The notes beneath the pieces were generated by a model. The model ran no database searches and was not told the origin of the DNA. It saw only the letters and a program-made list of their open reading frames with translations. From Desulfotalea psychrophila LSv54 (GTDB lineage Bacteria > Desulfobacterota > Desulfobulbia > Desulfobulbales > Desulfocapsaceae): a DNA stretch of 32,000 bases. Positions 1 to 32,000 of this stretch are shown here, one piece after another. The stretch's first letter is position 1. The number at the start of each line of letters is the position of its first letter. The position numbers were made by a program, and so were the translations under genes. The stretch is taken from positions 3,270,001-3,302,000 of the forward strand of contig NC_006138.1 in NCBI RefSeq assembly GCF_000025945.1, written 5' to 3'.

Positions 1-783
1 AACCCCTCGAGCGCCATCCACCCCAACATCCTCAAGCAGTTGATTATCAATGGCTATACGGGCAGCATCGATAGCACGATTCTCACCACTTGCACTACCC
101 ACTCCCATAATGGCAGGGCCCACTTCCTTCATAACGGTACGAAGATCCGCAAAATCAGCATTAATAAGACCAGGTACGTTAATGAGATTTGAAATACCCC
201 TTACTGCCTGAAGTAAGACGGTATCTGCCATAAGCAGCATATCCGCCAACTTACTCGTTTTTTGCCCAAGAGAAAGGAGTCGATCATTGGGAACAGTGAT
301 AATGGTATCCACATTGGCGCGCAATTCCTGCCAACCCTGCTCGGCATGCCTTGCCCGCACCTTACCCTCAAAGCTGAAGGGTTTGGTAACCACAGCCACG
401 GTAAGAGCACCCGCTTCCTTTGCTATCTTAGCAATTACAGGAGCGGCCCCTGTCCCTGTTCCACCACCAAGGCCTGCTGCCACAAAAACCATGTCGCATC
501 CCTCAACGGCAGCCTTCAAATCTTCGAGTGATTCAAGAGCGGCAAGTTTACCTGTTTCAGGATCAGCACCGGCGCCAAGCCCTTTAGTAATACCAGGACC
601 CATCTGCAACACGACATCTGCCATCGATTCCTGAAGTGCTTGCAAATCGGTATTGACCGAGATAAACTGCACCCCCTGCAAACCATTGCGCACCATACTG
701 TTAATGGCATTACCACCACCACCACCAACGCCAAAAACCTTGATAACAGCAATACCTGTCTGCTCAGCAATTCTGAACGCCAT
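1..783 (-). CDS. ftsZ: Cell division GTPase FtsZ, N-terminal 261 codons (3' end lies beyond the window edge)
   Basis: Not in the supplied ORF track because the ORF has no stop inside the window. My translation of the reverse strand from ATG (781-783) gives MAFRIAEQTGIAVIKVFGVGGGGGNAINSMV...VFVAAGLGGGTGTGAAPVIAKIAKE...NDRLL. It carries the tubulin/FtsZ signature GGGTGTG and sits directly downstream of ftsA. Confidence 0.95.
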   Translation of the reverse strand, partial: MAFRIAEQTGIAVIKVFGVGGGGGNAINSMVRNGLQGVQFISVNTDLQALQESMADVVLQMGPGITKGLGAGADPETGKLAALESLEDLKAAVEGCDMVFVAAGLGGGTGTGAAPVIAKIAKEAGALTVAVVTKPFSFEGKVRARHAEQGWQELRANVDTIITVPNDRLLSLGQKTSKLADMLLMADTVLLQAVRGISNLINVPGLINADFADLRTVMKEVGPAIMGVGSASGENRAIDAARIAIDNQLLEDVGVDGARGV

Positions 784-898
784 GTTCTCCTCCCCATCTC
801 ATTATTACTCTTGCTGTTATACTGCAAAAATCTTTCATCTAATGTTATTATAACTATACTATGGTAGCAAAAAGGCACTATAAACAAAAGTCTAGATT

Positions 899-2242
899 TT
901 ACATAATATTTTTGAAAAATCGACATATTTTAGTAAAAACTGAATGATCAACCAATCCCTTTCCCTGATGCTCTTCCCGACCAAAAAGAACCAAACCCAC
1001 GGCCGTCGTGCAACGGGGTGTATAAACATTTTCAACACGACCTGTAAGGCCTTCTGGATAGCCTACACGCACAGGTAAATCAAAAATTTGTTCGGCAAGG
1101 TCGGCAATATTAGGCAAGAGGGCAGTTCCCCCTGTAAGGACAATGCCATGACCAATATTCGTCTTCTGCCCAGACTCTATAAGCGCCTCGTCGACCATCT
1201 CCAAGATCTCTTTCGTCCGCGCCTCAAGTATTTCAACCAAAAATTTTTGAGGTGTTTTCACAGGATTTTTATCGCCACGCTTAGGTACTTCGACAACATA
1301 ATTCGATTTTACAACAGAGGCTATAGCGCCACCGTAATTTTCTTTAAGCCACTCAGCATCCCCTAGGGAGGTCAAGAGACCAACAGAAATATCATTGGTA
1401 AGATTATGGCCACCAAAATTTATCTGGCTGGTCTGACGAACAGTTCCCCCATGAAAAACTGCAGTGTCAGTGGTTCCCCCCCCAATATCAACGAGGGCAA
1501 CCCCATTCTCTTTTTCCTCACGGGTAAGGACGGCATGGGCAGAGGCCACGGATTCCAGAACCAAGCTTGCCACCTTCACCCCCGCCTTCTCGCAACAGGT
1601 AACAAGGTTATGAATAGCACCGACATCAGCAGTCACAATATGCACATTTGTCGCCAACCGCACTCCGGTCATCCCCACGGGATTTTGAATACCAACATTA
1701 TCATCCACCATATACTCCTGGGGCAGTACATGGATTATATTCTGATTTTGGGAAATTTTTACCGTCTGAGCAGCCCTACGAACCGCCTCTAAATCAGACT
1801 TTTTAATCTCACGATCATTAATAGCAACAATACCCGGGCTGTTGAAACCCTTTATATGATCCCCGGCAATACCAACATAGGCAGGAACATTTTTCAGCTC
1901 ATAGTCTGAAGATTCTTCAGCAAGCCTCAGAGCCTTTTGAATAGATTGAACGGTGCTTTCAATATTATAGACAACACCTTTTTTCAAGCCCGAAGAGGGC
2001 ACCGTTCCAACCCCAAGAATATACAGAGAATCATCTAGCAACTCACCGACAACACAACATATTTTTGTTGTGCCTATATCAAGGCCAATAACAATTTCAC
2101 CCAGATCCCGATCTTCTCTTATCTCGGACGGATGAGTCTCTCTCTTTTTAATCTCCAACTCCCCGAAACTCTCCTGCTGCTCAGCCATTTCAGGTTCAGC
2201 CTCTAGGGATATATTCTCTTTTTTTTCTCTCATTTGTCTCAA
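899..2242 (-). CDS. ftsA: Cell division protein FtsA (actin-like ATPase)
   Basis: 447-aa ORF. It has the actin-fold phosphate-1 motif IVIGLDIGTTKICCVVGE and a later DIGGGTTD motif, plus a C-terminal amphipathic tail (FTKICRFFKNIM). It lies between ftsQ and ftsZ. The acidic N-terminal stretch of about 45 aa leaves the true start uncertain (alternative M19). Confidence 0.93.
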   Translation of the reverse strand: MRQMREKKENISLEAEPEMAEQQESFGELEIKKRETHPSEIREDRDLGEIVIGLDIGTTKICCVVGELLDDSLYILGVGTVPSSGLKKGVVYNIESTVQSIQKALRLAEESSDYELKNVPAYVGIAGDHIKGFNSPGIVAINDREIKKSDLEAVRRAAQTVKISQNQNIIHVLPQEYMVDDNVGIQNPVGMTGVRLATNVHIVTADVGAIHNLVTCCEKAGVKVASLVLESVASAHAVLTREEKENGVALVDIGGGTTDTAVFHGGTVRQTSQINFGGHNLTNDISVGLLTSLGDAEWLKENYGGAIASVVKSNYVVEVPKRGDKNPVKTPQKFLVEILEARTKEILEMVDEALIESGQKTNIGHGIVLTGGTALLPNIADLAEQIFDLPVRVGYPEGLTGRVENVYTPRCTTAVGLVLFGREEHQGKGLVDHSVFTKICRFFKNIM

Positions 2243-3234
2243 CTCGATTCACTCTCTGCGACCAAAACACGGTCTTTCATATAATCCAGCTGTATATAGC
2301 CTATTTTTGCAATTGAGTTTCTGCGCGGATGATTATAAATGTCTGCCAAAATTCTCACTAAGTATTTATACGCTTTTCCAACGCTTGTACTTCCAATATA
2401 GATGGGAAAGGAGTAATCAACAAGAAACAAAGTCAACTCTCCCTGTTCATCTACATAAATTTCTGAAATAGCATGCACTGGCAAATTTGGATTATTGTGC
2501 ACGACCTTGTCCATAAAGAGCACCACATTTTTAAGGGCTTGCTCAAAGGCCTCATCTTCAAGCAGATGAATACCTGTTATAATGGGAAAGTCTAAACTAT
2601 CTCCACTCCTTGGTGAAGAGAATATATCGCCGGACTTACTCAAATAAAAAAAAGTTTCTTTTTCACCCGGAGTATGAACAAGGGCAACCGGCACCTGCTC
2701 CTTAATTCTTATATTTACCGTCGATGGCCAATCAAAACTAACCGAGGCCTTCTCCACCCAAATAAGATCTTCAAGCCTCGCTGCCACAACGTCGGCATCC
2801 ACAGAGAACAGGCTATTTTGATAACGAAGAATACCTGTCTGCCGATATAAATCTGCAGATGACATTCGATGTTGGCCGGAAAATTTAACCTCCTCCACTC
2901 GAAAATAAGGTATCTTTCCAAGCAACCTGCCCACGGTATGAGGGTCACTGCATAAAAATATTACCGCCAAAAGAGAACAGGTCAAAAGGCCTACGACACA
3001 TTTTTGTATCGGTGAGAAGAGTTGTCGTTTTACAGAACAGGAGCAACTCCTCATCCGTAGCATCCCCCTAAAATGATCAAATAGACCACGACAAATATTT
3101 TGCAAAATCGTCCTCTTGGTGGAGGTCAAACGATTATTGTTAAAAGAAAAGCTAAAGGCAAAGGGATCCCCCTTCTCTTTTTTTCGAGAACGCACAAACC
3201 TCAATATGCCTGTTTTTATCTTTTTCATATCCAC
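2239..3234 (-). CDS. ftsQ: Cell division protein FtsQ (single TM plus POTRA domain)
   Basis: 331-aa ORF with one hydrophobic span (VVGLLTCSLLAVIFLC) followed by a POTRA-like segment (FRVEEVKFSGQHRMSSADLYRQTGI). It overlaps the ftsA start by 4 nt and occupies the canonical position upstream of ftsA. Confidence 0.85.
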   Translation of the reverse strand: MDMKKIKTGILRFVRSRKKEKGDPFAFSFSFNNNRLTSTKRTILQNICRGLFDHFRGMLRMRSCSCSVKRQLFSPIQKCVVGLLTCSLLAVIFLCSDPHTVGRLLGKIPYFRVEEVKFSGQHRMSSADLYRQTGILRYQNSLFSVDADVVAARLEDLIWVEKASVSFDWPSTVNIRIKEQVPVALVHTPGEKETFFYLSKSGDIFSSPRSGDSLDFPIITGIHLLEDEAFEQALKNVVLFMDKVVHNNPNLPVHAISEIYVDEQGELTLFLVDYSFPIYIGSTSVGKAYKYLVRILADIYNHPRRNSIAKIGYIQLDYMKDRVLVAESESS

Positions 3235-3239
3235 AATAA

Positions 3240-4160
3240 TTAAATAAAATGCACCTCCGGTTGAAGACTTATCCCTGTCTCACGAAAGACAGTGCCCTGA
3301 ACCTCTTTCATCAAATTCCTGATGTCAGCCGATGTGCCACCACCTGTATTAACCACAAAATTGGCATGCTCAGGAGAAACCATCACCTTACCAAAGGTTA
3401 ACCCTTTCAAACCACAGGAGTCAATAAGTCTGCCTGCACTCTCACCCACCGGATTTTTAAAAAAAGAGCCAGCATTGGGCTGTTTTATCGGCTGAGCCAA
3501 GCGGCGTTTAGCCATAACACTATCACAGTGAGACTTTACGACCTCCTGCCCCACAGGTCTGAGAAGAAAACGCGCCGACAAGATCACAGCATTAGGCCAC
3601 CTCTCTTCATAATCCTGCCAGGCTCGATGGGAGAAGTTCATCTCCGCCGAAGAGATATCGACAATTCCATCTGCGCTCAAAAGGCTTACCCCAAGCAGGA
3701 CATCTGAAATTTCACCACCCCAGGCGCCGGCATTCATGATAACCGCTCCACCCAAGGTACCCGGAATACCATACATAAATTCAAGACCAGACAGTCCCCG
3801 CTCCTGACAGCTCTTACAGAGACGAGACAGGCTTATACCTGCACCAACCGTAGCTGCAACAGTCTTTCCCGTTGGCGGACAGATACTGATGGTGGCAAAA
3901 TCCCCCTTAAGCAGGATAATAACACCAATATAACCCTCGTCAGCCACAACGAGATTTGTCCCCCGTCCTATGACCCGCCAGGCAATATCCTCTGCTCGTA
4001 AAAATTGCACCACCTCAGCCAGTTCTTCCTCGTTCACCACCTGAACCAGGGCCCTTGCAGGTCCACCTATAGCAAAGGAGGTATGCAGGGCAAGAGATCT
4101 CTCCCATTGCACGGGAGTCAAAACCAAACGGGATAAAGCTCTCTTTTTTTCCTCTTTCAT
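3240..4160 (-). CDS. murB: UDP-N-acetylenolpyruvoylglucosamine reductase MurB
   Basis: 306-aa ORF. It has FAD-binding N-terminal motifs ([24 protein letters not shown]) and a C-terminal GSFFKNP segment typical of MurB. Confidence 0.93.
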
Positions 4161-4191
4161 ACCAACCTATAAGATATAATTACCAAAACCA

Positions 4192-5571
4192 TTACTCCTG
4201 ACCAAGTAGTTGACATATTTCTTCTCCCGCCTGGACAATATTTCCCGCCCCCAGAGTCACAACAAGATCGCCCTCTCGCAGATTAGGCATCACCTCCGTC
4301 GCAAGAGATGCAATTTCAGGGATATGTCGGGTATAGCGCTGCCCATGGGCCTTAATAGCCTCGAGTAATATTTCTGTGCTGACCCCCTCTATAGGACTCT
4401 CGCTTGCCTCATAAATATCTGTCATAATAAGACAATCAGCCTGATGAAAACAGGTTTTAAACTCCTCAAACAGGGCCTGGGTTCGAGAGTAGCGATGGGG
4501 TTGAAAGAGGACAACCAATCGTTTTTCCGGCCAGGTCTCCTTAATTGCCTTAAGGCTGGCCCGTATTTCTGTCGGATGATGAGCGTAATCATCAATAACA
4601 GTAATCCCCTTCCCCTCTCCCTTATGCTGCATTCTACGCTGAACACCGCCAAAAGAGGCAAGAGCCGTAGCAATTTTCCCAAAAGGAATCTCAAGCTCAA
4701 GCCCTATGGCAACAGCGGCAAGGGCATTGTAGACATTATGGGTTCCAGAGGGAAAGACAGATATTTCGCCCAAAACTTCACCTGCAGCACGTACCCTAAA
4801 AGTGGAACGACCAGCGGCAAAGCGTAGATTGTCCGCTGAGACATCGGCCTGCGGAGTAAGCCCATAGGTAATCAGTCGTTTTTGTACCTGAGGCAGAATG
4901 GCTGCCACATTTTCATCATCGAGACAGACAATTGCAGCACCATAAAAAGGTATCTTATCGATGAAACTTAAAAAAGTCTCTTTTATATGCTCAATATCAG
5001 TATAATAATCGAGATGTTCAAGATCTATATTGGTAACAACCTCAAGGACGGGGGAGAGCTTTAAAAAAGAGCCATCACTCTCGTCGGCCTCAGCCACCAA
5101 AAAGTCACCCTCGCCCAACTTGGCATTTCCGCCAAAACTATCCACCTTACCGCCCACCACAATGGTAGGATCAAAACCCGTCTGGGAAAGAAGACAGCCT
5201 ATCAGGGAGGTCGTTGAGGTCTTACCATGGCTGCCTGCCACGGCAATACCAAATGTCTTCAGGCGCATAAGTTCAGCAAGCATCTCAGCCCGGGGGATAA
5301 CGGGAATCTTATCCTCTCTTGCCTGCACCACCTCGGGATTATCTTCGGCCACGGCAGAAGAGGTAACCACCACACTGGCCCCGGCACATGAGGCGGCCTG
5401 ATGCCCCTCATAAATAGTAGCGCCCAAATCCTGAAGACGTTTGGTGGTGGCCGAACTGCGCAGGTCGGAGCCGGAAACAGAATACCCCAAATGAAGTAGC
5501 AACTCTGCTATACCGCTCATACCAATGCCACCAATGCCCACAAAATGAATATGATGATTTTCTCTATACAT
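4192..5571 (-). CDS. murC: UDP-N-acetylmuramate--L-alanine ligase MurC
   Basis: 459-aa ORF. It has the N-terminal Rossmann motif HFVGIGGIGMSGIAELL, the Mur ligase P-loop GSHGKTSTTSL, and DDYAHHPTEI in the C-terminal domain. Confidence 0.95.
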   Translation of the reverse strand: MYRENHHIHFVGIGGIGMSGIAELLLHLGYSVSGSDLRSSATTKRLQDLGATIYEGHQAASCAGASVVVTSSAVAEDNPEVVQAREDKIPVIPRAEMLAELMRLKTFGIAVAGSHGKTSTTSLIGCLLSQTGFDPTIVVGGKVDSFGGNAKLGEGDFLVAEADESDGSFLKLSPVLEVVTNIDLEHLDYYTDIEHIKETFLSFIDKIPFYGAAIVCLDDENVAAILPQVQKRLITYGLTPQADVSADNLRFAAGRSTFRVRAAGEVLGEISVFPSGTHNVYNALAAVAIGLELEIPFGKIATALASFGGVQRRMQHKGEGKGITVIDDYAHHPTEIRASLKAIKETWPEKRLVVLFQPHRYSRTQALFEEFKTCFHQADCLIMTDIYEASESPIEGVSTEILLEAIKAHGQRYTRHIPEIASLATEVMPNLREGDLVVTLGAGNIVQAGEEICQLLGQE

Positions 5572-5575
5572 AGCT

Positions 5576-6685
5576 CTATAACTCGTCTCTGTTAATTAAT
5601 TGCCTGCATACCGCCACAATTTTACCAGCGGCATCGGTAGGAGCAAGCCTGCGTTGATTAAACTCCATTCTTTCTCGCTGTTCCCTGTTCGTTGCAATAG
5701 AAATAACTGCCTCAACAAGTTGCGGAGCTGTAAGCTCACTCTCCTTAAAGAGGAGAGCACCACCACCCTGAACATAATACTCAGCATTCTTCTGTTGGTG
5801 ATTATCTGCTGCAAAGGGATAGGGCACAAGAATCACCGGTTTACCCAAGGTGGCAAGCTCTGCCAGGGTGGTTGCCCCGGCCCGGGAAACCAAAATATCC
5901 GCCTGTGAATAGACGGCATCCATATCTTTAAAAAAGGGTTCTACCCAGACGTCCCTACCCGCATCCCCATAGGCCTGTTTTACCCAGGCAAGATCCTTTG
6001 TCCCCGTCTGATGAATGAGATTTATCCCGGCGAGCGACTCACTGCCTACACCAACAAAAGCCTCAACAATAAGACGATTGAGACTCCTTGCCCCCTGGCT
6101 ACCACCAAGCACCAATAGGGTCACGCCCTCCTTCACCTCTCTTGCCTTAGCAGCAAGGGCAACAAGATTTTCTCTTACCGGATTACCGGTAAAGACAACC
6201 TTGTCGGCAGGAAAACAGGAGGCACTGGCGGGCAGAGAGACACATACCCTGTCCACCAATTTAGCCAGTTTTCTATTGGCAAGGCCCGGCACTGAATTTT
6301 GCTCATGGATAAGGGTGGGACGACGACATAACTTGGCCATGGCAACCACGGGGCCAGTCACATAACCACCGACCCCAAGGACAAGATCCGGACGAAAACG
6401 GGCCAGAATGAAGAGAGCCTGCAGGCAGGATATTGGCAAGACAAGCAGGGCCTTTACAAGCTCCCGCATATTTTTTCCCTTCAATCCATAACTATTAATG
6501 GCAACGCCTTTAAAACCATAACGTTCCAAAGTCTCTGCATCCATCTTTCTCTTGGTTCCGACAAAGAGCACCTCGGCCCCGGGATATTCCCGACAAAACT
6601 GTTGGGCAGCGGCAATTGCTGGAAAGAGATGTCCTCCGGTGCCCCCACCTGTTAAAAGAATTCTTTTGCGTCTGGTCTCTTTCAT
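5576..6685 (-). CDS. murG: Undecaprenyldiphospho-muramoylpentapeptide beta-N-acetylglucosaminyltransferase MurG
   Basis: 369-aa ORF with the G-loop LLTGGGTGGHLFPAIAAA and the C-terminal segment SRAGATTLAELATLGKPVILVP, typical of MurG. Confidence 0.95.
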   Translation of the reverse strand: MKETRRKRILLTGGGTGGHLFPAIAAAQQFCREYPGAEVLFVGTKRKMDAETLERYGFKGVAINSYGLKGKNMRELVKALLVLPISCLQALFILARFRPDLVLGVGGYVTGPVVAMAKLCRRPTLIHEQNSVPGLANRKLAKLVDRVCVSLPASASCFPADKVVFTGNPVRENLVALAAKAREVKEGVTLLVLGGSQGARSLNRLIVEAFVGVGSESLAGINLIHQTGTKDLAWVKQAYGDAGRDVWVEPFFKDMDAVYSQADILVSRAGATTLAELATLGKPVILVPYPFAADNHQQKNAEYYVQGGGALLFKESELTAPQLVEAVISIATNREQRERMEFNQRRLAPTDAAGKIVAVCRQLINRDEL

Positions 6686-6703
6686 AATGGGTTTTCTCTG
6701 ATT

Positions 6704-8074
6704 TTATTTGGATCCAACATCTTGTAATTGCAAAACCTGCCGACGAAATTGCTCGCCCCTGTCCTGATAGTTGGCAAACATATCAAAGCTTGCACAGGCA
6801 GGAGACAAGAGGACACTATCTCCCTCCTCGGCAAACGAAGCGGCAAGGGATACTGCCTCGGCAAGAGAGGTGGCCCGATAAACTTGCACCACATCCTCCA
6901 GGGCCGCAACCAGCAGAGGCGTCGCCTCACCAATACAGATAAGTGTACGAACATGACCCGCCACAGCTTCCCGCAACAGTCTATAATTATCACCCTTATC
7001 ACGCCCGCCGGCAATGAGTATTACTCGCACCAGCTGCTGCAGGGCGCTTATAACCGCACCGGTATTTGTTGCCTTGGAGTCATTATAATATTGAACCCCT
7101 GCAATACTGGCCACAGGTTCCATCCGATGGGCATCAAGGGTAAAGGCCGCAATGCCCCTCTCTATATCTGCCTTTGCACAGGCAAGCGAACGGGCAATAA
7201 AGGCTGCCGGGGCAGCATTGAGCCAGCCCGTTCTATTATCAAGGGCACTGTCTCGCAGAGAATAAATTTCACGCTGACCAGCAAAGTCAAATTCAAAGTG
7301 GCCAGCAGCGACGGAAATATCACTGGCAGCTGAGAAACCAAAGAGATACCTGCTCGCCTCTCCGCAACCATCGCTGAGCAGGCAGAGGGGATCATCACCG
7401 CTAACGATGGCAATATCGGTCATGCCCTGCTTCTGGAAAAGATGCATTTTAGCTGCCCGATAGCCTGCCAGATCCCCGTGCCGATCAAGGTGATCAGGAC
7501 TCAGATTGAGAAGCAGGGCAATATGGGGTGAAAAATCTCCGGCAAGCTCCAGCTGAAAGCTCGACACCTCAAGCACTATCACATCCACCTCATCACCTGA
7601 GCTCAGCAGATCCAAGAGCGGCACCCCGATATTACCACCGACAAATACCCTCTTACCTGAGGCTCGCAAAAGATCGCCCACAAGTGAGGTAACCGTGGTC
7701 TTGCCATTAGTCCCTGTAATGGCCACAACGGGCCGATCAAGAACCGGAGCCGCCAGGGCAAGTTCTCCAAGCACCTGCACCCCCGCTCTCCGTAATCGCG
7801 CCAGGAGTTCACCGTCAGCAAAGCCCGGGCTGACAAAAATAACATCCGCCTGCGACAAAAACTGAAAAGTATGTCCACCGGCCTCATAATCAACGACTAC
7901 ATCTCCTGCCAGGGCAACCAACTGGGCAAGTAGCGCCTCTTCATCTCTCCTATCAGAGACAAGAAGATGAGCCCCGAAACCGAGGGCATAGCGCAGGGCA
8001 GCCTTGCCTGAAACACCAAGGCCAATGATGGCAAAGGTGGTGTGGGCATCTATATAGGGATTTTTTTTCAACAT
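6704..8074 (-). CDS. murD: UDP-N-acetylmuramoylalanine--D-glutamate ligase MurD
   Basis: 456-aa ORF with the N-terminal motif IGLGVSGKAALRY and the Mur ligase P-loop ITGTNGKTTVTSL. It lies immediately downstream of mraY. Confidence 0.94.
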   Translation of the reverse strand: MLKKNPYIDAHTTFAIIGLGVSGKAALRYALGFGAHLLVSDRRDEEALLAQLVALAGDVVVDYEAGGHTFQFLSQADVIFVSPGFADGELLARLRRAGVQVLGELALAAPVLDRPVVAITGTNGKTTVTSLVGDLLRASGKRVFVGGNIGVPLLDLLSSGDEVDVIVLEVSSFQLELAGDFSPHIALLLNLSPDHLDRHGDLAGYRAAKMHLFQKQGMTDIAIVSGDDPLCLLSDGCGEASRYLFGFSAASDISVAAGHFEFDFAGQREIYSLRDSALDNRTGWLNAAPAAFIARSLACAKADIERGIAAFTLDAHRMEPVASIAGVQYYNDSKATNTGAVISALQQLVRVILIAGGRDKGDNYRLLREAVAGHVRTLICIGEATPLLVAALEDVVQVYRATSLAEAVSLAASFAEEGDSVLLSPACASFDMFANYQDRGEQFRRQVLQLQDVGSK

Positions 8075-8086
8075 CGAACTGTCCTC

Positions 8087-9166
8087 TTAGCGTAACTTCA
8101 GGGTTGCAATGGCAAAAAGTCCCAGAATTATTGAGACAATCCAAAAACGGACAACAACCTTAGGCTCTGACCAACCCTTTTTTTCAAAATGGTGATGAAA
8201 GGGGGCCATTAAAAATATCCGTTTTCCCTTGCTCATTCGAAAATAGCCCACCTGAAGCATGACCGACAGGGCCTCCATGACAAAAACCCCACCGACAATA
8301 GCCAGCAAAAATTCTTGCTTAATGATAATAGCAATAGAACCAAGAGCACCACCAAGGGCAAGAGAGCCAACATCTCCCATGAACATCTGAGCCGGATGGG
8401 CATTAAACCACAAAAATCCCAAACAGGCACCAAAGAGTGTGCCACAAAAGATAGCCAATTCGCCACTACCGGCGACATAGGGAATATGTAAATAATTTGC
8501 TAAAACAACATTACCGGCAAGATAGGCGAAGAGCAGATAAACAGCAGAAGAGACCACCATAGGCCCTGCGGCCAGGCCATCAAGACCGTCTGTTAAATTC
8601 ACCGCATTGGAGGCACCGACTATAACGATGACGGCAAAAACAATATAAAACCAACCTAAATCAGGTTGAACATTTTTCATAAAGGGAATGCTCAGTTGAC
8701 CATCATAACCGGGATGCAGATAAACAAAAAAACCCACGATAAGCGCTCCCGCTATCTGCAAGAGCAACTTACCCTTGGCGCTCAGCCCCTCACTTGTCTT
8801 CTTTGATATCTTCTTATAATCATCATAGGCGCCAATCATACCAAAAAAGAGCGTCACCAGAAGAACAAGCCAAATAAGCGGATTATCAAGACGAGCCCAA
8901 AGCAGGGTAGAGACAGTGACCGACAAAAGAATAAGCAACCCTCCCATGGTGGGCACCCCTTTCTTTTTAAAATGCGTTTCCGGTCCATCCTCTCGGACGA
9001 CTTGGCCAATCTGCAGGCGTTGCATGGTACGAATAAAAAGTGGCCCTAGAAAAAGCACCAACAAAAAGGCACAAACCGCCGCCCCAATAGAACGAAGGGT
9101 AATATAGCGAAAGACATTAAAGCCCGCAAAGGCTGTATGAAGCGGATAGAGGAGGTGGTAAAACAT
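8087..9166 (-). CDS. mraY: Phospho-N-acetylmuramoyl-pentapeptide transferase MraY
   Basis: 359-aa polytopic membrane ORF with the MraY motifs NAVNLTDGLDGLA and MGDVGSLALGGALG. Confidence 0.96.
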   Translation of the reverse strand: MFYHLLYPLHTAFAGFNVFRYITLRSIGAAVCAFLLVLFLGPLFIRTMQRLQIGQVVREDGPETHFKKKGVPTMGGLLILLSVTVSTLLWARLDNPLIWLVLLVTLFFGMIGAYDDYKKISKKTSEGLSAKGKLLLQIAGALIVGFFVYLHPGYDGQLSIPFMKNVQPDLGWFYIVFAVIVIVGASNAVNLTDGLDGLAAGPMVVSSAVYLLFAYLAGNVVLANYLHIPYVAGSGELAIFCGTLFGACLGFLWFNAHPAQMFMGDVGSLALGGALGSIAIIIKQEFLLAIVGGVFVMEALSVMLQVGYFRMSKGKRIFLMAPFHHHFEKKGWSEPKVVVRFWIVSIILGLFAIATLKLR

Positions 9167-9224
9167 TTTTTTTATTCGTTCCTGTTACAAAGGATTAAAA
9201 GTAGAGCAAGGGGATTCTTTCCCC

Positions 9225-12200
9225 TTAAACAAAGGGGGGGATCAGGGTTTCTAACTGCATTCCCCGGGAGCCCTTTATAAAAACAATATCTTTTTCGCCA
9301 AGCCCACCATCGGCCTGATATGCCTGAAGCCAATCAATAATTGCCTCCTTTGAGGGAAAAACCAGTACCTGCTCTTTCCCCATTCCTGAATTCAGGGCTG
9401 CCTGTTGCAAAAAAGAGGCAAATTCCCCCACTATCAGGAGATAGTCAAGAGACAATTCCCCCGCCAGGCTACCAATCTGTCGATGAGCCTCCTCGGCAAA
9501 TTCACCCAACTCAAGCATATCACCGACAATAGCTATCTTTTTTTCTCCTGCAACTGTGGCAAGAGTTCGCAAACCGGCTGACATTGAAGCAGGATTAGCA
9601 TTATAACAGTCTGAAATAATTGTCCAATTACATGATGTCCTTATCCTTTCCAGTCGTTTAGAAGGCGTTTTGTAGCTCCCAAGTCCCAGGGCAATTTGCT
9701 GCGGGGAAGCACCGGCGGCAAGGGCGATGCCTGCCGCTGCCAGGGCATTACTGACATTATGCTCACCCAGGGTGTCTAACTGAACAGATGTCGACTCTGC
9801 TCCCAGATGCAAATTAAAATCTATGGAGCCAGCCTCGCCAGAGGAGAGGTCTGAAGCCCAGATATCCGCCGAACCTGCCGCCGAAAGAGAGTAGCAGATT
9901 TTTTTCTGTTCATAACCCTTGGCCATCTCCACCACATGGGGATCATCAAGGTTCACCACCAAGATGCTGTCTACAGGAGCATGAGCAAAGAGTTCCTCCT
10001 TAGCCCTGGCCACACCTTCAATAGAGCCAAGGCCACTGAGATGAGCAGCATGAACATTGGCCACACAGCAGATGTCAGGTTGGGCAATTTCGGCAAGACG
10101 GGCAATTTCACCGGGACTGTTCATCCCCATTTCCAGCACGGCCGCCCTGTGCATATTATCCAGAGGCAAGAGGGAAAGAGGAAGACCAATGAGATTATTA
10201 AAATTACCCTCTGTCTTCAAGACCACATTTTCCGGATATTCAGCTCCGGCGGGCCAAAGGCTAGCAAGAATACTAGCCGTCATCTCCTTTATGGTAGTCT
10301 TACCTGAACTTCCCGTAATACCCACCACCACGGGTTTTGTCGTCCCAGCAAAGGCACACCTACGGGCAGCAGCCATATCTCCCAGAGCTCTGCGAGTATC
10401 AGCTACAAGGACCTGAGGGCAGGTCAAATCGGGACGGGCCTTTTCCACCACAAGACAGGCTGCACCTGCGGCAACCACCTGATCGAGGTAAGCGTGACCA
10501 TCGTGGTTTTCCCCACGCAGGGCAACAAAGATACTGCCACGGCCAACAGATCTACTATCCGTTGTCACCTCACCCAAGAGAAGAGGCGTAAGCATTCCAC
10601 CTATGAGAGAACCGCCTGTGGCAGCCACAAGCTTATCAGGGGTCCAGGAGGCCAGGGCTCGACCTGCCTGAAGACGATCATCAAAGAACTTCTTACCTGT
10701 CGCCCCAAGCTGATAGGGTTCGTGCCCCTTACCGGCAATGGCAATAATATCTTTGGAGCAGGCCATATGGACAGCCAGATCAATGGCCCGCCTGCGGTCG
10801 CCAACAACCACGCAACCACGTTCATTTGCCTTTCGCTCAAAAAGCCAATCAGGGTTCCTGAGAGGCATTGCCTGCTCGGCAACACCCACCACAATCTCTG
10901 CCAAAATTGGTTCAGACGCCTCGGTGCGAGGATTATCGTCCGCCACAATAACAACATCGGCAAGCCTTGCCGCCACCGCACCCATCAGGGGCCTTTTGCC
11001 CTTATCACGGTCACCCCCACAGCCAAAAACGGCTATAAGATCTCCATGGGGCACATCTCCAAGGGTGGAGAGCAGTTTATCCAAGGCGTCAGGAGTATGG
11101 GCATAATCAACGAAGACAACTGGCTGAGCATTAGCGGGAGTTTCAGTAGCAAAGACACGTTCAACCCGCCCCGGTGCCCCCTGCAGGCGGCCAATATTCT
11201 CAGCAATATCTTGTCCAGATATGGCCAATGCCCGACAGGCAGCAATAACCGCCAAAAGATTATCAATATTAAATCGACCCACCAGACCACTTTGAAATTC
11301 AAGCATTTGCTGACAGTCTGCTAAACGAACAGCACAGTCTGTCTCGGTAAGCCCCACCCGATAGTGATGCAACTGCACATCAGAGCCCACTTCTTCCCCC
11401 CAAGAGAGAAATCTGTTTCGCCCTGCCAGTTGTCGGTGCAGCCTCTGTAAAAATTCGGTCTGCAGTTGCCTGCTATCACTGGGGATAACGGCAATGCCAT
11501 CCTCCTTGAGATAGCGGGAAAAGAGTCCCAGTTTTGCCGAAAAATAGTCCTCCATCTGCAAATGATAATCAAGGTGATCACGGGAGAGGTTAGTAAAGAT
11601 GGCAAGATCAAACCTAAGAGCACCGATACGGGCCTGGGAAATCGCATGGGATGAAACTTCCATAATAACAGTATCAACACCTGCATCGGCCATCCGGCGG
11701 AGAAGCTGCTGAACTATTTTTGCATCCGGGGTGGTCAGAGATGTGGCAATAATCTCTTGAGAACCATCGGCACGATAAAAACGATTATTAACGGTACCAA
11801 TAACACCCACCTGATGCCCCAACCGAGTCAGCATATCTTCAAGCAAATAGCTTATGGTGGTCTTACCATTGGTGCCTGTTATACCCACAAGTGAGAGTTT
11901 TTCCGCAGGATTAGCAAAATAATTAGCCAAAATTTTGCCATAGGCCGCCTGACTATCCGCAACCTCTATGACAAGGGCCGGACAATGGGCATAGGCGTTT
12001 TGAGAAACAGAGCCTGCCTCTACAATAACTACCGGACAACCCCGCAAAAGAGCGTCTTCAACATAGGCATGACCGTCTTGAATACCACCACGCCGAGCAA
12101 TAAAAAGAGATCCACTGGCAACCTGACGAGAATCTGCCGTCACATCTGCCACCAGATGGGTTTGAGGGTCCAGCTCAGACCGAGAGGGAAGTTGTAACCA

Positions 12201-12269
12201 CTCAAGGCCCTCTAATAATTTTTCCAAAACACAGTTACCTTCCACTACATCCCCCTGAGTTTTCACCAA
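9225..12269 (-). CDS. murE/murF: Fused MurE (UDP-MurNAc-tripeptide synthetase, meso-DAP type) / MurF (UDP-MurNAc-pentapeptide synthetase)
   Basis: Single uninterrupted 1014-codon ORF.
- Residues about 1-540 look like MurE: P-loop GITGTNGKTTISYL, NLSRDHLDYH, and the DNPR motif (D445-R448, nt 10926-10937).
- Residues about 541-1014 look like MurF: TTDSRSVGRGSIFVALRGENHDGH, and a second P-loop GITGSSGKTTIKEM.
- The junction is near nt 10650.
- The start is a non-ATG codon (TTG 12269 or GTG 12266/12245), so the exact start is uncertain. Confidence 0.9.
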   Translation of the reverse strand: MVKTQGDVVEGNCVLEKLLEGLEWLQLPSRSELDPQTHLVADVTADSRQVASGSLFIARRGGIQDGHAYVEDALLRGCPVVIVEAGSVSQNAYAHCPALVIEVADSQAAYGKILANYFANPAEKLSLVGITGTNGKTTISYLLEDMLTRLGHQVGVIGTVNNRFYRADGSQEIIATSLTTPDAKIVQQLLRRMADAGVDTVIMEVSSHAISQARIGALRFDLAIFTNLSRDHLDYHLQMEDYFSAKLGLFSRYLKEDGIAVIPSDSRQLQTEFLQRLHRQLAGRNRFLSWGEEVGSDVQLHHYRVGLTETDCAVRLADCQQMLEFQSGLVGRFNIDNLLAVIAACRALAISGQDIAENIGRLQGAPGRVERVFATETPANAQPVVFVDYAHTPDALDKLLSTLGDVPHGDLIAVFGCGGDRDKGKRPLMGAVAARLADVVIVADDNPRTEASEPILAEIVVGVAEQAMPLRNPDWLFERKANERGCVVVGDRRRAIDLAVHMACSKDIIAIAGKGHEPYQLGATGKKFFDDRLQAGRALASWTPDKLVAATGGSLIGGMLTPLLLGEVTTDSRSVGRGSIFVALRGENHDGHAYLDQVVAAGAACLVVEKARPDLTCPQVLVADTRRALGDMAAARRCAFAGTTKPVVVGITGSSGKTTIKEMTASILASLWPAGAEYPENVVLKTEGNFNNLIGLPLSLLPLDNMHRAAVLEMGMNSPGEIARLAEIAQPDICCVANVHAAHLSGLGSIEGVARAKEELFAHAPVDSILVVNLDDPHVVEMAKGYEQKKICYSLSAAGSADIWASDLSSGEAGSIDFNLHLGAESTSVQLDTLGEHNVSNALAAAGIALAAGASPQQIALGLGSYKTPSKRLERIRTSCNWTIISDCYNANPASMSAGLRTLATVAGEKKIAIVGDMLELGEFAEEAHRQIGSLAGELSLDYLLIVGEFASFLQQAALNSGMGKEQVLVFPSKEAIIDWLQAYQADGGLGEKDIVFIKGSRGMQLETLIPPFV

Positions 12270-12302
12270 TTATATGGAACTTTAATCTCAACAAAGCTCC
12301 TA

Positions 12303-14135
12303 CTACAAACGCTTTTTAGCATATCTCTTGCGACGCATACTGTCTGGATTCTGCAAACTTATCCGGCATGTTTTTATAGCTTCCATGCTCGCGCCCTTAG
12401 GCGGATACTGAGAACTCACCCAACCTGTTCCCTCAACAAGAGGCTGACAATCATAGTCCTGCAAAATTTGCAGACTCTTACGCATGCTGAGTCCCATAAG
12501 ATCAGGCATCATAGCCTTTCTCTCCTTCCGGGCAGTTCTCCCTACGAGCCCTTCCTTCACCCCCTCCTGAAAAGGCAGAAATTTCTGCTCGGGTAAGAGT
12601 GGAGCAACGACAGGCAAGCTATCAAAGACCTGCTGCAGGGAGGCAATTCGCCGTAATACCTTATCGACAGCTCCGGCAAGGCTTTTCTTCCGCCCCTTGG
12701 TAACCGCGGAATTCCTTTCCACAACCAGTAACATGGCAAAATTACGTTTCAGGCTTGGTTGAAGTGCAAAGACAAGCTCCTGCTGCACAAGTCCCCTGCC
12801 CTCCTCAAAGAAGACAGGCTGAGCTTCACTTAAAAGTAAGGATGAGACGCGCCTACCACCACCCCTACTAAAGACAAATTTCTTTACCTCTTTAGAACCA
12901 AGACGAAAGGTCAAACGGGCATCCAAGGGAAAATCAATACTATGGGAGAAAAAAACACTCTCCTGACTCTGCTGGTCAACAATCTTCTCAACCACATGGG
13001 GGCGAATACTCTCCCGACCACTTGCAAGACTTGACAGTCCCATAAGGAGATGAATAGGAGAAATATTCCTTGGAGGCGTGGCAAAATTTTTGTAGGTTTC
13101 AGCCCGAGTAAAATAATCCCTCTGCCCGTTCATCACCTTATTCGAAGCCGCAAAATCAGGTTTCCATCCATCGCCAAAACCCAACCAACGCCAGACCAAG
13201 TTCTCCTTTACAATATTTTCTTGAGTCTTTATAACAGACCAGGGCAGGAAATATTTCTCGTGAGCGGACCCATAAAGGAGAGAGGCGTCAGCAAAGAGAT
13301 TCTGAAAACTCTGAGGGACAGGTATAGGCTGAAGGAAAAAATTGGCACGTTGGTCCTGGGGGCACTTCCTGAATTCATTGGGATTACAGGTCGGCCACTG
13401 AGCACCGGCAAGCACCCCTCCCGTTTTAGCGTCAACCACATAGGCGGCAACGCGTTCTATATTCCCCTCCGCAGCAATACCTTGGAGCATTTTTTCGAGA
13501 AGACGCTGACTCTTTACATCTACGGTAAGAACAAGATCCTGTACACCCGATAGAGAAATTGCTAAATAATCTTTTTCCAGATCCCCACGCAGCAATTTAT
13601 CAAAATAACACTCTACACCTGAAACGCTAACATCATCCTCCACAACACCAATCAAATGAGTGGCAAGACTGGTCTCCGGATAGTATCTCACCGTCTTCCT
13701 GTCAAAATATACACCCTGAAGATCGGCTGCCTCTATCTCCGCCACCTGCCCTTTGCTCAACCCTTCTGCCAGCCAGACACGCAGGGCCTCCGAATCCAAT
13801 CTGGCCCGTAAGGTCTCCTGGTCGATGCATAAAATTTTCGCAAGTATCCTGGATACCGTGTCGGGATTTTCCAATTCTCTGGTTCGGCAAAAAAGGGCCA
13901 CCCTCTGCGCATTCACAGCCAAAGGAGTATTGTACCTATCGTAAACATTGCCACGCGTCAGAAAGGCCTTGCCCTCAGCACCGTCTAACTGATTTTTAGC
14001 TGCAAGTATCCTGTCAACAAGGTGATAGCGAACATCACATTCTCTCCCTGCCACGGCCAATATGGAAAGCATGATAAAAAACAACCACTTCTTCCATCCC
14101 CTTTTCTTTCTCACACGAAGACGAGATTTTCTCAC
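12303..14135 (-). CDS. FtsI-like class B penicillin-binding protein homologue with a C-terminal PASTA-like domain. The catalytic motifs appear degenerate, so it may be a pseudo-transpeptidase.
   Basis: 610-aa ORF in the ftsI slot.
- It has an N-terminal TM anchor.
- It has PBP dimerisation-domain landmarks: RGNVYDRYNTPLAV and RYYPETSLATHLIGV.
- It has DAKTGGVLAGAQWPTCNPN, and a PASTA-like end (MPDLMGLSMRKSLQILQDYDCQPLVEGTGWVSSQYP).
- At the aligned active-site positions I read SFQN (not SxxK), ASN (not SxN) and LLS (not KTG). See findings. Confidence 0.8.
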   Translation of the reverse strand: MRKSRLRVRKKRGWKKWLFFIMLSILAVAGRECDVRYHLVDRILAAKNQLDGAEGKAFLTRGNVYDRYNTPLAVNAQRVALFCRTRELENPDTVSRILAKILCIDQETLRARLDSEALRVWLAEGLSKGQVAEIEAADLQGVYFDRKTVRYYPETSLATHLIGVVEDDVSVSGVECYFDKLLRGDLEKDYLAISLSGVQDLVLTVDVKSQRLLEKMLQGIAAEGNIERVAAYVVDAKTGGVLAGAQWPTCNPNEFRKCPQDQRANFFLQPIPVPQSFQNLFADASLLYGSAHEKYFLPWSVIKTQENIVKENLVWRWLGFGDGWKPDFAASNKVMNGQRDYFTRAETYKNFATPPRNISPIHLLMGLSSLASGRESIRPHVVEKIVDQQSQESVFFSHSIDFPLDARLTFRLGSKEVKKFVFSRGGGRRVSSLLLSEAQPVFFEEGRGLVQQELVFALQPSLKRNFAMLLVVERNSAVTKGRKKSLAGAVDKVLRRIASLQQVFDSLPVVAPLLPEQKFLPFQEGVKEGLVGRTARKERKAMMPDLMGLSMRKSLQILQDYDCQPLVEGTGWVSSQYPPKGASMEAIKTCRISLQNPDSMRRKRYAKKRL

Positions 14136-14145
14136 ACCTTAATCA

Positions 14146-14526
14146 CTACCTATAGCTAAAATAATTTTTCGCAGAATTATAAACACGGCGCTGCCCTTTT
14201 TGGGGCAGATACAGTCCATATTCTTCCGCCCGTTTCTGAAGCACAACCGAACTCATAAGCTTTCGTCTTTCACTCTTGAGCTGTAAATTTATGCCAAGAA
14301 GATCGTAGTTAATATTTTCAACCTGGGTTGTAGCACCGATAGCACGAACATTCATAGAAAAGAGCAGAGCAGAACTCAGACATACCAAAAAACTAATCAG
14401 CAGAAAGACCTTAGTCAAAGCCCTGAGTAACGGAGACTCCAATAAACCTGCCTCCTCCCCTGCCTCCGCCCTTCGACGAATCTCCTTGGGCCCAGCAGCT
14501 ACTTGAAATAAATTATACAGTGCCAT
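14146..14526 (-). CDS. ftsL: Cell division protein FtsL-like (bitopic membrane protein)
   Basis: 126-aa ORF between rsmH and the ftsI homologue. It has a single TM (VFLLISFLVCLSSALLF) followed by a helical segment ending RAEEYGLYLPQKGQ, resembling the conserved FtsL C-terminus. Sequence conservation in this family is weak, so the call rests largely on position. Confidence 0.7.
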   Translation of the reverse strand: MALYNLFQVAAGPKEIRRRAEAGEEAGLLESPLLRALTKVFLLISFLVCLSSALLFSMNVRAIGATTQVENINYDLLGINLQLKSERRKLMSSVVLQKRAEEYGLYLPQKGQRRVYNSAKNYFSYR

Positions 14527-14632
14527 ACCGCCCCCTCCCCATTATTTTTTAGCAATACGTTTTTTATCAAACAATTGGCCCAATAACCACAAGAACAGGC
14601 CCTCTGGGGTGGTTTTCACCACAATAAAAGGC

Positions 14633-15520
14633 CTACACTTTTTCCGCTACCCGTAATAGCGCACTTCTGGAACGATAATTCCGATCCAACTCTTCCTCAC
14701 CTGCCTTAACGGGCTTATTGGTTATCACCTTAAAGTTTGGATTTTCCCGAAATTTACGCTTAACAATCCTATCTTCGAGCGAATGAAAGGATATTATGCA
14801 AAATCTGCTCCCTGGCTTTAAAAACTCACCTGCGTCATCAATTATTTTTGATAAATTTTCAAGTTCGGTGTTCACTGCAATACGAAGGGCCTGAAAAACC
14901 TTGGTGGCCACATGTATCTTCTTAGGGTGAAAACGCTTAGGAATAGCCCTGGCAACCACCCTCACCAACTGTTTTGTGGTCTGAATAGGTTCCAACTTTC
15001 TGGCGGCAACGATGGCTGCGGCAATAGGCCTGGCCTGGCGCTCCTCTCCATAGCAGTAAAAAAGATCCGCCAACTGCTCCTCTGTACAGGTAGCAATAAT
15101 GGTCGCAGCGGTCATCTCCCCACGCTCGTCCATGCGCATATCAAGGTCATCATCACGCTGAAAACTAAAGCCCCGCGTCCCCGTATCAAGTTGCAGGGAG
15201 GAGAGACCTATATCAATCAACAAGCCATCAATATGAGAAATTCCAGCCTCGGTAAGCCCCACACCTATCTCTGCAAAATTACGGCGAACAAGAGTCAGCC
15301 TCTCTCCGTAGGGAGCTAGTCTCTCCCTACTGGCCTTAATTGCATTTTCATCCCACTCAAAGGCAACCACTCGACCATCTGGAGCCGTCCTCTCTAAAAT
15401 AGCAGAGGTATGCCCTCCAAGCCCCATCGTCCCATCAACATATATACCGCCTGGCTGCAAACAAAGAAACTCCATGGTTTCCTCAAGCAAAACAGAGATA
15501 TGAATTTTTTCAGCATCCAT
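14633..15520 (-). CDS. rsmH: 16S rRNA (cytosine1402-N4)-methyltransferase RsmH (MraW)
   Basis: The track ORF extends to 15631 and overlaps mraZ. I place the start at ATG 15518-15520 (MDAEKIHISVLLEE...), 10 nt after the mraZ stop and preceded by a purine-rich GGGGCCAAGG. Motifs present are GGIYVDGTMGLGGHT (SAM binding) and SFHSLEDRIVK. Confidence 0.93.
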   Translation of the reverse strand: MDAEKIHISVLLEETMEFLCLQPGGIYVDGTMGLGGHTSAILERTAPDGRVVAFEWDENAIKASRERLAPYGERLTLVRRNFAEIGVGLTEAGISHIDGLLIDIGLSSLQLDTGTRGFSFQRDDDLDMRMDERGEMTAATIIATCTEEQLADLFYCYGEERQARPIAAAIVAARKLEPIQTTKQLVRVVARAIPKRFHPKKIHVATKVFQALRIAVNTELENLSKIIDDAGEFLKPGSRFCIISFHSLEDRIVKRKFRENPNFKVITNKPVKAGEEELDRNYRSRSALLRVAEKV

Positions 15521-15530
15521 CCTTGGCCCC

Positions 15531-15983
15531 CTATAAAATACCCATATTGCGAAGACCTTCTGAAAAATCCTCAAAACCATCTCGGACAGCCTGCTGCTCA
15601 CTGGCCCAGGCTGTCGCATCCCATATTTCAATCCAACTTAACATTCCGTTCAATACCACATTTTTTTCCAGGCCGGCATCAAGCCGTAGTGTCTGCGGAA
15701 TAAGTAGCCGTCCCTGTTTATCCAGAGCTGCCTCCACAACTCCACCCACAACATAGCGTACCCAGCCGGAAAGATTTTGTTCTCCACCATGATTGTGCAT
15801 CTTCGTCTCAAGTTCTTCCCACTCGGCAAGGGGATAAATTCGCAGATGAGTTTTAAAAGGAGCTATAATAAGGTCCTGACTTTCAAAACTTTCCAGGACA
15901 TCAGAGAAGCGCCTTGGGAAGTTTAACCGTCCCTTGGTATCCAATGTGTGCTCTGTTCTGCTTCGAAATCGAACCTTGCGCAT
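15531..15983 (-). CDS. mraZ: Transcriptional regulator MraZ
   Basis: 150-aa ORF with two SpoVT/AbrB-like halves carrying the repeated motif DTKGRLNFP ... DKQGRLLIP. It is the first gene of the dcw cluster. Confidence 0.93.
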
Positions 15984-16381
15984 CCCCGTACCCCCAACTC
16001 AACAACTACTTTACACCCACCTGGTAGCCACCCTGTTAGAGTCAACAATACCACAACATGTTCGTTAAGACAAACTCAGGGTAAAAAAGGATTGACAGAA
16101 CTCAAAATAGGCCAAAATGTCAAGATTAAAGGCCGGCAAAAAAAAGCAGCTCTCTTAATAAAAGAGAATACCCCTTTAACTGCCCAGAGCAGAAGCAGAC
16201 CTAAATATGGCGACACTGTTGTTCTGTTTGAGGATAGGCAGTGACAGGAAAAGCAGATTGTTGCAAGGGCTGGGATAAGGCTTTACTCACCGACCTTACA
16301 AAGGTGCAGAGCGAGAAACGAACATAGTCAACTGTTTTTTCTTCAATTTAATTTCCTTATCAGCCATTTTTTGTCTGCCAA

Positions 16382-16786
16382 TCAATAATTGGGGAAGAAG
16401 GTCATATTACTATTTTCACTCCAACCGGAGCTTCTGGATGGACGTGATGGTCGACTCATCCGACTGGATTCAGCAGGCCGACTTTGCCTGGATGATCTAC
16501 TAGGTTTCGATTTTCTACCAGGCCGAGAAACACCATCAGAGCTATGGCTGGTAAAGAATGCGTACCTACCATTTTTATAATCTATAATGCTACCATTATG
16601 TAACCAACCTAAATATTGACCTAAATAAGAAATAATACATTGGTGATTATATAAATACGCTATAGGCGTTCCATCATAGTGATAAAAATATTTTCCGTCA
16701 CTATGCAGATAAAACAAAGCATGGCCTGAACTATCATAAAAAGGTGTGATTTCATTCTCTGGAAATGGATTTAATTCGTTACTCAT
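16382..16786 (-). CDS. Hypothetical protein: aromatic-rich beta-type N-terminal domain plus a Ser/Arg/Pro low-complexity tail
   Basis: Start chosen at ATG 16784-16786 (MSNELNPFPEN...), which has a strong RBS (AAAGAGGAG) 6 nt upstream. The track ORF starts 12 codons earlier. The N-terminal coding part is visibly AT-rich compared with its neighbours. The tail is SRPGRKSKPSRSSRQSRPAESSRMSRPSRPSRSS, followed by GWSENSNMTFFPNY. From memory it resembles proteins annotated as 4-fold beta-flower domain proteins, but this is unverified. Confidence 0.6.
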   Translation of the reverse strand: MSNELNPFPENEITPFYDSSGHALFYLHSDGKYFYHYDGTPIAYLYNHQCIISYLGQYLGWLHNGSIIDYKNGRYAFFTSHSSDGVSRPGRKSKPSRSSRQSRPAESSRMSRPSRPSRSSGWSENSNMTFFPNY

Positions 16787-16830
16787 AACACTCCTCTTTA
16801 GATGCAAATGCACCAAACGCACAACAAGGC

Positions 16831-16849
16831 ATTATACAGATCTGTATAA
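16831..16849 (-). promoter_or_regulatory. Candidate -10 box (TATAAT on the minus strand, 16831-16836) embedded in a perfect 18-bp palindrome TTATACAGATCTGTATAA (16832-16849); possible operator
   Basis: Read directly from the sequence. The palindrome lies 46-63 nt upstream of the orphan gene's ATG. I found no convincing -35 hexamer at 16-18 nt spacing. Confidence 0.3.
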
Positions 16850-17385
16850 CACACAATTTTACGTGATAGACAGACCGAAACAACTCCGACGTCATCTATG
16901 TCAACACTGTAAATATTAGGAATAATAGTTTAATAATTTATTACCCAAAAACCAGATATCTTCCACATACGCCTGCAAGCCCTACCTATCAATATACGGC
17001 CTTTATTGGACAGAATCGCCTACCCTATAAAGACACCGCGACTATCTCAATTTCTGCCATGGATATGACTCATCAACATGACAAAAGCTCACTCCCGGAG
17101 CAAGCACTGTCCAGCAACAAACAGGGCAACTACCTGAAACCTAAAAGAGAATACCACCCTGACAAATCAAGAACAAGAGGAGAATGATATAATACGCAGA
17201 CTTATCTCCACTCAAGAGCTAGAAGATAAAGAGGCCTAGAAAGGGCCTTCAGCGTTAAACACTGAGCCTGAACGGAGATAGATTAAGACAAGAACCTAGA
17301 GGGGGGAGAAAGAGGCCAGAAAACACCAAGCCAAACATCTTTTGGATGGGCACCACCAAGATGCCTACAGAGAGTATTGCAGAGT

Positions 17386-18225
17386 TTACTGATCATCTCC
17401 GGAGAGGAGAACCTTATAATCACAGGAACTGGTAAAGGTATGCTCTGCCTCCGGAAAGGCACCGGCACGAACCTCGCCGATATAGTTTTCTACTCCCTGC
17501 CGGACCAGAGGAGCTAGCTGGGCATAATGTTTGACAAACTTGGGAGTAAATTTTTCAAAGAGTCCCAGCATATCGTTAATAACCAGAACCTGGCCATCAC
17601 AGCCCTTGCCCGCCCCAATGCCTACGGTGGGCACCGCTATGGATGCTGTAACAACTTCGGCAAGACCTGCAGGAATGCACTCCAGAACCAGCCCACAGAC
17701 CCCGGCCTCTTCCAATCTTTTGGCATCGGCAAAGAGTTTTCTGGCAGCCTCCATATCACGACCCTGCACCTTGTAACCACCGAGCACTGCCGCAGTCTGA
17801 GGAGTAAGCCCTAAATGGCCCATAACAGGAATCCCCGCATCAACAATGGCCTTAACCACAGGACAGACGACCTCACCACCTTCAAGCTTTACCACATCAC
17901 AACCACCCTCTTTCAGCAAACGCATGGCATTAAGGACAGCATCACGCGCCCCTGTTTGATAGGAGCCAAAGGGCATATCGCCCACCACAAAGGCATCTGG
18001 GGCCCCGCGACGCACCGCTGCCATATGATGAACCATATCAGCCATGGTGACAGGAACCGTCGAATCATAGCCGAGCACGGTCATTCCAAGAGAATCACCA
18101 ACCAAGAGGATGTCGATTCCAGCCTGATCAAGCAGGGCAGACATGGAGGCATCATAGGCGGTAAGCATGCTTATCTTCTGCCCGGCGGCCTTCATTGCAA
18201 TAATATCCACAACGGTCTTACGCAT
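17386..18225 (-). CDS. panB: 3-methyl-2-oxobutanoate hydroxymethyltransferase PanB
   Basis: Start placed at ATG 18223-18225 (MRKTVVDIIAMKAAGQKISMLTAYD), with GAGGA 9 nt upstream. The track uses a TTG five codons earlier. Motifs present are LVGDSLGM and KLEGG. Confidence 0.92.
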   Translation of the reverse strand: MRKTVVDIIAMKAAGQKISMLTAYDASMSALLDQAGIDILLVGDSLGMTVLGYDSTVPVTMADMVHHMAAVRRGAPDAFVVGDMPFGSYQTGARDAVLNAMRLLKEGGCDVVKLEGGEVVCPVVKAIVDAGIPVMGHLGLTPQTAAVLGGYKVQGRDMEAARKLFADAKRLEEAGVCGLVLECIPAGLAEVVTASIAVPTVGIGAGKGCDGQVLVINDMLGLFEKFTPKFVKHYAQLAPLVRQGVENYIGEVRAGAFPEAEHTFTSSCDYKVLLSGDDQ

Positions 18226-18300
18226 AACAGGAATCCTCAAAAATTTCTAGGGATTGGTATAAGGTAGATCAACAGGGGACAATGCCCCGAGGTGAAGACC

Positions 18301-18333
18301 AGAGGCAAAAGAGGATGGGGACGAACCCCATCC
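18301..18333 (-). terminator. Rho-independent terminator downstream of the yebC-family gene
   Basis: On the minus strand there is a perfect 8-bp stem GGATGGGG/CCCCATCC (18313-18320 / 18326-18333) with a 5-nt loop, followed by TCTTTTGCC. A second, imperfect hairpin (18344-18365) lies just upstream of it. Confidence 0.6.
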
Positions 18334-18381
18334 TGACATAGAAGGCAAAGCGGTATCGCTTCGCCCAAATGCCTCTCTCCA

Positions 18382-19134
18382 CTATTCAGCGAGTTGTTCC
18401 ATCAACTCTTCATCAATATCGAAGTTAGAGTGAACATTTTGTACGTCATCGTGATCTTCAAGGCTCTCAAGCAGTCTGAGAAGATTTTTTCCAACCTTCT
18501 CATCGGTGACATCAACAACATTCTTAGGAAGCATGGAGATAGAGGCATCGACAAAGGCAATCCCAGCAGCCTCCATGGCTCCACGAACAGCATCAAGCTC
18601 TGTCGGATTGGTGAGCACCTGAAATTCAGTCTCGTCCTCAACCACATCTTCAGCACCTGCTTCAAGCGCCTGATCCATCAACTCATCTTCCGTGATAGTG
18701 GCCTTATCAACCAAAATCAAACCCTTCTTCTCAAACATCCAAGAGACACAACCAGCCTCACCAAGATTACCATTATTTTTTGCAAAATAGTGGCGAATAT
18801 CGGCAACAGTACGGTTACGGTTATCGGTCATACACTCAACAAGCACCGCAACACCACCGGGGCCATAACCCTCATAGAGGATCTCGTCATATACCTCACC
18901 GGCAATCTCGCCTGTACCCTTCTTGATAGCGCGGGTGATATTATCCTTTGGCATATTCTCTGATTTTGCCACAAGAATAGCGGAACGAAGTCTTGGGTTA
19001 CCCTCGGGATCGCCACCACCACCACGGGCTGCAACGGTTATCTCCTTGATAAGGCGGGTAAAGATCTTACCTCTCTTAGCATCATTTGCGCCTTTTTTCC
19101 TCTTGATGGTTGACCACTTAGAATGTCCCGACAT
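18382..19134 (-). CDS. YebC/PmpR-family DNA-binding transcriptional regulator
   Basis: 250-aa ORF beginning [37 protein letters not shown], the hallmark N-terminus of the YebC/TACO1 family. Confidence 0.93.
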
Positions 19135-19177
19135 AAGTACACCTATTTATTTATATTATTAGTTACAAAACACATGA

Positions 19178-19783
19178 CTATTTTTGTGGCTTTCGATAAT
19201 TCAGTCCCAGCACAAAAACTTCACGGCTCTCAATTCGAGAACTTTGCGGTTTTATCACCCGTGCGCTTTCAAAACGCTTTTTTACCGCATCAACAAAATC
19301 TGGAAAATCACCACCCTGGAAAACCTTGCAGATATAGTTTCCCTTATTGAGGAGTACCTGTTCGGCAATTTCCAAGGTCTGGTAACAGAGATTAAGCGAC
19401 TGCTGTGCATCTGTCCACCTATTACCTGTGGTTTTCGGAGCCATATCAGAGATGAGCACACGAAAAGACGGACGAATTCTCCGTACAGCCTCAAGCATTG
19501 CAGGTTCACGTATATCTTCACAGATCCAGTGGATTGGGGCCGCATCGGCCCGGCCGCCGCCTACAGCCTGTTGCAGATCGACTCCGACCACAATCCCCTT
19601 AGGACCGGCAAGCTCGGAAGCATAAATAGACCAACTTCCAGGAAAACAACCCAAATCCAGGATGCTATCTCCCCGCGAAATGATGTCATACTTCTTCTGA
19701 GCCTCTTCTAACTTATAGATAGACCGAGCTGGATAGTTATCCTTTTTGGCCTTTTTAGCATAATAATCGTTTATTTTACGCAC
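19178..19783 (-). CDS. rlmE: 23S rRNA (uridine2552-2'-O)-methyltransferase RlmE (FtsJ)
   Basis: 201-aa ORF with a GTG start. It has RSIYKLEE, the SAM-binding motif LDLGCFPGSWSIYA, and SDMAPKTTG, all typical of RlmE/FtsJ. Confidence 0.9.
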   Translation of the reverse strand: MRKINDYYAKKAKKDNYPARSIYKLEEAQKKYDIISRGDSILDLGCFPGSWSIYASELAGPKGIVVGVDLQQAVGGGRADAAPIHWICEDIREPAMLEAVRRIRPSFRVLISDMAPKTTGNRWTDAQQSLNLCYQTLEIAEQVLLNKGNYICKVFQGGDFPDFVDAVKKRFESARVIKPQSSRIESREVFVLGLNYRKPQK

Positions 19784-19958
19784 GGTGTCACATCCATTTT
19801 TCTATTACTATATTATTTAGTTCGATACCCATTGGCAGGGATAAAGCATATCTCAGGGAGCATTTCTGCTATAATATTCTCTATACCAGACAAAACAGGA
19901 GCGGCCAACCGGGGCAAATAAGACTTTTCTGAGTGCCTACATACCATTTTTAAGGGCC

Positions 19959-21464
19959 TTAGGACAAGCCTTGAAGATATTTTTTTACCCAGGCCAGGGC
20001 ATCCGCCTCGGTCGCCAGCTCTCCCTCAACCCGCAACTCTTCAACTTTTGTTAAAATATCACCATAAAGAGGGCCCGGATCCAGGCTAAATTCCCGCAAA
20101 ATATCTCTACCGGTGAGGATCTTCTCGCCAAGGAGAACCGGCCTGATTTTTTCATAGTAGACGGACATGGTACGCCTATATAAAAGGGCAATATCCTGCT
20201 CCATCTCCGCAGGCCGTCCCTCTCCCTGACTGGCAAGACTATCGGCAAAGGCGAGGAGAAACAGGGGCTGAAGAAGTTCTTGGGCCCGGCGATAAAGACG
20301 AAGCACCGCCCGCGGGCTCACCTCCCCGCTCTGTTGCACGGCACAGAGATGAAAGGGGTGCATATGCATGGCCACCAGGCGCGCCACGGCATCCTTCACC
20401 TCATTACTCCAGCGTAGCCTTGTCCCTATCTTTGCGACAATTCGAGCACCTCTCTCATCATGATTATAAAAGGTTATCCGCCCATCCGTCGCCCGGATAT
20501 CCCGCGATCCGGGTTTACCCACATCGTGGAGAAGGGCAGCCCAGCAGAGGCATAATCTTGTTTTTTTAGCCAAAGTGGCAAGATCCAACTCCTCTCTGGA
20601 GACAAAGCTCATCACCCCACCGGCAAGGAGCCAGTGCATTTTCTCAAAACAGGCCAAGCTATGACCATAGACATCAAGATGATGGGCAGCAGGCTGGAGA
20701 ATATCCCGACCGTCCGACAACTCCGGCAAGAGAAGTTCCAAAATTCCCAGATCCTCCATCCCGGCAAGGGCCTCAAGGGCAGACGTCCCCATAAGGGTCG
20801 CATCAAGCTCTGCTGAAATCCGTTCTGCCGCCACCCCCGACAGCAAGTGGCGATGGGCAATAATAGCAGGGGCAATGGCAGGATCAAAGGAGAGGGAGAA
20901 GAGACTCTGAAAGCGAAAGGCCCTGAGAATACGCAGGGGGTCACGGCCAAAGGCCTCCGGCAGGGGGCGCAGTATTTTATCCGCTAAATCATCTCTACCG
21001 GAAAAGGGATCAATGAGATCTACCTTCTCTCCCCTCAGAGTGGACAGGGGCAGAGCCATGGCATTCAGGGTAAAATCACGCAGGGCAAGATCTTCCTCCA
21101 GAGAGGAGGCTGACGCACGAAAGGAGGAGATATCTACTATTTCATGACGATAGACTATACGACAGGCCTCCTCATCACCTTCGGACAGGGGGACAAGGCT
21201 CCCCTCGCCCAGTTGACGCAACAGGCGGCGACAAAAATCAATTGCCCCTGCTCCGGTTACCAGATCAAGATCCTTGGCCGAACGGCCGAGAAAATAATCC
21301 CGTACCGGGCCACCAGCGACCCATACCTCAGCATCCAACTGCCGACTTACGGCAAACAGGGCTGTCACAATATCAGGGGAATAGTCCCCTGCCAATGACA
21401 CCTGAATCTTTTTCTCCACGACCTTTCTCCCTCTCTTTCTAAAAAGCAGATGACAAGCATCCAT
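19959..21464 (-). CDS. cca: CCA-adding tRNA nucleotidyltransferase / poly(A) polymerase family protein with HD domain
   Basis: 501-aa ORF with the class II nucleotidyltransferase head motif VAGGPVRDYFLGRSAKDLDLVT, the RDFTLNA motif, and the HD motif LLHDVGKP. Assignment as CCA-adding enzyme rather than poly(A) polymerase is not resolvable by eye. Confidence 0.8.
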   Translation of the reverse strand: MDACHLLFRKRGRKVVEKKIQVSLAGDYSPDIVTALFAVSRQLDAEVWVAGGPVRDYFLGRSAKDLDLVTGAGAIDFCRRLLRQLGEGSLVPLSEGDEEACRIVYRHEIVDISSFRASASSLEEDLALRDFTLNAMALPLSTLRGEKVDLIDPFSGRDDLADKILRPLPEAFGRDPLRILRAFRFQSLFSLSFDPAIAPAIIAHRHLLSGVAAERISAELDATLMGTSALEALAGMEDLGILELLLPELSDGRDILQPAAHHLDVYGHSLACFEKMHWLLAGGVMSFVSREELDLATLAKKTRLCLCWAALLHDVGKPGSRDIRATDGRITFYNHDERGARIVAKIGTRLRWSNEVKDAVARLVAMHMHPFHLCAVQQSGEVSPRAVLRLYRRAQELLQPLFLLAFADSLASQGEGRPAEMEQDIALLYRRTMSVYYEKIRPVLLGEKILTGRDILREFSLDPGPLYGDILTKVEELRVEGELATEADALAWVKKYLQGLS

Positions 21465-21563
21465 TTTTTGCCTACAGTTGGCCTGCTGAAATCATCCTCA
21501 GCAAATATTCACCTAACAACAAAATCCACATAACACAATATATATTGTCGGTACGCCAAGATC

Positions 21564-22520
21564 ATGACTCAAGAAATACGACTCTCACTCGCTCCTATTC
21601 GCGGCCTGACCACAGCCAGTTTCCGCTCTCTCTTCTGCAAACACTTTGCGGGATTTAACTCCAGCATCGCCCCATTTATCAACCCACAGAAAAGGGCCTC
21701 CTTTGATAACAAGATGCTCAAAGACGTCCTCCCTGAGGCCAACATGGTTGTCCCCGTTATTCCCCAACTACTACATAACAATGCAGAGGATTTCATCGCC
21801 CTGGCAGGGCGGCTGGCAGAGCTGGGATATAAGGAGATTAACTGGAACCTCGGTTGCCCTGCCCCCATGGTGGCAAAAAAGAAACGGGGCTCTGGAATGC
21901 TTGCCCACCCTGATCTGATCGTTGAGTTTCTAGAAGAGGTGCTCCCACAAATCCCGGTAAAGCTCTCCATCAAGACCAGATTGGGCTACAGCAACACAGC
22001 TCAAACCAAGGAGCTCTTACCAAGATTGGACCAATTTCCATTAACAGAGATAATCATCCATGCCCGCCTTGGCAAACAGATGTATAAGGGGACAACGGAC
22101 CCCGATACATTTGCCGAATGCCTCCAACTCAGCCAGCATCGAATTGCCTATAATGGGGACATCACCACTCTTGAGCACTTTCATGAACTACAGACAAGAT
22201 TTCCTCAGGTGGAGCACTGGATGATTGGACGAGGCGCCCTCGCTGACCCATTTCTTGCTGAAAGAATAAAGGGAATCGGCAAACTCACCCCGACACAAGA
22301 GCTTCTCCGCTTAGAGAAGTTCCATGCAGAGCTCTTTGAGATATACAGGGAGGAGTTAAGCGGGCCAAGCCACATCGTTGGCCGAATGAAAATGCTCTGG
22401 CAGTATCTGGGGGCCTCATTTCCGAAGCAAAAGAAATTACTAAAAAAGGTACATAAGGCCTACAACGAAGAACAGTTCCAGGAAAGTGTCTCTCAGCTCT
22501 TCCAAGCTGAGAGAGACTAG
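21564..22520 (+). CDS. tRNA-dihydrouridine synthase family protein
   Basis: 318-aa ORF with [24 protein letters not shown] (the Dus N-x-GCP motif) and IIHARLG (TIM-barrel FMN enzyme). The Dus subfamily is not assignable by eye. Confidence 0.8.
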
Positions 22521-23157
22521 AGGGCGAAGAGCCCTCCCCGGAGAACCCTTGAAGGGCACTTGAGGGGGAATGGTACTTCTTCTTCAAAACCCGCCGCCAG
22601 CCTGTCATGGGTTGCATAATGGGGCGGTAGACATTACTCACCTCTCCCGCCCGCTCACTCACATAAAAGGCCTTGGGATCAAGGGCCATTACCTTCTTCA
22701 GAATTCTTTTCATATCCCTTCGTCGGCAGACAATATAGAGCTCGGTAACAATCCCGGAACGTCCCTCGCCCTTAAATGCAGTTACGGCATATCCCTGTTC
22801 ACGAATTTCATAGGCTATTTCATTGGAATTATGCCGACTGATAACCCGGAGAACCAGATGGCCCAGGGCTATCATTCTCTCAAATTTAATACCGACAATA
22901 TTCCCCGTGGCAAAGCCAAGGGCATAGACAATCACCAGCAGAGGTTGTTCAGTCACCGTCTGGACAATAGTGGAGACCACAACGAGCCAGATTGCTGCCT
23001 CAAAAAAACCAAGCCAAAAGGCCATGGTGGTTCGTCCATGGACAATAGATATGGTACGCAGGGTACCAAAAGATACATCCACCACCCGAGACAAAAAAAC
23101 CATGGCCGCATAGAGCAGGCTCGCTGGCTCAAAGAAAGAAACAAAATCCATAATCAT
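22285..23157 (-). CDS. UPF0316/DUF2179-like membrane protein with an unusual C-terminal extension of about 96 codons
   Basis: Start placed at ATG 23155-23157 ([11 protein letters not shown]...). There are three hydrophobic spans, then a soluble segment ([39 protein letters not shown]...[11 protein letters not shown]) as I recall for UPF0316 proteins. The family-like part ends near nt 22576, but the frame stays open to 22285, antisense to the dus 3' end. Start and functional end are both uncertain. Confidence 0.6.
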
Positions 23158-23498
23158 ATCCGTATAGCAAAAAATCGTTACATATAAAGAGTTATTTTCA
23201 CTGCTAAAAAAGACAAAATAATCTCCACTTACCAAGACCACGCCAGAATGACCGGAAGTTTATACAATCACTTTTTGTTTCTTGCAAGAAATTTTATTTT
23301 AGTCTGCTATTTTTTTCTGCAGAGCCACAAAGAGACAAATTCATTATAGTTGACTGCCCCCATATTTTAAAATTTTCTTTGTATTTTCCCAGAGTAGGGG
23401 CTAAACTTTTTTTAGGCTATTTCTCTTAACGGCGCTAAACTTTATGGCACCGACAAGTAGCAACAATTATTACAACCAAAAATCGAATGGAGGATATT

Positions 23499-23657
23499 AT
23501 GCAAAAGTGGGAATGCCCTTGCGGATACATCTATGACCCCGAAGAAGGCGATTACGACAATGGCGTAGAGCCTAAAACCGCCTGGGAGGATCTCCCCGAC
23601 GACTGGACCTGTCCTCTCTGCGGCGCTGAACAGGACGCCTTCTGGAAGGCTGACTAA
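23499..23657 (+). CDS. Rubredoxin (52 aa) with an atypical first Cys knuckle
   Basis: Too short for the ORF track. My translation is [57 protein letters not shown] lies 7 nt upstream of the ATG and a strong terminator follows. The sequence matches classical rubredoxins almost position for position (GYIYDP, DLPDDWxCPxCG). Confidence 0.88.
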
Positions 23658-23675
23658 TCCACATCCGTTTCAAAT

Positions 23676-23714
23676 AAAAAGGGAGCAACTGATTTCTCAG
23701 TTGCCCCTTTTTTT
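23676..23714 (+). terminator. Rho-independent (bidirectional) terminator after rubredoxin; copy 1 of a repeat of about 45 nt
   Basis: Stem GGGAGCAACTGA / TCAGTTGCCCC (23681-23707) with loop TTTC, followed by T7 (23708-23714) and preceded by an A-run. It could therefore also stop the convergent GNAT transcript. Confidence 0.8.
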
Positions 23715-23909
23715 GTGAAAGAGTAATAACGTTTCATACTGGCAGACTGTCACTCACCTTATTTTCAGCCTTGTATCTTGCATCGCAGCTTGCACAAAAT
23801 GGAGCAACTTTTCCAAGAGATAGCTTGCTCAAGCTCTATAGACCACACTGCCCTTATTAGAAACAATCCCACCTATCGCAGAATAGGAGTGGATCAGTTT
23901 TTTCGATAT

Positions 23910-24332
23910 TTACTCTGTAAATCCACTTTTTGTTTTGGCCGCACTATCAGTAAAAAGAGCCATGCCAGTTTTCATCCTCCGAAATTGATGCTTTTGATAA
24001 AATCCCTCTTTCCCAGGCGAGGCATAAAGAATGACACTACATCCCGGAATCTGTTCTAATATGTTTTGCACGATTAAAGAGCCAATGCCTTGTCCTTGGT
24101 ACTCAGGCCAAACAGCACAGTCATAAATAGCAGCTTGATATTCCCCATCAGAGAGAGCCCTTCCAAAACCGATAAGCCTGTTCTCAGAATATATAAAAAC
24201 TGTGGTATGGCTGGCCTCAAATGCACGTTTGTGCTTGTCTGGTGAGTGGTATGCCATTCCTACAGCTTTTAATGTTTCTGATACAATTTCCCAATCAACC
24301 TCACTGCAGTCATTCACTATTTTAAAATCCAC
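23910..24332 (-). CDS. GNAT-family N-acetyltransferase
   Basis: 140-aa ORF with a GTG start and GGAGA 6 nt upstream. It has the acetyl-CoA binding motif A (VWPEYQGQGIGSLIVQ) and the typical downstream GFY segment. The substrate is unknown. Confidence 0.85.
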   Translation of the reverse strand: MDFKIVNDCSEVDWEIVSETLKAVGMAYHSPDKHKRAFEASHTTVFIYSENRLIGFGRALSDGEYQAAIYDCAVWPEYQGQGIGSLIVQNILEQIPGCSVILYASPGKEGFYQKHQFRRMKTGMALFTDSAAKTKSGFTE

Positions 24333-24578
24333 GTAATATCTCCAATCTATTTCTCAATATTGAGCAGTGTAACTCGGCTTGTTGCACAAATAGAAGTTGC
24401 TCACCTTGCTCGATGCTCTTTTATTATATATCTATAATAAAAGAAAAAACATAACACACCTAAGGTGTTACCATACACTGATAAGCTGCCAATAATCATC
24501 ACAAAGGTTTAATAACTTCAAGCCTGTAGCTCTTACATCCAGTCAAAGACCCGATCAGCCCTGCCAGGGCAGTTTAAA

Positions 24579-24620
24579 TAAAAAAAAGGGGACAACTGAT
24601 TTCTCAGTTGCCCCCTTTTT
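24579..24620 (-). terminator. Rho-independent (bidirectional) terminator downstream of glmS; copy 2 of the repeat of about 45 nt
   Basis: Stem GGGGACAACTGA / TCAGTTGCCCCC (24587-24614) with loop TTTC. An A8 run (24579-24586) reads as a T-tract on the minus strand, and T6 (24615-24620) lies on the plus strand. The core is identical to the hairpin at 23681-23707. Confidence 0.8.
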
Positions 24621-24640
24621 TGTTCTTCAATCATCAACGG

Positions 24641-26500
24641 CTATTCAACAGTAACCGACTTAGCCAGGTTACGGGGTTGATCCACATCACAACCACGTCT
24701 CGTTGCTATCTCATAGGAGAGTAGCTGAGCGGGGATGGTGTAGAGAATGGGATTAACATCATCGTCCACCCGTGGCAGGTAGATAACATCATCGCTGATG
24801 TTTGCCAGCTGACTGTCTCCCTCGCTACCAATGAGGATAAGGCGGCCCTGACGTGCCTTTATCTCCTCAACATTAGAGATACTCTTCTGATAGACATCAT
24901 CATCTGGGACCAGGGCAAGTATGGGCATATCCCTATCAATAAGGGCAATGGGGCCATGCTTGAGCTCGCCCGAGGCATAACCTTCGGCATGAATATAGGA
25001 TATCTCTTTCAGCTTCAGGGCTCCTTCAAGGGCAATGGGAAAGCTGAGACCACGGCCGATAAAAAGAAAATCCCGACTGTCGTAGTAGTCATCTATCAGC
25101 GAGGCTATCTTCTTCTGCAGGCTGGGCAGAATCTCCTCTATCACGGTGGCCACACCAACCAGAGCTCTACCCAGTTGCAGGCTCTTTTCCAGACTTAACT
25201 GCTTACGTTTCTGACCAAGAAAGACAGTGAAGAGGAGAAGAGCTGAGAGCTGAGCGGTAAAGGCCTTGGTGGAGGCCACACCAATTTCAGGGCCGGCATG
25301 GGTATAGATGACGCCATCGGCTTCCCGAGTCATGGTTGAGCCAACAACATTACAGATGGTGAGAATCTTAGAGCCCATCTTCTTTGCCCTACGAATGCCG
25401 GCAAGGGTGTCGGCGGTTTCACCTGACTGAGAGATACAGATGGTCAGCACCCGCTCATCTATAAGTAGATGGCGATAACGAAATTCTGAGGCAATATCAA
25501 CCTGCACGGGGATTTTTGCGTATTTTTCCAGCCAATATTTTGCAACCATAGCTGCATGCCAGGAGGTGCCACAGGCAACCAGAAAAATCCTGTCTATGTC
25601 CCTTAGCTGCTCGTCACTAAAGCCCAGATTCGGCAAATTGGCCTTACCCGACTCAAGATTAATACGACCGGCAACGGTATTGGTTATGGCCTGTGGTTGC
25701 TCAAATATCTCTTTCAACATGAAGTGCTTATAACCACCCTTCTCTGCCATGGAGGCACTCCAGTCAATAAAAGTGATCTCCTTGTCAACGGGCTCACCGC
25801 TCACCAGAGAGGCTATTTGATAATCATCAGCGGTAAGGACCGCAATCTCCATATCATCAAGAAAGATTACCTTTCTGGTATAGGGAAGAAGAGCAGGGGT
25901 ATCCGAGGCCAAAAACATGCCCTTTTCTTCTCCAATACCGAGAACAAGGGGGCTCTGATTACGCACGGCAATAAGGGTTTCCGGCGCCTTGGCCCACATA
26001 ACTCCTAGAGCATAGGAGCCTTCAACCCGAGCGAGCGCCTCTTTGATAGCACGAACAAGGACATCTACCCCATGGGCATCTTGCTCAAGATACTCCTCAA
26101 TAAGATGGGCAAGGACCTCGGTATCAGTCTCCGAGGTAAAAACATGCCCCTTGGCCCGAAGCTCCTCACGCAGGGAGTGATAGTTTTCGATAATACCATT
26201 ATGAACCAGAACCAGCTCACCCGTACAATCACTATGAGGATGGGCATTCTCCATGGTTGGAGCACCGTGGGTTGCCCAGCGGGTGTGGCCTAGGCCGAGG
26301 TGGGAGGGGGCGACAAGATCATCGCCGACAACATCTTCCAGACAAGATAGTTTACCGTTAGCGCGATGCTTGACTATTTTTCCATCCTGAAGGTAGACGA
26401 GTCCGGCAGAATCATAACCTCGATACTCCAGACGCCGCAAACCTTCCAGAATAACAGGCACAACTTTTTTAGGACCACAATAGCCAACAATACCACACAT
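24641..26500 (-). CDS. glmS: Glutamine--fructose-6-phosphate aminotransferase (isomerising) GlmS
   Basis: True start taken at ATG 26498-26500, giving MCGIVGYCGPKK (the obligatory Cys2 nucleophile), with GGGAGG upstream. The 72 extra N-terminal codons of the track ORF are rejected. The protein has two SIS domains and the characteristic C-terminus AKSVTVE. Confidence 0.96.
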   Translation of the reverse strand: MCGIVGYCGPKKVVPVILEGLRRLEYRGYDSAGLVYLQDGKIVKHRANGKLSCLEDVVGDDLVAPSHLGLGHTRWATHGAPTMENAHPHSDCTGELVLVHNGIIENYHSLREELRAKGHVFTSETDTEVLAHLIEEYLEQDAHGVDVLVRAIKEALARVEGSYALGVMWAKAPETLIAVRNQSPLVLGIGEEKGMFLASDTPALLPYTRKVIFLDDMEIAVLTADDYQIASLVSGEPVDKEITFIDWSASMAEKGGYKHFMLKEIFEQPQAITNTVAGRINLESGKANLPNLGFSDEQLRDIDRIFLVACGTSWHAAMVAKYWLEKYAKIPVQVDIASEFRYRHLLIDERVLTICISQSGETADTLAGIRRAKKMGSKILTICNVVGSTMTREADGVIYTHAGPEIGVASTKAFTAQLSALLLFTVFLGQKRKQLSLEKSLQLGRALVGVATVIEEILPSLQKKIASLIDDYYDSRDFLFIGRGLSFPIALEGALKLKEISYIHAEGYASGELKHGPIALIDRDMPILALVPDDDVYQKSISNVEEIKARQGRLILIGSEGDSQLANISDDVIYLPRVDDDVNPILYTIPAQLLSYEIATRRGCDVDQPRNLAKSVTVE

Positions 26501-26589
26501 ATAAACATCCTCCCAAGGTAAGATTAAATTTTTTCCGCTTAACTTTATATTAATACCATGTATTTTAAACTGAAGGCGAGTTTTTTCTT

Positions 26590-26618
26590 TTGATAGCTTA
26601 TGCAAAAAGTAGTATCCT
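26590..26618 (+). promoter_or_regulatory. Candidate sigma70-type promoter for pyrE (TTGATA-17 nt-TATCCT)
   Basis: Hexamers read at 26590-26595 and 26613-26618, about 50 nt upstream of the pyrE ATG. This is a pattern match only. Confidence 0.25.
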
Positions 26619-26670
26619 CGCACAAAATTTAGCCATATATATTTAACACAATGACCTTGGGGCAACAAAA

Positions 26671-27225
26671 ATGACAGATAGACAACGATTAAAAGAAATT
26701 CTCTTGGAAAAATCATACCGAGAGGGCGCTTTCACCCTTACTTCAGGAAAAACTTCAGACTTTTATATCGACGGCAAACAGACAACCCTCTCCGCAGAAG
26801 GTGCCCTTCTTTGTGGAAAGCTCCTCTTTCAACTCATTGCCGAGAATGAAACCAAGATCGATGCAGTAGGCGGTATGACCCTCGGGGCTGATCCACTTGT
26901 CACTGCAGTTTCCATTGCAAGCTTTCTCCAAGATGCACCAATTCCAGCCTTTATCGTACGAAAAGAGGCCAAGGGCCACGGAACGGGAAATTACATCGAA
27001 GGCCTTAAGAACATGGCAGATGGTTGCACCGTAGCCCTGCTCGAAGATGTTGTAACCACCGGTGGCACCCTGATCAAGGTCATCGACCGCGTTGAAGCTG
27101 CCGGCTTTAAGGTGGGTCTTGTCGCCACCGTTATTGAAAGACAGGAAGGCGGCACAGCCGTACTGGCCGAAGCGGGCTACACCCTGAAATCTATCTTTAC
27201 CCGTGAAGAGTTGCTCAGTAAATAA
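26671..27225 (+). CDS. pyrE: Orotate phosphoribosyltransferase PyrE
   Basis: 184-aa ORF with FTLTSGKTSDFYIDGK and the PRPP-binding motif VALLEDVVTTGGT. Confidence 0.94.
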   Translation: MTDRQRLKEILLEKSYREGAFTLTSGKTSDFYIDGKQTTLSAEGALLCGKLLFQLIAENETKIDAVGGMTLGADPLVTAVSIASFLQDAPIPAFIVRKEAKGHGTGNYIEGLKNMADGCTVALLEDVVTTGGTLIKVIDRVEAAGFKVGLVATVIERQEGGTAVLAEAGYTLKSIFTREELLSK

Positions 27226-27334
27226 GCCCCCGGGGTCTTTAATTGACTTGAGGATAGCTAAAAAAACATGCAAACTAGTCTCATTGCCGAAGCGATTTAT
27301 TGCTACGAGACATTTTTTTTACAGGGAAGAAGAG

Positions 27335-27505
27335 ATGAAATGTAAAGAATGTGGTGAAAAGCTCGAAGTGCATCGTAGCTGTCGCCGAGTACGAATGCGC
27401 TGTATCTCATGCAAGGCTGAATTTCAAATACATGAGGTTGCCGATCAGCTCGATGCGGAGACAGAAGAGATCCTCGCCAAGTACAGCACCCTTATCTACG
27501 ATTGA
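27335..27505 (+). CDS. Small dual-CxxC zinc-ribbon protein (56 aa), function unknown
   Basis: Translation is MKCKECGEKLEVHRSCRRVRMRCISCKAEFQIHEVADQLDAETEEILAKYSTLIYD. A purine-rich GGGAAGAAGAG lies upstream of ATG 27335 and a very strong terminator follows. The longer track ORF (from 27203) overlaps pyrE, and its extra N-terminus looks non-coding. Confidence 0.6.
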   Translation: MKCKECGEKLEVHRSCRRVRMRCISCKAEFQIHEVADQLDAETEEILAKYSTLIYD

Positions 27506-27541
27506 TCCTGATAAGAGATCAGAATAATTCGATCTCTTAAT

Positions 27542-27582
27542 CCCCTGGCCTATTCCTCTGAATAGGCCAGGGGATTTTTTTT
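27542..27582 (+). terminator. Rho-independent terminator
   Basis: Perfect 13-bp stem CCCCTGGCCTATT / AATAGGCCAGGGG (27542-27554 / 27561-27573) with a 6-nt loop, followed by ATTTTTTTT. Confidence 0.88.
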
Positions 27583-27680
27583 GTCTTTACCTGAGGCAAT
27601 GCTATCCTATATTATTAGCGAAAGAAGCGGTGTTTAACACCTTGCAGAGGTTGGATAAGATTCATAAATTCAGGTAGACC

Positions 27681-28193
27681 ATGACAAACGAGATAACTGT
27701 AACCTGCTATATAAACGAAAACGGGCAGACGGAGGTGGTCTGCCCGAAATGTTTTAAAAGCCGGCTTGTCTCTGCTGAAAAGTTTAAGGGACAAAAAGAT
27801 AACATCGGAATACGATGTCCATGTGGCCATCTCTTTAAGATACAGCTTGAATATCGGACAAGACAAAGAAAAGAGACAAACTTTGTCGGAACCTACCAAC
27901 TCAAACCGCTGGCAAGCCCTCACCAAACCGACAGCCAGGCAAGAGCGCCACATTCCGGCGGCATCGTTGAAATAATAAATATTTCCCAGACAGGCCTCTG
28001 CTTTAGAGCCCGAGGCCATCATGGCATCCAGGTCGAACAAGACGGTCGGGTTCAATTCGTTCTCGATAACCGAAAAGAGGCTAAAATAAGCAAAAATGTC
28101 ATCATCCGCAACGTAGAGGGCAAGAGAATCGGTTGTGAATTTATCCAAGACCAGGCATACGAAAAAGAGCTGGGCTTTTATCTTCGCAACTAA
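27681..28193 (+). CDS. PilZ-domain (c-di-GMP binding) protein with N-terminal Cys-rich zinc-ribbon-like module
   Basis: 170-aa ORF with the PilZ signature pair RTRQR (R59-R63, RxxxR) and NISQTG (N100-G105, D/NxSxxG). The N-terminus carries C21-P-K-C24 and C46-P-C48. The overlapping 177-aa minus-strand ORF has no recognisable features. Confidence 0.8.
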   Translation: MTNEITVTCYINENGQTEVVCPKCFKSRLVSAEKFKGQKDNIGIRCPCGHLFKIQLEYRTRQRKETNFVGTYQLKPLASPHQTDSQARAPHSGGIVEIINISQTGLCFRARGHHGIQVEQDGRVQFVLDNRKEAKISKNVIIRNVEGKRIGCEFIQDQAYEKELGFYLRN

Positions 28194-29725
28194 AGATCCT
28201 TCTCAGCCAGAATTCGTCCCAACATCTTTTCAGCACGGGCAAGAAACGGTTTCAGGGTTTCAGGCTGGAGAGCGCTTACCAACACCCCCTGCTCGCTTAA
28301 ATCTTCCAGAAGACCTACTGCCGGATCAGCCAGCAGATCGATCTTATTAAAAACCTTCAGGCAGGGAATATGGCCAAGATCCAGTTCTGAGAGTAGCCTC
28401 TCCACCACCTCTATATGATCCCTATAGCATGGATTTGACACATCAATAACGTGGATAAGCAGATCAGCCTCCTCAAGCTCTTCCAAGGTCGCCATAAATG
28501 CCTTTATCAGCTCAGCCGGCAAGTTACGAATAAAGCCAACGGTATCGGTGATGATCACCTCCATCTCCGTGGGAAATCGTAAACGACGACTGGTCGGATC
28601 CAGGGTGGCAAAGAGTTTATCCTCTGCAACAATATGACTCCCCGTCAAGACATTAAGCAGGGTGGATTTACCGGCGTTAGTATAGCCCACCAAGGAAAGA
28701 ACCGGAACATCCCTCCTGCGACGCTGGGCCCTCCTCCTATAACGTTCCTCACCCACATGTTTCAGTTCCCGGGCAAGCCCTGATAGGCGATCATTAATAC
28801 GACGACGATCAAGTTCAAGCTTTGTTTCCCCGGGTCCACGGGCACCAATACCACCGCTCAAACGAGAGAGGGCATCATCACGGGAGGAGAGACGAGGTAA
28901 GGCATATTTAAGCTGAGCCATCTCTACCTGCAACTTTCCTTCTCGAGAGAGAGCCCGACTGGCAAAAATATCAAGGATGAGCTGAGTTCTATCAATGACC
29001 CTCATCTCGGTAAAATCAGTAATAGAGCGTACCTGAGAGGGATTTAAATCCTGATTAAAGACCAACAGATTTGCATCGAGCTGCAGGGCCAGAATCATGA
29101 TATCGGCAAGCTTACCCTTACCCAGAATGAAACGTGGATTTGCCTTTCTGCTTCGCTGAAGGACCGTATCAAGCACCTTAACATTGGCAGAGCGGGCAAG
29201 CTCACCAAGTTCGGTTAAAGATTCCTCGGCAAGCATCTTAACCTCAGCCGTAACACTAACCAAAATAGCCCGATCACCATCATCGGCAACAGAGAGGCTA
29301 CGCACCCGAGAAAAACCTGCCTCTACCTCGGCAATAATATCCTCCACCGAGCCTCTCTGCTGAGAGGGATGGACGGGGTCTAAAAAGGTCCAACTGCTCG
29401 CACCGTCCCGGGCCGGTTGCAAATGGGCAGAGTGGAGGCTCTGCACCTGACCATCTTTTGCAACCTGCAAAACAGAAAGCATATCAAGGCGAAGAAAGAG
29501 CAGATCCATCAGATCCTCATCACTGATCTCCTCGCCGCGAAGATGAGTATGCACCAGACGCACCCCCTTGAGCCGACCTCCACCACCACGTAGATGGGCA
29601 AGGGACGGGATCATTATCGCCTTATGGGTCCCCACAATAATCATCTCCAATTTACCGGAACGATGAATGAGGAGACCTATCTGCCGATTTATTTCAGCAG
29701 AGATCTGACCAAGACTACGGGCCAT
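28190..29725 (-). CDS. hflX: GTPase HflX with an N-terminal extension of about 150 aa
   Basis: 511-aa ORF. The HflX N-domain runs from about residue 151 (DRAILVSV...RTQLILDIFASRA), followed by G1 GYTNAGKSTLLNVLTG, G3 DTVGFI and NKID. Confidence 0.92.
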   Translation of the reverse strand: MARSLGQISAEINRQIGLLIHRSGKLEMIIVGTHKAIMIPSLAHLRGGGGRLKGVRLVHTHLRGEEISDEDLMDLLFLRLDMLSVLQVAKDGQVQSLHSAHLQPARDGASSWTFLDPVHPSQQRGSVEDIIAEVEAGFSRVRSLSVADDGDRAILVSVTAEVKMLAEESLTELGELARSANVKVLDTVLQRSRKANPRFILGKGKLADIMILALQLDANLLVFNQDLNPSQVRSITDFTEMRVIDRTQLILDIFASRALSREGKLQVEMAQLKYALPRLSSRDDALSRLSGGIGARGPGETKLELDRRRINDRLSGLARELKHVGEERYRRRAQRRRRDVPVLSLVGYTNAGKSTLLNVLTGSHIVAEDKLFATLDPTSRRLRFPTEMEVIITDTVGFIRNLPAELIKAFMATLEELEEADLLIHVIDVSNPCYRDHIEVVERLLSELDLGHIPCLKVFNKIDLLADPAVGLLEDLSEQGVLVSALQPETLKPFLARAEKMLGRILAEKDL

Positions 29726-29882
29726 CTCCGCTGAAATTATCTGATCACGGGAAACCTTCTTTTTGCCTAAACTCTCAAGAAATTTTATCTGGTTTTTCTT
29801 TAGACCACTCAGGTTACCTGTTACAATACTGATAGCTCTCTCCTATAAAATGACTGCAAACAAAAAAAACCGGGCAACAATA

Positions 29883-31538
29883 TTAATTTCTAAAATTCTG
29901 TGCATTAGGAAAACGACGACCATAGCCAAAGGCCTTGCTGGTCACCTTAAGGCCCACGGCAGCCTGCTTACGCTTATACTCATTGAGACGCACGCGACGC
30001 AGAACATCTTGCACCATCTGCCTGTCAAAACCATGGGCTACAATTTCCTCACAGCCACAACCATCCTCCAGATGAAGTTCAAGTACCCGGTCAAGAACAT
30101 CATAGTCAGGCAGATCATCCTGATCACACTGGTCTGGTTTAAGCTCAGCAGAGGGTGGCTTAGAAATAGTATTCTCAGGGATTATCTCACCATGACGATT
30201 GACATAACGGGAGAGGGCATAGACCAATTGCTTGGGCACGTCACTGATAACGGCAAGTCCACCGTTCATATCACCGTAGAGGGTGCAGTAGCCCACCGCC
30301 ATTTCACTCTTATTTCCCGTGGTCAGGAGCAACTTATTAAATTTATTGGACAGGGCCATAAGCAGGTTGCCACGAATTCTAGCCTGAAGATTCTGTTCTG
30401 TCACATCCTCTTCCAGCCCCGTAAATATCGGGGCAAGACTTGATTCAAAGGCATAAAAAAGATCCTTTATAGGAATCATCTTAAAATCACAGCCCAAATT
30501 CTCAGCCAGAGACTGGGCATCATCATAGGATCCACCGGAACTATACTGAGAAGGCAGGGCCACACCCTGAACGTTCTCTGCCCCGAGGGCGTCAACTGCA
30601 ATGGCGGCGGTAAGAGCTGAATCAATGCCGCCTGAAAGGCCCAGAACCACAGAGGTGAAACCGCACTTTCTTATATAATCACGCACACCGAGAACCAGGG
30701 CCTGATAGACACTCTCCTCAGGGCTGGCCAGAGGTCGAGGAGGCGCTGAACACTCCTGAGACTCCGTATCATAGACCAAAAGGTCTTCGGCACAGGATGC
30801 GGCCTCTCCCAAGACCTCACCTCTTTCTGAAATGGCAAGGCTACCCCCATCAAAGATAAGAGAATCCTGGCCCCCCACCTGATTACAGTACAGAAATGGC
30901 GCCCCCAGGGCTAGAGCAGACTCGGCAAAAATCCGGCGACGCTGGGCCTCTTTGCCACGCTGAAAGGGGGAGGCAGAGATATTAATCACAGCTGCAAGAG
31001 AAATGTTCTTCTCCCGGCAACTCTCAACCATTCCCGAAACCGGAGAGAGGGCGTAGTGACCAACCTCATCGTGCCATACGTCTTCACAGATGGTTACCCC
31101 AAAGGTAGTCCCCCCGAGGGTATAAAACTTTTCACTTTCCTCTGCCCGACCCGGCTCAAAATAACGGCTCTCGTCAAAAACATCATAGGTGGGCAGAAGC
31201 TGCTTTCGCCTTCGATAAACGACTCTCCCCTCCCGAGCCACAAGGACAGAATTATAGAGGGCTCTGCCCCCCTTACCTTCACGTTTTTCCACAGCGCCAA
31301 ACATAACATCAATGCCTGGAAGTTCTCCCAATAGACGATCTAGGGCAGCCTGGTGTTCTTCAATAAAAACAGATCGTTCCAGTAAATCAAGAGGCGGATA
31401 ACCAGAAACGGCGAGTTCAGGAAAAACGACAAGGGAGCACCCTGCCTCCTGAGCCTTCGTGGCCCAAGAAACTATTTTTTTACAGTTATGGGCAAAGTCA
31501 CCAATGAGCGGATTATATTGAACAAGTCCTATTTTCAC
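29883..31538 (-). CDS. nadE: Glutamine-dependent NAD+ synthetase NadE (CN-hydrolase plus NAD synthetase domains)
   Basis: 551-aa ORF with a GTG start and GGAGA 8 nt upstream. It has nitrilase-type motifs FPELAVSGYP and ICEDVW, and the ATP-pyrophosphatase motif GLSGGIDSALTA. Confidence 0.93.
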   Translation of the reverse strand: MKIGLVQYNPLIGDFAHNCKKIVSWATKAQEAGCSLVVFPELAVSGYPPLDLLERSVFIEEHQAALDRLLGELPGIDVMFGAVEKREGKGGRALYNSVLVAREGRVVYRRRKQLLPTYDVFDESRYFEPGRAEESEKFYTLGGTTFGVTICEDVWHDEVGHYALSPVSGMVESCREKNISLAAVINISASPFQRGKEAQRRRIFAESALALGAPFLYCNQVGGQDSLIFDGGSLAISERGEVLGEAASCAEDLLVYDTESQECSAPPRPLASPEESVYQALVLGVRDYIRKCGFTSVVLGLSGGIDSALTAAIAVDALGAENVQGVALPSQYSSGGSYDDAQSLAENLGCDFKMIPIKDLFYAFESSLAPIFTGLEEDVTEQNLQARIRGNLLMALSNKFNKLLLTTGNKSEMAVGYCTLYGDMNGGLAVISDVPKQLVYALSRYVNRHGEIIPENTISKPPSAELKPDQCDQDDLPDYDVLDRVLELHLEDGCGCEEIVAHGFDRQMVQDVLRRVRLNEYKRKQAAVGLKVTSKAFGYGRRFPNAQNFRN

Positions 31539-31731
31539 GTGCTATTCTCCATATTCGCCCTTTATCCAAGCAAATAAAACATATTTAATCTATTGCCAGT
31601 GGTCTTAAACAGGCTCCTTTTAATAAGGAGCAGGAAAACCCTGTTTGCAGAAAATGCCTTTTACCAAGAGCCCCTTACCTGCACTCAAGGTAGACCGGCA
31701 CCTCTCTCATTTAAAGAGAAACCACAAATAA

Positions 31732-32000
31732 TCAATTGATCCCTATCTGACCAGTTTTTTCTCCATCTCTCTCTTTTTTGAGTTTTCGCCGATAGTTATA
31801 GACAGCCCTATTATGATCTCGAAGGTTGGTCGAAAAGACATGGGTACCATCGTTATTGGAGACAAAATAGAGATAGCTGTTTTTCTCCGGTTGCAGTACC
31901 GCCTGCAGGGCCTTTTCGCCGGGATTACAGATAGGGCCCCGGGGAAGGCCTGGGATAGAGTAGGTATTATAGGGAGTTTTGCGGCGCAGATCAGTTCTGG
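31732..32000 (-). CDS. mltG: Endolytic murein transglycosylase MltG (YceG-like), C-terminal 88 codons (5' end beyond the window edge)
   Basis: Not in the ORF track because it has no start inside the window. My reverse-strand translation is ...NTYSIPGLPRGPICNPGEKALQAVLQPEKNSYLYFVSNNDGTHVFSTNLRDHNRAVYNYRRKL...*, with the stop TGA at 31732-31734. It matches the conserved YceG C-terminal block. Confidence 0.85.
   Translation of the reverse strand, partial: RTDLRRKTPYNTYSIPGLPRGPICNPGEKALQAVLQPEKNSYLYFVSNNDGTHVFSTNLRDHNRAVYNYRRKLKKERDGEKTGQIGIN

What the first reader, a model, noticed from the sequence alone, without database searches (positions are those of the whole stretch)
12303..14135. The dcw-cluster FtsI homologue appears to have lost all three transpeptidase active-site motifs (predicted pseudo-PBP)
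The ORF keeps the class B PBP architecture: TM anchor, dimerisation/pedestal landmarks, the TG..LA...P..NPN block, the TPLQ-like ISPIHLLMGLSSLASG block, the FxGxxP-like FALQPSLKRNFAMLLVV block, and a C-terminal PASTA-like domain.

I aligned it by eye to E. coli FtsI from memory (S307-T-V-K310, S359-S-N361, K494-T-G496):
- Motif 1: counting from the conserved NPN(N/E), the nucleophile Ser sits at the same offset (+22), but the motif reads S276-F-Q-N279 (nt 13299-13310). The general-base Lys is therefore replaced by Asn.
- Motif 2: the SxN position reads A330-S-N332 (nt 13140-13148).
- Motif 3: the KTGTAQ position reads L434-L-S-E-A-Q439 (nt 12819-12836).
- About 30 residues also seem to be deleted between motif 2 and the TPLQ-like block.

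A catalytically dead bPBP retained in the ftsI slot would imply a scaffold or regulatory role. Septal cross-linking would then be done by another enzyme.
Basis: partly seen in the sequence, partly recalled or inferred. Interest (0 to 1): 0.7.

Follow-up and report, generated by a model that had tools for sequence, protein, structure and literature searches.

The report
Catalytically dead FtsI without FtsW
The cell-division penicillin-binding protein (FtsI) of Desulfotalea psychrophila has kept its fold but lost its catalytic residues, and across the order Desulfobulbales this goes with loss of its partner gene ftsW from the division gene cluster, so these bacteria probably build their division septum in an unusual way.

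Summary
ORF 12303-14135(-), DP2902 of Desulfotalea psychrophila LSv54, sits in the ftsI slot between ftsL and murE. It is a class B PBP homologue with a TM helix, a pedestal (PF03717, 3e-16), a PBP-like fold (AlphaFold pLDDT 88; Foldseek 1e-26 to PBP2x, PBP3 and SpoVD) and a C-terminal PASTA domain.

It has no SxxK, SxN or K(T/S)G at the catalytic positions. S276-F-Q-N starts helix alpha2. The roughly 30-residue deletion lies between motifs 1 and 2.

- **Not a one-off.** About 107 of the best 150 cluster representatives lack the nucleophile. They cover Desulfocapsaceae, Desulfobulbaceae and Desulfurivibrionaceae.
- **Under selection.** The degenerate domain has dN/dS of 0.11-0.19.
- **ftsW is missing too.** In all 26 Desulfobulbales loci, murD abuts murG. 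All 7 outgroup loci with canonical FtsI keep ftsW. Published work reports no ftsW in Desulfobulbus or Electrothrix genomes.

Best reading: a non-catalytic divisome scaffold. Septal peptidoglycan would be made by other synthases; this step is inferred. I found no paper describing it.

The parts
12303..14135 (-). Degenerate ftsI (DP2902), 610 aa. Domains: TM helix 14-37, pedestal about 60-229, pseudo-transpeptidase domain about 230-500, PASTA about 541-600.
13299..13310 (-). Motif 1 position: S276-F-Q-N279 in place of S-x-x-K, at the N-terminus of predicted helix alpha2.
13230..13241 (-). Motif 2 position by profile alignment: W299-S300-V-I302. The family conserves 'PWS'; the Asn of SxN is lost.
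12819..12836 (-). Motif 3 position: L434-L-S-E-A-Q439 on predicted strand beta3, in place of K-T-G-T-A-Q.
12336..12515 (-). C-terminal PASTA domain (residues about 541-600). It is the best conserved part of the C-terminal half in the family.
14146..14526 (-). Gene in the ftsL slot (126 aa, one TM segment). It has no significant Pfam hit.
6686..6703 (-). The 18-nt murD-murG junction, where ftsW sits in canonical dcw clusters. No ftsW is present.
9225..12269 (-). Fused murE-murF gene (1014 aa) immediately downstream of the degenerate ftsI.
2239..3234 (-). ftsQ (POTRA domain), retained.
899..2242 (-). ftsA, retained.
1..783 (-). 5' part of ftsZ; the gene runs off the window.

Best explanation
DP2902 is the orthologue of FtsI (PBP3) and has become a pseudoenzyme. 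It keeps the membrane anchor, the pedestal, a penicillin-binding-protein-like fold and a PASTA domain. It has no acyl-enzyme machinery, so it cannot cross-link peptidoglycan or be acylated by beta-lactams.

The change is ancestral to the order Desulfobulbales and goes with loss of ftsW, the gene for FtsI's glycosyltransferase partner, from the dcw cluster.

**Shown:** loss of the motifs; retention of the fold; purifying selection; the order-wide distribution; absence of ftsW from the cluster.

**Inferred:** the protein stays in the divisome as a non-catalytic scaffold or regulator. Its pedestal would bind FtsQ and FtsL, which are retained, and its PASTA domain would recognise peptidoglycan. 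Septal glycan polymerisation and cross-linking would be done by other synthases: the RodA-PBP2 pair encoded in the mre cluster of relatives, and/or class A PBPs.
For: - **Identity and position.** There is a 100% match to DP2902 of D. psychrophila LSv54. The gene lies between ftsL and murE.
- **Motifs lost.** The NCBIfam FtsI model scores 63.5 bits against a cut-off of 737.
- **Fold kept.** AlphaFold gives pLDDT 88.2 and pTM 0.82. Foldseek finds bPBPs at E 1e-26 to 1e-23 over 510-540 columns.
- **A family, not an accident.** An exhaustive phmmer search found about 50 full-length relatives and about 100 further relatives, nearly all without the Ser nucleophile. Named members include Desulforhopalus singaporensis, Desulfobulbus MAGs, Thiovibrio frasassiensis and Desulfurivibrio sp..
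- **Selection.** dN/dS is 0.11-0.19 for the pseudo-TP domain, 0.04-0.12 for the pedestal and 0.03-0.16 for PASTA.
- **Pattern of constraint differs from canonical FtsI.** In canonical pairs TP identity is equal to or higher than pedestal identity, and TM identity is about equal to pedestal identity. In the pseudo family the TP domain and especially the TM helix diverge faster (TM 0.54 at pedestal 0.87), while PASTA keeps pace with the pedestal.
- **ftsW.** It is absent from the window and from all 26 Desulfobulbales loci, and present in all 7 outgroup loci with canonical FtsI.
- **Literature.** ftsW was not found in the genomes of two Desulfobulbus and two Ca. Electrothrix species, while a mre-pbpA-rodA cluster is present (PMC7873302).
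Against: - The rest of the D. psychrophila genome could not be searched here. An ftsW or a second, intact bPBP elsewhere in this organism is therefore not excluded.
- The source genome was absent from the genome collection.
- No biochemical data exist.
- The scaffold role, the binding partners and the identity of the septal synthase are all inferred.
- The faster-evolving TM helix rests on only three informative canonical control pairs.
- The co-occurrence of ftsW loss with FtsI decay is probably one ancestral event, so it counts as one evolutionary observation, not 26.
Confidence: 0.6

Rival explanations
1. SEDS swap. The dead FtsI still works as the allosteric partner of a SEDS polymerase, namely RodA (the only SEDS left) or an unlinked FtsW. 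It would bring that polymerase to the divisome and activate its glycosyltransferase, while cross-links are made in trans by PBP2, class A PBPs or L,D-transpeptidases.
For: - The pedestal, which in known bPBPs activates the SEDS partner (established knowledge of RodA-PBP2 and FtsW-FtsI), is the best conserved part: dN/dS 0.04-0.12 and Pfam 3e-16.
- rodA is present in relatives (PMC7873302).
Against: - The TM helix, which contacts the SEDS protein in known complexes, diverges much faster here than in canonical FtsI. That is what loss of an intramembrane partner would predict.
- No SEDS gene lies within 10 kb of the gene in any of 26 loci.
Confidence: 0.25
2. It is still an enzyme. Catalytic residues would have migrated, for example S276 or S300 together with another Lys such as K303, so the protein would keep transpeptidase or another acyl-transfer or hydrolase activity.
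For: - DP2902 happens to have Ser at the nucleophile position.
- S300 is conserved in 40 of 47 relatives.
- The domain is under purifying selection.
Against: - S276 is K, N, A or G in relatives, including the three closest.
- K303 is not conserved; that column reads S, A or P.
- The Lys of motif 1, the Asn of motif 2 and the whole of K(T/S)G are missing family-wide.
- About 35 residues around the active-site wall are deleted.
Confidence: 0.05
3. It is a decaying relic with no function, left over after FtsW was lost.
For: The TP domain has diverged beyond Pfam recognition and evolves faster than the pedestal.
Against: - The reading frame is intact across three families of an order.
- dN/dS is 0.1-0.2 in every domain.
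- New family-specific residues are conserved: W299, R at column 278, P274 and P360.
- AlphaFold gives a confident fold.
Confidence: 0.03

Closest known systems
FtsI / PBP3 of E. coli and P. aeruginosa (class B PBP, divisome D,D-transpeptidase; PDB 7onw, 7onx, 8bh1)
   Same: - Same dcw position after ftsL.
- TM anchor and pedestal (PF03717).
- Conserved RG.I.DR, R.YP, TG..LA and NPN blocks.
- Overall fold.
   Different: - No SxxK, SxN or K(T/S)G.
- About 35 residues deleted around motif 2.
- PF00905 and the NCBIfam FtsI model both score below their cut-offs.
- No adjacent ftsW.
- An extra C-terminal PASTA domain.
FtsI with a C-terminal PASTA domain from neighbouring lineages (Syntrophia-like MAG loci L032 and L033), and SpoVD / PBP2x-type bPBPs (PDB 7rcz, 5u47)
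   Same: Same TM-pedestal-TP-PASTA architecture. These are the best sequence and structure matches. They are probably the ancestral state.
   Different: They have intact STFK / SSN / KTG motifs and an ftsW gene between murD and murG.
bPBPs whose transpeptidase activity is dispensable while the protein itself is needed: B. subtilis PBP2b and S. aureus PBP1 (recalled from the literature, not checked here)
   Same: They support the idea that a divisome bPBP has an essential non-catalytic role as a scaffold or SEDS activator, with PASTA domains mattering for that role.
   Different: Those proteins keep intact active sites, and inactivity was engineered. Here the inactivation is natural, ancient and order-wide, and it comes with loss of FtsW.

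Membership tests
Class B PBP / FtsI (PBP3) D,D-transpeptidase | N-terminal membrane anchor followed by a pedestal (PBP dimerisation domain, PF03717) | tested here: met
   PF03717 at 3e-16, 60.8 bits against a cut-off of 24.4. Predicted helix at 14-37.
Class B PBP / FtsI (PBP3) D,D-transpeptidase | Transpeptidase domain PF00905 above the gathering score | tested here: not met
   19.4 bits against 22.1, and only residues 230-265 match. Desulfurivibrionaceae relatives still pass: 50.1 bits for P0305.
Class B PBP / FtsI (PBP3) D,D-transpeptidase | Penicilloyl-serine transferase fold | tested here: met
   AlphaFold pLDDT 88.2. Foldseek top 50 are all bPBPs, E 1e-26 to 1e-23, aligned over both domains.
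Class B PBP / FtsI (PBP3) D,D-transpeptidase | Motif 1, S-x-x-K (nucleophile Ser and general-base Lys) | tested here: not met
   The position reads S276-F-Q-N279. The Ser column is not conserved in the family.
Class B PBP / FtsI (PBP3) D,D-transpeptidase | Motif 2, S-x-N | tested here: not met
   hhalign gives S300-V-I302 and MAFFT gives Q-E-N. There is no S-x-N in the whole protein.
Class B PBP / FtsI (PBP3) D,D-transpeptidase | Motif 3, K-(T/S)-G on strand beta3 | tested here: not met
   L434-L-S on predicted beta3. The only KTG is at residue 237, outside the active site.
Class B PBP / FtsI (PBP3) D,D-transpeptidase | NCBIfam FtsI, PBP2 or SpoVD models above the curated cut-off | tested here: not met
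   FtsI NF011685 scores 63.5 against 737. SpoVD scores 93.8 against 688. MrdA scores 76.4 against 455.
Class B PBP / FtsI (PBP3) D,D-transpeptidase | dcw position between ftsL and murE (orthology by synteny) | tested here: met
Class B PBP / FtsI (PBP3) D,D-transpeptidase | Cognate SEDS polymerase FtsW encoded in the cluster or genome | tested here: not met
   No SEDS ORF or relic in the 32-kb window or in 26 related loci. The rest of this genome could not be searched. FtsW is reported absent from Desulfobulbaceae genomes (PMC7873302).
Class B PBP / FtsI (PBP3) D,D-transpeptidase | Covalent acylation by beta-lactams | not testable with these tools
   Needs a Bocillin-FL assay on purified protein.
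PASTA domain (PF03793) | Profile match and an alpha plus three-strand fold | tested here: inconclusive
   DP2902 scores 19.2 bits against 23.2. Orthologues pass: 34.4 bits for P0012. The model matches PASTA domains 2z2l_C and 7o61_A at 1.4-1.5 Å (from a low-confidence model).
Pseudoenzyme (catalytically dead homologue kept by selection) | Fold retained, catalytic residues lost, purifying selection | tested here: met

The most novel reading that the evidence does not exclude
A whole order of free-living, walled bacteria that divide with FtsZ (Desulfobulbales, including cable bacteria) has no working FtsW-FtsI septal synthase. ftsW is gone and FtsI survives only as a pseudoenzyme scaffold. The septum would then be built by the elongation pair RodA-PBP2 and/or class A PBPs recruited to the divisome.
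Probability: 0.5. Interest if true: 0.85.

Novelty: new variant of a known kind. Interest (0 to 1): 0.72.

Why it matters
FtsW-FtsI is treated as the essential, near-universal core of septal wall synthesis and as a major antibiotic target.

A natural lineage that lost FtsW and inactivated FtsI, yet kept FtsZ, FtsA, FtsQ, FtsL and the FtsI protein, works as an evolutionary knock-out. It separates the structural role of FtsI from its catalytic role. It also raises the question of which synthase builds the septum in these bacteria.

Two practical points follow. These organisms should lack a PBP3-type beta-lactam target. Annotation of 'FtsI' as a working enzyme in cable-bacteria cell-cycle models needs revising.

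Tried and rejected
- **Genome scan with the single MurE-MurF protein found nothing**. The source genome appears not to be in the collection.
- **The first C-terminal alignment (A3) was too divergent to make search patterns**. A 5-sequence alignment worked.
- **My first FtsW profile was contaminated.** Spurious long ORFs from high-GC loci gave false hits on MurG. I rebuilt it cleanly.
- **A protein search with an outgroup FtsW returned only Syntrophia-type FtsW**. It could not show whether D. psychrophila has a SEDS gene elsewhere.
- **The domain-only AlphaFold run from 14 sequences was low confidence** (pLDDT 61.8). I use it only as weak support.
- **Nine literature searches found no description of a degenerate FtsI**.
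- **Rejected: S300-V-I-K as the nucleophile motif.** S300 is in a loop and aligns with motif 2.
- **Rejected: pseudogene or sequencing artefact.** The frame is intact, more than 100 orthologues share the state, and dN/dS is low.
- **Rejected: a paralogue displacing FtsI.** Synteny and the PASTA architecture are shared with outgroup FtsI.
Full report
**What is there.** The window is from Desulfotalea psychrophila LSv54. The 610-aa product of 12303-14135(-) is 100% identical to DP2902. On the minus strand the dcw order is mraZ, rsmH, a 126-aa gene in the ftsL slot, this gene, a fused murE-murF, mraY, murD, murG, murC, murB, ftsQ, ftsA and the start of ftsZ. The gene therefore occupies the ftsI slot. 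Its GTG start matches the N-termini of orthologues, which begin M-x-K-x-S-R-L-R-V.

**Checking the observation.**
- Pfam finds the pedestal domain (PF03717, 3e-16). The transpeptidase model scores below threshold (19.4 against 22.1 bits) and matches only residues 230-265. PASTA is just below threshold.
- The NCBIfam models for FtsI, MrdA and SpoVD score 63-94 bits against cut-offs of 455-737.
- phmmer alignments to solved FtsI, PBP3 and SpoVD structures run cleanly to about residue 275 and then stop, apart from a short match at the TPLQ-like block.

**The three motifs.**
- *Motif 1.* MAFFT with canonical homologues and a profile-profile alignment of 47 family members against 12 canonical FtsI (probability 100, E 2e-73, 542 columns) put S276 on the nucleophile column. 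Q278 or N279 falls on the Lys column.
- *Motif 2.* hhalign places the SxN serine on S300, within the family's conserved 'PWS', and the Asn column on I302.
- *Deletion.* The main deletion of about 29 residues lies between helix alpha2 and motif 2.
- *Motif 3.* MAFFT and the structure model support L434-L-S on strand beta3. hhalign shifts this locally. No alignment yields K(T/S)G.
- *Whole protein.* It contains no S-x-N at all, and its only KTG (residue 237) lies in the TG..LA block upstream of the catalytic region.

**Fold.** AlphaFold2 on a 113-sequence alignment gives pLDDT 88.2 and pTM 0.82.
- Helix 275-290 begins at S276, as helix alpha2 does in PBPs.
- Residues 291-307, which include S300, form a loop.
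- Strands 433-443, 448-459 and 466-475 form the beta3-beta5 sheet.
- Foldseek against the PDB returns only class B PBPs at the top (PBP2x, P. aeruginosa PBP3, SpoVD, S. aureus PBP1), at E 1e-26 to 1e-23 over 510-540 aligned columns.
- A lower-confidence domain-only model again hits PBP2x. Its C-terminus superposes on PASTA domains at 1.4-1.5 Å.

**It is a family.** An exhaustive phmmer search of 1.84 billion cluster representatives found 5114 hits.
- The best roughly 50 (26-38% identity) align end to end with DP2902.
- Of the top 150, only three (P0095, P0141, P0149) carry STxK / SSN / KTG at the motif columns.
- In the 47 closest representatives the nucleophile column reads K17, N6, S4, A4. 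Across 107 degenerate members it reads G, A, K, L or E. So S276 of DP2902 is incidental.
- The family has its own conserved residues: P274, R at column 278 (42 of 47; DP2902 has Q), W299 (46 of 47), S300 (40 of 47) and P360.
- Named members cover three families of the order Desulfobulbales: Desulfocapsaceae (Desulforhopalus singaporensis, Desulfotalea and Desulfopila MAGs), Desulfobulbaceae (Desulfobulbus MAGs) and Desulfurivibrionaceae (Thiovibrio frasassiensis, Thiovibrio sp. JS02, Desulfurivibrio sp. D14AmB).
- NCBI names these proteins 'PASTA domain-containing protein' or 'penicillin-binding transpeptidase domain-containing protein', not FtsI.

**Selection.** Nei-Gojobori estimates on ten orthologue pairs give these dN/dS ranges:

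| Region | dN/dS |
|---|---|
| Pseudo-transpeptidase domain | 0.11-0.19 |
| Pedestal | 0.04-0.12 |
| PASTA | 0.03-0.16 |
| TM and juxtamembrane region | 0.28-0.59 |

The domain is constrained, so it is not decaying. Canonical FtsI pairs behave differently: TP identity is equal to or above pedestal identity, TM identity is about equal to pedestal identity, and PASTA is the least conserved. In the degenerate family the TP domain and especially the TM helix diverge faster (TM 0.54 when the pedestal is 0.87), while PASTA keeps pace with the pedestal. The canonical control set is small, with three informative pairs.

**The missing partner.** In the window murD (6704-8074) is followed after 18 nt by murG (5576-6685), so there is no ftsW. 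There is also no ddl between murB and ftsQ.
- In 26 Desulfobulbales loci, counting the window, murD and murG are adjacent or at most about 250 bp apart.
- A clean FtsW profile and tblastn find no SEDS ORF or relic within about 10 kb of the gene in any of them.
- All seven outgroup loci with canonical FtsI carry a 1.14-1.29 kb ftsW between murD and murG. These come from Syntrophia-like and other deltaproteobacterial MAGs, Moorellaceae, Acidobacteriota and Mariprofundaceae. One of these ORFs was confirmed as PF01098 FtsW.
- The murE-murF fusion is shared by Desulfocapsaceae and Desulfobulbaceae but not by Desulfurivibrionaceae (locus L040). It therefore arose after the FtsI and FtsW changes, or was lost again in that family. 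This fusion has been noted before for Desulfobulbus (PMC6420597).
- Geerlings et al. 2021 (PMC7873302) report that ftsW, zipA and ftsN were not found in the genomes of Desulfobulbus propionicus, D. japonicus and two Ca. Electrothrix species, and that mre genes, pbpA and rodA form one cluster. They list FtsI as present and assume it makes the septal wall.

**Mechanism.**
- *Shown:* DP2902 is an FtsI orthologue with a PBP fold and no acyl-enzyme catalytic residues. It is maintained by selection across an order, in clusters that lack ftsW.
- *Inferred:* it acts as a non-catalytic divisome component. The strongly conserved pedestal fits continued contact with FtsQ and FtsL, which are retained. The conserved PASTA domain suggests recognition of peptidoglycan or its precursors. 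The fast-evolving TM helix fits loss of the intramembrane FtsW contact. Septal synthesis would then fall to RodA-PBP2 and/or class A PBPs.
- *Main rival:* the dead FtsI now pairs with RodA, or with an unlinked FtsW, as a polymerase activator.
- *Poorly supported:* residual non-canonical catalysis, or a functionless relic.

**Limits.**
- I could not search the rest of the D. psychrophila genome, which was absent from the genome collection.
- Absence of ftsW and of a second dcw-type bPBP in this organism rests on synteny in relatives and on the published Desulfobulbaceae survey.
- The link between ftsW loss and FtsI decay is probably a single ancestral event.
- No paper in the searchable library describes the degenerate FtsI, but subscription literature was not covered.

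**Verdict.** It is a new variant of a known kind, a class B PBP pseudoenzyme. It should be of real interest to cell-division research and is directly testable.

Noticed in passing
window 6686-6703 (murD-murG junction) and 3235-3239 (murB-ftsQ junction): ftsW and ddl are both missing from an otherwise complete dcw cluster. The ftsW absence is shared by all 26 Desulfobulbales loci examined, while 7 outgroup loci keep it.
   Followed up: yes
window 9225-12269 (-): murE and murF are fused into one 1014-aa ORF. The fusion is shared by Desulfocapsaceae and Desulfobulbaceae loci but not by the Desulfurivibrionaceae locus L040, where murE and murF are separate. It has been noted before for Desulfobulbus (PMC6420597).
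   Followed up: partly
window 16382-16822 (-): A 146-aa '4-fold beta flower' protein (PF21784, 5e-31) with a Ser/Arg/Pro-rich repetitive C-terminal tail lies between mraZ and panB. Relatives (L002, L005) have ruvC-ruvA-ruvB between yebC and panB; D. psychrophila does not.
   Followed up: no
window 24641-26716 (-): A GlmS-like ORF (GATase plus two SIS domains) is 691 aa. The Pfam GATase match begins only at residue 138, so either the listed start is over-extended or there is an unusual N-terminal extension.
   Followed up: no
window 14633-15631 (-): The rsmH ORF as listed (TTG at 15631) overlaps mraZ by about 100 nt. Homologues align only from residue about 35-44, so the true start is probably an internal ATG.
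   Followed up: no
L010, L014, L016, L019, L024 (MFD-series MAG contigs): Several dcw genes, including the pseudo-ftsI, appear broken into frame-shifted pieces in these contigs. Because many genes are affected, this is most likely long-read assembly error, not real pseudogenisation. I left these loci out of the dN/dS analysis.
   Followed up: partly
L002 12991-13932: In the closest relative's contig only the first half of murD (residues 2-234) is detectable between mraY and murG. This could be a deletion or an assembly problem.
   Followed up: no
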